Of a stretch of 64,000 nt of DNA, positions 1-64,000 are shown one piece after another. The translations under genes and the position numbers were made by a program. Below the pieces are notes generated by a model. The model was not told the origin of the DNA. It saw nothing but the letters and a program-made list of their open reading frames with translations, and did not search any database. The stretch covers positions 186,001 through 250,000 of the forward strand of contig MCFH01000062.1 in the NCBI GenBank assembly GCA_002104945.1. Reading direction: 5' to 3'. Positions within the stretch are counted from its first letter, which is position 1. Every line of letters starts with the position of its first letter. Origin of the DNA: Piromyces finnis finn (Eukaryota; Fungi; Neocallimastigomycota).

Positions 1-1
1 A

Positions 2-940
2 TTTCTAAAAGGATTCCTGGCCAAGATAGAATTAGTATTTCTTCTTTACCCTGAGAGATACCAAAATGATGAAACGAAAATTTTATACATTATCTCTCGC
101 TTGTATGGAAATGCCTTGAATTGGGCAGCTACCTTAATCGAAAATCATGATCAATGCCTCCTAAACTACGATGCTTTTGTCAGTAGATTAAAAACCTTCT
201 ATGGGAACAATGATGAAGTTTTCTTTGCTAACCAAATGCTTAAGAGGGTTAGACAGAAGAATATCGGCCGTGCCAACGATTACATCATGGAATTTAATAA
301 ATATGCAGATGTTTCCTCTTGGAATGAAGAAGCCAAGATGGATGCTTTTTTGGCAGGTTTGGTCGACCAAGTTGCTTCACGTATTATTGAGATGTTTCCC
401 GGACCAAAGAATCTTTCTTCTATGCAAACTATTGCTTCTAGGATTGATTCAAGACTCGCCGTTAACAAAAAATTCTTTGGTCATAGCAATTCTGAAAACT
501 ATAAATCTAGAAGAAATAATAATTTCCCGAAGAAAAGCAATAATAATTCTAATAAAAATAAGTTTCATGGACCTTTAAGCAAAGCTGAAAAGGACAGAAG
601 AAGAAAAAATAATTTATGTATGTACTGTGGCTCTTCCGATCATTCACTTGATAATTGTCCTTTAAAGCAAAAGAAGGATAAATCTTCGAATACTTCCTTT
701 ATGTCCATTCCAACTAAACCAATTCGTCCAAGTCAAAGAACTATTGAAAATTCAGACTTTGTTGCAAACTTCAAAATTTCCTTTGAAAATTCCGTCCAAA
801 TTCTTATTGATTCAGGTTCAAAACTTAATCTAATTGATCGTGCTTATTGTGAAGAGAACTCCATTCCTTATTACGATCATTGTGATCTTCCAAAAATTAT
901 TGGCATTGGTGGTAATCAGGCAATTTTCGGTATAACTCCA
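2..940 (+). pseudogene. gag: Gag (retrotrans_gag-like, CCHC knuckle CMYCGSSDHSLDNC) and protease N-half (LIDSGS) of the outer chromovirus, cut by an LTR insertion
   Basis: The frame is open from the window start. The ORF 101..964 runs into LTR sequence after ...GITP at 940. Confidence 0.88.
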
Positions 941-1058
941 TGTAAAGTCGACACAAAAGAATAGATTAGGATATCTATTCTATTACAATAACACTAAAGA
1001 TTTATATAAAATTGTTTTGTTAAAAAAATATCTTTTATTATAATAGAAATTATAATAA
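941..1058 (-). repeat. Inverted solo LTR, 3' (U5) part
   Basis: Reverse complement resembles the end of the 1059-1666 LTR (..gatatcctaatctat..gtgtcgactttaca). Preceded by TSD CTCCA at 936-940. Confidence 0.88.
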
Positions 1059-1666
1059 TGTAAAGACATCAAACGCCTCTGTTTGATATCTTTAATGTAA
1101 CTTAAGCCACAAGTATTATTGTTTAAGTTACACAAATTATATTCAGAAAAAGAAAATGAGACATAATTTATTTATTAATAATTAAAGTTTAAAACAAAAT
1201 AAATTATTAATTTATTTTTAATGTTTAACAAGTAAATTAATATTCTCAATTTAAATCCCTAGTTTTAGTATTGTTTTTTTTATAGAAATAGATAAATAAT
1301 AAATGATTAATATATCAATAATACATGGGCACATATTCAAATTAAATGGTACTTAATTTGAATTGCCAATTGTATTTTACTAAAAATAGTTATAGTTTAA
1401 ATATTTATTAATAATTAAGATTTTAGTGTAGATTTTAAATAATAATATATAAGAAATAAATAGCTATAATATAATATAAATGTATTTAGGAAAAATATAA
1501 ATAGAAGATATTTTTCATCATTTTATCGATGTAATTGTTATTATTAAAATTCTATTATAATAAAAGATATTTTATAAAACAATTTTTTTATTTTATTTTT
1601 CAAATTTTTGTGTTATTGTAATAGGTTAGATATCCTAATCTATTCGGTTTAGTGTCTGACTTTACA
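1059..1666 (+). repeat. 5' LTR (608 bp)
   Basis: TG...CA ends with a 7-bp terminal inverted repeat. By eye it matches 6817-7423 except for one T in a homopolymer. Confidence 0.95.
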
Positions 1667-1677
1667 ATAACAATTAC
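1667..1677 (+). promoter_or_regulatory. Self-priming-type primer binding site ATAACAATTAC
   Basis: Lies immediately after the 5' LTR. It is the exact 11-nt reverse complement of GTAATTGTTAT at 1531-1541 in the LTR, which is 35 bp downstream of TATAAAT (1496-1502). Confidence 0.75.
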
Positions 1678-2053
1678 CTAAACAGATCGTTACGAATACG
1701 TTAGGGTATCAAGAAGAAATAGAAGAACTTTTGGGAAGATTCTACTAGGACAAATAGAAGAATTCTACTAGAAGAAATATAAGAACTTTTTGGAAAACTC
1801 TACTTGAAGAAATAGAAGAAATTTTTGAATATTTTGCTAAGGCTACCTAAGGAAGATTATCAAGAACTTTGGGATATTCTACCGGACTACAAGAATACTT
1901 TAATCAATCGGAACGCTTCACCGAATAATTCATATTTGAAAAGGACTATTACTACGGCTGAAGTTTGGAATTAACATTAGTTAATAACTTGTTCGACACT
2001 GTAATTATACAGAGAGAGTCTGTAATAACTTATTAACTTATTGTTAGAAGACG

Positions 2054-2099
<46 letters not shown>
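2054..2099 (+). repeat. ~46-nt poly(A) tract in the element's 5' leader
   Basis: Uninterrupted A run upstream of gag-pol. Confidence 0.9.
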
Positions 2100-2102
<3 letters not shown>

Positions 2103-2175
2103 ACTTACTTGAAATAATAGTAAGAAACCCTCGTTATTTTACTTAATTTTAATTTTATGTGTTTTTGTATTAGAG

Positions 2176-5100
2176 TTGGAGGAATTAATTAATACTTTTG
2201 ATAATTTAAATTTAGAAGAAATGGAAGAAAGAGGTGGTGGTTCTACAGTAAATCCAGGGAACATTATCAATGCTCCTCCGTTGTTTACTGGTAGACATAG
2301 AGATTTAGATGGGTTTTTAACTAGAGTAGAATTGGTATTTCGAACTCGACCGGCACTGTATAATACAGATCGCGTCCGGGTTGATTTCGTTATTTCCTAC
2401 TTCTCTGGTAGACCCCTGGAATGGGCGTCATCGCTTATGAGGAATAATAGTAATGTATTGAACCATTATGATGAATTTATAGATCGCCTCAGAGCTAATT
2501 TCGGTAGTGATCGATATGACACTGTTGTTGCAAACGGTAAACTCGATAACATTAGACAAAGAAAACTTGGTCAAGTAGTTGATTATATCACCGAGTTTCA
2601 ACGAGTTAGCCAAAATTCCAACTTTAACGAAAGTGCTAAGATCTATATGTTTCTGAAAGGTTTAAATCCATTACTTAGAGAGAAATTGGCGTTTGTCGAA
2701 ACAAACCCGTCATCTATGGAACATTTAATATCCTCAACAATATTAGTTGAAGATATGATGAAAAGGAATTCTTTGAGTGAGTTTTATTTTAATAATAGAA
2801 GGGCTAATGATCCTATGGATGTTGACGTTTTTAGAATTAGTGCTGATAAGAAGCGTAAACGTTATGTAAATATTCAAGGAACTAGTAATAATTATGATGA
2901 GAGCCCAAGAACGTTTGAAGAAGAAAGGAGAAAGGGGGTTTGTTTTTTGTGTAAAAAACCTGGACATTTTAAATTTAATTGTCCAAATAGAGTAAAACCC
3001 AAGAAGGTTTTTAGAATAATTAAAGAAAAAACTCCTAAGATTGTTGAACCGAAAATTTATAAAGTAGGAGTAATGGACAAAAAAGATGATTTGAATTTTA
3101 TTGACTTTTATTTAAGTACTAACGAGGTCCCCGAAGCAAAAATCAAGGTGTTGATTGATTCTGGTTCCGAGTTAAATTTTATTAACCCGGATATTGCTGA
3201 GGATCTTGGCATTAAATTTGAGAATATTGACCCATTCCGTGTTTCCGGAGTCAATGATGGAATTTCCAGAGTCTGGGAAAAGTCGGAGAAATGTATGCTA
3301 AGATATAGGAACCATTATGAAGTTATTCAGCTGTATAGCTTAAAGGTTCCTGGAGTTGATGTTATTCTTGGGTTACCTTGGATCAAAAAGCATAATCCTG
3401 AAGCTTTTTATGATCCTAAGAAAATTGCTTTTAGTTCCGGTTATTGTGCTAGACACTGTAACCAAGGTAAAAGAAGAAGGAAGCAAAGAAAGAAGTCTCA
3501 AAAAAGCCAGCTAGATCATGATGTTCTTGACCGAAGTTTAACTAAAACAGTAAAATCTGTCTCTACAGCCCCTTTAAAAAACCCTGAAGAAGAGGAGTAT
3601 ATTAAAGGCCGCCTTGTTAGAACCATTAATGATGAAGATGATAGCGATGAGGAATATATTAGTTTTAATAAAAAAGTTAAATGTATTGTAACGAAAATTA
3701 ATGAAACATGTAATAATAATAATGAATCATGTAGTAATAATAATAATAATAATGAAAAGGATATTAATAAAGATAAATTGGTCTCCGTACCAACCCAATA
3801 TTTAGAATTTAGTGAAGTGTTTAATGAAAAAAATTGTGAAGTGTTACCTCCTCATAGACCTTATGATTGCGAAATCAAGCTTAAGGATGATTCAACTTTA
3901 TTTTATGGACCATTGTATCCATTAACTGAAGTTGAAAGAGAGGAACTTAAAAAGTATATAGATGAAAATTTAAATAAAGGTTTCATTAGGAAATCATCGT
4001 CTCCTGCTGGTGCCCCAATTTTGTTTGTTAAAAAGAAGGACGGTTCCTTAAGACTTTGTATTGATTATAGAAGGTTGAATGATATTACAATTCGTAATTC
4101 ATATCCTTTACCTTTAATAAGTGACCTTTTGGATAGGGTGAAAAATGCTAAGATTTTTACCAAACTAGACCTTAAATCCGCTTATAATCTTGTTCGTATT
4201 AAAGAAGGTGATGAATACAAAACGGCTTTTCGTACTAGGTATGGTCATTTTGAATATCTGGTTATGCCTTTTGGATTAAAGAATGCACCTGCAACCTTTC
4301 AACACTTTATTAACGATGTTCTTAGTGATTATTTAGATGATTTTGTTATCTCATATATTGATGATATCCTTATTTATTCTAATAATATCGAAGAGCATCA
4401 CGAGCATGTTAAAAAGGTACTTAAGAAACTACTCGAAAATAATCTTTATGTTAAATTAGAAAAATGTGAGTTTGATGTTAAGAAAACCACTTTTCTTGGT
4501 TATGTCATTTCAAAAGATGGGTTGCAAATGGATGAAAATAAAGTTAAAGCAATTCTCGATTGGCCGGTTCCCAAGAATGTTAAAGAGGTTCAGTCTTTTA
4601 TTGGTCTATGTAACTATTACAGAATTTTTATTAAAGACTTTGCTAAAATTGCAAACCCTCTTCACAAGCTCACTAGAAAAAATGTTGCTTTTAACTGGGT
4701 GAAAGAAGATCAGGACGCTTTTAATTTATTAAAAACTTTGTTCACGTCAGCTCCTATTCTGAAACATGCGGATAGTAATAAACAATTTATTGTTGAAACT
4801 GATGCTAGTAATTATGCTGTCGGTGCTATTCTCTCTCAAGAGTTTGACGGCAAATTACATCCCATTGCATTTCTTTCTAAAAGTTTGACGAGTTGTCAAA
4901 GAAACTATCCTATATATGACAAGGAACTGTTAGCCATTATAGTTGCACTTGAAGAATGGCGTCATTACTTAGAGGGTGCACGCCATCCGTTCATAATTTA
5001 TACTGATCACAAGAATTTAACATTTCCTAGAAAACCTGAAATGTTATCTCAGAGACAAATTAGATGGAATTTGTTCTTATCCAGATTTGATTTTAAACTC

Positions 5101-6780
5101 ATTTATAGAGCTGGTAAGAAATCTGGTAAGCCTGACATTCTGTCTCGTAGAAGTGATCATTTAGTGAATGTTATTAACTCTGATGTTTCTTGTCTTACTA
5201 TTTCGCTTCATCATAGTGATAACAAACCTTTAATAGATTCTATTTTATCAGAACTTAAAAATGACGATTTGTATAATTCCATTGTTCAATTTAAAATGAA
5301 TGGTTCTACAAGTAATGCACCTATTAAAAATATTGATAAAGTTATTATGGACGGTGAAGGATTTTTGTTATTTAATAATCTTATTTATGTTCCTAAATCT
5401 CTTAGGACTAGAGTTTTGGAACTCCATCATGATTCTGTTGCTGCTGGCCATTTCGGCATTAAGAAAACTGTCGAACTTATTTCAAGAAACTTTTGGTGGC
5501 CAAGATTTCATTCAGATGTTAAATCCTTTATTAAATCTTGCGTGACCTGTTGCAAATCCAAAGTCCCTAGACATAAGCCTTATGGATTGTTATCCCCTTT
5601 GGACACTCCTAGTAGGCCTTGGTCTGATATCTCTATCGACTTTATTGTTGATCTTCCTAAGTCCAGAGATATGACTACACTTATGGTTGTTGTCGATAGA
5701 TTTACTAAATTTGCTCACGCCATTCCTTTACGTTGTCTTCCTACTGCTTCAATTGCTGCTGATGCTTTTATTGCCAATGTCTTCCGTTTGCATGGTCTTC
5801 CTAATTCCATTATTTCTGATAGAGGCTCGCAATTTACTTCTGATTTCTGGTCAAGACTTTGTGACCTTCTTAATATCAATCATTCATTGTCAACTGCTAA
5901 CCATCCGCAGACAGATGGTCAAACAGAGAGGGTGAACGGCATATTAGAACAATATTTCCGTTGTTTTATCAATAAAAAGCAGAATAACTGGGTTGATCTT
6001 ATCCCATTTGCTGAATTTGCTTATAATAATACTTTACAGCAATCTATAAATCAATCCCCATTCTTTGCTAATTATGGTTTTCATCCAAAGTTCAGCTTGG
6101 AAATCCCGGCTAATGATAGACCTAGTAGAGCTGAACAAAGAGTAATTGATATGAGTGAAAACTTTAAATTATTAAAAGGAAACTTAGAAAAAGCAAAAGA
6201 AACATATAAGAAATATGCCGATATGAAAAGAATAAGTCCCCCGGAATTTGAAGTGGGAAAGAAGGTATGGTTATTGAAAGATTCTCCGAGAACTAACTTG
6301 AAGAAGAAATTAGCACCTCAAATGCTTGGTCCATTTGAAATAATTGAAAAAGTTAGTTCTCTCGCTTTTAAATTGAAACTCCCAAAGACAATGAGATGTC
6401 ATCCAGTCTTTCATGTCTCATTGTTAGAACCATACTTTGAAAACGAGTTTATAGATAGGTCTAATAGTAGGAAAAGAAATATTCATCTTAACACAGATTT
6501 AATTGAAAAAATTCCAGAAAAAATTGAGAAGATGAAATCTGTTAATGGTGAGACATTTTATAAGTTATCGTGGAAAGGATTTGACAAATCCACTTGGGTT
6601 TCTGAAGATCAGATCCCGGACAAACAATTAATACAAGAGTTCGAAAGAAACTCTAAAAAGTCAAAACATAAGTTGAATGACTCCTCCATGAGAATAAGAA
6701 AGAATAAAGGTGGTAATCTAATCAAGCACAGATACCAACCATTTGTAATTGAAATTCCTTCGAGAAAAGATTCCTTATAA
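2176..6780 (+). CDS. gag-pol: Gag-Pol polyprotein (gag, CCHC knuckle, aspartic protease, RT, RNase H, integrase, degenerate chromodomain); first ATG at 2221
   Basis: CFLCKKPGHFKFNC, LIDSGS, YIDD, HHDSVAAGH..CVTC, integrase core (ISIDF..ISDRG..TERVN), GPF motif, and C-terminal YKLSWKGF..TWVSE. No stop or frameshift in 1534 aa. Confidence 0.96.
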   Translation: MEELINTFDNLNLEEMEERGGGSTVNPGNIINAPPLFTGRHRDLDGFLTRVELVFRTRPALYNTDRVRVDFVISYFSGRPLEWASSLMRNNSNVLNHYDEFIDRLRANFGSDRYDTVVANGKLDNIRQRKLGQVVDYITEFQRVSQNSNFNESAKIYMFLKGLNPLLREKLAFVETNPSSMEHLISSTILVEDMMKRNSLSEFYFNNRRANDPMDVDVFRISADKKRKRYVNIQGTSNNYDESPRTFEEERRKGVCFLCKKPGHFKFNCPNRVKPKKVFRIIKEKTPKIVEPKIYKVGVMDKKDDLNFIDFYLSTNEVPEAKIKVLIDSGSELNFINPDIAEDLGIKFENIDPFRVSGVNDGISRVWEKSEKCMLRYRNHYEVIQLYSLKVPGVDVILGLPWIKKHNPEAFYDPKKIAFSSGYCARHCNQGKRRRKQRKKSQKSQLDHDVLDRSLTKTVKSVSTAPLKNPEEEEYIKGRLVRTINDEDDSDEEYISFNKKVKCIVTKINETCNNNNESCSNNNNNNEKDINKDKLVSVPTQYLEFSEVFNEKNCEVLPPHRPYDCEIKLKDDSTLFYGPLYPLTEVEREELKKYIDENLNKGFIRKSSSPAGAPILFVKKKDGSLRLCIDYRRLNDITIRNSYPLPLISDLLDRVKNAKIFTKLDLKSAYNLVRIKEGDEYKTAFRTRYGHFEYLVMPFGLKNAPATFQHFINDVLSDYLDDFVISYIDDILIYSNNIEEHHEHVKKVLKKLLENNLYVKLEKCEFDVKKTTFLGYVISKDGLQMDENKVKAILDWPVPKNVKEVQSFIGLCNYYRIFIKDFAKIANPLHKLTRKNVAFNWVKEDQDAFNLLKTLFTSAPILKHADSNKQFIVETDASNYAVGAILSQEFDGKLHPIAFLSKSLTSCQRNYPIYDKELLAIIVALEEWRHYLEGARHPFIIYTDHKNLTFPRKPEMLSQRQIRWNLFLSRFDFKLIYRAGKKSGKPDILSRRSDHLVNVINSDVSCLTISLHHSDNKPLIDSILSELKNDDLYNSIVQFKMNGSTSNAPIKNIDKVIMDGEGFLLFNNLIYVPKSLRTRVLELHHDSVAAGHFGIKKTVELISRNFWWPRFHSDVKSFIKSCVTCCKSKVPRHKPYGLLSPLDTPSRPWSDISIDFIVDLPKSRDMTTLMVVVDRFTKFAHAIPLRCLPTASIAADAFIANVFRLHGLPNSIISDRGSQFTSDFWSRLCDLLNINHSLSTANHPQTDGQTERVNGILEQYFRCFINKKQNNWVDLIPFAEFAYNNTLQQSINQSPFFANYGFHPKFSLEIPANDRPSRAEQRVIDMSENFKLLKGNLEKAKETYKKYADMKRISPPEFEVGKKVWLLKDSPRTNLKKKLAPQMLGPFEIIEKVSSLAFKLKLPKTMRCHPVFHVSLLEPYFENEFIDRSNSRKRNIHLNTDLIEKIPEKIEKMKSVNGETFYKLSWKGFDKSTWVSEDQIPDKQLIQEFERNSKKSKHKLNDSSMRIRKNKGGNLIKHRYQPFVIEIPSRKDSL

Positions 6781-6816
6781 ATTAATCTCGCAGGAGCTCG
6801 ACTTAGAGAGAGAGAT

Positions 6817-7423
6817 TGTAAAGACATCAAACGCCTCTGTTTGATATCTTTAATGTAACTTAAGCCACAAGTATTATTGTTTAAGTTACACAAATTATAT
6901 TCAGAAAAAGAAAATGAGACATAATTTATTTATTAATAATTAAAGTTTAAAACAAAATAAATTATTAATTTATTTTTAATGTTTAACAAGTAAATTAATA
7001 TTCTCAATTTAAATCCCTAGTTTTAGTATTGTTTTTTTTATAGAAATAGATAAATAATAAATGATTAATATATCAATAATACATGGGCACATATTCAAAT
7101 TAAATGGTACTTAATTTGAATTGCCAATTGTATTTTACTAAAAATAGTTATAGTTTAAATATTTATTAATAATTAAGATTTTAGTGTAGATTTTAAATAA
7201 TAATATATAAGAAATAAATAGCTATAATATAATATAAATGTATTTAGGAAAAATATAAATAGAAGATATTTTTCATCATTTTATCGATGTAATTGTTATT
7301 ATTAAAATTCTATTATAATAAAAGATATTTTATAAAACAATTTTTTATTTTATTTTTCAAATTTTTGTGTTATTGTAATAGGTTAGATATCCTAATCTAT
7401 TCGGTTTAGTGTCTGACTTTACA
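6817..7423 (+). repeat. 3' LTR (607 bp)
   Basis: Copy of 1059-1666, preceded by the polypurine tract AGAGAGAGAGA. Confidence 0.95.
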
Positions 7424-7921
7424 ATTAATAACAATTACATCGATAAAATGATGAAAAATATCTTCTATTTATATTTTTCCTAAATACATTTATATTATAT
7501 TATAACTATTTATTTCTTATATATTATTATTTAAAATCTACACTAAAATCTTAATTATTAATAAATATTTAAACTATAACTATTTTTAGTAAAATACAAT
7601 TGGCAATTCAAATTAAGTACTATTCAATTTGAATATGTGCCCATGTATTATTGATATATTAAACATTTAATAATTATATACTAGATGTCTATTTCTATTA
7701 CATAACAATACTAAAACTTGGGGTTTGAATTGAGAATTTTAATTTATTTGTTAAACATTAAGAATAAACTAATAATTTATTTTGTTTTAAACTTTAATTA
7801 TTAATAAATAAATTATGTCCCATTTTCTTTTTCTGTAATATAATTCGTGTAACTTAAACAATGATATTTATGGCTTAAGTTACATTAAAGATATCAATCT
7901 GTGGCGTTTGATATCTTTACA
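7424..7921 (-). repeat. Inverted solo LTR, 5' part (related to but diverged from the intact element's LTR)
   Basis: Reverse complement starts TGTAAAGATATCAAACGCC and follows the LTR up to gatgtaattgttatt. Followed by TSD CTCCA at 7922-7926, matching 936-940. Confidence 0.92.
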
Positions 7922-7926
7922 CTCCA

Positions 7927-10900
7927 CCTCTCAATCTCAAATATAAAGATCACGTTTGCAAAACTAACTTCTACGTCACAAACCTCCCAAGGTATTGTTG
8001 TATACTTGGTCTTGACTGGTTGATACTTCATAATCCAAGCATCGATTTTTCAACAAAGGATATAACTTTCAATTCTGCAAAACTAACTTCTACGTCACAA
8101 ACCTCCCAAGGTATTGTTGTATACTTGGTCTTGACTGGTTGATACTTCATAATCCAAGCATCGATTTTTCAACAAAGGATATAACTTTCAATTCTAACTA
8201 TTGTTATTCTCATTGTGTTTCTATTTCTGGTGATTCATTACACTCTTATTCTACATTTACTTCTAATGAAACTGCTTTCCCTATATTTTCAGTACAATCT
8301 CGTAATTCAATTGACCCTTCCTTGAATAATTCTAATACTCAAACAGCACTTCCTATTTTCGTTTCTTCTAACGAAGAACCCAAGAAATCCGTTAATTCTT
8401 TTGTTTCAATCTCGAATATTAGTGCTGATTCTATTAATTCTATATCCAATGACACCAATGTAGATCAAAATCCCGACACTCTTAAATCTTCTACAAAATC
8501 TGTATTTCTACCTAAAGAACTTGATGAATTTCAAGATGTTTTTAATGAAATATCAGCTAATAAGCTACCTCCTCACCGTCCGTATGATTGCGAGATTAAA
8601 CTAAAAGAAAATTCCAAACTTTTTATGGCCCAATTTATCCTCTAACTGAAACTGAGTCTAACGCTTTAGAGGAATATATCAAAGAAAACCTTAGTAAGGG
8701 CTTTATCAGAAAGTCTAAATCACCTGCCGGTGCTTCTGTTCTATTCGTCCCTAAGAAAAATGGTCAACTTCGGATGTGTGTTGACTATCGGCAATTAAAT
8801 TCAATCACTATACGAGACTCTTATCCGCTTCCATTAATTCAAGATATGTTAGAACACCTTGGAAAAGGAAAAATATTTTCTAAATTGGATCTTCGTTCAG
8901 CTTATAACTTAGTCAGAATTAAAAGCGGTGACGAATACAAAACTGCTTTCACCTGTAAGCTGGGTCATTTCGAATATTGTGTCATGCCTTTTGGGTTGAA
9001 AAATGCTCCTGCGGTTTTTCAACATTTCATCAATGACGTTCTAGAAGAAGTTCTCGGAAAATTTGCTTTCTCTTATATTGATGATATAATCATTTTTTCC
9101 CAAGATTACGAAAGCCATGTAAAACATGTTAAAACCGTCTTAAAACTCTTAAGATCTGCTGGCCTCTATGCAAAGCTCGAAAAATGTGAATTTTTCGTTC
9201 CGTTTATTGATTTTTTAGGTCATAGAATTTCCGCCGATGGTATCCATATGGATCCTAACAAAGTTTCTTCTATTTTAAATTGGCCTACACCCTCCAATGT
9301 TAAAGAAGTTCAATCTTTTCTTGGTCTCGCTAATTATTATAGACGATTTATTCCAAACTTCGCAAAAATTGCTCATCCATTACATAAACTCTTAAAGAAG
9401 AATGTTAAATTTTTATGGACCAATGAAGCACAAGTCGCTTTTGACACTCTTAAGTCACTATTTGTCTCTGCTCCTGTTCTTATTTTTCCTAATCGAGATC
9501 TACCATTTATTGTCGAGACCGACTCAAGTAATTTTGCTATAGGAGCAATCCTCTCTCAAGTTTCTCCTAGTGATAATATGACTCATCCGGTTGCTTTCTT
9601 TTCCCGTTCACTTACTGGTCCTGAACGAAATTATCCTATTTACGACAAAGAACTCCTCGCTATTGTCGCAGCTCTGGAAACTTGGCGTCACCTTCTCAAA
9701 GGTTCTACTTCTACTTTTAAAATATACTCGGATCATAGAAATCTCCTTTACCAAAAGAAACCAGAAAAGATGTCTCAACGTCTTGTCCGCTGGGCTCTAT
9801 TTCTTTCTGAATTTAACTTTGTTATTATTTACCGTTCTGGCTCTTCTAACGGTAAACCTGATGCTCTTTCCCGTCGTTCTGATTATGCCGCTAATTCAAA
9901 TCCTTCATCTGATATTCCTTTCAATGTTTTACGTCCTGAAAATATTTGTGCTATTGTAACTTCAGTGTCTACCATAAGTGATTCTTTCCTCTCCGAATAC
10001 AATAACGATGAACTCTATAATAAAATTTGTGATTACCTCGATTGTAGGAAGCCTCCAATTCCTCACCCCCAAATCGACAAATTTTCTCTAAGTAATAGCT
10101 TTCTCCTTTTTGCTGATCGCATTTACGTTCCTTCCAAATGCCGCCTCTCTATTCTTAAACTTTGTAATGATTCTCCTTCCGCTGGTCACTTTGGCATTAA
10201 AAGAACTATTTCTCTTATTTCTAGAGATTTTTGGTGGCCTTCACTTACAACCGATGTTAAAAACTACGTTCGCTCTTGTGAAACCTGTTGCCGTTCAAAA
10301 AATTCCCATCATAAACCTTACGGTCTCCTTAACCCCCTTGAAATAGCCGATCGACCTTGGTCTTCTATTTCAATGGATTTTGTTACTGATCTTCCTTCTT
10401 CATCTGGTTACACTTGTATTCTGGTAACTATCGATCGTCTTACTAAAATGATTCATCTTATCCCATTTAAAGGTATTCCTTCTGCATCAGAAACAGCTTC
10501 CGCTTTCATTGATAATATATTTCGTCTTCATGGGTTACCTTCTTCTATTATAACTGATAGAGGTTCTCAATTTACCTCCAAATTTTTCCAATCTATTTGT
10601 TCTTCCTTTTTATTGATCTTAAGTTTTCTTCTCCATTCCATCATCAATCAAATGGTCAGACGGAGAGGGTAAACTCCGTTATTGAACAATACTTAAGATG
10701 CTTCTCAAACTATAAAGGGTCCGATTGGAAAAATTTTCTTAGTCTTGCTGAATTCAGTTATAATAATTCAGTTCAAGAATCATCAAAAATTTCACCATTC
10801 TTTGCAAACTACGGTTTCCATCCAAGACATTCACCAATTATTCCAGACCAATCAAATGTTCCAAGAGCAGAAGAATATACAAAAGATTTTAAGTCCTTGA

Positions 10901-11394
10901 TTAATACTCTTAAAGAAAACTTAAAAGCTGCTATCGAGTCCCAAAAGAAGTATGCTGATAAACTCAGGAAAGACGCACCAAAATTCATTGTTGGAGATAT
11001 GGTTTGGTTAGATAGTTCTTTAATTATACACAAAGGAAACAAAAAATTCAAACCAAGAAAACTCGGTCCATTTAAAATTTCAAAGAAAATCTCTGATGTT
11101 TCATTTAAACTTAACCTTCCGAAGTCAATAAAAATACATCCTGTTGTCCACGTCTCCAATCTCGAACCATATTTCAAGGATAAATTCGAAAGATCACAAC
11201 ATCCACCGCCACCCATCATTGTTGACAACGAAGAAGAGTATGAAGTTGAAGAAATTCTAGATAAAAGGAAACATTACGGAAAAACTCAATATTTGATAAA
11301 ATGGAAAGGATACTCTATCAACGAGGCTTCATGGGAACCTGAAGAAAATCTCAATTGTGAAGAATTACTCAAGAAATTTAATGAAAACAAATGA
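7927..11394 (+). pseudogene. pol: Frameshifted pol (protease C-half, RT, RNase H, integrase, canonical chromodomain) of the outer chromovirus
   Basis: ORFs 8139-8645, 8774-10672 and 10597-11394 join through frameshifts at ~8625 and ~10605. Contains YIDD and a chromodomain [24 protein letters not shown]. Confidence 0.92.
7957..8194 (+). repeat. 119-bp tandem duplication inside the protease region
   Basis: tgcaaaactaacttctacgtc... occurs at 7957 and again at 8076. The offset of 119 is not a multiple of 3. Confidence 0.9.
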
Positions 11395-11642
11395 AATATC
11401 AAACCTTTAATTTATATTTATAATTGATTTTAATTTTTTTTTTTTTTTTAAATGAAAAAGAGAAGAGAGATTAAAAAATTAAATTATTTCTTAATTTTAG
11501 TTTAAGTATATTAAAATATATTTTCATGTAATTAAAATCTTATAATGTAAAAAAAAAAAAAAAAATTCACTCAATTAAATATTTAATAAATTAGTCTAGT
11601 TCTTTTCGATTCGTCTGGTATCCGAATCCTCGAGGAGGGCCA

Positions 11643-12070
11643 TGTAACGAATCATAGAAATAAAGAAATTGTCTTAGTGGTTAGTAACTAAGACTTTGGT
11701 CCGAATGTCTTGAGTTCGAGACTTCTAAATTACTTTTTTTTTATTTTTATTTTAATTTTTTTATTTTGATTTTTTATCAACTCGAAATTCTTTGATTGGT
11801 TAAGAAATTTAAGTTGTAAAAAATCTTTTAGATTAATTTTAAAAATTTTTATATAAATACGAGTGGATTTTTCTAAATTTAAAAAAAATTGAGTTTTTAT
11901 TAATTAATAAATTATTGTTAAACACTAACCTATTAAGTTAAAATTTGTGTGTTTTTAATAATAATTTTAAATATTAATAATTAACAGTAAGATAAAAGTG
12001 TTTTATATTTACTAAGTTATTTTAGTAAATTGTTATAAATTTTTTATTGTTAAGAACACATTTCTTTACA
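11643..12070 (+). repeat. Probable 3' LTR of the outer chromovirus (~428 bp)
   Basis: Follows the PPT and has TGTAA...TTACA termini. The right end coincides with the abrupt stop of ORF 12066-13166. No second copy in the window to confirm it. Confidence 0.65.
11671..11742 (+). other. tRNA(Gln/His)-like sequence with A-box/B-box and oligo-T inside the LTR
   Basis: TAGTGGTTAGTA (D-loop-like), CTTTGGT (anticodon-loop-like), GAGTTCGAGAC (B-box-like), then a T-run. The anticodon and acceptor stems do not pair properly. Confidence 0.4.
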
Positions 12071-13166
12071 TATATGAACTCCAATTAGATTCATCTACTA
12101 TTTCACCACCATCTGATCTTGAGTGTGAATTTTCCTCACTTACGGTAAAAGTATAAGATTCATCATGAGTCGTAGTGTGAGTATAATCATATGAGTTGGT
12201 ATTAGAACTAGACTCTGTATTAACTACAGTATGAACATTTTCAAGAGCAACAGAACCTCCTTCGGATTTAGAATATGAAACTGAACTACCCCTTGCTAGA
12301 GCTCTTGCCAATTCTAATGACGATCCAATTTCATCAGTAATGGCATCTCCTTCACCATAAGAATATCCGAAACCTTGATGGTATGCTGTACCTTTACTAC
12401 TAGAGATGGTTATTGTATTTTGAATATTATGAGTATATGCAACAGCACATGTCATACTAGATTTATCCATATTATTAACCGAAATATTACAATCTCTAAA
12501 GTCATTATCTTCATCATTTTGCAATTCAAAATTATTCAATTTCTTTTCTTTGTAAGGAGCACCTAATATTGTAATAACATTGGGTCCCATAGAATTTTCA
12601 GCATGAATTAATAAAGGGTGATAAGGATTATATGCTGGATTTTTACTAGTTAAAGAAACACTATTTGTTCTATCATTTATCAATTTATCTAATAAATTCT
12701 TATAATATTCTTTGTATTCTTCTAAAGTACGATGTCTAAATATACCTTCATTTTCTTTATCTATCAATTTTTCATCTACTTTATCATTGGCAGTAGTAGA
12801 GTCAGATTTTATGTCATCATTATTATTATTATCAGAGTCTAGTTTTGTTTCATTGTCATCGGATCTTTTATCCAATTTATCAGATTTAAAAACAGTAAAA
12901 TATTCACCCATATTATTAACAATTTTATCTTCTCCACACACACCGACACCGACCCATTCAGGTCCAATATATTTTGCATAATTTTCTATATTATCAAAAT
13001 AAACTGTTTCATTTTGAGAATTAATATAAAATGGATTAACCATTTTATACACATTATTTTTAGTATATATACAAAACTCGCGGTCAGTGTCCGGTAGCTT
13101 TACATTATTAAGTGTATTACATATAACACTTAAAATGTTAATAATAAAAAATAAATATTTTAACAT
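12066..13166 (-). CDS. Secreted protein with a Ser/Thr-rich alternating beta-strand region (aerolysin/ETX-MTX2-like candidate), 3'-truncated by the LTR
   Basis: Signal peptide, DKR dibasic site, and a TITISSSKG..SYSYGEG..SVSYSKSEGGSV pattern. The stop codon is supplied by the LTR terminus (A|TG TAA). Family assignment is inferred. Confidence 0.55.
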   Translation of the reverse strand: MLKYLFFIINILSVICNTLNNVKLPDTDREFCIYTKNNVYKMVNPFYINSQNETVYFDNIENYAKYIGPEWVGVGVCGEDKIVNNMGEYFTVFKSDKLDKRSDDNETKLDSDNNNNDDIKSDSTTANDKVDEKLIDKENEGIFRHRTLEEYKEYYKNLLDKLINDRTNSVSLTSKNPAYNPYHPLLIHAENSMGPNVITILGAPYKEKKLNNFELQNDEDNDFRDCNISVNNMDKSSMTCAVAYTHNIQNTITISSSKGTAYHQGFGYSYGEGDAITDEIGSSLELARALARGSSVSYSKSEGGSVALENVHTVVNTESSSNTNSYDYTHTTTHDESYTFTVSEENSHSRSDGGEIVDESNWSSYM

Positions 13167-13343
13167 TATTTAATTTTTTAATAAATTAAAAATAAAAGGG
13201 ACTATAAATCATTTTATAAATATGTAATTTTTTTTTAAAATATATATATATAGATTTAGAATATTGTTTTAAAAAAATATAATTTTTGGAATTATTTCCA
13301 ATAATTACATTTTTATATAATCTGACCTATTTATCACTATTAG

Positions 13344-13490
13344 TTATTTATTTATTTATTTATTTCATTTATTTATTTATTTATTTATTTCATTTATTTA
13401 TTTATTTCATTTATTTATTTATTTATTTATTTCATTTATTTATTTATTTCATTTATTTATTTATTTATTTATTTCATTTATTTATTTATT
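13344..13490. repeat. (TTTA)n microsatellite with periodic TTTCA variants
   Basis: Direct inspection. Confidence 0.9.
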
Positions 13491-13504
13491 TTAATGTTAA
13501 TATT

Positions 13505-16500
13505 TTAATATAAAAATTTTATATATTTTGTATTTCTTTTATTTTTGTTATTTAGTTTTTGACCATTATTAATACGGTTATTACCATTATGCTTTGAATT
13601 AGAAGTACCAGTAGAAATATTAGTATTTTTATTTCCAGTTATAGTTGTTGTACCCTTATTAATGGATGATGATTTTGGTAAATCATTGCGAATTTTATTA
13701 TTACTTAAATTATTTTGATTAGAATTCTTATTGTATTTCATAGCATTCTCTAATTTATTAACATCATTGTTGTTATAATCATTATTTCCAGAAGAACTTT
13801 TAAATTCTATAGCTTTTAATGCATCCATGCTAATTTTATTGTATGCTAATGAATGATCATATATAGTCTTGAATACATCATCAGAAACTTTGCCTGAAAC
13901 CTTTATAACTTCATTTTTGTGAAAATCAACATAATTATTCATTTGTTTAACAATCTTATTTTTTAATTTTTCATCTTTAGTATTTAAAGCCATTTCTTTT
14001 GCTTTATTAATAATTGTTTCCGAACTTTCATTATCTGTATCGGTTAACTCGGCTAATTTTCCAAGGCTTTTTTCCATTCTTTGCTTAGTTTGATCATACG
14101 TTTCTAATCTTTTAATACATTTATTTTTTAAATGTGTAATAAAATGCTTCTCATTAAGTAATTTATTCATATCATCCACTTCATTTTTTATTCGGTAAAA
14201 GGAAGATTCATGGATAGTTAATTTATATTTCATTCCAAAACTACGTTCCAATTGCATAATTTGATAGTTATTACTAGAATTATCCACAAATGTAACAATA
14301 GCTTCGTGTTTCGATTCTACCACATCTCTAATTATACTTTTTAAATCACGTTCAACTGGTTCGTAAATAGAATAACTACCAAAGGTATAATAATAATTTC
14401 CATTACTAGGATCAATATAATCTGATAAACTTTTACCATTTCTAAGTTTGAATATACTTGGATGGGATTTGGCTATCTCATCAAAGGTATCCATCATTAA
14501 CTTAACACGAATATAATTTAGTCTATTGGATAATTCCCCACCGTTATTTAAATCGATTTTTTGGAAATTTTCAAGTTTAACATTATTGTCAATAGAAAAA
14601 TCAATCAACTCATTAAAATTGTTAGATAATTCAATTAAATGATCGGCTTCTTCATAACGTCCTTCCGGAGATTCATAGTTATTAAACTTTTTAATTTTCT
14701 CGTTAATTCCATCTCTCACCATTTCTAACTTACTCATGGTCTTTCCATATTCATTTTCATCACCCATAGTGTCAAGTAACCGATGCTTCAAATAGGTAAA
14801 ATAATCATTTACATACATTTTATAATTATGATCATTTATAATGCTATTACTGTCGATGCTTTTAACCAGATAATCTAAATTTAATATATTTTGCGATTTA
14901 ATATCACTCTTGTTTATATCACCAATCTTGGAATTATAGTTACTTCTTAAATTCTTAATTTCATCATCTTCGAAATTATTTGATAGAATAGTATACAATG
15001 AATTGCTTAATGTATAAACAGCTTCTGAATTATTTTCAAATTCTTTTCCATTGTTTTTTGCTATCTCATTATTTTTCCTATCAAAAATTTCTTCAATTTC
15101 TGCAATGTCTTTGTATACACCTAACAACTCATCTCTTTGATAGCTCTTATCATTTTCATCTATCTCATACGATTCTAACTTTATGCGCAAATATTCTAAT
15201 TCACTTTCTCTATTATCACTGAAAATTTTACTCACTCCAGCATTACCACTATTTTCCATATTTTCTTTCATTCCGTTATTGAACTCATTACCATCGGATT
15301 TTCCTACAATATATAATAATTTATTGTATATGTTATGTAACATATCATTGACATATTTAGACTTTGGATCGGCATTCGCTTGATAGTCAACAGTACTTTC
15401 TATTTTATTACCATCATTATCTAACATGTTTTCGTTAAATTTTTGATTATGCAATTCAAGATTTATTTCGAATAAATTGCTTAAATTACGAAGCGATTCC
15501 TTATTTAAAAATTTAATATTAACATCTTCCAAATATTCGGATTTCGCATATTGTTTAGAAAGAATATTAATAGACTCATACAAATTAATCAATATCCCCT
15601 TACTTTCTTCGGAATTACTAATACTAGCTATATTCGTTTTATAGCTTTCTAAAGACTTTTCAATTACACTTACTACCGTAGTCGCACCTTTGTACAAACT
15701 TTCAGGATCTTGGATACTACTTTCATCATCTTTCACTACAACATTTTCAGAGTCAAATGGTTTAAGATATTTTAAGGATTTTAATATCTTCTCATCTAAA
15801 TTCATTTGTCCATCAGCATCATTATTGGATTCGTTTGAATTTTCAATATTTGAACTGGTATCCCTTAATTCAATATCAATTACTTTTAAATCGTTTTCTG
15901 AAGGCTTAATATCTTCATCAATATCCATATCATTTATTCTTGCTACTGTATTGTATAAAATATGAACTACTTCTGAATTCAAAGAAGTTTCATCATTCTT
16001 ATATAACTCTATTTTGTTAATACTTCTAAGGTCATCTAAATCATTATATATTGTATCGATATCTTCAATTTCTCCTACATTACTCAACTTATCACATAAA
16101 TTTTGTATTGCTGATTTTGAATTATCAGACTTTAATATTGAATCTGGATCAATTTCTGTAATTTCAGATAAGTGAATGATGATTTTCTTAAATTTTTCTT
16201 TAAACAACGATGATTGTGAATCAAATTCATCAAACGAATGTAAAGAATTGTCTTCAATACTTTCCTTATACTTATTTTCATGTGCTTTAACGGTGCTAAA
16301 ATATAATGAAATCATATTTTCTAATTCATTTCTAGTTATTTTAATATCACTATATTTATTTGCATAATTAGAATCTCTTAATACTAAAACGTAATCATTA
16401 ACTATATTATTAAACTTACTGACAAACTCTTCACTTTGTTCTTTATCAAATAAATCTTGGTTTTCAGTATACGTCTTAACAATATTACTCCATAATTCAT

Positions 16501-19138
16501 CCATTGAGTTAGCACCTTTATATAAGGAATTTATATCTTTCATATCGTATTTATCAGTATCAACTGGTAATATGTTGGGATCTAATTTCATATCTTTAAA
16601 TGTTCTTAGGATTTCTAGGGTTGTGGATGAAATTTGAATATCAGTTTCTACTTTCAATTGATTACAAAATTTACAAGATTCACCTCCACTTCTTTTCGCT
16701 AATTTATTTTTGCATTGGTTGAATACTGCATTGTAACTACTCTTACTATAAGCTACTTTGGATAAACTACTAGCTGCTGAATGTTCAATAAAATGGGGTC
16801 CATCATTTATAATATTAACAAACTTATATTTATCTTCTGCTCCAATATTTATATTAACAGGATAGGTTTTTTCTATAAAGTTTTGGGTTGCTAAATGCCC
16901 AATAATTGTAAATTCGTCCTTTTCAGCGTTTTTAGTATTTTTTCTAGCTGTCAAAAATTTTAATCTATTGTTTATATCAGATAATTTAGTATTTAATATA
17001 CTTGTCATTTTTTCTTTAACTGATTTACTACTCCTTGCTTTTTCATATTCACTTTCTATTAACAAACTTTTTTGCTCTTCATAAAATCTGTCAAAATTTC
17101 CGTTTGTATTTATAATATAGTTTCTCATCATTTCACTATTTTTAGCTGTATTACCTATTTTTTCCAATTCATCGTAATTCTCATCTTCATAACCATTTTT
17201 AAATTCATTATAAAATGTGCTTATAACATTTTTTTTACTCGATTTTTTATCTAAGAAATCTATAAAGTCAAAAATGTTCTCTTGCACAAAATCATCTATA
17301 TTTTTTTCACTATTTGAATTTTTGTAATTTTCATATTTGCTTAGATTTTCTTCTATATTAATATAAGTATTCTTCATTTTGTTTAATTTGTCTTTATTTT
17401 CGTTAAAAAAATTTTCAAAAATTGATTTTTTTTGTTCTTCAAATTTCGCTTTTATATGTGCTTCTTTCGCGTTATTATATATTTTATTTAAATCACTTTC
17501 ATGATTTCTTTCATACCTTTCTTTATGCGATTCATAACCACTACTGATACTTGTACTTAACTCCATCAATTCATATTTTAGATTATCATCTAAACTATCA
17601 AACGTAGGGTAATTTGTTTCAAAAGATACTTTGAAATCACGGTTACTTAAAAAATAAATTTCATTAGTCAGCAATTTTTTTAACTCATCCTTTTCATTTT
17701 GCTTTTGCTTTTGGTTTTTAGAAAAACTTTTATAAAATGTATCTAATATATTTATAATGTCTTGATTAACATTATTCATATTTAACTCTTTGTTTTCTAT
17801 TTCTTTTATAATCTCTGGAATATTAATATTCATACTATTAAATTCGCTGATTTTATTATGAAGATTTGAATGTTCATTACTTCGAGCTTCTATAAACTTA
17901 GATGCCTCTTCTTCAATACCAATATAATCTGTATTGGAATAATAACATAATAAATTATCATCGCTTTTATAAATATTACTATCAAACAATTTTTCATTTA
18001 ATTGATTATCAATTCTATTACCATTTTCGTCTGAAACTATATAATCCTCAGGATTGTAAGACGGTGGTTGCTGTGTTGGAAGTATATTTCTAGTAGTAAG
18101 AATTATACCACAATCTGGAATTATACTAATATCATCCCCTTTAATATAAGCATCATTATATATGTTTTTGGAAGATTTACCATATCCTTGAATTATGTCA
18201 TTTAAATCGTTTAATGATTCATTGTCATAACTATTCATAATATATTGACCGTTATTATTTTTTAATTGAAACGCATGTATATTATTATTAAGACTAACAA
18301 TAAAATATAAATTATCATTAGAATCATCTTTGATTAAACTGTATGTTGGATTAGAATTATCAAATAAAATTTTGCAAGTTTGTAATTGATGACATTGTGA
18401 TGCTACATCTTTAAAATAATTAACAATATAACTGTTGGAATGATTATTATCATATTGTGGTGCAAAAGGAACATTGTTTTTAATAGCATCTCTAAATTTA
18501 ATTTTATTAGAGTTTATATTACTATCTTTTCTATAAAAAGATAACGTAGTCATGTCATTTTCACCGTTAATTAATCCAATACCATCAGTATTCAATTTTC
18601 TAAATACATCCAAATTTTCAAAATGCGTTTTAACCAGTTCATTATTATTATCAGCATTGTTATTATTATTAGCATTGTTATTATTATTAGCATTGTTATT
18701 ATTAGTTTCAGTTCTAAAGGCATCAAATAATGTGCTCTCAATAGTTAATCCTAATCTATGAATAGCTAATTTTTCAGCTTTTTTATACAACTCTTTAAAT
18801 TTGATTTCAATTCTTTGATTTAGCTCATTTTCATTATTATAATTGTCCTCTTTAATCTTTCTTAAACTTGGAATAATATCAACTATATCTTTTTCTACTT
18901 TATTACTTGGATCTTTACTAATATTAATTTTCATATATTCAAGATTTGCATCCTTAACTATATTTCCATCATGATCTCCAGCAGATAAAATTAATAATGC
19001 CAATTGAATATCTAAATGATTGTAAGGACTACAATATATTTTAGTAATAATTACTAAAATCAAAATAAACCATTTAATTATTCTCATCTTTAATTTATTA
19101 AAGATTTTATATAAATAAAAATAAAATATTATAATCAT
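13505..19138 (-). CDS. Very large (1877 aa; likely start MRIIKW at ~19087) secreted N/K/E-rich protein of unknown function
   Basis: Uninterrupted intronless ORF with a hydrophobic N-terminus, a KR site followed by CKFC, and a low-complexity Asn-rich C-terminus. No domain recognised. Confidence 0.85.
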   Translation of the reverse strand: MIIIFYFYLYKIFNKLKMRIIKWFILILVIITKIYCSPYNHLDIQLALLILSAGDHDGNIVKDANLEYMKINISKDPSNKVEKDIVDIIPSLRKIKEDNYNNENELNQRIEIKFKELYKKAEKLAIHRLGLTIESTLFDAFRTETNNNNANNNNNANNNNNADNNNELVKTHFENLDVFRKLNTDGIGLINGENDMTTLSFYRKDSNINSNKIKFRDAIKNNVPFAPQYDNNHSNSYIVNYFKDVASQCHQLQTCKILFDNSNPTYSLIKDDSNDNLYFIVSLNNNIHAFQLKNNNGQYIMNSYDNESLNDLNDIIQGYGKSSKNIYNDAYIKGDDISIIPDCGIILTTRNILPTQQPPSYNPEDYIVSDENGNRIDNQLNEKLFDSNIYKSDDNLLCYYSNTDYIGIEEEASKFIEARSNEHSNLHNKISEFNSMNINIPEIIKEIENKELNMNNVNQDIINILDTFYKSFSKNQKQKQNEKDELKKLLTNEIYFLSNRDFKVSFETNYPTFDSLDDNLKYELMELSTSISSGYESHKERYERNHESDLNKIYNNAKEAHIKAKFEEQKKSIFENFFNENKDKLNKMKNTYINIEENLSKYENYKNSNSEKNIDDFVQENIFDFIDFLDKKSSKKNVISTFYNEFKNGYEDENYDELEKIGNTAKNSEMMRNYIINTNGNFDRFYEEQKSLLIESEYEKARSSKSVKEKMTSILNTKLSDINNRLKFLTARKNTKNAEKDEFTIIGHLATQNFIEKTYPVNINIGAEDKYKFVNIINDGPHFIEHSAASSLSKVAYSKSSYNAVFNQCKNKLAKRSGGESCKFCNQLKVETDIQISSTTLEILRTFKDMKLDPNILPVDTDKYDMKDINSLYKGANSMDELWSNIVKTYTENQDLFDKEQSEEFVSKFNNIVNDYVLVLRDSNYANKYSDIKITRNELENMISLYFSTVKAHENKYKESIEDNSLHSFDEFDSQSSLFKEKFKKIIIHLSEITEIDPDSILKSDNSKSAIQNLCDKLSNVGEIEDIDTIYNDLDDLRSINKIELYKNDETSLNSEVVHILYNTVARINDMDIDEDIKPSENDLKVIDIELRDTSSNIENSNESNNDADGQMNLDEKILKSLKYLKPFDSENVVVKDDESSIQDPESLYKGATTVVSVIEKSLESYKTNIASISNSEESKGILINLYESINILSKQYAKSEYLEDVNIKFLNKESLRNLSNLFEINLELHNQKFNENMLDNDGNKIESTVDYQANADPKSKYVNDMLHNIYNKLLYIVGKSDGNEFNNGMKENMENSGNAGVSKIFSDNRESELEYLRIKLESYEIDENDKSYQRDELLGVYKDIAEIEEIFDRKNNEIAKNNGKEFENNSEAVYTLSNSLYTILSNNFEDDEIKNLRSNYNSKIGDINKSDIKSQNILNLDYLVKSIDSNSIINDHNYKMYVNDYFTYLKHRLLDTMGDENEYGKTMSKLEMVRDGINEKIKKFNNYESPEGRYEEADHLIELSNNFNELIDFSIDNNVKLENFQKIDLNNGGELSNRLNYIRVKLMMDTFDEIAKSHPSIFKLRNGKSLSDYIDPSNGNYYYTFGSYSIYEPVERDLKSIIRDVVESKHEAIVTFVDNSSNNYQIMQLERSFGMKYKLTIHESSFYRIKNEVDDMNKLLNEKHFITHLKNKCIKRLETYDQTKQRMEKSLGKLAELTDTDNESSETIINKAKEMALNTKDEKLKNKIVKQMNNYVDFHKNEVIKVSGKVSDDVFKTIYDHSLAYNKISMDALKAIEFKSSSGNNDYNNNDVNKLENAMKYNKNSNQNNLSNNKIRNDLPKSSSINKGTTTITGNKNTNISTGTSNSKHNGNNRINNGQKLNNKNKRNTKYIKFLY

Positions 19139-19314
19139 TTTATATTTATTATTTTATTTTGATATTTTAAAAAATATACATATATATTTGATATTAATTG
19201 GGAATTTTCAAGATGCATAAAAATTTAAATAAGATCTATTCATATAAAAAATACCTCAAGCATAATATTAAACAAATAAAACTATATTTTATTTATGTTA
19301 TTACCTTCATATCA

Positions 19315-20505
19315 TTATATTATATGACTAATTAAATGTTTAATATTATTTTCATTATTAGCTGAACGTGCTATACTTAATGGAGTATTACCATCATTAT
19401 CCATTTTATTTATATCTGCTCCATGTTCAAAAAAATAATCTATTATTAATTTACTTCCATAATAACAGATTTCATGAAAAGGTACTCTACCATTTTTATT
19501 TGCTTTATTTATATCTGCTCCATTCTCAATAAAATATGGTTTTAACCTTGAAATAGAAAGCTTAATATCTTTATGACAACTTATTAATAATGGTGTATTA
19601 CCATCATTATCAGCTATATTAACATCAGCACCACACTCTACCAATTTTTTTACCAATCTATCATCTCCGTATTTACAAGCTACAAGTAATGCTGTTTCAC
19701 CTTTATTATTTCGTATATTAATTTCTGCTCCATTTTCCAGTAATAACGGTATATAAAAATATTTTGTTGTATACCTACACAATTCTATTAATGGAGTATT
19801 TCCTTCATTATTAACTTTATTTATATCTAAGCCTTTTTCTATTAAAAAATTAAATAATTTTACATCATTATCACTACGTCTTTTACAAAATTTGTGTAAT
19901 AATGTATTTCCATAATTATCTACATCATATATCTTAGCTTTGTATTTATCAATTAGTAATTTTATAATATCAAGAGAAAGATTACATTTACATAAATATA
20001 ATAAAGCTGTTTCACCTACATTATTTCGGAAATTTACATTCGCCCCATAATCAAATAACATTTTTACTATTTCTTCATTATTACTGACACAAGCAATATA
20101 TAAAGGTGTAACAAAATAGTAATCAAAATTAAAAATATATCTATCAGCTATATAAAAATTAACAATAGAATTAGACTTTTTTTCTTTTTCTTTAATTAAT
20201 AATAGCTTTAGTTCTTTATTCGAAAACTGTGTTTTATTTTTGTAATAAATAAGTAAAGTTATTATAAAATCATTGTCAAACCTAAATTGTTTATCAAATT
20301 CATAATCTCTATCATATCTATAATTTTCAAATAATTCGCTCAATACATTTTTTAAATTTCTTGCTTCTCCATACATTACTAATTTGCAAATTAATTCTTT
20401 TATATTTTCAGAATTAAAATTTCCTTCATTATATATTTTGTAATGTTTAAGCAACTTTATTACCTCTGAATCTTCTTTATTCTTATAATACTCGATATTG
20501 TTCAT
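19315..20505 (-). CDS. Ankyrin-repeat protein (about 7 repeats) with a ~130-aa N-terminal domain
   Basis: Repeated G(N/E)T(P/A)L..AC / GADIN motifs. Confidence 0.92.
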   Translation of the reverse strand: MNNIEYYKNKEDSEVIKLLKHYKIYNEGNFNSENIKELICKLVMYGEARNLKNVLSELFENYRYDRDYEFDKQFRFDNDFIITLLIYYKNKTQFSNKELKLLLIKEKEKKSNSIVNFYIADRYIFNFDYYFVTPLYIACVSNNEEIVKMLFDYGANVNFRNNVGETALLYLCKCNLSLDIIKLLIDKYKAKIYDVDNYGNTLLHKFCKRRSDNDVKLFNFLIEKGLDINKVNNEGNTPLIELCRYTTKYFYIPLLLENGAEINIRNNKGETALLVACKYGDDRLVKKLVECGADVNIADNDGNTPLLISCHKDIKLSISRLKPYFIENGADINKANKNGRVPFHEICYYGSKLIIDYFFEHGADINKMDNDGNTPLSIARSANNENNIKHLISHII

Positions 20506-21317
20506 ATTCCGAAAATATTATTATAACATGCAATATTATTTATATTTCGAAAAGAGTAAATATATAAAACAATAAACAAAACTTATACCTATATATTATT
20601 TCTATTAATAAAAATCATTTTAAAACTAGATATAAAAAAAAAATAAAGACTTTATTTTTTTGAATTTTGTTACATTTTTGGAAATTAATAATATTTTATT
20701 TTATTTAAATATTTTAATTAAATGATTTATATTATAATATATTATAATACATTTTATTTAATGTAAATCATTAATTTAAATTTAATTAAATAATTTACTC
20801 ATTATATAATATATAATAATTTATATTGTATTGTATATTTATTTATAAAAAAAAATAATATTTACATTTTTATTAATGTGCCAAAGCAAAATTTTATTTT
20901 TTGTATAATATGAACAATATTATCATCTAGTGATATTTTTTTACATGAATGTGGATATGAATGTAGATGGATTTAATTAATGTAATTCAAAGTAATTAAT
21001 ATCAATGTATTATTCATAAAATAAATTTAAATAATAGAAAGTAATATAATATATTAATAATAATATAATATAATATAATAAATTGTTTTACTAATTTGAA
21101 TAAAACAACAGTAATATTAGTAATATTACTAATTCTATTTTTATAAAGTATTTTATAAACTGATTTAATAAAAATATAATTAAAACATAAATTATAAAAA
21201 AAATATTATTATTAATAATATTAAATTAAAATATTTAAATATCATCGAAAAAAAAAATAGTAGTAATAAAAAAAAAAGTAGTATTGATATTTTTAAATAA
21301 GTAAAAAAGAAAAAAAA

Positions 21318-22031
21318 ATGAAAACTTTTAATCTTTTAATACTTATCTTAATTACAACAATAGCTTCAACTTTTGCTAACTCTACCTTTTTTTCTAATTT
21401 GTTAAAAAGAGATAATTTTGTTGACTCTGAAACCAGTGCTATTTCTGAAGAATGTATCGAAGAAAACAATAATTCCGAATATAGTAACGACTGTATGCCT
21501 ATCATTACTATTGGAAATTATAAAGAAGCTTGCTCTAATATCAAATCTGAAAAATGTCAAGCATTCTATAATGATCCATTAAAGTACTTCCCAATTTGCA
21601 GTAAAATTCCTCAATTTGTAGAAGCAATGCAACCCCTTATAATTAGGGATTTAGTACAAGGCTTAGAAAGTAAATGTTTCACCGATGAAAATAATGAGTT
21701 ATGTCCATTCTCTATATATGCAATCACATTAACTGGTGAAGATGAAGCTTTATCAGACACATGTAAATCAAAAAAATGTACTGAATCTTTAATTAAGTCT
21801 TTCAAAGAAATTAATGTCGACCGCTTTGCTGCTTACGAAAATTTATCATTTACTACTGAAAGTTATACTTATCAAGATATAAATTCTATCAAAAATTCAA
21901 TTTCTTTCTTAGAATCTGATAAATGCAAATCTTCTCATGAAACAAGTGATGCAGGCGATTATATTACTACTAAAATTACTACTGTTTTATTACCTTTATT
22001 AATTTTAACCTTATTATTATTCTTATATTAA
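21318..22031 (+). CDS. Secreted Cys-rich protein with a GPI/TM-like C-terminal tail
   Basis: Signal peptide, LKR processing site, ~9 Cys, and the hydrophobic tail TVLLPLLILTLLLFLY. Confidence 0.85.
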   Translation: MKTFNLLILILITTIASTFANSTFFSNLLKRDNFVDSETSAISEECIEENNNSEYSNDCMPIITIGNYKEACSNIKSEKCQAFYNDPLKYFPICSKIPQFVEAMQPLIIRDLVQGLESKCFTDENNELCPFSIYAITLTGEDEALSDTCKSKKCTESLIKSFKEINVDRFAAYENLSFTTESYTYQDINSIKNSISFLESDKCKSSHETSDAGDYITTKITTVLLPLLILTLLLFLY

Positions 22032-23085
22032 ATAAAATTAAAATTACTATCATATACATATAAATATTAAAATATTATATATAAAAGAATTATAATAATT
22101 AATTCAATGACCTTTTAATAACTCTATTTATACTTTTATAAATATAATTATTTGGTTTTATTAATATTTATTTATAATATAAGGTGTTGTTGTACTAATT
22201 TTATATATCTTTAATATTTAAAATAAAAATATTAATAAATAATATATTTTTATTTATTACATGGATAATAAAATTTAAAACTATTAAAAATTTGTTTTTT
22301 TTTTTTTTTTTTAAAATAGTATAAATATATATATATTCTATTTTTTTTATATTAAATTAATTATTTCTATACATTTTTTTTTTATAAAAAAAATTTCTAT
22401 AATAATTGGTTTTACTCATTAATAGTATAGTAATAAATATAATTATTTAAAGCAGTCATTTTTATAATGAAAATATAGAAATATAATATGAAGTATTTTA
22501 TTACAAAATTAATTTTTTTTTTTAAAAAAAAAAGCTACTTTAAATATGATAAATATTTAATAAAAATATAAGAAGAAATAACTTTTAACAATTTAATATT
22601 TCATTATTTATTATAATTATCATTTTTATTGTTATAGACTATTGTTTATCAAATGTCATTACCATTATTAGAATAATAGAATAATATAATTAATATTATT
22701 ATTAATAGTACAATTATACATTATACCTTATTCCTAGGTATCGCTTGATATTAAAGTATTATATATCGTTAATTTAATATTTTTATTTTTAATTTTTTAT
22801 ATTACATGTATTATAATTTTAATTAAATTAATAATAAAGTTTAAAATATTTGATGCCGTTAAAAAAATTTAATATTTTATAGTTATAAATATATAAATTC
22901 TTATTTTAAAAAAATACTATTTTAAAAGATTTTAACAAAGTTCTATTTATTATACTTCTTTTTAATATATATAATATGTATAGAATGTTATATATATATA
23001 TGTGAATATCTATTGCCTATTATATTTTATTATATTAATTTACATTAATATATTTATATTATATATAATTTATATATTCTATGGA

Positions 23086-23796
23086 TTACCAACATTTTCC
23101 ATAATTTGGTTTGCATCCTGTACTACAATAAGCATCACTTGTACCACAATAACCATATTTGCTACAACATTTATTATTTTTACATATATAAACACCATCA
23201 GATTTACTTCCACATTTATCAGTAGATAATATAGTTGGGATTGAAGGGTTTTTCTGTGTTGTAATATTATTAGCATAATAGGTTTTAGTACCAACAATAT
23301 AAGTTTTATTAGGAACAGTAAAAGTGTTTGTATAAGTGACTACTTTATTAACTTTGGTAGTAGTGGATTTGGATTTAATGCCATTAGTAGTAGATTTGGC
23401 TTTAATAGAAGTACTATTTTTAGTTTTAGTTACAGTAGTTTTAAATGTTTTTGGATTTGATGTAGTAGTTTTAAAATTAACATTAATATCATTGTTATTC
23501 ATTTCGCCTTTTAATTTGTCGAAAATATCATTGTTATTTATTTCGCCTTTTAATTTGTCGAAAATATCATTGTTATTTATTTCGCCTTTTAATTTGTCGA
23601 AAATATCATTGTTATTCATTTCGCCTTTTAATTTGTCGAAAATATCAGAATTATTCATTTCATTTTTTAAATTATCAAAGATATCAGAATTGTTCATTTC
23701 ATTTCTTAAATTGTCAAAGGCATCAGAATCGAAAACACCATTTGAATATACCATATTAATAATTGGTAGTAATAAAAGAAAAATATTGAATAACAT
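23086..23796 (-). CDS. Secreted protein with six 13-aa repeats, a K/T-rich linker and a C-terminal CBM18 (hevein) chitin-binding domain
   Basis: DIFDKLKGE(I/M)NN repeats and CGSK..CKNNKCCSKYGYCGTSDAYCSTGCKPNYGKC. Confidence 0.9.
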   Translation of the reverse strand: MLFNIFLLLLPIINMVYSNGVFDSDAFDNLRNEMNNSDIFDNLKNEMNNSDIFDKLKGEMNNNDIFDKLKGEINNNDIFDKLKGEINNNDIFDKLKGEMNNNDINVNFKTTTSNPKTFKTTVTKTKNSTSIKAKSTTNGIKSKSTTTKVNKVVTYTNTFTVPNKTYIVGTKTYYANNITTQKNPSIPTILSTDKCGSKSDGVYICKNNKCCSKYGYCGTSDAYCSTGCKPNYGKCW

Positions 23797-24062
23797 TTTA
23801 TTCTAAATTAATAATAAGGGATTAAACTATCTAGTTTATTTTTTTTTTGTTGTCTTTATTTAAATATTGATAATATTTATTAATATTAAATATTATTTTT
23901 ATTAATTATTAATTTCAAAATTTTATTTTTACTTTAAATAAATAAAAAAAATCAATTTAGATTTTAATGGTTTATATGTTTCTTTTTCTTTTTAAAAAAA
24001 ATACAGTTTTTAAATAATTTAACTTGTCATATTTATTATTTTGTAGTTTGTATAAGGGTTAT

Positions 24063-24692
24063 TCACCATGAGATTGTGAACCCAAGTTCACAAGCAAGTT
24101 CTCGGGCCTTACAAAAGCATTTAGATTTTTTAAATTCATTGTATTCATAAATAGGATGTGGAACTTCTACCACCGACGACTTTATTTCGTTAATGGACTT
24201 TCGAACCGAAATGGCTTTTGCACCAAATAGCATAAAAACAACAGGATGGTCATTTGAAATATAGTGTACTAAATTATTAATAAAAGGTTCCCATAACAAA
24301 TGATAATGATATGGTAAAGGATCAGCAATAGTTCGTGTAAAGCAAAAATTACATAAAAATATTCCATTATTTAGCCATTTATCTAAGTGATGATTGTATG
24401 GTCGCTGAAAAGTAGCTACTGTATCTTCTAAATTTTTGTAAATACGTTCCAATAATAATGGTGGATTACAGTTTTTAGATCCAAAAGCTATGTCTGAAAT
24501 ATCTCGAGTATTTTTATACGGCATATCACCTATCATTACAACTTTAACATCACTTAACTTGACATACTTGAAGATTCCAAATACATCTTCCAGTGGTGGT
24601 GTAAAATAAGTATTTCTCAACTGATTATATATATGTAATACTAATTTAGAATTTTTTATAAAGAAATCGTCCCAAGACATGTGCGTCACCAC
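24063..24692 (-). CDS. ung: Family-1-type uracil-DNA glycosylase with divergent motifs (likely start MSWDDFF)
   Basis: P..EDVF, VKVVMIGDMPY (vs VKVVILGQDPY), W..NGIFLCN..FT, WEPF, VFMLFG..A, HP (vs HPSP). Intronless. Confidence 0.85.
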   Translation of the reverse strand: MVTHMSWDDFFIKNSKLVLHIYNQLRNTYFTPPLEDVFGIFKYVKLSDVKVVMIGDMPYKNTRDISDIAFGSKNCNPPLLLERIYKNLEDTVATFQRPYNHHLDKWLNNGIFLCNFCFTRTIADPLPYHYHLLWEPFINNLVHYISNDHPVVFMLFGAKAISVRKSINEIKSSVVEVPHPIYEYNEFKKSKCFCKARELACELGFTISW

Positions 24693-25584
24693 TAATTTTA
24701 TTTTCTTCCACTTTCACTCTTAACTTTTATTATTTATTAATTTTCTTAATATTTAATATTAATCAAAATTATAAAGATAAAGCTATCAATAAATATAATT
24801 TTTTATTTTAATTTTAATAAATTATTCATAAAACAAATCAAGGATATGAGAAAGTTTTTATAAAATGGTTTTTCCAAAATTAAAATATTTTTGATATCTC
24901 AATACTAATCGTCATTTATTTTCATTTGACATTAATATAATAATGTAAAAAAAAAAAAGTTGCTATTATTTATGATTGGTTCATGAATTTAATGAAATAA
25001 AAATACTTTTTTTTATTTCTTTATAGTATTTTCATAGGAAATACTTTTGGAAATATATTATATTTTAAAAAATGAAATATTAAATATATAATATTTCAAT
25101 TATTTAAAATTTTTAGATATATATAATATAATAATATAATAATATAATAATATAATAATATTGTTTTTTTAAAAAATATTACATTATATAAAAGGTTTTT
25201 AAGGATATTTAGATTTAATTATCAAAGTGTCAATTATAAATTCAAATTAACAAATTTATATAATTATTTTTATTTTTATTTTTTTTAAATATTATTAAAT
25301 TTTAAATAATTTTATTAGTTTTACAATAATAATTAATAAGAGTGAATTATGTATTATTAAAGGAAAGATATACAGTAAATTTAATTTCATTGGTCATCAT
25401 AAAAATAAAATAAAAAAAAAGTTATTATTCTATTTAAATAATAGTATAATAAACTATAATTTTATTGTTCTACATACATGTATTTCTATTTACTATAAAT
25501 TATAAATAAAAACCAAATAAATTTTCAAATGTAATAAATATAAATTTTATAAATATAAATGTAAATATAAATATTTAATACTTA

Positions 25585-27750
25585 TTAATTTTTTAACGAC
25601 ATTGAAAAAGCATATTCCAAAAATGAATCATCTATATCTTGGACGTTTGTAGAAAAAGGATAATAATAGATTTCATCATTATTATAATCACGTACAAAAC
25701 CATCTTTATCGGTAATAAGGTCTTCCATACTCTTGACCAGTTCTCTTTGCATGTAGCCTGTAGAAGAAGTGTTGAGAGAAGTTGAAATAATTCCAGCACG
25801 GCCTGATTTTGAATGTATAAATAGTTCCTTTGCTGTAAGTCCTTCGGAATAGGAACTCTTAATATAGCAACTTTGCAAAACGGCTTGAACTCCTACTGAC
25901 ATTAAAATTTGAATGACATTATCGATTTTCCCTTTCGAACCACTATTGACAATATTGGTTAGATTATTGCTAATCGATTTAGATAAACTTTCTAATAATG
26001 GATAATTTTCTAAATAATACTTTCTTATTTTTTTTATTTCTTTACTATCTTTGTCTTGAGAGATAATAGAAGAATCTAAATTTGGTAGTTGTATAGCCGA
26101 TAAAGTGTCAGGAATTTTTTCCAAAATGGATGTAAATTCATTTTCAATGCTTGGGTCTGGTATACAATCTGAAATGGAAATACTTATAATGTGAAATAAA
26201 TTGTATTCATGAACCATACGTTGTACATCCCACATAAACTTCAAGTAAAAATCGTTACCATAGTGAGTAATAGAATTTAACAATACAGTTTGATTGGCAC
26301 CATTAATAGTGTGAAGTAGAATACCATGGTCTACTAAATATTTATCACCCATTTTTAAAGTTAGTGATTTTGGAATCAACAATGAAAGTAAGTGCTTATA
26401 TGGTATTTTATCGGTATTCATTCGTGATTTATAATATTTACAAAATATATTCCATTCCTTTTTTGATATTTTTAATCGTTTACATATGTTTTCGATAATA
26501 TGGGGTTCGACAATACTGTGATCCTTTGTCATATTGTATAAGCCAGTTAAGGTATCTTGAATAAATTTAATCATGAGTGATCCATCCTTAAATGAACGGA
26601 TATTATTTGAAATGTTCAGTTTAGTAGCCAATTCCTTTTTAGATTCCTCTCCTGGTAGCCAAAAAATATTCATTTCATCTCCGTCAAAATCAGCCTGAAA
26701 AACACTGGCTATTAGAGGATTAATTTGGATGGTTCGACTGCTACTAGGAAAGGAGCGAACGGATAATATAGAAGTAGTTTGGAGTGTAGGTTGTCTATTA
26801 ATAATTACATAGTCATTTGGCTTATATCCATGGGGAATTAATTGATCTGTAAATTCTTTTGGTATCAATATTTTGTCCAAGGGAATATTTATATTTGGCA
26901 CGATGACGCTACGAAGACAAAAGTTTTGTCTTTTGGCTAAACACATACTTCTAAAAATTCCTGTTTTTCCAGATAATATTTGCTTAATGAAATTTTTATC
27001 GGAATTTTCGGTAGTATCGGTGGAACTATGGATTCCAAGAATTTTTTTATATAGATTGAATACTTTTAATCCATATCCACCATACGAAATAAGGTTGGTG
27101 TTGCTTTTAAACTGATAGTTTAAATCTAACAGTCTTATATACATGGATGTTATATTATTATGAATCATGATATTGTTGGAATCCATAATTGAAGGTCTCA
27201 TATTTATGGGTAAAACAGGTATATTTTTGAGAAATACTTTCAGCATTTTATTTTTCAGTTCAGGGTTTTCACTGAAATCAAAGGTATGAATTAATTCATA
27301 CATCCTAACAACGGTGAACCATTGATTTCCAAATAAAAATGCATATTCGGATTGAGATTTATTTTCACTATTTTTATTTGATTTACCCTTTGAATTTGAA
27401 TTGGTATTTTTCACATTAAACTTGTGCAAGGAAAATGAAGTACCTTTTATTCGTGTTTCACAGCATCGTGATTTAACATCAAGAGCAACATTATATTTTT
27501 TACAAATAGGACATACATGAGTAAGTTCTTTACATAATATATTTACAAATAATGGGTGGACAATGTATTGGTAAATGGGAATCCTTCCTAAATGGCCAGG
27601 ACATTCAATAACTTTTTTGCATTGTTTACATGGTAATTGAGGATCTAATATATATGACGTGGTATTATCAGTTAATTCATACTTTTTTGAAATTAGAATG
27701 GAAAGTTTTTCTATTTGTTCATTACTATATAAATCAAATTCTAGATACAT
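25585..27750 (-). CDS. Minimal multisubunit RNA polymerase largest subunit (RPB1/beta'-like, N-terminal A'-type half only), virus-like
   Basis: Zn clamp CKQC..ECPGHLG, VLPINMRP, LSGKTGIFR..LAKRQNF..RSVI, INRQPTL, active site QADFDGDEMN, IQDTLTG, NSGSKG, SYSEGLT, bridge helix TSSTGYMQRELVKSMEDL, then a stop. 721 aa, no trigger loop or CTD. Confidence 0.93.
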   Translation of the reverse strand: MYLEFDLYSNEQIEKLSILISKKYELTDNTTSYILDPQLPCKQCKKVIECPGHLGRIPIYQYIVHPLFVNILCKELTHVCPICKKYNVALDVKSRCCETRIKGTSFSLHKFNVKNTNSNSKGKSNKNSENKSQSEYAFLFGNQWFTVVRMYELIHTFDFSENPELKNKMLKVFLKNIPVLPINMRPSIMDSNNIMIHNNITSMYIRLLDLNYQFKSNTNLISYGGYGLKVFNLYKKILGIHSSTDTTENSDKNFIKQILSGKTGIFRSMCLAKRQNFCLRSVIVPNINIPLDKILIPKEFTDQLIPHGYKPNDYVIINRQPTLQTTSILSVRSFPSSSRTIQINPLIASVFQADFDGDEMNIFWLPGEESKKELATKLNISNNIRSFKDGSLMIKFIQDTLTGLYNMTKDHSIVEPHIIENICKRLKISKKEWNIFCKYYKSRMNTDKIPYKHLLSLLIPKSLTLKMGDKYLVDHGILLHTINGANQTVLLNSITHYGNDFYLKFMWDVQRMVHEYNLFHIISISISDCIPDPSIENEFTSILEKIPDTLSAIQLPNLDSSIISQDKDSKEIKKIRKYYLENYPLLESLSKSISNNLTNIVNSGSKGKIDNVIQILMSVGVQAVLQSCYIKSSYSEGLTAKELFIHSKSGRAGIISTSLNTSSTGYMQRELVKSMEDLITDKDGFVRDYNNDEIYYYPFSTNVQDIDDSFLEYAFSMSLKN

Positions 27751-28284
27751 TTGTGTTTTTATTAATTGAATAAAATATAATATTATTTTATTTTTTTTTT
27801 TATTAGAAAAACGGTTTTAAACATGTTTATAAATAATATTTCATTTACAATTTTTTAATTTTAAAATTCATATTAAATAATTATTATTAATTTATATAAA
27901 TATATTCATACTTTATGATTATAATATAAAAATAAAAAATAATTTCAAATTATTATAGTTATATTATATAATAATTATTATATTTTTAGATTATTATTAT
28001 ATATATTATTTTAAATTTTCTAATTCTATTAAAATAATATATAATTAAAATCAATATATGTATGTATGATTTATTATTATCTTAGCATTAGTCTAAGTAT
28101 TATTATGATTATAATAAAATAAGATTAAAAATAAAAATTATTATATTAAATATGAATTTTTAAAATTAAAAAATTTTAAATTGATTTTTAGTATATAAAT
28201 ATTATAAAACATGTTAAAACCGTTTTTTCTAATAAAAAAAAAAATAAAATAATATATATTTTATTCAATTAATAAAAAACACAA
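27751..28284. promoter_or_regulatory. Very AT-rich centre of the palindrome; shared upstream region of two divergent RNAP genes
   Basis: Symmetry decays with small indels from ~27800 inward. About 27890-28140 is not symmetric. Confidence 0.6.
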
Positions 28285-30452
28285 ATGTATCTAGAATTTG
28301 ATTTAATATAGTAATGAACAAATAGAAAAAACTTTCCATTCTAATTTCAAAAAAGTATGAATTAACTGATAATACCACGTCATATATATTAGATCCTCAA
28401 TTACCATGTAAACAATGCAAAAAAGTTATTGAATGTCCTGGCCATTTAGGAAGGATTCCCATTTACCAATACATTGTCCACCCATTATTTGTAAATATAT
28501 TATGTAAAGAACTTACTCATGTATGTCCTATTTGTAAAAAATATAATGTTGCTCTTGATGTTAAATCACGATGCTGTGAAACACGAATAAAAGGTACTTC
28601 ATTTTCCTTGCACAAGTTTAATGTGAAAAATACCAATTCAAATCAAAGGGTAAATCAAATAAAAATAGTGAAAATAAATCTCAATCCGAATATGCATTTT
28701 TATTTGGAAATCAATGGTTCACCGTTGTTAGGATGTATGAATTAATTCATACCTTTGATTTCAGTGAAAACCCTGAACTGAAAAAATAAAATGCTGAAAG
28801 TATTTCTCAAAAATATACCTGTTTTACCCATAAATATGAGACCTTCAATTATGGATTCCAACAATATCATGATTCATAATAATATAACATCCATGTATAT
28901 AAGACTGTTAGATTTAAACTATCAGTTTAAAAGCAACACCAACCTTATTTCGTATGGTGGATATGGATTAAAAGTATTCAATCTATATAAAAAAATTCTT
29001 GGAATCCATAGTTCCACCGATACTACCGAAAATTCCGATAAAAATTTCATTAAGCAAATATTATCTGGAAAAACAGGAATTTTTAGAAGTATGTGTTTAG
29101 CCAAAAGACAAAACTTTTGTCTTCGTAGCGTCATCGTGCCAAATATAAATATTCCCTTGGACAAAATATTGATACCAAAAGAATTTACAGATCAATTAAT
29201 TCCCCATGGATATAAGCCAAATGACTATGTAATTATTAATAGACAACCTACACTCCAAACTACTTCTATATTATCCGTTCGCTCCTTTCCTAGTAGCAGT
29301 CGAACCATCCAAATTAATCCTCTAATAGCCAGTGTTTTTCAGGCTGATTTTGACGGAGATGAAATGAATATTTTTTGGCTACCAGGAGAGGAATCTAAAA
29401 AGGAATTGGCTACTAAACTGAACATTTCAAATAATATCCGTTCATTTAAGGATGGATCACTCATGATTAAATTTATTCAAGATACCTTAACTGGCTTATA
29501 CAATATGACAAAGGATCACAGTATTGTCGAACCCCATATTATCGAAAACATATGTAAACGATTAAAAATATCAAAAAAGGAATGGAATATATTTTGTAAA
29601 TATTATAAATCACGAATGAATACCGATAAAATACCATATAAGCACTTACTTTCATTGTTGATTCCAAAATCACTAACTTTAAAAATGGGTGATAAATATT
29701 TAGTAGACCATGGTATTCTACTTCACACTATTAATGGTGCCAATCAAACTGTATTGTTAAATTTTATTACTCACTATGGTAACGATTTTTACTTGAAATT
29801 TATGTGGGATGTACAACGTATGGTTCATGAATACAATTTATTTCACATTATAAGTATTTCCATTTCAGATTGTATACCAGACCCAAGCATTGAAAATGAA
29901 TTTACATCCATTTTGGAAAAAATTCCTGACACTTTATCGGCTATACAACTACCAAATTTAGATTCTTCTATTATCTCTCAAGACAAAGATAGTAAAGAAA
30001 TAAAAAAAATAAGAAAGTATTATTTAGAAAATTATCCATTATTAGAAAGTTTATCTAAATCGATTAGCAATAATCTAACCAATATTGTCAATAGTGGTTC
30101 GAAAGGGAAAATCGATAATGTCATTCAAATTTTAATGTCAGTAGGAGTTCAAGCCGTTTTGCAAAGTTGCTATATTAAGAGTTCCTATTCCGAAGGACTT
30201 ACAGCAAAGGAACTATTTATACATTCAAAATCAGGCCGTGCTGGAATTATTTCAACTTCTCTCAACACTTCTTCTACAGGCTACATGCAAAGAGAACTGG
30301 TCAAGAGTATGGAAGACCTTATTACCGATAAAGATGGTTTTGTACGTGATTATAATAATGATGAAATCTATTATTATCCTTTTTCTACAAACGTCCAAGA
30401 TATAGATGATTCATTTTTGGAATATGCTTTTTCAATGTCGTTAAAAAATTAA
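28285..30452 (+). pseudogene. Second copy of the RNAP largest-subunit gene, with four 1-bp indels in the first ~500 bp (pseudogene or sequencing error)
   Basis: ATG at 28285. Indels versus the left copy: ttaatata, gaaaaaac, aaatcaaagg, gaaaaaataa. The ORF from 28791 is identical except S>F (LNSITH/LNFITH). Confidence 0.85.
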
Positions 30453-31334
30453 TAAGTATTAAATATTTATATTTACATTTATATTTATAAAATTTATATT
30501 TATTATATTTGAAAATTTATTTGGTTTTTATTTATAATTTATAGTAAATAGAAATACATGTATGTAGAACAATAAAATTATAGTTTATTATACTATTATT
30601 TAAATAGAATAATAACTTTTTTTTTATTTTATTTTTATGATGACCAATGAAATTAAATTTACTGTATATCTTTCCTTTAATAATACATAATTCACTCTTA
30701 TTAATTATTATTGTAAAACTAATAAAATTATTTAAAATTTAATAATATTTAAAAAAAATAAAAATAAAAATAATTATATAAATTTGTTAATTTGAATTTA
30801 TAATTGACACTTTGATAATTAAATCTAAATATCCTTAAAAACCTTTTATATAATGTAATATTTTTTAAAAAAACAATATTATTATATTATTATATTATTA
30901 TATTATATATATCTAAAAATTTTAAATAATTGAAATATTATATATTTAATATTTCATTTTTTAAAATATAATATATTTCCAAAAGTATTTCCTATGAAAA
31001 TACTATAAAGAAATAAAAAAAAGTATTTTTATTTCATTAAATTCATGAACCAATCATAAATAATAGCAACTTTTTTTTTTACATTATTATATTAATGTCA
31101 AATGAAAATAAATGACGATTAGTATTGAGATATCAAAAATATTTTAATTTTGGAAAAACCATTTTATAAAAACTTTCTCATATCCTTGATTTGTTTTATG
31201 AATAATTTATTAAAATTAAAATAAAAAATTATATTTATTGATAGCTTTATCTTTATAATTTTGATTAATATTAAATATTAAGAAAATTAATAAATAATAA
31301 AAGTTAAGAGTGAAAGTGGAAGAAAATAAAATTA

Positions 31335-31964
31335 GTGGTGACGCACATGTCTTGGGACGATTTCTTTATAAAAAATTCTAAATTAGTATTACATATATAT
31401 AATCAGTTGAGAAATACTTATTTTACACCACCACTGGAAGATGTATTTGGAATCTTCAAGTATGTCAAGTTAAGTGATGTTAAAGTTGTAATGATAGGTG
31501 ATATGCCGTATAAAAATACTCGAGATATTTCAGACATAGCTTTTGGATCTAAAAACTGTAATCCACCATTATTATTGGAACGTATTTACAAAAATTTAGA
31601 AGATACAGTAGCTACTTTTCAGCGACCATACAATCATCACTTAGATAAATGGCTAAATAATGGAATATTTTTATGTAATTTTTGCTTTACACGAACTATT
31701 GCTGATCCTTTACCATATCATTATCATTTGTTATGGGAACCTTTTATTAATAATTTAGTACACTATATTTCAAATGACCATCCTGTTGTTTTTATGCTAT
31801 TTGGTGCAAAAGCCATTTCGGTTCGAAAGTCCATTAACGAAATAAAGTCGTCGGTGGTAGAAGTTCCACATCCTATTTATGAATACAATGAATTTAAAAA
31901 ATCTAAATGCTTTTGTAAGGCCCGAGAACTTGCTTGTGAACTTGGGTTCACAATCTCATGGTGA
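31335..31964 (+). CDS. ung: Uracil-DNA glycosylase, second copy
   Basis: Protein identical to 24063-24692. Confidence 0.85.
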   Translation: MVTHMSWDDFFIKNSKLVLHIYNQLRNTYFTPPLEDVFGIFKYVKLSDVKVVMIGDMPYKNTRDISDIAFGSKNCNPPLLLERIYKNLEDTVATFQRPYNHHLDKWLNNGIFLCNFCFTRTIADPLPYHYHLLWEPFINNLVHYISNDHPVVFMLFGAKAISVRKSINEIKSSVVEVPHPIYEYNEFKKSKCFCKARELACELGFTISW

Positions 31965-32232
31965 ATAACCCTTATACAAACTACAAAATAATAAATATGA
32001 CAAGTTAAACTATTTAAAAACTGTATTTTTTTTAAAAAGAAAAAGAAACATATAAACCATTAAAATCTAAATTGATTTTTTTTTATTTATTTAAAGTAAA
32101 AATAAAATTTTGAAATTAATAATTAATAAAAATAATATTTAATATTAATAAATATTATCAATATTTAAATAAAGACAACAAAAAAAAAAATAAACTAGAT
32201 AGTTTAATCCCTTATTATTAATTTAGAATAAA

Positions 32233-32826
32233 ATGTTATTCAATATTTTTCTTTTATTACTACCAATTATTAATATGGTATATTCAAATGGTGTTTTCGA
32301 TTCTGATGCCTTTGACAATTTAAGAAATGAAATGAACAATTCTGATATCTTTGATAATTTAAAAAATGAAATGAATAATTCTGATATTTTCGACAAATTA
32401 AAAGGCGAAATGAATAACAATGATATTAATGTTAATTTTAAAACTACTACATCAAATCCAAAAACATTTAAAACTACTGTAACTAAAACTAAAAATAGTA
32501 CTTCTATTAAAGCCAAATCTACTACTAATGGCATTAAATCCAAATCCACTACTACCAAAGTTAATAAAGTAGTCACTTATACAAACACTTTTACTGTTCC
32601 TAATAAAACTTATATTGTTGGTACTAAAACCTATTATGCTAATAATATTACAACACAGAAAAACCCTTCAATCCCAACTATATTATCTACTGATAAATGT
32701 GGAAGTAAATCTGATGGTGTTTATATATGTAAAAATAATAAATGTTGTAGCAAATATGGTTATTGTGGTACAAGTGATGCTTATTGTAGTACAGGATGCA
32801 AACCAAATTATGGAAAATGTTGGTAA
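32233..32826 (+). CDS. CBM18 protein, second copy with three 13-aa repeats
   Basis: Identical to 23086-23796 minus 39 aa (three repeat units). Confidence 0.9.
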   Translation: MLFNIFLLLLPIINMVYSNGVFDSDAFDNLRNEMNNSDIFDNLKNEMNNSDIFDKLKGEMNNNDINVNFKTTTSNPKTFKTTVTKTKNSTSIKAKSTTNGIKSKSTTTKVNKVVTYTNTFTVPNKTYIVGTKTYYANNITTQKNPSIPTILSTDKCGSKSDGVYICKNNKCCSKYGYCGTSDAYCSTGCKPNYGKCW

Positions 32827-33872
32827 TCCATAGAATATATAAATTATATATAATATAAATATATTAATGTAAATTAATATAATAAAATATAATAGGCAAT
32901 AGATATTCACATATATATATATAACATTCTATACATATTATATATATTAAAAAGAAGTATAATAAATAGAACTTTGTTAAAATCTTTTAAAATAGTATTT
33001 TTTTAAAATAAGAATTTATATATTTATAACTATAAAATATTAAATTTTTTTAACGGCATCAAATATTTTAAACTTTATTATTAATTTAATTAAAATTATA
33101 ATACATGTAATATAAAAAATTAAAAATAAAAATATTAAATTAACGATATATAATACTTTAATATCAAGCGATACTTAGGAATAAGGTATAATGTATAATT
33201 GTACTATTAATAATAATATTAATTATATTATTCTATTATTCTAATAATGGTAATGACATTTGATAAACAATAGTCTATAACAATAAAAATGATAATTATA
33301 ATAAATAATGAAATATTAAATTGTTAAAAGTTATTTCTTCTTATATTTTTATTAAATATTTATCATATTTAAAGTAGCTTTTTTTTTTAAAAAAAAAATT
33401 AATTTTGTAATAAAATACTTCATATTATATTTCTATATTTTCATTATAAAAATGACTGCTTTAAATAATTATATTTATTACTATACTATTAATGAGTAAA
33501 ACCAATTATTATAGAAATTTTTTTTATAAAAAAAAAATGTATAGAAATAATTAATTTAATATAAAAAAAATAGAATATATATATATTTATACTATTTTAA
33601 AAAAAAAAACAAATTTTTAATAGTTTTAAATTTTATTATCCATGTAATAAATAAAAATATATTATTTATTAATATTTTTATTTTAAATATTAAAGATATA
33701 TAAAATTAGTACAACAACACCTTATATTATAAATAAATATTAATAAAACCAAATAATTATATTTATAAAAGTATAAATAGAATTATTAAAAGGTCATTGA
33801 ATTAATTATTATAATTCTTTTATATATAATATTTTAATATTTATATGTATATGATAGTAATTTTAATTTTAT

Positions 33873-34586
33873 TTAATATAAGAATAATAATAAGGTTAAA
33901 ATTAATAAAGGTAATAAAACAGTAGTAATTTTAGTAGTAATATAATCGCCTGCATCACTTGTTTCATGAGAAGATTTGCATTTATCAGATTCTAAGAAAG
34001 AAATTGAATTTTTGATAGAATTTATATCTTGATAAGTATAACTTTCAGTAGTAAATGATAAATTTTCGTAAGCAGCAAAGCGGTCGACATTAATTTCTTT
34101 GAAAGACTTAATTAAAGATTCAGTACATTTTTTTGATTTACATGTGTCTGATAAAGCTTCATCTTCACCAGTTAATGTGATTGCATATATAGAGAATGGA
34201 CATAACTCATTATTTTCATCGGTGAAACATTTACTTTCTAAGCCTTGTACTAAATCCCTAATTATAAGGGGTTGCATTGCTTCTACAAATTGAGGAATTT
34301 TACTGCAAATTGGGAAGTACTTTAATGGATCATTATAGAATGCTTGACATTTTTCAGATTTGATATTAGAGCAAGCTTGTTTATAATTTCCAATAGTAAT
34401 GATAGGCATACAGTCGTTACTATATTCGGAATTATTGTTTTCTTCGATACATTCTTCAGAAATAGCACTGGCTTCAGAGTCAACAAAATTATCTCTTTTT
34501 AACAAATTAGAAAAAAAGGTAGAGTTAGCAAAAGTTGAAGCTATTGTTGTAATTAAGATAAGTATTAAAAGATTAAAAGTTTTCAT
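33873..34586 (-). CDS. Secreted Cys-rich GPI/TM-tailed protein, second copy
   Basis: Differs from 21318-22031 at two residues (ETS/EAS, KEA/KQA). Confidence 0.85.
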   Translation of the reverse strand: MKTFNLLILILITTIASTFANSTFFSNLLKRDNFVDSEASAISEECIEENNNSEYSNDCMPIITIGNYKQACSNIKSEKCQAFYNDPLKYFPICSKIPQFVEAMQPLIIRDLVQGLESKCFTDENNELCPFSIYAITLTGEDEALSDTCKSKKCTESLIKSFKEINVDRFAAYENLSFTTESYTYQDINSIKNSISFLESDKCKSSHETSDAGDYITTKITTVLLPLLILTLLLFLY

Positions 34587-35393
34587 TTTTTTTTTCTTTT
34601 TTACTTATTTAAAAATATCAATACTACTTTTTTTTTTATTACTACTATTTTTTTTTTGATGATATTTAAATATTTTAATTTAATATTATTAATAATAATA
34701 TTTTTATTATAATTTATGTTTTAATTATATTTTTATTAAATCAGTTTATAAAATACTTTATAAAAATAAAACAGTAATATTACTAATATTACTGTTTTAT
34801 TCAAATTAGTAAAACAATTTATTATATTATATTATATTATTATTAATATATTATATTATTTTCTATTATTTAAATTTATTTTATGAATAATACATTGATA
34901 TTAATTACTTTGAATTACATTAATTAAATCCATCTACATTCATATCCACATTCATGTAAAAAAATATCACTAGATGATAATATTGTTCATATTATACAAA
35001 AAATAAAATTTTGCTTTGGCACATTAATAAAAATGTAAATATTATTTTTTTTTATAAATAAATATACAATACAATATAAATTATTATATATTATATAATG
35101 AGTAAATTATTTAATTAAATTTAAATTAATGATTTACATTAAATAAAATGTATTATAATATATTATAATATAAATCATTTAATTAAAATATTTAAATAAA
35201 ATAAAATATTATTAATTTCCAAAAATGTAACAAAATTCAAAAAAATAAAGTCTTTATTTTTTTTTATATCTAGTTTTAAAATGATTTTTATTAATAGAAA
35301 TAATATATAGGTATAAGTTTTGTTTATTGTTTTATATATTTACTCTTTTCGAAATAAAAATAATATTGCATGTTATAATAATATTTTCGGAAT

Positions 35394-36590
35394 ATGAACA
35401 ATATCGAGTATTATAAGAATAAAGAAGATTCAGAGGTAATAAAGTTGCTTAAACATTACAAAATATATAATGAAGGAAATTTTAATTCTGAAAATATAAA
35501 AGAATTAATTTGCAAATTAGTAATGTATGGAGAAGCAAGAAATTTAAAAAATGTATTGAGCGAATTATTTGAAAATTATAGATATGATAGAGATTATGAA
35601 TTTGATAAACAATTTAGGTTTGACAATGATTTTATAATAACTTTACTTATTTATTACAAAAATAAAACACAGTTTTCGAATAAAGAACTAAAGCTATTAT
35701 TAATTAAAGAAAAAGAAAAAAAGTCTAATTCTATTGTTAATTTTTATATAGCTGATAGATATATTTTTAATTTTGATTACTATTTTGTTACACCTTTATA
35801 TATTGCTTGTGTCAGTAATAATGAAGAAATAGTAAAAATGTTATTTGATTATGGGGCGAATGTAAATTTCCGAAATAATGTAGGTGAAACAGCTTTATTA
35901 TATTTATGTAAATGTAATCTTTCTCTTGATATTATAAAATTACTAATTGATAAATACAAAGCTAAGATATATGATGTAGATAATTATGGAAATACATTAT
36001 TACACAAATTTTGTAAAAGACGTAGTGATAATGATGTAAAATTATTTAATTTTTTAATAGAAAAAGGCTTAGATATAAATAAAGTTAATAATGAAGGAAA
36101 TACTCCATTAATAGAATTGTGTAGGTATACAACAAAATATTTTTATATACCGTTATTACTGGAAAATGGTGCAGAAATTAATATACGAAATAATAAAGGT
36201 GAAACAGCATTACTTGTAACTTGTAAATACGGAGATGATAGATTGGTAAAAAAATTGGTAGAGTGTGGTGCTGATGTTAATATAGCTGATAATGATGGTA
36301 ATACACCATTATTAATAAGTTGTCGTGATGATAGTAAGCTTTCTATTTCAAGGTTAAAGCGATATTTTATTGAGAATGGAGCAGATATAAATAAAGCGAA
36401 TAAAAATGGAAGAATACCTTTTCATGAATTATGTGAACATGGAAATAATTGTATAATAAATTATTTCATTGATCATGGAGCAGATATAAATAAAATGGAT
36501 AATGATGGTAATACTCCATTAAGTATTGCACGTAAGAATCTTAGTGAAAAAGCTAGTATTAAAAGTTTAATTATCCATGGAGCAAAATAA
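35394..36590 (+). CDS. Ankyrin-repeat protein, second copy with a divergent C-terminus
   Basis: Nearly identical to 19315-20505 up to ..LLISC, then many substitutions. Confidence 0.92.
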   Translation: MNNIEYYKNKEDSEVIKLLKHYKIYNEGNFNSENIKELICKLVMYGEARNLKNVLSELFENYRYDRDYEFDKQFRFDNDFIITLLIYYKNKTQFSNKELKLLLIKEKEKKSNSIVNFYIADRYIFNFDYYFVTPLYIACVSNNEEIVKMLFDYGANVNFRNNVGETALLYLCKCNLSLDIIKLLIDKYKAKIYDVDNYGNTLLHKFCKRRSDNDVKLFNFLIEKGLDINKVNNEGNTPLIELCRYTTKYFYIPLLLENGAEINIRNNKGETALLVTCKYGDDRLVKKLVECGADVNIADNDGNTPLLISCRDDSKLSISRLKRYFIENGADINKANKNGRIPFHELCEHGNNCIINYFIDHGADINKMDNDGNTPLSIARKNLSEKASIKSLIIHGAK

Positions 36591-36749
36591 TATGAAAGTA
36601 AATATAATTTTTATTTGTTTGATGTTATAATTAAGGTATTTTTATTCGAATAGAGCTTATTTAAATAATTATATATCATTAAAATTTACAATAGATATAT
36701 AAATAATATATATTTTTAAAATAAAGTAAAATAAACTAATAAATATAAA

Positions 36750-39635
36750 ATGATTATAATATTTTATTTTTATTTATATAAAATCTTTAATAAATTAAAG
36801 ATGAGAATAATTAAATGGTTTATTCTGATTTTAATAAGTATTACAAAAATATATTGTAGTCCTTACAATCATTTAGATATTCAATTAGCATTATTAATTT
36901 TATCTGCTGGAGATCATGATGGAAATATAGTTAAGGATGCAAATCTTGAATTTATGAAAATTAATATTAGTAAAGATCCAAGTAATAAAGTAGAGAAAGA
37001 TATAATCGATATTATTCCAAGTTTAAGAGAAATAAGAAAACATGAAAATGATATAGAAAGACAAAATCAAAGAATTGAAATCAAATTTAAAGAGTTGTAT
37101 AAAAAAGCTGAAAAATTAGCTATTCATAGATTAGGATTAACTATTGAGAGCACATTATTTGATGCCTTTAGAACTGAAACTAATAATAACAATGTTAATA
37201 ATAATAACAATGCTGATAATAATAATGAACTGGTTAAAACGCATTTTGAAAATTTGGATGTATTTAGAAAATTGAATACTGATGGTATTGGATTAATTAA
37301 CGGTGAAAATGACATGACTACGTTATCTTTTTATAGAAAAGATAGTAATATAAACTCTAATAAAATTAAATTTAGAGATGCTATTAAAAACAATGTTCCT
37401 TTTGCACCACAATATGATAATAATCATTCCAACAGTTATATTGTTAATTATTTTAAAGATGTAGCATCACAATGTCATCAATTACAAACTTGCAAAATTT
37501 TATTTGATAATTCTAATCCAACATACAGTTTAATCAAAGATGATTCTAATGATAATTTATATTTTATTGTTAGTCTTAATAATAATATACATGCGTTTCA
37601 ATTAAAAAATAATAACGGTCAATATATTATGAATAGTTATGACAATGAATCATTAAACGATTTAAATGACATAATTCAAGGATATGGTAAATCTTCCAAA
37701 AACATATATAATGATGCTTATATTAAAGGGGATGATATTAGTATAATTCCAGATTGTGGTATAATTCTTACTACTAGAAATATACTTCCAACACAGCAAC
37801 CACCGTCTTACAATCCTGAGGATTATATAGTTTCAGACGAAAATGGTAATAGAATTGATAATCAATTAAATGAAAAATTATTTGATAGTAATATTTATAA
37901 AAGCGATGATAATTTATTATGTTATTATTCCAATACAGATTATATTGGTATTGAAGAAGAGGCATCTAAGTTTATAGAAGCTCGAAGTAATGAACATTCA
38001 AATCTTCATAATAAAATCAGCGAATTTAATAGTATGAATATTAATATTCCAGAGATTATAAAAGAAATAGAAAACAAAGAGTTAAATATGAATAATGTTA
38101 ATCAAGACATTATAAATATATTAGATACATTTTATAAAAGTTTTTCTAAAAACCAAAAGCAAAAGCAAAATGAAAAGGATGAGTTAAAAAAATTGCTGAC
38201 TAATGAAATTTATTTTTTAAGTAACCGTGATTTCAAAGTATCTTTTGAAACAAATTACCCTACGTTTGATAGTTTAGATGATAATCTAAAATATGAATTG
38301 ATGGAGTTAAGTACAAGTATCAGTAGTGGTTATGAATCGCATAAAGAAAGGTATGAAAGAAATCATGAAAGTGATTTAAATAAAATATATAATAACGCGA
38401 AAGAAGCACATATAAAAGCGAAATTTGAAGAACAAAAAAAATCAATTTTTGAAAATTTTTTTAACGAAAATAAAGACAAATTAAACAAAATGAAGAATAC
38501 TTATATTAATATAGAAGAAAATCTAAGCAAATATGAAAATTACAAAAATTCAAATAGTGAAAAAAATATAGATGATTTTGTGCAAGAGAACATTTTTGAC
38601 TTTATAGATTTCTTAGATAAAAAATCGAGTAAAAAAAATGTTATAAGCACATTTTATAATGAATTTAAAAATGGTTATGAAGATGAGAATTACGATGAAT
38701 TGGAAAAAATAGGTAATACAGCTAAAAATAGTGAAATGATGAGAAACTATATTATAAATACAAACGGAAATTTTGACAGATTTTATGAAGAGCAAAAAAG
38801 TTTGTTAATAGAAAGTGAATATGAAAAAGCAAGGAGTAGTAAATCAGTTAAAGAAAAAATGACAAGTATATTAAATACTAAATTATCTGATATAAACAAT
38901 AGATTAAAATTTTTGACAGCTAGAAAAAATACTAAAAACGCTGAAAAGGACGAATTTACAATTATTGGGCATTTAGCAACCCAAAACTTTATAGAAAAAA
39001 CCTATCCTGTTAATATAAATATTGGAGCAGAAGATAAATATAAGTTTGTTAATATTATAAATGATGGACCCCATTTTATTGAACATTCAGCAGCCAGTAG
39101 TTTATCCAAAGTAGCTTATAGTAAGAGTAGTTACAATGCAGTATTCAACCAATGCAAAAATAAATTAGCGAAAAGAAGTGGAGGTGAATCTTGTAAATTT
39201 TGTAATCAATTGAAAGTAGAAACTGATATTCAAATTTCATCCACAACCCTAGAAATCCTAAGAACATTTAAAGATATGAAATTAGATCCCAACATATTAC
39301 CAGTTGATACTGATAAATACGATATGAAAGATATAAATTCCTTATATAAAGGTGCTAACTCAATGGATGAATTATGGAGTAATATTGTTAAGACGTATAC
39401 TGAAAACCAAGATTTATTTGATAAAGAACAAAGTGAAGAGTTTGTCAGTAAGTTTAATAATATAGTTAATGATTACGTTTTAGTATTAAGAGATTCTAAT
39501 TATGCAAATAAATATAGTGATATTAAAATAACTAGAAATGAATTAGAAAATATGATTTCATTATATATGAATTTCTCAATTAATTATACATTTAATTCTT
39601 CACATTTTAATCTTTATATATATATTCTGAATTAA
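36750..39635 (+). pseudogene. 3'-truncated copy of the 1877-aa secreted protein
   Basis: Matches the left copy up to ENMISLY (39566), then reads into unrelated AT-rich sequence and stops. Confidence 0.85.
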
Positions 39636-41674
39636 ATAAAATTCGATTTCAGTAAATTATTTAAAAATCATTCATATATGTTAATAAACTATGTTTTTTA
39701 AATATTGTAAAAAAAAAAAAAAAAAAAAAAGTTTATACAGATTATTATAATGTACTTTCTAATTCTATAAGAACGCCACAATGAATATCCGTACATTTAT
39801 TATTGGATAAGTCTTGCTAATCCTATTGCTAATATTATTTCTCTCTATTAATCTTATTACCATTACCAGCTAAATTGTAAAAAAGTAGCCTAATGCTAAT
39901 AATATCATCCATTCACCAATCGATTATACCATCATCATAAATATCTACATGAACTTTTTTTATTATCATAAAAAATACATCACGAACAATTATTTATATA
40001 ATGTTCAAAATTTCTATCATTAAAATCAGTATGATATTTTGTGATAATTTTTTAGCACTTAAATTTTTCTGGTATTTTGTATTATACTTGTTTTGTTAAT
40101 CAATTGTTTGTTTTTTAACTATTTGCAAAGTTTATTACAATGTCTTTATATTGATTATAAATAATTTAATTGAATCCAATTGTTTAGGTATATCTTCACC
40201 AAATAAATAACACAACCATTATCCCTACTTCAATATTTTATTTATTTGACTATTTGACATATATTGTGAATTTCAGTGACATTAATATGAAATATTATAT
40301 TTTACGTAAATTATGTTAAAAGTTTTTTTTTTTAATAAATATCTCTCTATTTTGAAAATTCAATATATAGTATTTATTTTCCCCAGACAATAATATTATT
40401 TTTATTTTCATAAAATCTTTTCTTTTTCCTTTTATAAATTTCTGTTGGTGTACTTTTTCAATTTATTATTTTATTATTCATTTATTTAAAAAGTAGGTTT
40501 ATGTTAATAATTAAATATTAATAAATAATTTAATTCGATTGAAATAATTAAATAAATGAATAATAAAATAAATAAATAAATATTAATAATTAATTATATT
40601 AATAATATCATTCGTACATTTACATTTTTAAATATAAATAAATTATATTTGTATACATTATACAGAATATAAATATAAATGTAATAAAAAATTGTAATAT
40701 AATAATGAAATATACTCAATTAATAAATATAAAATATTAGAAAAATAAAATAATAAAAGTTGACTTTTACAAAAACAAATAAAAAAGCCATTAAAATAAT
40801 ATATAATAATAAAATAATAATAATATCTATTTAAAAAGAAATAGGAATAGAAAATTATTTTGGATTATTAATAAATATTACTAGGACACACCACTGATTA
40901 TTACTACTATAAATTATTATAACCACAGATTGCTATTATCATAATTCCTTAGGTTATTATTACAAAATTAATTATTAATGCCATAAGTTATTAATATTAA
41001 AAAATATATTATATACACTAAATAATGACACATAAAAACATTAAAACATTGTAACTATCCAAAGTTTTGAAAAATACAAAGAAAACTACATTTTAAAATC
41101 AAATACATTCAGCAACCAATGGAATAGATATTTGATACAATATACATCCATTGTATACGTTGTATATTTGGCCAATAAAACAAAGGACTTTGTATTGTAA
41201 TGTGCATGAATATTAAAAATATATCAATTATACAAATTAGAAAAATCATTTTTAAATAGGTAAAAGTTAAGCAAGTAAAAAGTATATAACAGGAAAGCAA
41301 TAATAAAAGTAATAAAAGTACCACCACCACCACTACTACTACTAATAATAATAAACTATAGATATGGAGTAATAATAATAACAACATATATTTTAAAAAA
41401 TGACAGGATAACAATATTTGAAAAAGAATCTATCCTTTACTAATTATTTATAAAAAATAGAAATATTGTTTATTATTGGGTTTTCTTTTATATAAAGGTA
41501 AATTTATATTATTTATTTTAAAATATTTAATAATATAGAATATTATAAGTCAAATAAATTCATTACTTAAAATACATTACTTATAATTTGTTTTTTAAAG
41601 TTTATTTAAAATAAAGGATATTATAGAATTAAAAAAAAAAAAAAAGAATAATAAAAGATTAATAGAATAGATAA

Positions 41675-41693
41675 AATAATAATAATAATAATA

Positions 41694-41731
<38 letters not shown>

Positions 41732-41747
41732 CAACAACAACAACAAC

Positions 41748-41780
<33 letters not shown>
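41675..41780. repeat. (AAT)n/(AAC)n compound microsatellite
   Basis: Direct inspection. Confidence 0.9.
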
Positions 41781-41781
<1 letters not shown>

Positions 41782-42010
41782 TAATTGATAATATATAAAA
41801 ATAAATATTGAAAATATTTAATGTCATAATAAATTAGAACTAACAATTCCTTTTTTTTTTTTCTTTTGTAAAATACTCTTGTAAAATATAATCTAAATCT
41901 TTTAACTTTTCTTACTAAACAACAAACAACAGTGTATCCCATTTATCTCATGGAAAAGTTTTGAATATGGTATCATTGTCTTCGGTAGGTCCTATTTTAA
42001 TTGAATCTAT

Positions 42011-43050
42011 TTATAAATCAACATTATTATTAAGAGCGTAAAAATCATCTTCAATCGTTAAAGACGTTGGATCTCTAAAATTAAGTAAAACATACGCACC
42101 TCTTATTTCAGTAATAGAGGGGATTAAATAGAAATCCGATATCTTTGAATAATCTGGAAATGTTTTATCCATACTCAAATAAAAATTTACCAGTTTTGTC
42201 ACAAAGTATTTGATAGTTTCATTTCTATCTGGAAGAGGAATTTCTACTTTCTTTAAAAGTTTAACCGGATTAAACACTCAACTTTACTTTTACACGAGGT
42301 GGCAGACTTTAACCCTTTAATTTTTACTTCTTCATACTGATAATAGGAATAGACAAAGGTAAACTTATCATAATATTCATTATATATTTCTGTATCATTT
42401 TGTTTGTTAAATTCATGAACAAAATCAACAGCTTCGAAAAAATTAAAAGTGTCTTCATCATCATGGATGGTATAGGTGTGAGAACCGAACTTTAGAGTAA
42501 TATCAAAAGATATCAATACTCTATTCTTTGTTAAATCAACCATAGTATTTGCTTCAAGTAAAATATAAATATATAGGTGGTATCCTTTTTAACCGCCATC
42601 TGGATATTGCTTGTTTCAGTAAATTTATCATTGGAGGTCCAATCATCTGATTTGCCATTGAGTACCATAATTTTATGATCATCAGTATAGGGAAAAAAAA
42701 CTAAGTGTACCAAAGTTTTATTTGTTTGTTTGAACATCATCCCAATATGCTCTTCTGGTTTCATTTGTATTATCCATAGTATTTCAAGTACACTTGAACC
42801 ATTCATCATGCCATGAAAAAATTAACCATTGTAATGGTTAGCTTAATATTCTTTGCCATTTCATTCAATTGTCATATGTCCCTAAGCATTTTCATCCTTT
42901 TTTCCTTAATGATAACTGGTAATAGGGTTTTGATGGGTTATTCCATGAGAAGATGATATTCCAAATTCTGCTACAAGAAGAGGAATATCATTGGAATGAA
43001 TCGATTTCAAATCTTGTAAATACGCTTCATACGGATCTATTTCACCATCA
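42011..43050 (-). pseudogene. Decayed bacterial-type glycoside-hydrolase-like (TIM-barrel) gene fragment
   Basis: Manual translation gives [28 protein letters not shown], then FSWHDEWFKCT*NTMD..RRAYWDDVQTNK*NFG, then ..LLNFRDP..IEDDFY. Stops and frameshifts present. Family recognised from memory only. Confidence 0.6.
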
Positions 43051-43620
43051 ATAATAATAATAATAAAAAATTATTTAAATATAAAATTAATTTGTTTTAC
43101 TAATAAACAAAAATATTAAAAGTATAAAATGATGTCAAACAGCGTCAATATAAAAGTATATTTATAAATGAAAGAAAAGCATCTAAAAATAAAATATTAT
43201 ATTTTAAATTATTATAAATAAAAAAAAATATTTTAATATTGACATTTAAAAAAAGTGGACTTAATACTGATTTTAAAGTTTTATATATATATACATAATC
43301 TTATTTTAATATGGTAAGAGAACTAGTATAATTTATTATACCCACCCAGTACATCCTAGACCAATGGCATAATCCTTTTTTTTACAGTATCAAATATTTT
43401 TAAACTTTATTATTAATTTAATTAAAATTATAATACATGTAATAAAAAATTAAAAATAAATAAAAATAAAAAAAATATGTTTAAATAAACACAAATGAAT
43501 AAAAATTGGGTATAATGTATTCTAGTAATTTTAATTAAAGTAAGAAAGCCACTATCATACTAAAGTATAATAATTGTATTTGACTTCCAATGGGACACCG
43601 AGCCAAAGATCAAAATTTTG

Positions 43621-46600
43621 TCATGGAACAAAATTATGATCTCCATTGGTTGCGCTGGCCCTCCTGGCCTGTCTTACTGTTTCTTCAGCATTGACGCTCT
43701 TGGATGTTGCTTCAAACCTTTTGAACATTGACCATTGCTGGCCAATAGCAAAAGGCATGATTTTGGTTAGAAGTTCCGCGGTTACCGTCAAGAATGGTGT
43801 TCCTTCATTAGTACCAGATTGAATCTGACGCTTACAAAGTTCTTTCCATTCCCTTGAATTGTAATTAATATTGTTAAAACTTCTTCCCCCAAGAAGGAAT
43901 TTAAATATTTTACTGCACACACTAGAATAATCATACACATTAATATTCACCGGATTATTAGAACTATTACTATCATTAACTAAATTACTATCTAAATTAG
44001 AATTATTATCTTCACTATTGCTATCATTACTAATATTATTATTTCTATTATTGTTATTATTACTATTGTTACTATTACTATTGTTACTATTACTATTGTT
44101 ATTACTACTATTGTTACTATTACTATTAATGTTATTACTATCTCTACTGATATTAACATTTTCATTATTATTGATAGGACTATTGGAATTACGTTGACTG
44201 AAAAAATTTAATAGCTGGACTATGGAATCATAATGTTTAATACGGATATCTCTAAATGTTGGACAATCTAATAACCAATGTTTAATACTTTGATCTCCAC
44301 ACTTGCAACATGGACAGTAGTTAGGACAAACTGGATCAACAAATTTGGCAGCTTTGGCAACTCTAGCATCCAACTTGTATCCGCTTCTTGCTTTCAATAG
44401 CCAGTAGAAGCCATAGGCAAACTCTGGGTACTCATAACATAATTTAATAAAATCTTTAGTTTCAATAAATTTATTATCATCATAATATTGCGCTTTGATT
44501 GAATTCCCTTTGAGATCTTTCCAATAAAAGTTTTTAACTGCTTTAACATCTCCATGTTTCTTTAATTTTTTATCAAGTGTCCTACTTGATTTGCACCACA
44601 TGTATTTTCTAAATTTAGGAATGTAATTGACGATGTGTGAGATAATACAATTCGAGTTTTTCCATTTGTTAAAACATCTAACCTGAGCTAACGCACATTT
44701 GGCTGACAATGGAGGAATATTCAAATCTTTTGAAATAGAGTATAAAGATATAAACGATACAGCTTTATGAACTCCGGCAACCCATCGTATTCCTTTGTTA
44801 ACATGCTTCTGAGCAATCCTAGACCTAGCTTTGTTGGATCCAAGTAATGGTGCAAAGTATGAAACTCTGCTAATCACTTGTGAGTTAAGTACTAGTTTTT
44901 TGAAAGGAATAGGAATATTAGGATTTCTTAAGAATTTACTGACTGAGAAAAGCCCTTTCAAAACCTTGTTATTAAGAGCTTTAATTACTGGTTTAAGGGA
45001 CAGATTCTTATCAAATGGAACACCAAGATAAGTATAACAATCAGTAGTTGGAATGGGTTGTCCTGCTAAGTAAAATGTTGGATCTCTCTTGTTCTGATTT
45101 TCTATTGATTCAGGACGAATCACCATCGTTGAACATTTCTGGATACCAAATTCCATTTCATTATACAATGCCCATTCATTAACTCTTCTAAGCATCTTTT
45201 TTAAGCATCCTCTTGTTGGAGCACAAATAACTATATCATCTGCAAAAAGTCCACCACAGCATCGAGTGTCACCTAAACTGACTCCTAGATCTTCGCACTC
45301 TCTAAATATATCATTAATAAAGAGATTAAAGAGAATAGGAGAAAGAGGGCAACCTTGACGGACTCCTTTCTTCACATCAAAAGATTTCGAGAATTGTCCA
45401 TCTAATTTGACATTAGCCTTAGATGTTAAATATAAATTTTTGATAAATTGTAGACTCTTACCTCGGATTCCTAAACAATCTAATTTATGGAGAATATTAC
45501 CGATTGGGACTGAATCGTATGCTTTCCTGAGATCTAAAAAGGCCAAATATGTCTCTTTATTATCTAATTGACGTCTACGGCATATTTCTTGGATTGAAAT
45601 GAAAAGACTAATACTTTCTTCCTTTTTTCGAAAACCAAATTGTTCAGGTCTAATGAAATTATTCTTTAAACCATATTCTGAGATTCTAGTGGTGACAATT
45701 TTGGAAATCAACTTAATACCATTATTGATAAGTGATATACCTCGATAGTTATCACAATCTGTCAAATCTCCCTTCTTAGGAATGGAAACAATACTGGATT
45801 CATTCCATGAGTTGGGGAAATCTCCATCCCAAATACGGTTGAATAATTTAAGAATAAAATTTAAACCATGAGCATCATTATCTGAAGTAGTATTACCAGA
45901 AGAATTATTATCTGTAGCATTATTAGAATCATTACTTGATGGAACTAATGCTTTGTAAAATTCAATTGGAATACCATCCGGACCTGATGCTTTATAATTT
46001 GGAGTAGAGAGGATAGCTGACTTGACTTCATCAATACTAATATCTTGGTTGATATCCCACTCATCAAGCATAGGAAGTGAAAAACGTTTATTCGTTGGTT
46101 CTTCATACCAATGCTCCAAATCAAGACTTACACCACTTGGGTCTGATGCAAGATTTTCGAAATGATCATGCCACACATCTAGTTGTTCTTCCGTAGCAAC
46201 AACTAATTCTCCATTTTTATCTTTAATTGGTTGAGCAATAAAGAAAGAATCTTTTCCAATTTTTGCAGTTTTCTTGATCCATTTCCAGGCCTTCTTAGGA
46301 TTATGACTCTTCATATACTCACATCCTGTTTTAATCCAATGAAGATATTCTTGCTTCCTAAATTCATTACATCTTTTGTGGATGTAATCAATGAGCTTAC
46401 GGTAGATTTTAATTCTTTTAATAAATTCATCTATATCATAAATTCTTTCTTTTTTAAATCTCTTATACAACTTCATTTTGATATTTTGAAGATTAAAAAT
46501 TTGTTGTGAAATATGAAATGAAGACTTTATAACATTATTTGCTGAAGTAATACTGAGCTCGTCTGCAATTGAAAAAGCAGTTGAAGTAAACTCTTTGGAA

Positions 46601-48144
46601 AGTTCATCTGTAGAAACATTAGGATCGTTGGATTTTGCTGAAAGTATTTGGAATTTATTATGACTGAGAATAGATTCCTTTTCCTCAATACATTTTAATC
46701 TATTCCATTTCAGAATTTTCTTAGGAACATTAAAGTCATTAGAAAAATCTTCCATAGGAATAATTTTACCATTAATAAGAAGTGGCTTATGATCTGATAC
46801 AGGATAAAAATTATTTATAAATGATCCTGAGTGAATAAGATCTTTCACCTTCGAATTGATAAGAGCATGGTCAATGTCGGAAGATTGATCACCTCGAGTC
46901 CAAGAGATAGTAGACCCTCTAAGCGGAAGAATTTCCCAATCTCCTAATCCATTAGTTGATAACCAGTTGGATAATTTTACTTTAGACATATTAAAATCAC
47001 CAACAAGAATCGATGGATGGGATGAATGAGTTTGTAACCACAAGCGAACTTCTAACTTTGCATGATCAACATAGATGTTGTGATGACTATGAGGCATATA
47101 AACATTACCAATCGAGCATTTGAATCTATTCCAGAGACTAAAAGTATAAATAGAAATAATATACTTTCCAGAGAAGTTTTCAAGTGAAGCTTGACACGAA
47201 TTGTGAAAACCTAAATATAAACCTCTCATTCCCGGAACTGATTCGTCAGCTTTCTTGAAAAAGTGTCTATAGTTTCGCAAAGTAACACGACAAGGATAAT
47301 CTGTATTCGATCCAGAACCATTACCAGTTTCTTGGAAACATAAAAATAATGGTTTGAAAATAGCTGTGAAATAGCTAATACTATCTCTCTTTTCATGATT
47401 CCACCCATTGGTGTTCCAACTAAGACAAAAAGAAAAGTTATCAGGCTTGTTGGATGAGGAAGAATCGTTGCTATTATTATTATTATTAAAGTCATCGTTA
47501 TTAATGGATGATGCATCAGAGGAATAAGTAGAACTATTACTAGATGGCTGTGAAACTGAAGAACTATCAACTATTGAACTGTTATCAGAGTTGATAGAAC
47601 TATTAGAATTAATTGTTGAATGTTGAGATTGAAATTGTGTTTGCTGTAGATCTGGAATATTTTCATGATGGGAAACTTGTTGAAGATCTTGTTGAAGATC
47701 TTGTTGAAGATCGGATTGTTGATGAGATTGTTGAACTGATTGTTGAAATGATTGTTGAATAGAATGTTGATGTTTATTAGAAACTAAAATTTTACGTTTG
47801 AGAGTGGAAAAAGTGTATTTGTGATTCCTTCTACTACGAGCTGAAAAGGAAATTGAGGAAACTGAAAGTTTCTTCTTTAACATGTGTAAGATTTTAATAC
47901 AATCTTTTGATGAACCATGAACCTTGACTAAGAAAAAGTGATCATTGAAAGTCTGAAAATATTTAACACTAATAACTGAATTAAATTTATCTTCTAGAAT
48001 AACCTCGAGTTTTTCCCATAGCATATTTACTGACCATGATCGAATACCACGGATAAAGAAGGAGCGAATATCATCTAAGGGGATACCATAAGACCGGGTA
48101 CCACGTCTGATATAATTCTTGTCTTTAATATAAAGGACTGACAT
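43621..48144 (-). CDS. Non-LTR retrotransposon (LINE) single ORF: N-terminal RRM-like region, APE endonuclease, reverse transcriptase, C-terminal Cys/His knuckle
   Basis: SWNTNG, FQET, VGDFN, IDH, SDHKP (APE). YRGISL, QFGFR, LDLRKAYDSV, GVRQGCPLSP, FADD, YLG (RT). CPCCKC..HWLLDC. Intact 1507 aa. Confidence 0.95.
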   Translation of the reverse strand: MSVLYIKDKNYIRRGTRSYGIPLDDIRSFFIRGIRSWSVNMLWEKLEVILEDKFNSVISVKYFQTFNDHFFLVKVHGSSKDCIKILHMLKKKLSVSSISFSARSRRNHKYTFSTLKRKILVSNKHQHSIQQSFQQSVQQSHQQSDLQQDLQQDLQQVSHHENIPDLQQTQFQSQHSTINSNSSINSDNSSIVDSSSVSQPSSNSSTYSSDASSINNDDFNNNNNSNDSSSSNKPDNFSFCLSWNTNGWNHEKRDSISYFTAIFKPLFLCFQETGNGSGSNTDYPCRVTLRNYRHFFKKADESVPGMRGLYLGFHNSCQASLENFSGKYIISIYTFSLWNRFKCSIGNVYMPHSHHNIYVDHAKLEVRLWLQTHSSHPSILVGDFNMSKVKLSNWLSTNGLGDWEILPLRGSTISWTRGDQSSDIDHALINSKVKDLIHSGSFINNFYPVSDHKPLLINGKIIPMEDFSNDFNVPKKILKWNRLKCIEEKESILSHNKFQILSAKSNDPNVSTDELSKEFTSTAFSIADELSITSANNVIKSSFHISQQIFNLQNIKMKLYKRFKKERIYDIDEFIKRIKIYRKLIDYIHKRCNEFRKQEYLHWIKTGCEYMKSHNPKKAWKWIKKTAKIGKDSFFIAQPIKDKNGELVVATEEQLDVWHDHFENLASDPSGVSLDLEHWYEEPTNKRFSLPMLDEWDINQDISIDEVKSAILSTPNYKASGPDGIPIEFYKALVPSSNDSNNATDNNSSGNTTSDNDAHGLNFILKLFNRIWDGDFPNSWNESSIVSIPKKGDLTDCDNYRGISLINNGIKLISKIVTTRISEYGLKNNFIRPEQFGFRKKEESISLFISIQEICRRRQLDNKETYLAFLDLRKAYDSVPIGNILHKLDCLGIRGKSLQFIKNLYLTSKANVKLDGQFSKSFDVKKGVRQGCPLSPILFNLFINDIFRECEDLGVSLGDTRCCGGLFADDIVICAPTRGCLKKMLRRVNEWALYNEMEFGIQKCSTMVIRPESIENQNKRDPTFYLAGQPIPTTDCYTYLGVPFDKNLSLKPVIKALNNKVLKGLFSVSKFLRNPNIPIPFKKLVLNSQVISRVSYFAPLLGSNKARSRIAQKHVNKGIRWVAGVHKAVSFISLYSISKDLNIPPLSAKCALAQVRCFNKWKNSNCIISHIVNYIPKFRKYMWCKSSRTLDKKLKKHGDVKAVKNFYWKDLKGNSIKAQYYDDNKFIETKDFIKLCYEYPEFAYGFYWLLKARSGYKLDARVAKAAKFVDPVCPNYCPCCKCGDQSIKHWLLDCPTFRDIRIKHYDSIVQLLNFFSQRNSNSPINNNENVNISRDSNNINSNSNNSSNNNSNSNNSNSNNSNNNNNRNNNISNDSNSEDNNSNLDSNLVNDSNSSNNPVNINVYDYSSVCSKIFKFLLGGRSFNNINYNSREWKELCKRQIQSGTNEGTPFLTVTAELLTKIMPFAIGQQWSMFKRFEATSKSVNAEETVRQARRASATNGDHNFVP

Positions 48145-48669
48145 GATAATAAATTCTAATTAAAAATATTGAATATAAAATAAATAAAAAATTGTTACGA
48201 TGCTTTGTTTAAAGTTTCTTTTTTTGAATTCTAGTTGTAAATTTTCTTTAAAAATTCTAGTTTTGGTTTGTTGTTAGTAAATTCGAATCGCTTTTTGACA
48301 CTAAACTTGTTTGACTTACTTTTCATTAAATATTTAAATTGGTAAAAAATTTGAATCAAGAATGTCGACACCAGAAAGCTTGTGAATAGTATTTTTACAT
48401 GATGTAGAGTGAATCAGTCTCTTACAAGAAACAATACAACAATAGCTACATGAATATAAAAATACAATGCAAATGCAAATGCTAAAGTTGACTACATTGG
48501 ATTCTTACAAGAGAAGAGTAGTACTACATGAATACATGAATAAAAGAAAAAAATACAGCAACAAAATGTATTACTCTTCTAATTAAATACTATACAAACT
48601 TACCTGAATATCAAACATTCAACTTATTCATCAAATATTTAATTCGATGAATAAAATGTTTTTTAATCG

Positions 48670-48960
48670 CTCAGTACCATGAGCTTAGTCCTAATAATTT
48701 TCCCTTAAAGACTAACCAAGCATCCATTGCGCAATGCTTGGATTTAATTCTTTCTACTCTCTCAGTACCATGAGCATGAGTAGACCCCCTTGATAAACTC
48801 CATTATTAAATAAATGAAGGCACGTTTCCAAGAGGGCACCAAGCATCCATTGCGCAATACTTGGATTTAATTCTTTCTACTCTCTCAGTACCATGAGCAT
48901 GAGTAGACCCCCTTGAGAAACTACATTTATTAAATAAATGAAGGCACGTTCCCAAGAGGG
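48670..48960 (-). repeat. Two 123-bp hairpin-rich monomers plus a partial third, upstream of the LINE ORF
   Basis: ccaagcatccattgcgcaat at 48716 and 48839; ctcagtaccatgag at 48671, 48761 and 48884. Confidence 0.88.
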
Positions 48961-49518
48961 AAGAAAAAAAAGAAAGGATATAATATATATAGTTTTTTCT
49001 TTTTTTAATTATATATATATTATAATTATATTTTTTTAGTTATAAAATTTGGTTATTAATCATAAATCATAACAATAATACATTTATAATATATTTATAC
49101 CCATTGATATATAACATATATTTAATAATTAATTATTAATTATTAAATAATATAAAGATAGATATTATATCTTTACACTTTTACTATAAAAAACTTTTTG
49201 TTATTTAAATTTAATAAGATATTTATTGATTATATTTATATTTTATAATAACTTATAAAATGAATTTAAATATATTTTTAAATTTATAAATAAATTTTAT
49301 AAACTAACGTTATGTTTAGTTTCTTTACACTATAAATATTCAATATTATTAAATTTTTTACATTCTTAGATGTTATTATTAGTTATTAAATTATAAAAAA
49401 AATATATTATTTAAATAAAATTAATTTATGATAGATTTATAAAATTCTATTTATATAATTTCATTTATCTTTTTCATTTGCTAATATAACTTTAGTTAGG
49501 TTCTACTACAGTTAGTTT

Positions 49519-51733
49519 TTAATTTGAAGTAGAATTAGCTAAAGTAGAATTAGCTAAAGTAGAATCAGTTGAACCAGAATCAGTTGAACCAGAATCAGTT
49601 GAACCAGAATCAGTTGAACCAGAATCAGTTGAACCAGAATCAGTTGAACCAGAATCAGTTGAACCAGAATCAGTTGAACCAGAATCAGTTGAACCAGAAT
49701 CAGTTGAACCAGAATCAGTTGAACCAGAATCAGTTGAACCAGAATCAGTTGAACCAGAATCAGTTGAACCAGAATCAGTTGAACCAGAATCAGTTGAACC
49801 AGAATCTTCAGCTGTAGTAGTAGTTTCTACTGGAGTAGTAGTAGTAGTAGTTTCTACTGGAGTAGTAGTAGTAGTAGTAGTTTCTACTGGAGTAGTAGTA
49901 GTAGTAGTAGTTTCTACTGGAGTAGTAGTAGTAGTAGTTTCTACTGGAGTAGTAGTAGTAGTAGTAGTTTCTACTGGAGTAGTAGTAGTAGTAGTTCTAC
50001 TGGAGTAGTAGTAGTAGTAGTAGTTTCTACTGGAGTAGTAGTAGTAGTAGTAGTTTCTACTGGAGTAGTAGTAGTAGTAGTAGTAGTTTCTACTGGAGTA
50101 GTAGTAGTAGTAGTAGTAGTTTCTACTGGAGTAGTAGTAGTAGTAGTAGTTTCTACTGGAGTAGTAGTAGTAGTAGTAGTTCTACTGGAGTAGTAGTAGT
50201 AGTAGTAGTTTCTACTGGAGTAGTAGTAGTAGTAGTAGTTTCTACTGGAGTAGTAGTAGTAGTAGTAGTTTCTACTGGAGTAGTAGTAGTAGTAGTAGTT
50301 TCTACTGGAGTAGTAGTAGTAGTAGTAGTTTCTACTGGAGTAGTAGTAGTAGTAGTAGTTTCTACTGGAGTAGTAGTAGTAGTAGTTCCTACTGGAGTAG
50401 TAGTAGTAGTAGTAGTTCCTACTGGAGTAGTAGTAGTAGTAGTAGTTTCTACTGGAGTAGTAGTAGTAGTAGTAGTTTCTACTGGAGTAGTAGTAGTAGT
50501 AGTAGTTTCTACTGGAGTAGTAGTAGTAGTAGTAGTTTCTACTGGAGTAGTAGTAGTAGTAGTTCCTACTGGAGTAGTAGTAGTAGTAGTAGTTTCTACT
50601 GGAGTAGTAGTAGTAGTAGTAGTTTCTACTGGAGTAGTAGTAGTAGTAGTAGTTTCTACTGGAGTAGTAGTAGTAGTAGTTTCTACTGGAGTAGTAGTAG
50701 TAGTAGTTCCTACTGGAGTAGTAGTAGTAGTAGTAGTTTCTACTGGAGTAGTAGTAGTAGTAGTAGTTTCTACTGGAGTAGTAGTAGTAGTAGTTCCTAC
50801 TGGAGTAGTAGTGGTAGTAGTTTGTACTGGAGTAGTAGTGGTAGTTTCTGGTTCATCTCCACATTTTTCACCATATTTACTTTGACATCCAAGTTTAAAT
50901 GAACAGAAAGGACCAGTTCCACAATAACCTTTTCCACTACAACAATTACCAGTTGCACAAGATCCCTTATCTTCACCACATTTACAAACACCATATTCAA
51001 TTTGGCATCCCTTATTAGAATAACAAAATGCTGGAGTTCTTCCACAGTAACCCTTTTCACTACAGCAATTACTATCAGCACAAGATCCCTTACCTTCACC
51101 ACATTTACAAACACCATATTCAATTTGGCATCCCTTATTAGAATAACAAAATGTTGAAGTTCTTCCACAGTAACCCTTTTCACTACAGCAATTACCATCA
51201 GCACAAGATCCCTTACCTTCACCACATTTACAAACACCATATTCAATTTGGCATCCCTTATTAGAATAACAAAATGTTGAAGTTCTTCCACAGTAACCCT
51301 TTTCACTACAGCAATTACCATCAGCACAAGATCCCTTACCTTCACCACATTTACAAACACCATATTCAATTTGGCATCCCTTATTAGAATAACAAAATGT
51401 TGAAGTTCTTCCACAGTAACCCTTTTCACTACAGCAATTACCATCAGCACAAGATCCCTTACCTTCACCACATTTACAAACACCATATTCAATTTGGCAT
51501 CCCTTATTAGAATAACAAAATGATGGAGTTGTTCCACAATAACCTTTTTTGCTACAACATTGACCATCAGGACATTTTCCAAAATTTACACCGTTTACTA
51601 TACCACATCTTTGAACGTCTTCTCTTTTTTCTAAATTTTCACTTGAATTTTCAGTTAAAAATTCAGAAATTGAAAATGCAAATACTGTATATGAAAGTGT
51701 TATTATTAAACTAAACAATATAAATATTTTCAT
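49519..51733 (-). CDS. Secreted protein with six tandem CBM18 (hevein) domains, a long PVET(n) mucin-like stalk and a (GSTDS)n tail; apparent frameshift(s) inside the Thr repeat
   Basis: Signal peptide, EKR site, and 41-aa CCSEKGYCG units. After the shift, ..[25 protein letters not shown] ends in a stop at 49519-49521. Confidence 0.85.
49561..49806. repeat. 15-bp perfect tandem repeat (GAACCAGAATCAGTT, ~16 copies) encoding GSTDS on the minus strand
   Basis: Direct inspection. Confidence 0.95.
49812..50840. repeat. ~1-kb (GTA)n-based minisatellite encoding PV(E/G)TTTTTT
   Basis: Units of ttctactgga(gta)n of variable length. Confidence 0.95.
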
Positions 51734-53656
51734 TCTAAATAATATTTTTTTATAAAACTTGCTAAATCAAAAAATAAATATTATAAATTAATTAAAGTAA
51801 TAGATTAATGAAAAAAAAATAATAGACTGATTGAAAAAAAAAAATAAAAAGTAAAATTTTTTATACTAATTTAGTAAATTAAGCTTTCTTTTCTTCCCAA
51901 TATATTATATTATATTATTAATAGATTTTAATAATGATTAAAATAGTACAGCCACATGAAATAGTACAATAAGTTCATTTAATATATACCATAAAATCTT
52001 TTTTTTTATATAAGAAAAAAAAACGTTTAAACATAATATTTGAAATAAAAAAAATTCATATTAGTTTAATTATTATTTACTTTTTTATATTTTAATAATT
52101 TTTGATTGGAATCATTTGCAATATCTTTGACTACACTTTGTTTTTAATACTGTAAAACGAATTATTAAATTTTTAGATAATTACATTGTTCTATACATTT
52201 CCACATTCATTCATATTTTTTTTATATAATAAAAATATTTTACTATAAAATTAAAAAAATTAAACTAATTTTTTTTTTTATTTTCCTTTCACTAATCATA
52301 TTTTTATATTTCTCTTTATGATCCAAATGTTAAAATTATAATATAGCCATTTACATTTACAATTAAAGATTTTAATCTATATTATATTATATTATATTAT
52401 TTTTCTTTCTATACTTTACTATTATCGATAATGGTTGTTATTAAACACATTTCTTTGTATATGAACTTATTATTTTTTAGATATTTTTCGTTTTAATTCA
52501 ACCAAATTATTGCAAATAGTTCCATGTTTTATTGTATTACAAACCAAAAATTGTAAATATAAAAATTTAATTAAATTTTATTTAAATTAAAAATTTATTA
52601 ATTTCCAATAAAACTTTTTAAATTTTTAAATGACAATAAATTGTGAATTAAAATAAACTATTTATTAGAATACACTAATGAATATATTAATGATGAAAAT
52701 AATATAAGATGAATTTGATATAAAAAAAAATTTATCAAATTTTATGTATGGTATGTTCATCATTCCTTCATATATAATAATAATATAACATTAATATACT
52801 CGATTATTAAGTTAGTCATCCGAAAAATTACTATAATTGGATATAATGAATGTAATATTCATTCTTTAATGTAAAAAAGATGAAGTACTGAAATATGAAA
52901 TGTTCAATGAAAATAAAGTTAAAGTAAATCTTTATTACTAAAGATTTTCAAATAATTAAAATAATTATCTAAATTCTTTTAAAAGTTGTATTTAATTCTT
53001 TAATTCAAATATAATCATGTATTTTTCAACTTTTTCATATTAACCATATTTAAATTCTTTGAATGTAAGATTTTCAATTGTTGATTATTTTTATCTTTTT
53101 TTTTCTAGATATTACAAGTATGAAAATTAATTAATATTTTAATATATGAGTTTTTAATATGTTAAAATAATATTTAATTTTTCAATATTTTTTTTTTTTT
53201 TTTTTTTAATGGCATCAAATATTTTAAACTTAATTTTTCAATAAATCTAAATTTATTATTTCATTTACCAATAATATATTTGTTTTTTCCATTTATTTTT
53301 AGGATATATTCATTTAAAACTAAGTAAAAATTAAAAATATACATAATATACATAATAAATTTTATATCATTTAATTAAAACTATATACTTTTTTAAAAAA
53401 AAAATTAAAACTATTTTTCCAAGAATAATAAAATAATAATATATAATGAGATTTGGTTTAAAATGATATTAATGTATATAAAAATATTAATAATAAAGTT
53501 AAAATAATTTAAAATAAAATTTGTAATTGTAGGATTTAAATAAAATAAAATAAAATAAAATGTTTAGTATATTTATATTTACATTATAAATTGATTAAAT
53601 TCAGTTATTAAAATATTTTTTTATTTTTTAAATATAAACAATAAAAGCTTTAATAC

Positions 53657-53873
53657 TGTTAGAATATGTGAAACGTTATGTCACATGTATTCAAATGTAT
53701 TGAAATGTATTAAAACGTATTTGTATATATTGTATTTGATTATATGTTTAAGCCACAATGTAAATGTATAAATACATGTAGTTTTAGAAGAATGTAACGC
53801 AAGTAGTTCTTTATCATAAAATATATTAATAAAGTTGACATAATTATAAACCTAAATTAAACAACTCTTAATA
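53657..53873 (+). repeat. 5' LTR (217 bp)
   Basis: Matches 58263-58479. Confidence 0.93.
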
Positions 53874-54536
53874 GATTAAGAGTCTCAATGACTCTCATGA
53901 GAGAATATCAATGACTCTCATTGACTCTCAGATGATTCTCTGAAAGATGAATCAAACCGCCGGACACATTATGTCATAGGAGAAAACTATTGGAAACCCT
54001 AATCCCTACAATATAAGTTTTAATTGAAAATTATGAAATTTAGAGATCTAAAACTTTGAAATCTTGAAATCTCAAAAACTAAGTCACAAAATTGCCTAAT
54101 TAACAATACTGACTATATAGCGAAAGAAAACTCCGTCCAAGAAACATGGAACATTGATAATATTATACTTTAGACATAAATTAATTTATACTAAATAAAA
54201 TAATTTAGATTTAGATCTTAAATTTAAGAATAAACAAACATTTAAATTTAAAAATTAAAATTTATAATTTAAATTTAAGAACAATTGAAATTCAGAAATT
54301 TAAGTTGAAATTTAAAATTTAAAATAAATAAATTTATCCATTTTTAAAAGTAATTTAAATTTTAAACTAAACAATATGTTTATATTAGAAATAATAGAAT
54401 TTCATTCTCAACTTACTTTATTCACCACAAATAGTATAAATTAGCTAATAAAATCCAAAATTTTATTTTATATAATTATTTACAATTGAGTTATTAAATT
54501 TCATCAAATATATTAATATTATAAATACTCCAAAGA

Positions 54537-55841
54537 ATGAGATTAAGAAGCAAAGTAATATATTTTTTAAATATTTTTTCGACAATTTTAATTCTACCAT
54601 TGGTAATTGCTGAAAATCAAAAATGTCATGTAACCAATGTCGGAACAGGTGTTTGCGTTAATGAGGATCAATGTAAATTAAATGGTAAACAAACTGGCAA
54701 TGCTAAAGTATATCCAAAAATTTGTAAATATGACTCGGAAAAGATTAAATGCTGTATAAAGGATGTCGATACACTTACAGATGGAACAATTCTTCCAACA
54801 ACAGGAAAATGTAAAAATATAAATGAAGGTAACTGTTCAGAAGAATCTTACACGAGATATAGGAACCAATGCCCAGGAGATGATGTTGTTCAACTATGTG
54901 TTCCAAATACAAATCTAAATAATAATACAGATATTGATGATGTAAATTTAAATTTAAATGATAACTGTCCTGAAGTTACAGTTAGTCAAATGCTGCCAAT
55001 GTTAAATCCAGCATACACAATTGCTGAAGTTACAATAAAATTTATTGAAGCGTATAAAAATTCTAGGCCATCTACATATAATTATATATCTGATTTAGCT
55101 ATGGCAATTGGCCATTATAGAGGAAAGTCTGGAAAAACAGTACCTGCAAGCAATACTCTAATTAATGAAGAAATGAAAAAGAGTTTGAAATACAAAAATA
55201 TGATAAAAGAACTAAAAAAAATAATTAAAGATAAAGTCACAGATGAAAAAATAGAAAATAAAACTGTAATAAGAAATGCAGAAAATTCAGGTAGAGGACT
55301 TTGGTGTTTAACGTTAGGAAGCTATTATGTCAATATTGATTATGCTTTTTATCCAAAATCCGGATGGAACACTGTTAAAATTCATTTTTCAGGATATGAC
55401 ACATGGGATTTTGAACACATCAAAAAAGAGAAAGATCAAAATGTTCTTAAAAATTTATGGAATGGAATAAAAACTGGAATATATAATATTCTTGAAGAAG
55501 ATATTCCAAGTTTTATCGCAGGAGATGGTAAAACATATGATATTACTTATGATTTTTATGACGAAGTAACTTTTTTTTATGGATACTCACCTTCAGAGTA
55601 TTTTAATTTTGGGAAAAGATCTGTAGATGCATCAAGCGAAATATGTAATTTTTACACATTCAAATACATTGATACATACGACTACATTGATGAAGATGAT
55701 GAAGATGATGAAGATGACGAAATATGTTATAATTATTATAAAGATGAAAATGGTTCAATAAATTCAATTCACTTTAATATTTTTAACATTGTTATTATTT
55801 TAACTTCAGTCATATTCTTGCAATTAATCAATTTATATTAG
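54537..55841 (+). CDS. Secreted protein: Cys-rich N-terminal module, colicin-M-like putative toxin domain, KR site, acidic stretch, hydrophobic anchor
   Basis: Signal peptide, G.CV....C...CC.K and CPG...LC modules, HYRGKSG / TLGSY / YDTWDF / GKTYDI motifs, GKRS site, tail IVIILTSVIFLQLINLY. The ORF is certain; the function is inferred. Confidence 0.75.
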   Translation: MRLRSKVIYFLNIFSTILILPLVIAENQKCHVTNVGTGVCVNEDQCKLNGKQTGNAKVYPKICKYDSEKIKCCIKDVDTLTDGTILPTTGKCKNINEGNCSEESYTRYRNQCPGDDVVQLCVPNTNLNNNTDIDDVNLNLNDNCPEVTVSQMLPMLNPAYTIAEVTIKFIEAYKNSRPSTYNYISDLAMAIGHYRGKSGKTVPASNTLINEEMKKSLKYKNMIKELKKIIKDKVTDEKIENKTVIRNAENSGRGLWCLTLGSYYVNIDYAFYPKSGWNTVKIHFSGYDTWDFEHIKKEKDQNVLKNLWNGIKTGIYNILEEDIPSFIAGDGKTYDITYDFYDEVTFFYGYSPSEYFNFGKRSVDASSEICNFYTFKYIDTYDYIDEDDEDDEDDEICYNYYKDENGSINSIHFNIFNIVIILTSVIFLQLINLY

Positions 55842-56599
55842 AATTACTTAATTTCGTCAACTTTACAATATAAATTCATTAACATTTTCACATATATAAT
55901 TATAAATAATCATTTATTAACATACATAATTTCATAAAATAACATTATTGTTATTGAAAGCATACATATTTATTTCAAGTAAATATATTGTTTGTGTAAT
56001 AATTAAATACATTAACTACTACTATTTCAATGAGAAAATATTCTTTCTGCCATAGGGGAAAGAAAAAATATAAAGAAAATACATAAAATTTATACAATTA
56101 GAAACATGAACTAGAATAATTAAATATTATTTGATTAGTTTGCATAAAATATCTTATTGTAATGAAATTATGCAATGAACATTGAAACTATCCTTGTGAA
56201 AATGTCAATCAATTTCTTTATGATAATTTCACTCAAATCAGTATTATATAATTTAATCCAGTATACTATTCTTTGAATTAAATCATTATAACAATACTTT
56301 AAGATAATATTTAGCCTCAAAAGCATTATTTATATTATTGCTTCCTATAAAGCAAATATATTACTGGTCAAATGCTCATCCCGTAGGCTGTTATTGCTAA
56401 TATACATAGCAAATATTTCAAATGAGGTAATTTATTAAAGTTAGAAATGCTTAGCGTGAAATGAGCATATTCTACATATATATATACTTTGAATAACCTA
56501 GCGTGAAATGGGTATATTCAATAATATTTTAACAACTTATCATGATTTAACTTAGCGTGAAATGAGTTATATTCATAGATAATTATTAATGATGGTTTT

Positions 56600-56880
56600 A
56601 GACCTATATATATTTAATTTGGTCCCATCAATAACAATGTAGCACCTTCATAGTAAGGGCTCCTTAGATTTAGATGACATTGATTCATCATATTTATTTA
56701 TTACCAACATTCAAGAATGTTGTGACGCCGTTTTAAAATATAATTTACGGTGATTTAGTAACCTCATATATAAATCGCCACTTTCAACGTAGTGAGTGAT
56801 CGCCAACCAATTAGCTGACATTCTAATTAACCGAGCCGACTTCGATATAATTTAGAAGAACTTTATTCTCTTCAACAATC
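56600..56880 (+). pseudogene. Heavily decayed copia RNase H remnant
   Basis: aac caa tta gct gac att cta = NQLADIL, cf. the copia C-terminal QLADI(L/F)TK motif. No ORF survives. Confidence 0.5.
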
Positions 56881-57660
56881 GATATTTTAAATGTCATTAT
56901 CTTACAATATTAACTTGTTATAATTTTACTGGTATATCTACTTATTTTAATTTGAAGTAAAGAAATACATAATTGAGGAATATTTTATTCATTAGTTTGA
57001 TATTCTATGATTATCACTACATTAAAATATATTATCATGAAAATATTATTTCACTATATTTTAAAGGATAAGCAATTGAGAAAAATGAATGAAAACATTA
57101 GAATATGTTATTTATTATTTATATAGGTATTAATACTTATCGTATATGTTATGGAAAATTATTCATTATTATGAAAATTTGATGCAAAATGAATGAAATT
57201 TTATGAAATTTAAATTTCTCTTTTTCAAATCTAAGTATTTATTACTAAACATCTAGATTTGAGGGGGAAGTAGTGAATATACGAAATTTAAAATTCAAGA
57301 TAATAATTTTTGTTTCTAGTTAAACATTGGAAATAACTAAAACATTGCATAGAAACTAAGGCTTAATAAATAGAATGAATTGAAATTCAAATTGTAAAAA
57401 TTTATAAGATTCAATATGTAAAAATGAAAAGAACAAAATTTCAAATAAAAAGTAAAATATTCTTAAATATTATAAGAATAATTAATCAATACAAAAGGCA
57501 TAAAAGGAAGGAAAAACACCTAAAAGAAAATGTTAAAATTCAATATACATAAACTAAATAACTATTAAGAATTTAATTAAAATTTTACCATTATTAATTA
57601 GTATTTACAAATAGATTGAAATACAATTATGCTAATATTCTAAAGAAAATTGTAATTATA

Positions 57661-57895
57661 AGGACATAAAACCAGAGAGTTATCCATAGGTTGTCCGAAG
57701 AACGTAAAACCAAGAAGATTAACCATAGGTTGTTAAGAGAACGTAAAACCAAAAAGAGTTATCCATATGTGTTGTCATAAGGACGTAAAATCAAAGGTTA
57801 ACCATGAGTTGTTAAGAAAACGTAAAACCAAAGAGGTAAACCATGCGTTGTCATAAGGACGTAAAATCAAAGAGATAAACCATGTGTTGTCTATA
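57661..57895 (+). repeat. ~6 degenerate ~40-bp tandem repeats (ACGTAAAACCAAAGAG.TAACCATG.GTTGTC) in the element's 3' region
   Basis: Recurring acgtaaaa(c/t)caa and ccat..gttgt blocks. Confidence 0.8.
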
Positions 57896-58262
57896 ATTCT
57901 GTGTAAATCTCAGAGAGATTACCAATATAGTTTATAGGATAATGTAAAACCGGAAGGGTTTTCAATCCTTAATGGATGGTATAACAATTTATGAATATCC
58001 AATCCAAATTTTAAACTTTAATACTACCAAATTATACAAAGGTTTTCAGTTTATCCATAAAAACGAAGTTATAGGGTAATATTTAAATTCTTTAAAGCAA
58101 TTAGCGAATAATATATGTGAAATATTTTAAATTCCAATTAATGAAATATAAAAATTTTAAACATTAGATTTAGTTTATAGTTAATAGTTTAGAAATAATA
58201 AAATGCACATATTCACCAGCAAACCAAATTTTACTTAGTAGAAAATTAGGTTTGAGGGGGAA

Positions 58263-58479
58263 TGTTAGAATATGTGAAACGTTATGTCACATGTATTCAA
58301 ATGTATTGAAATGTATTAAAACGTATTTGTATATATTGTATTTGATTATATGTTTAAGCCACAATGTAAATGTATAAATACATGTAGTTTTAGAAGAATG
58401 TAACGCAAGTAGTTCTTTATCATAAAATATATTAATAAAGTTGACATAATTATAAACCTAAATTAAACAACTCTTAATA
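58263..58479 (+). repeat. 3' LTR (217 bp)
   Basis: Follows the PPT and is followed by TSD AATAC. Confidence 0.93.
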
Positions 58480-58712
58480 AATACATAGTCTTAATTATTA
58501 ATAATAATAATAATAATAATAAAGAAATAAAAAAAATATCCTATTGTCCCTATTGTCTTATTATGTTATTAATAAAAATTATAAATATATATATATTTAT
58601 AATTTTACTAGATTGGTAGAACTAGAACAGTGATTTTAAAATAATTTATAAAATCTATATAATTATTATTGCATAATATTATATATTATATAATATTATT
58701 ATTATTAATTCA

Positions 58713-59192
58713 TTTTCAACTTCCAAATTATAATTATCGAATTCGGTTTCTAAATCGTCCTCTTCAATTCTTTCATATTTTTTATTTATGTTCATTTTAA
58801 TTTTCTTTTTGTTCTGTTTTGTAATTAACTTTATTGACTACCTTCAAACTATAGAGTTCCTGACTTTTTTTAAATAATTAAATTTTTAAATGTTATAAAA
58901 AATAATGAATAATGAGGCATGATGAATTGATATGATAAATAAAAAAAATTAAGCAAATCAATTCATTGGATAATAATAATTATGAAAAAAATGTATTAAA
59001 ATAATTTGTAAATGAATCTTTTGTAGGTAGCTATGATTTTTACTTTTTTTTTAAATACATTCAATTACGTGAAGTGATTCTAATAATTAATCTTATAATG
59101 TGTTAATATATTATTATTAATTATGAATCATTGCTTATAGATGGCACTATTAAAATTCTAATAACTTTTATTTAAATATTGAAAATGTGGCT
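58713..59192 (-). pseudogene. Partial duplicate of the acyltransferase 5' end and upstream region
   Basis: Direct repeat of 63521-64000 (offset 4808). It covers only the first ~27 codons plus upstream DNA. Confidence 0.88.
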
Positions 59193-61912
59193 AACTTTTA
59201 ATTAGATGATTCATTATCACTTTAAATTTTTAATTGAATCTTTTTATTTATGATTTATAATTATATAAAAACAATTTATTATAATATATATTGATTTATT
59301 TACCTTTAATACTAACCAGATTAAGTAACCAATCACCAAAATACTATAAATAAATAAAACTTTATATATCGTATAAAAAAATTTTTTATTAATCTAATTG
59401 AATTTAAATTGCTTAATTCTTATAATTTACTACAATAAATTACGTAGTATAATTCATGTATAATATATCCCTAACCCTATATATTACAGCCAAATCAATT
59501 CAATTAAAAACTATAAATAAAGATAGTTTTATCAGCATAAATATGAAAATTGTCTTTATTTATAGTTTTTAATTGAAGTTAGAAAATATCAATTAATATT
59601 TTATATTACCATGATATATTGATTTATATTTATAATTAATATTACTATTTAATAAATCATAAAAAAACGTATAGGATAGTTAAGATATATTAATGATATA
59701 AATTAAACTATTTATTAATAAATATATAATTTGTTAAATGACTATTAAACTATTCCATATAGATTAAATTTTAAAAAGTTAATAGTTCTATTTCTAATAA
59801 TGTATACATTTTATTGATATTTTTTTATATCGTTTATTATATATATTGCCTTTTTTTGCAATATTTTTTTTTTTTACTTCATTTTATGGAAATACATTAT
59901 AATATACCTAAAATTAATAATACAACATAGTACAGTACTTTTATTAATTTTCTAATAAAATATGTATTATTAAGAATATTTAATGTTTTTCCATTTCTTA
60001 TGAAATAATAGAAGTTTTATATAAAAAGATGGTAGTTTTTTTTTGATGATTTAATTAACAAAAAATAAATGATTTAAACCACTTTAAATTAATCAACTAT
60101 ATTAACTCTATATTGATCCATATATTTATATTGAAATTAATATATTAAATTAATTTAATTCCATTTATTTAATTAATGTCTTACAAAACCATTGGATGGA
60201 TGATCTTTACCAAAAAAAAAAATTCAATTCAAAGAAATATTTTTACATTAAATTCAATTTAAATTTTATTATTTAATAGAGTTAATTAATTAAATAAAGA
60301 TAAATGGTAATAATATATTACTGTATATTAAAATTTTTTGATTCATATATTAATTCAATATATTATCATTATTTTAAAATATATTTTATATATTTTTTTA
60401 ACTAAAACCAAGGATAAAAAAATTAAATTAAATTCAATATATTAAAAAATACACAGTAAAAAGTCTTGTCTTTTCTTTATAAATAAGAAGTATTCAAAAA
60501 CTTAAAGCCATAATATAATTATTAATATTTATTATGTTTATAAGTCATGTTAATGGACTAGTTGTATATTCAGCTAAAATATTATTGTTAATTATCATGA
60601 AACTAGACAATGACTGAAATTAATGTATTTTACATTTACCATACATTTTAATTTATTTTACATACTTTGTTAATCCAATAAAATAGAGAGTTTGAGTTTA
60701 TTTTAACCTTAATTTTTATATAAAAAATAATATATTAATAAAATCATAATTCATATTATTTATATTATTAATTTATTAATATATTGTATTTAAATATTTT
60801 TATTAGTGCATTGATGCTTAAAATATTAGAAATTATAAGTATTACGTCATTCCTTTTAACTCTTTACTTTTTATATATTTCAAATATATTTTTTTTATTA
60901 AACCTTAATCTTTTTCTGACAATAAATGCATTCATACATTCATAGTTTATTTCATATATTACTATATATAACTTTTATTTAATGGCTATAGCTTTATTCA
61001 ATTATTCTTTTTTTTTTTTTAATAAAACCGGATATTGATAATATTGATTTTATTTTATTTTTAATGAATACCTTCTATTTAATGAAACATGTTATTTTTT
61101 TTTTAAATAAAAAAGTCAATAGTAAAAAAAATGTTTATGTATACATAATTGTAAAAATACAAAAAAATTGAGAAAAAAAATGAATAAAATGAAGGAAATA
61201 CTATGAAAACTTAAAACACAGATTAAATAATTTATTACCAAAATAAATTAATTATTAAATTTAAATACTTTACATAGACAGTAATGGCAATACAGATATT
61301 AAGCATTAATACTAATACAATCAAACCATTGACAACATAATATTATATTATAAAGATACACTAGTAAAACGGTGAACATAAAAGAAAAAATTTTAGTTGG
61401 ATCTATAAGTAATTCATATACCCATAGATCCAATTGAAAGTTATCAAATGCTTTTATATATTTTTTTAATTATAAATAGATAGATATGAATATAATATAT
61501 TTTCTAAACTTTGAAAATATGAAATATTATACTAATATTATATTTGTTATTAAAAGATAAACTATCTTTGAAAAATGGAATATAGAAATATCCTTTATTC
61601 AATTTTATGAATTATTATATTATATATAAATATTGAGATGTTGAATTTTTTAATAGACTCCAATTACTTAAAAGTATTTATAATTTGTAAAAAAAATAAA
61701 ATAGACATTAATATGAAAATTGAAAAAAATAATAAATAATTATTATATTGAAACCCTTTTTTCTTTTAATATTGTTTTGTTTATTATGATTAATTTTATA
61801 CAGATACCAAATTTGAATTGATATTTTTCTAATAATTAATATTAGTAGATCTATACTAATAATCCTCTGCAGATATTACTAAACCATTTTTCTTTTCCTT
61901 ATATCTAAACTT

Positions 61913-61955
61913 AATGATCCTAATGTTTCTACAGATGAACTTTCCAAAGAATTTA
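61913..61955 (+). mobile_element. Tiny LINE relic
   Basis: aatgatcctaatgtttctacagatgaactttccaaaga is the reverse complement of ~46591-46628 (codons NDPNVSTDELSKE). Confidence 0.7.
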
Positions 61956-62067
61956 TAATTCAGAAAAATAATTAAAGTTTTTAAAAATTTGATTTTATTA
62001 CTTTATCCATTGTATTTTCCTTAAGAATGATATAATAGCTTATTTACATTTTTATACTATTACTCTA

Positions 62068-62083
62068 ATTATTATTATTATTA

Positions 62084-62150
<67 letters not shown>
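62068..62150. repeat. (ATT)n microsatellite
   Basis: Direct inspection. Confidence 0.92.
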
Positions 62151-62152
<2 letters not shown>

Positions 62153-62274
62153 CTATTTATATAATATATTCAATTAAAAATATCTATATCTACAAAGTTT
62201 AAACTTTTCTTGTTACTTTTTTTTTAATAAAAGATTATTAAAATTAATAAACTGTAAGTTTTTTTTTAGCAATA

Positions 62275-63603
62275 TTACATAAACTGTTTTATGAATGGGA
62301 TTTTTCTTAATAAATGAACTAAAACAAAACATGTAGCATAAATGATTGAAGAATAGATTGGAACCCAATAAATTGGATTAAACATTTGAGAATGGAAATT
62401 CAATTTATAAAAGATATGATAGATTGTTAGATGAATTAAATAAACGCCCATGGAATAATCTGAAAACACTTTTAGGATTCTTAAAAAACCTTGTCCTCTT
62501 TTGGATACCCAATCATTAACAGCATATTTAAAGAAGACAAAAAATCCATAGGCTGCCATGCATACATTAAAATTGTAGTATTTTGAAAGGTTATGAACAT
62601 TTTTATTATAGTGATAGCAAGAGATAAATCTAAAGGCTATTGAAAGAACAGAACCTATCAATCCAATAAGATAGGAAAGGTAAATGTATCTCTTTTTTGA
62701 AAATTCATGACTAGCAACCATATAGCCAATTACATAATAACCTAAATAATTACCGGCAGTATAAAGGACAAGATTTTCAACATATTTTTGAAAAACGTCC
62801 AAGTCTATACCGAAAACAATAATAAAAAACTGATAAACAGTTGGAACAATTTGTGCAACAATGCAACATAAGGCAACAAGGTACCATCCTAAAGTTCTAT
62901 CTTTGACAATCGGGCGATAGAGTGGTGTTGTAAGATATATACCTATTGTAAAATTTAAATACCAAAGATGGCCACCACCTCTTATAATACACACTTTAAT
63001 TATTTCGATAATCAAGTCCTTATTAAATGTATAGTGTTTATCGTCATACTTTAAAATATATTTATCAAAAATACCGTAATAGAGAGTCCAAAATAAGTAG
63101 CATTTAAAAATTCTTGGAATATACTTTTTAAATATCATTTCGAGAGTCATTTTCTTTTTAGGGTCCAAAAAGAGCATACCACTAATCATAATAAATAATG
63201 GAACACATGGTCTTGCAAAAGCACAGAAAGCTATCAATATTCTACCATTAAAGCTCTTATAGTTTATTTTTGGCTTTAAAAGAATGTTACAACAATGAAT
63301 AAAAACCACTAAATAACTAGAAAATACTCTTAAACAATCAACCCAATAGAGTCTTGTTGGCTTTTGACTTTCTTTATTTTTAAAATTTTCAACTTTTAAA
63401 GTTTCTACATTAATTATTGGAAGTTCTTCCTCGACAACAGTTGATTCATTACTACTATCTATGACTTTGTAATTATTATTATCATTATCATTGTTATTAA
63501 AAGATATTTCTAAATGTTCTTTTTCAACTTCCAAATTAAAATTGTCGAATTCGGTTTCTAAATCGTCCTCTTCACTTCTTTCATATTTTTTATTTATGTT
63601 CAT
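62275..63603 (-). CDS. Acyltransferase-3 family (OafA/YiaH-like) multi-pass membrane O-acyltransferase
   Basis: WVDCLRVFSSYLVVFIH, RPCVPLFIMISG, GHLWYL, SDYSMGVYLIH, and about 10 hydrophobic segments. Intronless. Confidence 0.88.
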   Translation of the reverse strand: MNINKKYERSEEDDLETEFDNFNLEVEKEHLEISFNNNDNDNNNYKVIDSSNESTVVEEELPIINVETLKVENFKNKESQKPTRLYWVDCLRVFSSYLVVFIHCCNILLKPKINYKSFNGRILIAFCAFARPCVPLFIMISGMLFLDPKKKMTLEMIFKKYIPRIFKCYLFWTLYYGIFDKYILKYDDKHYTFNKDLIIEIIKVCIIRGGGHLWYLNFTIGIYLTTPLYRPIVKDRTLGWYLVALCCIVAQIVPTVYQFFIIVFGIDLDVFQKYVENLVLYTAGNYLGYYVIGYMVASHEFSKKRYIYLSYLIGLIGSVLSIAFRFISCYHYNKNVHNLSKYYNFNVCMAAYGFFVFFKYAVNDWVSKRGQGFLRILKVFSDYSMGVYLIHLTIYHIFYKLNFHSQMFNPIYWVPIYSSIIYATCFVLVHLLRKIPFIKQFM

Positions 63604-64000
63604 TTTAATTTTCTTTTTGTTCTGTTTTATAATTAACTTTATTGACTACCTTCAAACTATAGAGTTCCTGACTTTTTTTAAATAATTAAATTTTTAAATG
63701 TTATAAAAAATAATGAATAATGAGGCATGATGAATTGATATGATAAATAAAAAAAATTAAGCAAATCAATTCATTGGATAATAATAATTATGAAAAAAAT
63801 GTATTAAAATAATTTGTAAATGAATCTTTTGTAGGTAGCTATGATTTTTACTTTTTTTTTAAATACATTCAATTACGTGAAGTGATTCTAATAATTAATC
63901 TTATAATGTGTTAATATATTATTATTAATTATTAATCATTGCTTATAAATGGCACTATTAAAATTCTAATAACTTTTATTTAAATATTGAAAATGTGGCT

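Follow-up and report, generated by a model that had tools for sequence, protein, structure and literature searches.

Structure of the element

The window, the whole 64,000-nucleotide stretch of Piromyces finnis DNA that was analysed, contains a 4.8-kb element that includes a cargo open reading frame (ORF) and occupies positions 53652-58484. The element is bounded by two LTRs of 217 bp on the + strand, at 53657-53873 (5') and 58263-58479 (3'). Alignment of 53630-53900 with 58236-58506 gives 217/217 identical positions, and both the pairwise alignment and a repeat search reveal that identity ends sharply at both edges. A perfect 5-bp target-site duplication (TSD), AATAC, lies immediately outside the LTRs at 53652-53656 and 58480-58484. 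The polypurine tract (PPT), AGGTTTGAGGGGGAA, abuts the 3' LTR at 58248-58262 on the + strand, and a 20-mer across the PPT and the LTR start occurs at 28 exact places in the genome. The identical LTRs, perfect TSD and PPT described in the sequence-only reading of this DNA are thus all present. The LTR begins TGTTAG and ends TTAATA and so lacks the canonical TG...CA termini. Autonomous copia elements of the P. finnis genome also have TG...TA ends, indicating that these termini are a lineage trait.

The primer-binding site (PBS), GATTAAGAGTCTCA, directly follows the 5' LTR at 53874-53887 (+ strand) and is complementary over 14-15 nt to the anticodon arm of tRNA-Lys(CUU), TGAGACTCTTAATCT, as in half-tRNA priming. 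The sequence TGAGACTCTTAATCT is found in a tRNA-like context, with anticodon arm plus T-arm, at C227:117743. About 200 copia-type elements of the genome have this PBS 14-mer next to their LTR. The PBS opens a 663-nt leader (53874-54536, + strand) with repeated GACTCTCA boxes, the first ~130-220 nt of which are common to all cassette types of the family described below.

The leader is followed by the cargo ORF (54537-55841, + strand), which encodes 434 aa in four parts and, as claimed from the sequence alone, is intact, with no internal stop. An ORF scan between the LTRs found no other ORF of at least 60 aa. The non-coding 3' part (55931-58262, + strand) is family-wide, with 92-99% identity in at least 20 copies, and includes a tandem array of about six 39-40-bp units, detected by repeat search at 57679-57914 (+ strand). 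Erasure of gag-pol apart from a small remnant had been proposed, and all that is left is about 19 codons of a probable copia pol C-terminus, VIANQLADILINRADFDII followed by a stop, at 56796-56855 (+ strand). The same frame upstream is full of stops, and tblastx found no copia pol homology in the focal element beyond this remnant. By eye, VIANQLADILINRADFDII resembles the C-terminus ..SENMLADTLTKN.. of the in-genome copia pol L025.

A family with an exchangeable cassette

An internal LTR 30-mer has 94 matches in the P. finnis genome, and at least 41 LTR copies are 96-100% identical. Twenty sister elements with paired LTRs were cut from other contigs for comparison. Since 19 of these 20 sisters have their own, different, perfect 5-bp TSD, the duplication is not a chance finding. 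Sister LTR pairs that aligned without gaps have 0-2 mismatches. Three copies (L043, L044 and L045) that are inserted at separate sites, each with its own TSD, have the same ORF sequence, and the leader of the focal copy differs from that of its nearest sister, L031, by one substitution. The number of tandem units varies among copies (76-nt indels). The tree of the shared 3' part is a star-like burst with no sorting by cassette type.

The LTRs, the leader and the 2.3-kb non-coding 3' part are common to all copies; the middle slot differs. The focal copy has a type A cassette, which encodes a Cys-rich domain and a colicin-M-fold domain. Type B joins the Cys-rich domain of type A to a GH24 lysozyme (PF00959, E 9e-26), and type C has the colicin-M-fold domain with a different N-terminus and an extra C-terminal part. 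Type D is a decayed fragment of a cytoplasmic seryl-tRNA-synthetase (SerRS) with stops (E 9e-28 versus 3qne) and is the commonest cassette among the sampled copies (10/21). Type A was found at three sites and type B at six, and their TSDs all differ. Neither a TSD nor terminal inverted repeats of its own were seen around the cassette, and the same or swapped cargo is found between near-identical LTRs elsewhere, rather than cargo-less relatives with diverged LTRs. These results support the conclusion that the focal element is a young, non-autonomous Ty1/copia-derived LTR retrotransposon that transposed as a whole, intact ORF included. Recent mobility had been proposed from the sequence, as had a retrotransposon with a preserved passenger; the passenger is indeed intact and moves, but it is not a one-off, as the cassette slot is a standing trait of the family.

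Every colicin-M-fold-domain gene and every strong GH24 gene of the P. finnis genome sits inside family elements. Because all strong genomic matches are inside such elements and no stand-alone donor gene was found for the colicin-M-fold domain or GH24, capture of a host gene is argued solely by analogy with the SerRS cassette. The focal copy also shows mosaicism. A mosaic block at 55657-56156 (+ strand), which runs from the segment coding for the ORF's C-terminal tail through the stop codon into the 3' part, has 21-34 differences per 100 nt from the sisters, compared with 0-4 elsewhere, and its best match among the sampled sequences is 76%. Despite this divergence, the block still codes for a hydrophobic tail.

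A candidate source of the missing proteins is present in the genome. A 20-mer across the LTR end and PBS is exactly conserved at seven loci, 3.2-3.9 kb upstream of RVT_2 matches, with ORFs of up to 1542 aa. The LTR body and PPT of these copia elements differ from those of the focal family. Judged by this shared 20-mer, the copia subfamily is a candidate helper.

The focal element, including its ORF, is probably transcribed. In runs X1-X3 the depth over the element interior is hundreds to thousands, compared with 0-10 over the flanks, and it is because the flanks are uncovered that these runs are read as RNA. Zero-mismatch contigs cover copy-specific parts of the element (55081-55426; 55724-55985 in X1 and 55724-55972 in X2), and the RNA-type contigs match the cargo ORF exactly; contigs of this kind can reveal neither an LTR-to-LTR transcript nor its start or strand.

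The cargo protein

The cargo has a signal-peptide-like N-terminus, MRLRSKVIYFLNIFSTILILPLVIA, followed by an N-domain with eight Cys residues (aa ~26-130), a colicin-M-fold domain (aa ~158-350), an acidic linker and a hydrophobic tail. The C-terminus, ..ENGSINSIHFNIFNIVIILTSVIFLQLINLY, reads as a small-residue site followed by the hydrophobic tail, so the cargo is probably a secreted protein with a GPI-type tail. The predicted structure has a pLDDT of 80. The top 11 PDB matches of the model are all members of the colicin M family or the C-terminal domain (CTD) of the T6SS effector BtpeA, with Z scores of 8.3-4.7 over 134-159 residues, and the first unrelated match has a Z score of 3.5. The best match is pectocin M2 (Z 8.3, 154 residues aligned), with colicin M (ColM) and BtpeA at Z 5.4-5.7. 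According to the model, the domain at aa ~158-350 has a colicin-M-like fold. At the sequence level, the cargo has no Pfam match at E <= 1, Colicin_M included, and a profile built from 33 homologs found no colicin M chain among PDB sequences.

The motif of colicin M is DxYD(x5)HR (PMC8469651). The core motif of the cargo domain, D288-T-W290-D291-F292 (codons at 55398-55412, + strand), appears to correspond to the DxYD of colicin M. Among 33 aligned homologs, W290 and F292 are each conserved in 32, D291 in 30 and D288 in 25. No HR dyad follows DxWDF at the right spacing.

Relatives provide further context. A bacterial homolog is encoded in an island resembling effector-immunity pairs, adjoining a Tlde1-domain gene, and the N-domain of the cargo is fused to GH25 in a metagenomic relative. 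Several homologs bear Chitin_bind_1 modules, which makes a fungal wall a conceivable target. The cargo probably has its place on the surface of the fungus, from which it would attack the synthesis or the structure of bacterial cell walls. The cargo had previously been called an effector. It does appear to be secreted, but the idea of a host-targeting effector was dropped: P. finnis is a gut-dwelling anaerobe and does not cause plant disease, and with its colicin-M-like fold and toxin-island relatives the cargo reads as an antibacterial-type surface protein.

Proposed mechanism, alternatives and known systems

Taken together, it is likely that the focal copy belongs to a recently active, non-autonomous Ty1/copia-derived family in which a cassette slot stands in place of gag-pol and antibacterial-type cargo is copied by a helper. 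The focal element retains only the cis parts that helper copying needs: LTRs, PBS, leader, PPT and the non-coding 3' part. In the proposed mechanism, the whole unit would be transcribed from the LTR, an autonomous copia element would supply the proteins that package and reverse-transcribe the RNA, and integration of the DNA would create the 5-bp duplication. Through template switching, co-packaged RNAs may exchange parts of the cassette among copies as well as with mRNAs of the cell, which would account for the SerRS pseudo-cassette, the swapped domains and the mosaic blocks.

It could be argued that the ORF is a passive hitch-hiker, intact through a recent burst and useful to neither host nor element, and the focal copy by itself fits this description. 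Its ORF differs from that of L031 at a dN/dS of 0.74, and under neutrality the chance that its first 375 codons would have stayed free of stops is not small (P(no stop) = 0.25). Furthermore, spread needs no cargo function, as the dead SerRS of type D is the most numerous cassette among the sampled copies. The family as a whole argues against a passive passenger, making it improbable. Reading frames are kept open in 10 of the 11 element-borne ORFs found, and indels within ORFs are all in frame (3 or 6 nt), with non-coding indels of arbitrary length. In neutral simulation, a lysozyme pair separated by 100 substitutions would remain free of stops with P = 0.001. The lysozyme copies have a dN/dS of 1.8-2.6, and the observed values of 1.97-2.58 exceed the neutral expectation, which has a median of 0.8 (P <= 0.002). 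By these sequence comparisons, the lysozyme versions of the cassette bear signs of diversifying selection. Between types A and C, the colicin-M-fold domain has a dN/dS of 0.37 across saturated dS. The hydrophobic tail coded by the diverged block and the probable RNA runs also speak against a passenger without use. The claim that the cargo benefits the host nevertheless goes beyond the focal ORF, for which neutrality is not rejected; the selection signal comes from the sister lysozyme copies and the whole family.

Two other readings concern what the protein does. The signal peptide, Cys-rich ectodomain and C-terminal hydrophobic anchor have the general layout of an envelope protein, and an ORF-bearing slot is a standing family trait, as might be expected if the ORF were the element's own env-like surface glycoprotein for cell-to-cell transfer instead of cargo. 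However, GH24 lysozyme, the colicin-M-fold domain and the GH25 of the metagenomic relative point to enzymes against bacterial walls rather than fusogens, the element spreads even with a dead SerRS fragment in the slot, and no gag or pol is present for a particle of its own; an env-like role is extremely improbable. A less remote alternative, which is still unlikely, is that the target of the domain is a GlcNAc-containing wall, fungal or other, rather than bacterial lipid II, with remodelling of the fungus's own wall or competition against other fungi as its role. Chitin_bind_1 joined to the domain in several homologs, the missing HR dyad of ColM and a GPI-type tail that would tether the protein on the fungus's own surface are consistent with such a target. 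On the other hand, the significant structural neighbours are all lipid-II-degrading bacteriocins or a T6SS effector, the bacterial homolog adjoins a peptidoglycan effector of Tlde1 type, and the sister cassettes and shared N-domain go with muramidases that act on peptidoglycan.

A broader function for this helper-copied family is possible, albeit doubtful: a retro-mobile system that shuffles and amplifies antibacterial surface weapons, with gut-bacteria-driven diversifying selection keeping the ORFs open. Because helper-packaged RNAs would recombine, toxin modules (lysozyme, colicin-M-fold and other hydrolase-like parts), a shared targeting module and an anchor could be re-assorted and pasted as new expressed genes. 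A literature search found no description of retroelement-shuffled antibacterial genes or of a colicin-M-fold domain in a fungus. The results place such a domain in a fungus, within a young family that holds all genome copies found of two antibacterial-type gene kinds, swaps their domains, and carries genes that are kept open and probably transcribed. With this family, the idea that a retroelement copies and shuffles antibacterial weapons borrowed by a eukaryote can be put to the test on a specific example; the ecosystem is of rumen type, with competition between fungi and bacteria.

Gene capture by LTR retrotransposons is already known, mostly with fragments as the outcome; capture by maize LTR retrotransposons has reportedly been the subject of a published study. 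Maize Bs1, the gene-fragment LTR elements of maize and rice, and LARD-type derivatives are gene-transducing, non-autonomous plant elements. Such elements keep LTRs, PBS and PPT and have lost gag-pol, as the focal family has; they carry cellular sequence in sense and are mobilised in trans, which probably holds for the focal family too. The plant cases are mostly fragments or chimeric pseudo-ORFs, whereas the focal family has complete secreted-protein genes, probably transcribed, in a reusable slot with interchangeable versions and, unlike the plant cases, bears all genome copies found of its cargo gene kinds. Acutely transforming retroviruses are replication-defective and helper-dependent, with a cellular gene in place of gag-pol-env and template switching between co-packaged RNAs. 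The focal family would resemble these v-onc retroviruses in its defectiveness, helper dependence, replacement of the element's own genes by a cellular gene and reshuffling by template switching. However, they carry a growth regulator, whereas the focal family is an intracellular fungal copia-type element with extracellular, enzyme-like cargo. Copia and Ty5 use half-tRNA priming by initiator Met tRNA; the PBS of the focal family likewise pairs with a tRNA anticodon arm and not the 3' end, but its putative primer is tRNA-Lys(CUU).

The cargo itself shares its fold with the colicin M family and the BtpeA CTD (Bacteroides T6SS), and its DxWDF appears to sit at the DxYDF position of ColM. Unlike the colicin M family, it lacks the HR dyad and any sequence-level match, is encoded by a eukaryotic host and, where the bacterial proteins have uptake domains, carries a signal-peptide-like start together with a Cys-rich module and a GPI-like tail. 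Finally, Starships and ToxB-HLE, a Helitron-like cargo-carrying element of Pyrenophora (bioRxiv 10.1101/2025.11.13.688278), resemble the focal family in that a mobile element raises the copy number of an ecologically relevant gene for a secreted protein within the genome of a fungus. Those are DNA elements, whereas the focal element has LTRs, moves through RNA, measures 4.8 kb and offers a slot for a single gene.

Structure and family of the element

The window is very AT-rich (GC 24%), and all of the features claimed from sequence alone (LTRs, TSD, PPT, pol remnant and intact ORF) are present in it. An exact LTR alignment had been proposed as a check; when 53630-53900 is aligned with 58236-58506, the direct repeats (53657-53873 and 58263-58479) are the same at 217 of 217 positions and similarity ends at both borders. 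The TSD AATAC (53652-53656 and 58480-58484) immediately flanks both LTRs, and the PPT AGGTTTGAGGGGGAA (58248-58262) lies directly 5' of the 3' LTR. A second PPT-like run, AGATTTGAGGGGGAA, is found inside the element at 57256-57269, 1 kb upstream of the real PPT, possibly left over from an older 3' end or from a nested relative. The leader carries repeated GACTCTCA boxes. The nearest proteins in the database carry the name Piromyces finnis. The sole ORF of more than 52 aa inside the LTR pair, at 54537-55841 (+), encodes 434 aa as read without a spliced model. The copia pol remnant is VIANQLADILINRADFDII followed by a stop codon (56796-56855), about 19 codons in a frame that is stop-rich elsewhere, and is similar to a copia pol C-terminus containing SENMLADTLTKN at another locus (L025) of the same genome. 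A tblastx comparison with the loci collected found no further pol remnant in the 3' part shared by the family.

A search of the 56.46-Mb assembly (232 contigs) revealed at least 41 LTR copies at 96-100% identity and 94 occurrences of an internal LTR 30-mer. The search for other copies with the same LTRs yielded 20 additional paired-LTR elements with the same or swapped cargo, which were excised for comparison. A perfect 5-bp TSD is found in 19 of these 20, different at each site, and LTR pairs alignable without gaps have 0-2 mismatches in most of the copies. The distinct TSDs and near-identical LTR pairs indicate true recent retrotransposition, rather than genes that lie between two solo LTRs. 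The copies L043, L044 and L045 share one ORF sequence and occupy three sites, with the TSDs TGGAT, TAAAC and GTTTC, and the version carried by this copy, type A, is also found as three copies at three sites. At L034:2918-3386 (C24:905417-905885) and C200:349990-351149, two to three family LTRs adjoin in tandem or lie near one another, which may reflect nested insertion or recombination.

The LTR is common to all copies, as are the first 130-220 nt of the leader (some pairs share up to 430 nt) and a non-coding 3' part of 2.3 kb (55931-58262 in this copy), which is 92-99% identical across at least 20 copies. The slot between them differs in content. Type A (this copy, L031 and L032) has an ORF of 432-434 aa. 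Type B (L038 and L041-L045) has an ORF of 400-401 aa with a Phage_lysozyme/GH24 domain in the middle (PF00959, E 9e-26); its first ~135 residues match type A at 77-82% identity, and the C-terminal tail is also the same. Type C (L040) encodes 514 aa, with a different N-terminus, a domain 54% identical to type A residues 177-384, an extra C-terminal part and the same tail. An NlpC/P60-like assignment of the extra part, considered for its Cys and a His further on, is not claimed, as Pfam and PDB sequence searches were empty. Type D (ten copies) lacks any ORF of at least 100 aa and contains a decayed sense-strand fragment of a cytoplasmic seryl-tRNA synthetase with stops and frameshifts (E 9e-28 to Candida SerRS 3qne); L039 derives from type D by deletion. 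At the cassette borders, neither inverted repeats nor duplications belonging to the cassette were found, and sisters carry cargo. Thus, neither a cargo flanked by its own TSD or TIRs nor a set of cargo-free sisters with diverged LTRs, the two findings named beforehand as contrary to a mobile cargo carrier, was encountered. What stands of the sequence-only reading is a young, helper-dependent LTR vehicle with an intact cargo; its account of the nature of the cargo needs correction, and so does the extent to which it treats a benefit as shown.

Priming and helper candidates

The 14 nt past the LTR, the PBS, recur after the LTRs of about 200 copia-type elements in the genome. The PBS complement occurs at C227:117743 as TGAGACTCTTAATCTCA, followed by a T-arm-like GTGGGTTCGA; judged by its sequence, this match belongs to a tRNA-Lys(CUU)-like gene, of which it forms the anticodon arm. 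ARAGORN detected no tRNA genes in the window, nor in the family loci L001-L050, the first 50 collected. The exact 20-mer that joins the LTR end to the PBS occurs 36 times in the genome, about 25 of them from this family. Seven of the 36 sites lie 3.2-3.9 kb upstream of same-strand RVT_2 matches that belong to one copia subfamily, with ORFs of up to 1542 aa, and these seven loci are candidates for the helper. The internal LTR 30-mer and the 20-mer spanning the PPT and LTR start are absent at the RVT_2-linked loci, and other copia groups share the PPT and LTR start at one mismatch. The search for an autonomous partner produced candidates with the LTR end and PBS of the family, but with an unlike LTR body and PPT. 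Helper candidates lie at C123:1-7500, C227:6500-13500, C191:155500-162500 and C159:261500-268000; a further group, with a near match to the PPT, lies at C37:6700-12000 and C111:9100-14500.

Other loci have parts of this arrangement. At C46:896363-901031 the exact 20-mer accompanies an RVT_2 ORF of just 560 aa, with a PPT-like site 184 bp past the RT domain; this element may be a deletion intermediate on the way from helper to parasite. At C152:619538-623379 and C208:151351-155192 the 20-mer is followed after about 880 bp by an ORF of 483 aa whose N-domain is 40-41% identical to that of the cargo protein. A one-mismatch copy of the PPT and LTR-start 20-mer lies 3.8 kb downstream, and the LTR body differs (no 30-mer match). 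These two loci are probably a further cargo-bearing element type in a related LTR family. On two metagenome contigs of GC 20% (L053 and L054), a 746-aa gene with the domain found in the center of the cargo protein is followed by LTR-like pieces (L053:3074-3336 and 7567-7752; L054:3706-3968) that are 70-87% similar to the LTR/PPT region of this copy, indicating that a second AT-rich organism, presumably also an anaerobic fungus, has a related LTR family.

Mosaicism, selection and probable transcription

Divergence between this copy and its type A sister L031 is blocky. The LTRs are free of differences and the 663-nt leader has 1; per 100 nt, the differences number about 2 in the ORF body, 21-34 at element positions 2001-2300, and 0-2 past about position 2500. 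The diverged block (within 55657-56156) spans the ORF tail with its stop codon and runs into the start of the non-coding sequence, and the protein end it encodes retains a small-residue site and, after it, a hydrophobic tail. No closer relative of this block was found among the collected copies or by genome search (best 76%). In a tree of the shared 3' part, the branches radiate in a star-like burst, the cassette types do not form clades of their own, and type B is present on both an older and the young backbone. Co-packaged retroelement RNAs recombine. From the blocky divergence and the tree pattern, we infer recombination between element RNAs.

Within the genome, 10 of 11 element-borne ORFs are open. 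Every indel inside the ORFs is 3 or 6 nt, whereas the adjoining non-coding parts have indels of arbitrary lengths. Lysozyme pairs with 100-102 substitutions have Nei-Gojobori dN/dS values of 1.97-2.58, compared to a median of 0.8 in neutral simulations based on the spectrum of substitutions in the non-coding parts of the same elements (P <= 0.002); only 0.1% of the simulated sequences for these pairs stayed stop-free. The central domain has a dN/dS of 0.37 between types A and C, with dS saturated. Between this copy and its nearest sisters the signal is weak, with an overall dN/dS of 0.74-0.76, and the first 375 codons would stay open under neutrality with P = 0.25. Selection is thus shown for the family, but not for this copy alone.

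Three sequencing runs from this organism (X1-X3), each with 28-45 million letters of contigs and labeled RNA by an automated guess, give summed depths of hundreds to thousands across the element interior, compared to flank depths of 0-10 (53487-53860) and 0-2 (58536-58722). A deep interior with nearly bare flanks would not be expected of a DNA run. Contig coverage gives no starts, ends, strand or full LTR-to-LTR RNA, and the 5' LTR is inseparable from the 3' LTR. Contigs with zero mismatches span the parts that distinguish this copy, 55081-55426 and the tail block at 55724-55985 (X1) and 55724-55972 (X2). Loose contig ends also reveal type B and type D cassettes in X1-X3. In X1 and X3, contigs open with 18-19 A's just before 54074, within the leader, which could be an artefact, the sequence of another copy or a transcript end.

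The cargo protein

Judged by eye, the cargo protein has a signal-peptide-like N-terminus and a GPI-signal-like C-terminus. No Pfam family matched the whole ORF or either domain at E <= 1. In sister copies the 8-Cys N-domain is also joined to GH24, and in the metagenomic protein P0057 to GH25. The predicted fold of the N-domain, modeled from 5 sequences (pLDDT 77.8, five models in disagreement), has no PDB match at E < 1. The ESM Atlas gave zero feature matches, and its structural neighbours at TM <= 0.5, a cluster partly annotated as DUF3289 and RHS-type proteins, are leads only.

A search of 1.8 billion representatives yielded 53 relatives of the central domain, and those looked up are metagenomic. 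Some contain Chitin_bind_1 modules, and the contigs of three sampled relatives have a GC content of 20%. A model from 33 sequences (pLDDT 80, pTM 0.70) matched one kind of solved structure only: colicin M, pectocin M2, syringacin M, PaeM and the C-terminal domain of the Bacteroides T6SS protein BtpeA (Foldseek E 1e-3 to 0.09; VIA Z 8.3-4.7 over 134-159 residues, compared to 3.5 for the next unrelated structure). A bacterial relative, P0045 (29% identical), is on a contig of GC 53% (locus L052:2543-5295). Behind it come a small ORF, a Tlde1-domain gene that likewise has a small ORF, and an IS transposase. The same locus contains internal repeats (~85%) of gene starts. The layout appears typical of effector-immunity pairs, and the locus looks like a shuffling effector-immunity island. 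In P. finnis, all strong genome matches to the colicin-M-fold domain and to GH24 are within family elements.

Given the predicted fold, the bacterial relative and the lysozyme sisters, an antibacterial, cell-wall-directed role is the best reading of the cargo; the chances that lipid II itself is the target are roughly even. A literature search found no work on antibacterial genes carried by retrotransposons or on colicin-M-like proteins in anaerobic fungi. Pfam and PDB sequence searches, the latter with a profile of 33 homologues, revealed no relation to colicin M and no colicin M chain. The most conserved stretch among the central-domain homologues is H-F-x-G-x-D288-x-W290-D291-F292. The corresponding motif of colicin M is D226-K-Y-D-F-N-A-S-T-H-R, in which D226, Y228, D229, H235 and R236 are essential (PMC8469651). 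Comparison of the two motifs indicates that the acidic core is present in the cargo domain as well, whereas the HR dyad is found only in colicin M.

Follow-up and report, generated by a model that had tools for sequence, protein, structure and literature searches.

What does the complete open reading frame at 54537-55841 of this window (the whole stretch of Piromyces finnis DNA that was analysed, 64,000 nucleotides) encode? Colicin M-type enzymes kill via destruction of lipid II, the universal peptidoglycan precursor, and a sequence-only reading had proposed that this protein carries such a domain in fungal secretory packaging. Two reviews (PMC8469651, PMC5821083) describe enzymes of this type solely as proteobacterial bacteriocins; the colicin M fold has since been extended to other bacterial toxin domains, e.g. 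T6SS effectors, and no example of the fold in any eukaryote was found in the literature searched.

The open reading frame is intact, and the motifs claimed within it were all placed correctly according to the translation: H193 of AIGHYRGKSG starts at 55113, SGYDTWDF (S285-F292) occupies 55389-55412, and LTLGSYYV and DGKTYDITY are found in the order claimed. A paralogue that is 90 % identical to it (P0001) carries the annotation "hypothetical protein" in Piromyces finnis and has a single exon. From the translation of the reading frame, the protein is predicted to have five parts, namely a signal peptide, a Cys-rich module, an enzyme domain, a dibasic site with an acidic stalk, and a GPI-like hydrophobic tail, and it is probably secreted and surface-anchored.

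54537..55841, plus strand: complete intronless ORF, 434 aa and stop, a single uninterrupted reading frame
54537..54611, plus strand: predicted signal peptide, residues 1-25 (charged MRLRSK, hydrophobic core, VIA/EN), read from the translation
54612..54941, plus strand: Cys-rich N-terminal module, residues 26-135, common to GH24 lysozyme paralogues
55074..55583, plus strand: colicin M-fold domain, residues 180-349 (about 160-170 residues), from the family profile, model and fold matches
55614..55619, plus strand: dibasic K360-R361 of GKR, possible kexin site past the enzyme domain, from the translation
55689..55721, plus strand: acidic Asp/Glu run D385-E395 in the stalk, from the translation
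55749..55838, plus strand: candidate GPI signal with small residues N405-G-S407, polar spacer and hydrophobic tail, from sequence features

Predicted structure and fold matches

Agreement with the colicin M fold had been set beforehand as a test of the proposal, and the predicted structure matches that catalytic fold and essentially nothing else. The model built from a 62-sequence alignment (pLDDT 89.2, pTM 0.81) had as its sole clear structural matches colicin M (ColM), PaeM, syringacin M, pectocins M1 and M2, the C-terminal domain of the T6SS effector BtpeA, and DUF3289. In the Foldseek search against the PDB, ranks 1-14 were ColM, PaeM, syringacin M, pectocin M2 and the BtpeA C-terminal domain, with E from 7e-4 to 0.12 and probability up to 1.00, after which E was 0.33 and probability 0.04. 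An independent aligner returned pectocin M1 (Z 7.1, 139 aligned), BtpeA (6.1, 145), syringacin M (5.7), ColM (5.3) and PaeM (5.2), all via their catalytic domains over 134-145 residues, and the next match had a Z of 4.1 with 66 aligned; Z values of 5-7 are moderate and lie under the level which that aligner calls safe. TM-scores in the Atlas were 0.67 for YD-shell toxin tips, 0.61 for DUF3289 (144 residues) and 0.57 for Colicin_M, and the overall range of 0.45-0.67 is likewise moderate. An earlier model from six sequences (pLDDT 75), superseded by the present one, gave weak matches only, yet the same list.

The second-best structural match, the BtpeA C-terminal domain of Bacteroides fragilis (PDB 9jdi, Foldseek E 0.03), is a toxin tip of a gut bacterium with a cognate immunity protein. 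DUF3289 (PF11692) has been proposed to be a ColM homologue, acting as a T6SS effector with DUF943 for immunity (PMC11148199). It is a precedent for a divergent toxin of this fold that depends on delivery instead of diffusion, and its delivery context is unlike that of the fungal protein.

Sequence relationships and conserved motifs

Whether the query was the protein, its domain or either of two profiles, no informative match came from Pfam (including Colicin_M and DUF3289), NCBIfam or the PDB sequences. Even at E values as high as 10, the Colicin_M profile hit neither the full protein nor its domain, and at E <= 0.01 it hit none of 61 relatives; PF11692 matched neither the query nor those relatives; and the PDB sequences of ColM and BtpeA gave no sequence-level match. 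A six-frame search of the genome with Colicin_M was also blank, which carries little weight because control genomes were blank as well. One match, to asd_B at E 0.12, was dismissed as noise.

Profile alignment is more informative about individual positions. With hhalign, the family profile places D288, W290, D291 and F292 on ColM D226, Y228, D229 and F230, places E321 on E241, and pairs a Gly, a Tyr and an Ile with G252, Y255 and I257. At a relaxed threshold the A..HY..G..G and LG motifs are added, so that four motifs are collinear with ColM.

55113..55133, plus strand: HYRGKSG (H193-G199), aligned to ColM H135-Y-L-W-G-N-G141 by relaxed hhalign
55311..55325, plus strand: TLGSY (T259-Y263), aligned to ColM AYLGN (L196, G197)
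55398..55415, plus strand: DTWDFE (D288-E293), candidate catalytic acidic motif, aligned to ColM D226-K-Y-D-F-N by hhalign
55497..55562, plus strand: E321 through the GDGKTYDITYDFYD strand, with E321, G331, Y334 and I336 aligned to ColM E241, G252, Y255 and I257

Motif conservation among homologues, the other test set beforehand, was found together with this collinearity. In the 62-sequence alignment of the domain, position 193 is His in 53 sequences, and the Arg of HYR is Arg or Lys in 50; G199 is kept in 57/62, and G261 is invariant (62/62). Position 290 is aromatic throughout (62/62), F292 is present in 60 of the 62, and position 321 is acidic in 61. D288 (Asp in 46/62) and D291 (50/62) are conserved, neither of them invariantly. 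Since these motifs are conserved across 62 domain sequences, they are not a matter of chance.

A coincidental resemblance to ColM, made of short motifs on a common alpha/beta arrangement, would fit the weak sequence statistics (the hhalign probability against ColM is only ~5 %) and the Z-scores below the safe level. Against it, three independent structure searches give the same family over the full domain length and almost nothing else, the poorer first model returned the same match list, and the hhalign score for the four collinear motifs (21.6, compared with 12.5 +/- 2.3 for shuffles) was reached by 0/150 shuffles. We regard such a coincidence as very improbable, and the reading of a colicin M-like cargo domain is supported by the fold matches and the collinear conserved motifs.

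The domain departs from ColM in its active site. The ColM signature is DxYD(x5)HR (PMC8469651, PMC5821083); the roles of its residues, including the essential H235-R236 dyad, have been described, and PmnH, with a ColM domain of altered motif, is reported inactive (PMC8469651). No counterpart of the dyad was found in the query or the family consensus, and no HR lies five residues past DxWD, so the two caveats raised earlier, replacement of Tyr by Trp and the lack of an Arg following DxWD, both hold. Compared with the Colicin M family (PF14859: ColM, PaeM/pyocin M, syringacin M, pectocins M1/M2), the fungal domain has the same catalytic-domain fold and the collinear order A..HY..G.G, LG, DxArDF and E...G..Y.I (where Ar is Tyr in ColM and Trp here), and in both the enzyme domain is C-terminal to targeting modules. 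The fungal protein has neither an N-terminal TonB box nor an outer-membrane receptor-binding domain, and its packaging is that of the eukaryotic secretory route. Because it has no HMM match and lacks the HR dyad, it is not a member of Pfam Colicin_M; it represents a new sister family inside the colicin M fold and outside the Pfam ColM family. [quoted passage not shown]

Bacterial and eukaryotic relatives

A profile search identified 118 relatives, including bacterial RHS/YD-shell toxin tips and a protein of the parabasalid Histomonas. The bacterial RHS/YD-shell polymorphic toxins belong to the family proper (E values reach 1e-30 and lower), and in them the domain is the C-terminal end of the chain, past the YD-shell; some relatives have RHS repeats or a YD-shell upstream, and others are found in cassette arrays. 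A whole-domain profile match to an unnamed RHS-tip family showed that HYR(S/G)xxGG, TLGSY, DxWDF and ExIPxxxAGxGxPFxI are all conserved. Other fungal-type members have hevein-type chitin-binding domains, further family members have LysM or ricin-type lectin domains, and one member contains a fused Lactococcin_972 domain; lactococcin 972 itself appears in a list of agents that bind lipid II. Gut eukaryotes of two kinds, anaerobic fungi and parabasalids, also carry the family. For the bacteria, taxonomic assignment comes from Atlas labels and cluster names, because a search for related loci with a narrower alignment gave a single Muribaculaceae MAG fragment.

In both of the bacterial loci examined (2/2), a small lipoprotein ORF lies downstream of the toxin domain, which would fit a periplasmic immunity protein. 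The two ORFs are barely similar to each other and have no Pfam match, and a complex prediction of the bacterial toxin domain with the downstream lipoprotein scored 0.00, which has no bearing either way. These toxins are delivered by contact-dependent systems, whereas the fungal protein has a signal peptide, a Cys-rich module and a GPI-like tail. The sequence-only reading had called the domain horizontally acquired; the RHS/YD-shell-tipped relatives support a bacterial toxin ancestry, and which way the gene moved, and from which donor, is something we only infer.

The relatives also bear on whether the fold has been kept for a different job, acting on another envelope or lipid-linked target (teichoic-acid or O-antigen carrier intermediates, or a membrane lipid head group) or serving as a non-catalytic binding module. 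A common fold does not settle the substrate, the dyad essential in ColM is missing with Tyr228 replaced by Trp, and the family is separate from both PF14859 and PF11692. Nevertheless, the conserved acidic motif and E321 coincide precisely with ColM D226, D229 and E241, the occurrence of the domain at toxin tips with lipoprotein ORFs behind them suggests a lethal target in the envelope, and the Lactococcin_972 fusion points to lipid II. We give this alternative a lesser but real chance.

Secretory modules shared with lysozyme paralogues

The N-terminus had been described as Cys-rich and of the type found on peptidoglycan-active enzymes. This was borne out within the same genome: the module is 76-85 % identical to the N-termini of P0003/P0004 and L004-L009, all with PF00959, and the lysozyme paralogues have exactly this predicted signal peptide. 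In at least six paralogues, a GH24 lysozyme is mounted on the combination of signal peptide, Cys-rich module and hydrophobic tail seen here, and one two-domain protein joins the ColM-fold domain with an NlpC/P60-like part. As a lead only, the shape of the module resembles the N-termini of fungal lysozyme and NlpC/P60 proteins. A beta-defensin-like reading of its Cys pattern was considered and not adopted.

At the other end, a dibasic site also follows the domain in the ColM-like paralogues and in relatives L010 and P0005, with KR or RR at the place equivalent to K360-R361 in L002, L003, L010 and P0005; among the lysozyme paralogues, P0003 has no dibasic site and P0004 has KKK instead. The last ~20 residues form the hydrophobic tail (I415-Y434, 55779-55838), and the arrangement of NG followed by a hydrophobic tail is common to all paralogues, regardless of the enzyme domain carried. 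Kex2 cleavage at this site may release the domain from a putative GPI anchor.

The GPI-like tail and Cys-rich module suggest residence on the fungal surface, and the protein might then serve that surface itself in wall or GPI-protein remodelling or in chitin-associated functions; some relatives have chitin-binding domains, and a neighbouring gene is chitin-binding and mucin-like. However, the lysozyme and NlpC/P60-like domains on the same modules act on peptidoglycan, which is absent from fungi, and the bacterial relatives are toxin tips. We consider an own-surface role unlikely.

Proposed function

The domain is probably a borrowed antibacterial weapon against the cell envelope, because it has the colicin M fold and its family otherwise occurs at the tips of bacterial RHS toxins. 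Its more specific assignment, as a secreted fungal ColM-fold enzyme that hits a polyprenyl-pyrophosphate-linked bacterial wall precursor, most probably lipid II, is the one we favour with moderate confidence; we infer its mechanism, as well as lipid II cleavage and antibacterial activity. The domain would be displayed on the fungal surface or released from it and would meet the polyprenyl-pyrophosphate-linked precursor of bacteria, most probably lipid II. Catalysis would rely on D288, D291 and E321, which are conserved as acidic positions, and probably also on a divalent cation; enzymes of the ColM family depend on a cation when they cleave lipid II between undecaprenyl and pyrophospho-MurNAc. 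The outcome would be a halt in peptidoglycan synthesis and lysis of competitor bacteria. The most probable targets would be Gram-positive bacteria, since no import system is needed to get at their lipid II. No ORF lies downstream of the gene at the fungal locus, and no immunity gene adjoins it; the fungus, having no lipid II, would need no immunity protein.

Tick dae amidases are one case of antibacterial genes moved to eukaryotes. GH25 lysozymes are another (PMC4241558), and both share with the present protein the theme of an interbacterial weapon re-used by a eukaryote among bacteria; the enzyme class differs. If the proposal is true, an unannotated third branch is added to the colicin M fold, one that serves gut bacteria as an RHS toxin tip and that two unrelated lineages of anaerobic gut eukaryotes took up, and it would offer new lipid II-targeting enzymes that work without the Gram-negative import system.

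A repeat-bounded unit with possibly exchangeable domains

The ColM-fold gene and the GH24 lysozyme paralogues all lie within one repeat-bounded unit.

53657..53889, no strand assigned: 5' copy of the 233-bp direct repeat bounding the unit, 98 % identical to 58263-58495
58263..58495, no strand assigned: 3' copy of the 233-bp direct repeat, 98 % identical to 53657-53889
55931..58479, no strand assigned: 2.55-kb repeat without coding capacity that follows the gene, present in the genome in at least 25 copies that are 93-99 % identical

The 2.55-kb repeat contains no ORF of 60 aa or more and has no Rfam match. The modular chassis common to the ColM-fold domain and lysozyme suggests an arsenal dedicated to use against bacteria, a matter of relevance to competition between fungi and bacteria in the rumen. 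More tentatively, and with clearly less confidence than in the enzyme assignment, anaerobic gut fungi could run a eukaryotic counterpart of polymorphic toxins, in which a constant chassis (promoter region, signal peptide, Cys-rich module and GPI-like tail) in a recently amplified repeat-bounded unit takes swapped antibacterial warheads: a ColM-fold domain, either alone or paired with an NlpC/P60-like one, or else a GH24 lysozyme. The ColM-fold warhead would then be the first eukaryotic lipid II-degrading enzyme, independently acquired by parabasalid gut protists.

The gene could instead be a functionless passenger, recently copied by the repeat element and heading to decay. It is embedded in a unit whose 3' part is highly multiplied, the slot is without an ORF in most other copies examined, and the recent paralogues reveal no measurable purifying selection: within the domain, 8-9 differences are non-synonymous and 1 is synonymous, a dN/dS that is not below 1 and is based on too few substitutions to inform. 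Yet all three gene copies (3/3) keep intact ORFs of 432-434 aa with every conserved motif residue, and the motifs are kept in fungal-type relatives at 40-60 % identity, which indicates long-term constraint. We rate decay as improbable, slightly more so than the own-surface role. Contigs from three public runs also cover the ORF, against a passenger; the run type is uncertain and the coverage patchy, consistent with RNA and not proof of it.

Gene structure and searches against known families

The source genome is very AT-rich (56.5 Mb in 232 contigs), and its proteins match Piromyces finnis. A colicin M (ColM)-like, lipid II-degrading domain in fungal secretory packaging had been proposed in a sequence-only reading, and every motif named there was found in place within one intact ORF:

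54537–55841, + strand: uninterrupted ORF of 434 aa (window ORF listing)
55113 (start), + strand: H193 of AIGHYRGKSG (translation)
55389–55412, + strand: SGYDTWDF (translation)
55614–55619, + strand: K360-R361 dibasic site (translation)
Downstream of K360-R361, + strand: hydrophobic C-terminal tail (translation)

In the P. finnis annotation, the paralogue P0001 (433 aa, 90 % identical) is a hypothetical protein with a single exon. No significant match was obtained for the protein, the isolated domain (residues 180–349), or the 6- and 62-sequence profiles in Pfam (including Colicin_M PF14859 and DUF3289 PF11692), in NCBIfam, or in all PDB chain sequences searched with phmmer/hmmsearch. The Colicin_M model had no match in the six-frame translated genome, and control genomes were equally blank.

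The domain adopts a predicted ColM fold

The AlphaFold model from six sequences had a pLDDT of 75, and ColM-family structures were already abundant near the top of both lists of matches; the model from the 62-sequence alignment reached a pLDDT of 89.2 and a pTM of 0.81. In the Foldseek search against PDB, the ColM set was followed after rank 14 by a break to E 0.33 and probability 0.04. A Foldseek-independent aligner placed the whole model on the catalytic domain of each ColM-set match, and the match below this set had a Z of 4.1 with 66 aligned residues.

Structural matches of the domain
Foldseek vs PDB, ranks 1–14: colicin M, PaeM, syringacin M, pectocin M2, BtpeA CTD; best E 7e-4, probability 1.00, TM 0.47–0.50
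Independent aligner, pectocin M1: Z 7.1, 139 aligned
Independent aligner, BtpeA CTD: Z 6.1, 145 aligned
Independent aligner, syringacin M: Z 5.7, 138 aligned
Independent aligner, colicin M: Z 5.3, 134 aligned
Independent aligner, PaeM: Z 5.2, 138 aligned
ESM Atlas: YD-shell/RHS toxin tips, TM 0.67 and 0.59; DUF3289, 0.61; colicin M, 0.57 over 139 residues

The match to the colicin M fold expected from the sequence-only reading was borne out, with the ColM set at the top of the Foldseek and independent-aligner results and present in the Atlas results. Taken one by one, the fold-match scores are moderate; the shared ColM fold is the clear reading because the matches are exclusive and full-length and were consistent over three libraries and both models. 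We consider ColM-fold homology of the domain highly probable.

Comparison with the ColM active site

The ColM reference was the authentic cma gene of plasmid pAPEC-O1-ColBM, for which 28 relatives were collected and 16 were aligned for the profile comparison. hhalign assigned the two profiles a low probability (5 %); taken as a single comparison, the P value was 0.007. None of 150 column-shuffled controls (mean 12.5, SD 2.3, maximum 20.0) reached the score of 21.6, nor did a reversed control (13.0). The local alignment placed GYDTWDF on YDDKYDF (D288=D226, W290=Y228, D291=D229, and F292=F230), the same motif pair as in the sequence-only reading, and paired E321 with E241 and G331, Y334, and I336 with G252, Y255, and I257. 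At a relaxed threshold, the alignment was collinear over the whole domain, in the motif order previously noted, with A190..H193-Y194..G199 on A132..H135-Y136..G141 and L260-G261 on L196-G197.

These motifs are conserved among the homologues. In the 62 family sequences, position 261 is always G and position 290 always aromatic; position 288 is D in 46 and E or N in 12, position 291 is D in 50, position 292 is F in 60, and position 321 is acidic in 61. The essential residues of ColM are D226, Y228, D229, H235, and R236; the family shares the signature DxYD(x5)HR, and the variant domain of PmnH, in which this reads HxYD(x5)FK, appears inactive (PMC8469651). The HR dyad has no counterpart in the 62-sequence alignment. 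The two caveats raised at the outset, Trp (W290) in place of ColM Tyr228 and the missing Arg after DxYD, hold. Close to the HR-dyad position is a conserved Asn (N317), and the HYR motif contains an Arg or Lys (R195) that is also conserved.

A distinct family with bacterial and eukaryotic members

The domain profile gave 118 matches at E ≤ 1e-3 among 1.84 billion representative proteins, 75 of them at ≤ 1e-10. Fungal-type members are Lys/Asn-rich and carry signal peptides, with hevein-type chitin-binding domains in four; ricin-type lectin or LysM domains occur on other members. In bacterial members, the domain forms the extreme C-terminus, beyond the end of the RHS core: Pfam detected RHS repeats in 5 of the 61 members scanned, P0054 has a YD-shell, and one cluster mate bears the name 'RHS repeat-associated protein'. 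At both bacterial loci examined, a small ORF starting with a lipoprotein signal (lipoboxes FIGC and GMGC) lies directly 3′ of the toxin, which is the classic polymorphic-toxin arrangement. If these ORFs encode immunity proteins, they would act in the periplasm, like ColM immunity. In the metagenomic protein P0080 (305 aa), the domain (26–194) is fused to a C-terminal Lactococcin_972 domain (248–301; E 1.8e-7, which passes the Pfam cut-off). In a review on lipid II, lactococcin 972 appears beside colicin M among the antibacterials that bind lipid II.

A separate clade contains a protein of the parabasalid Histomonas meleagridis (support 98/96 in an unrooted tree, with labels as composition proxies), which suggests that a second gut eukaryote lineage took up the domain. 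This clade comprises P0060, P0062, P0066, P0069, P0070, P0071, P0087, P0094, and P0101, including similar metagenomic proteins with signal peptides.

[quoted passage not shown] DUF3289 is a periplasm-toxic structural homologue of ColM that serves as a T6SS effector (PMC11148199). A 2025 survey reported 'a novel toxin domain unified with the Colicin M fold', partnered by BamE-like periplasmic immunity proteins; this domain may correspond to the bacterial branch of the family described here. No eukaryotic ColM-like protein was described in the literature searched.

Paralogues share a chassis with lysozymes

Three full-length copies of the gene are present in the genome: the one in the window, L002, and L003. 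Residues 1–135, a signal-peptide-like start and a Cys-rich module, recur with 76–85 % identity on at least six GH24 lysozyme proteins (PF00959, E 9e-26), in line with the proposal that the N-terminus is of the kind found on fungal peptidoglycan-active enzymes. The ColM-fold and lysozyme paralogues also have one tail type, small residues (NG), a spacer, and about 20 hydrophobic residues, a sequence pattern that looks like a GPI signal. The enzyme-like C-terminal part (residues ~180–349) is a mobile domain: it is in tandem duplicate behind different Cys-rich repeats in P0002 and stands nearly alone in P0005. The ColM-fold and lysozyme enzymes look like cassettes swapped within one chassis.

The lysozyme genes L004–L009 (G000 C43, C182, C189, C200, C35, and C222) have the ColM-fold gene's signal peptide, Cys-rich module, tail, and flanking repeat. 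The window copy diverges from L002/L003 chiefly in the last ~45 residues (55660–55841; dS ~0.4 there vs ~0.01–0.03 elsewhere), as if recombination had replaced the tail. Among the paralogues, substitutions were too few for dN/dS to be informative.

A further paralogue carries two domains:

L010:640–2184 (G000:C151), − strand: 514-aa ORF, ColM-fold domain followed by a second domain with a Cys...His pattern

An Atlas language-model search placed the second region nearest NlpC/P60 and CHAP clusters, as a lead only, and Pfam and PDB sequence searches with it were blank; if it is NlpC/P60- or CHAP-like, L010 is a possible two-warhead protein. In the ColM-like paralogues, L010, and P0005, the domain is followed by a KR or RR dibasic site; the lysozyme paralogue P0003 has none, and P0004 carries KKK at about this position.

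Proposed mechanism

The predicted signal peptide would direct the protein into the secretory pathway. The Cys-rich module resembles the N-termini of fungal lysozyme and NlpC/P60 proteins (Atlas, low confidence) and probably targets the enzyme to, or stabilizes it at, the bacterial wall. The GPI-like tail would anchor the protein on the fungal surface, and kexin cleavage at K360-R361 could free the enzyme. The ColM-fold domain would then hydrolyze lipid II, or a related undecaprenyl-pyrophosphate intermediate, in bacteria with an accessible membrane. The fungal locus lacks an immunity gene, as expected because the fungus has no lipid II-type substrate. An antibacterial, envelope-directed enzyme is the best explanation and a reasonably probable one; cleavage of lipid II specifically is put forward more tentatively.

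Repeat unit and coverage by public runs

The gene is flanked by two direct repeats of 233 bp that share 98 % identity. All paralogue loci have in common the 5′ repeat, the upstream region plus the 5′ end of the coding sequence, and a downstream non-coding segment, and vary in the enzyme-coding middle only. The 2.55-kb downstream segment (55931–58479) has at least 25 genomic copies at 93–99 % identity; no ORF within it reaches 60 aa, and an Rfam search of it was blank. Most other copies examined have no long ORF in the cargo slot. Two further copies have unrelated ORFs of 196 and 102 aa at the cargo position (L024:1041–1631, + strand, and L025:2842–3150, − strand), with no obvious signal peptide. 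The product of a neighboring gene (50153–51733, − strand) is a secreted protein of 526 aa; it has repeated Cys-rich units of hevein-like type and a long, mucin-like tail rich in Thr and Pro.

Contigs of public runs, whose type is uncertain, cover the ORF and fall to zero in the AT-rich spacers, a pattern suggestive of RNA origin. The deepest contig coverage of the region, in three public runs, was over the downstream repeat (56409–58532 in the runs). Contigs of all three runs open with 18–20 nt of poly-A, absent from the genome, just before ~54074, upstream of the ORF.
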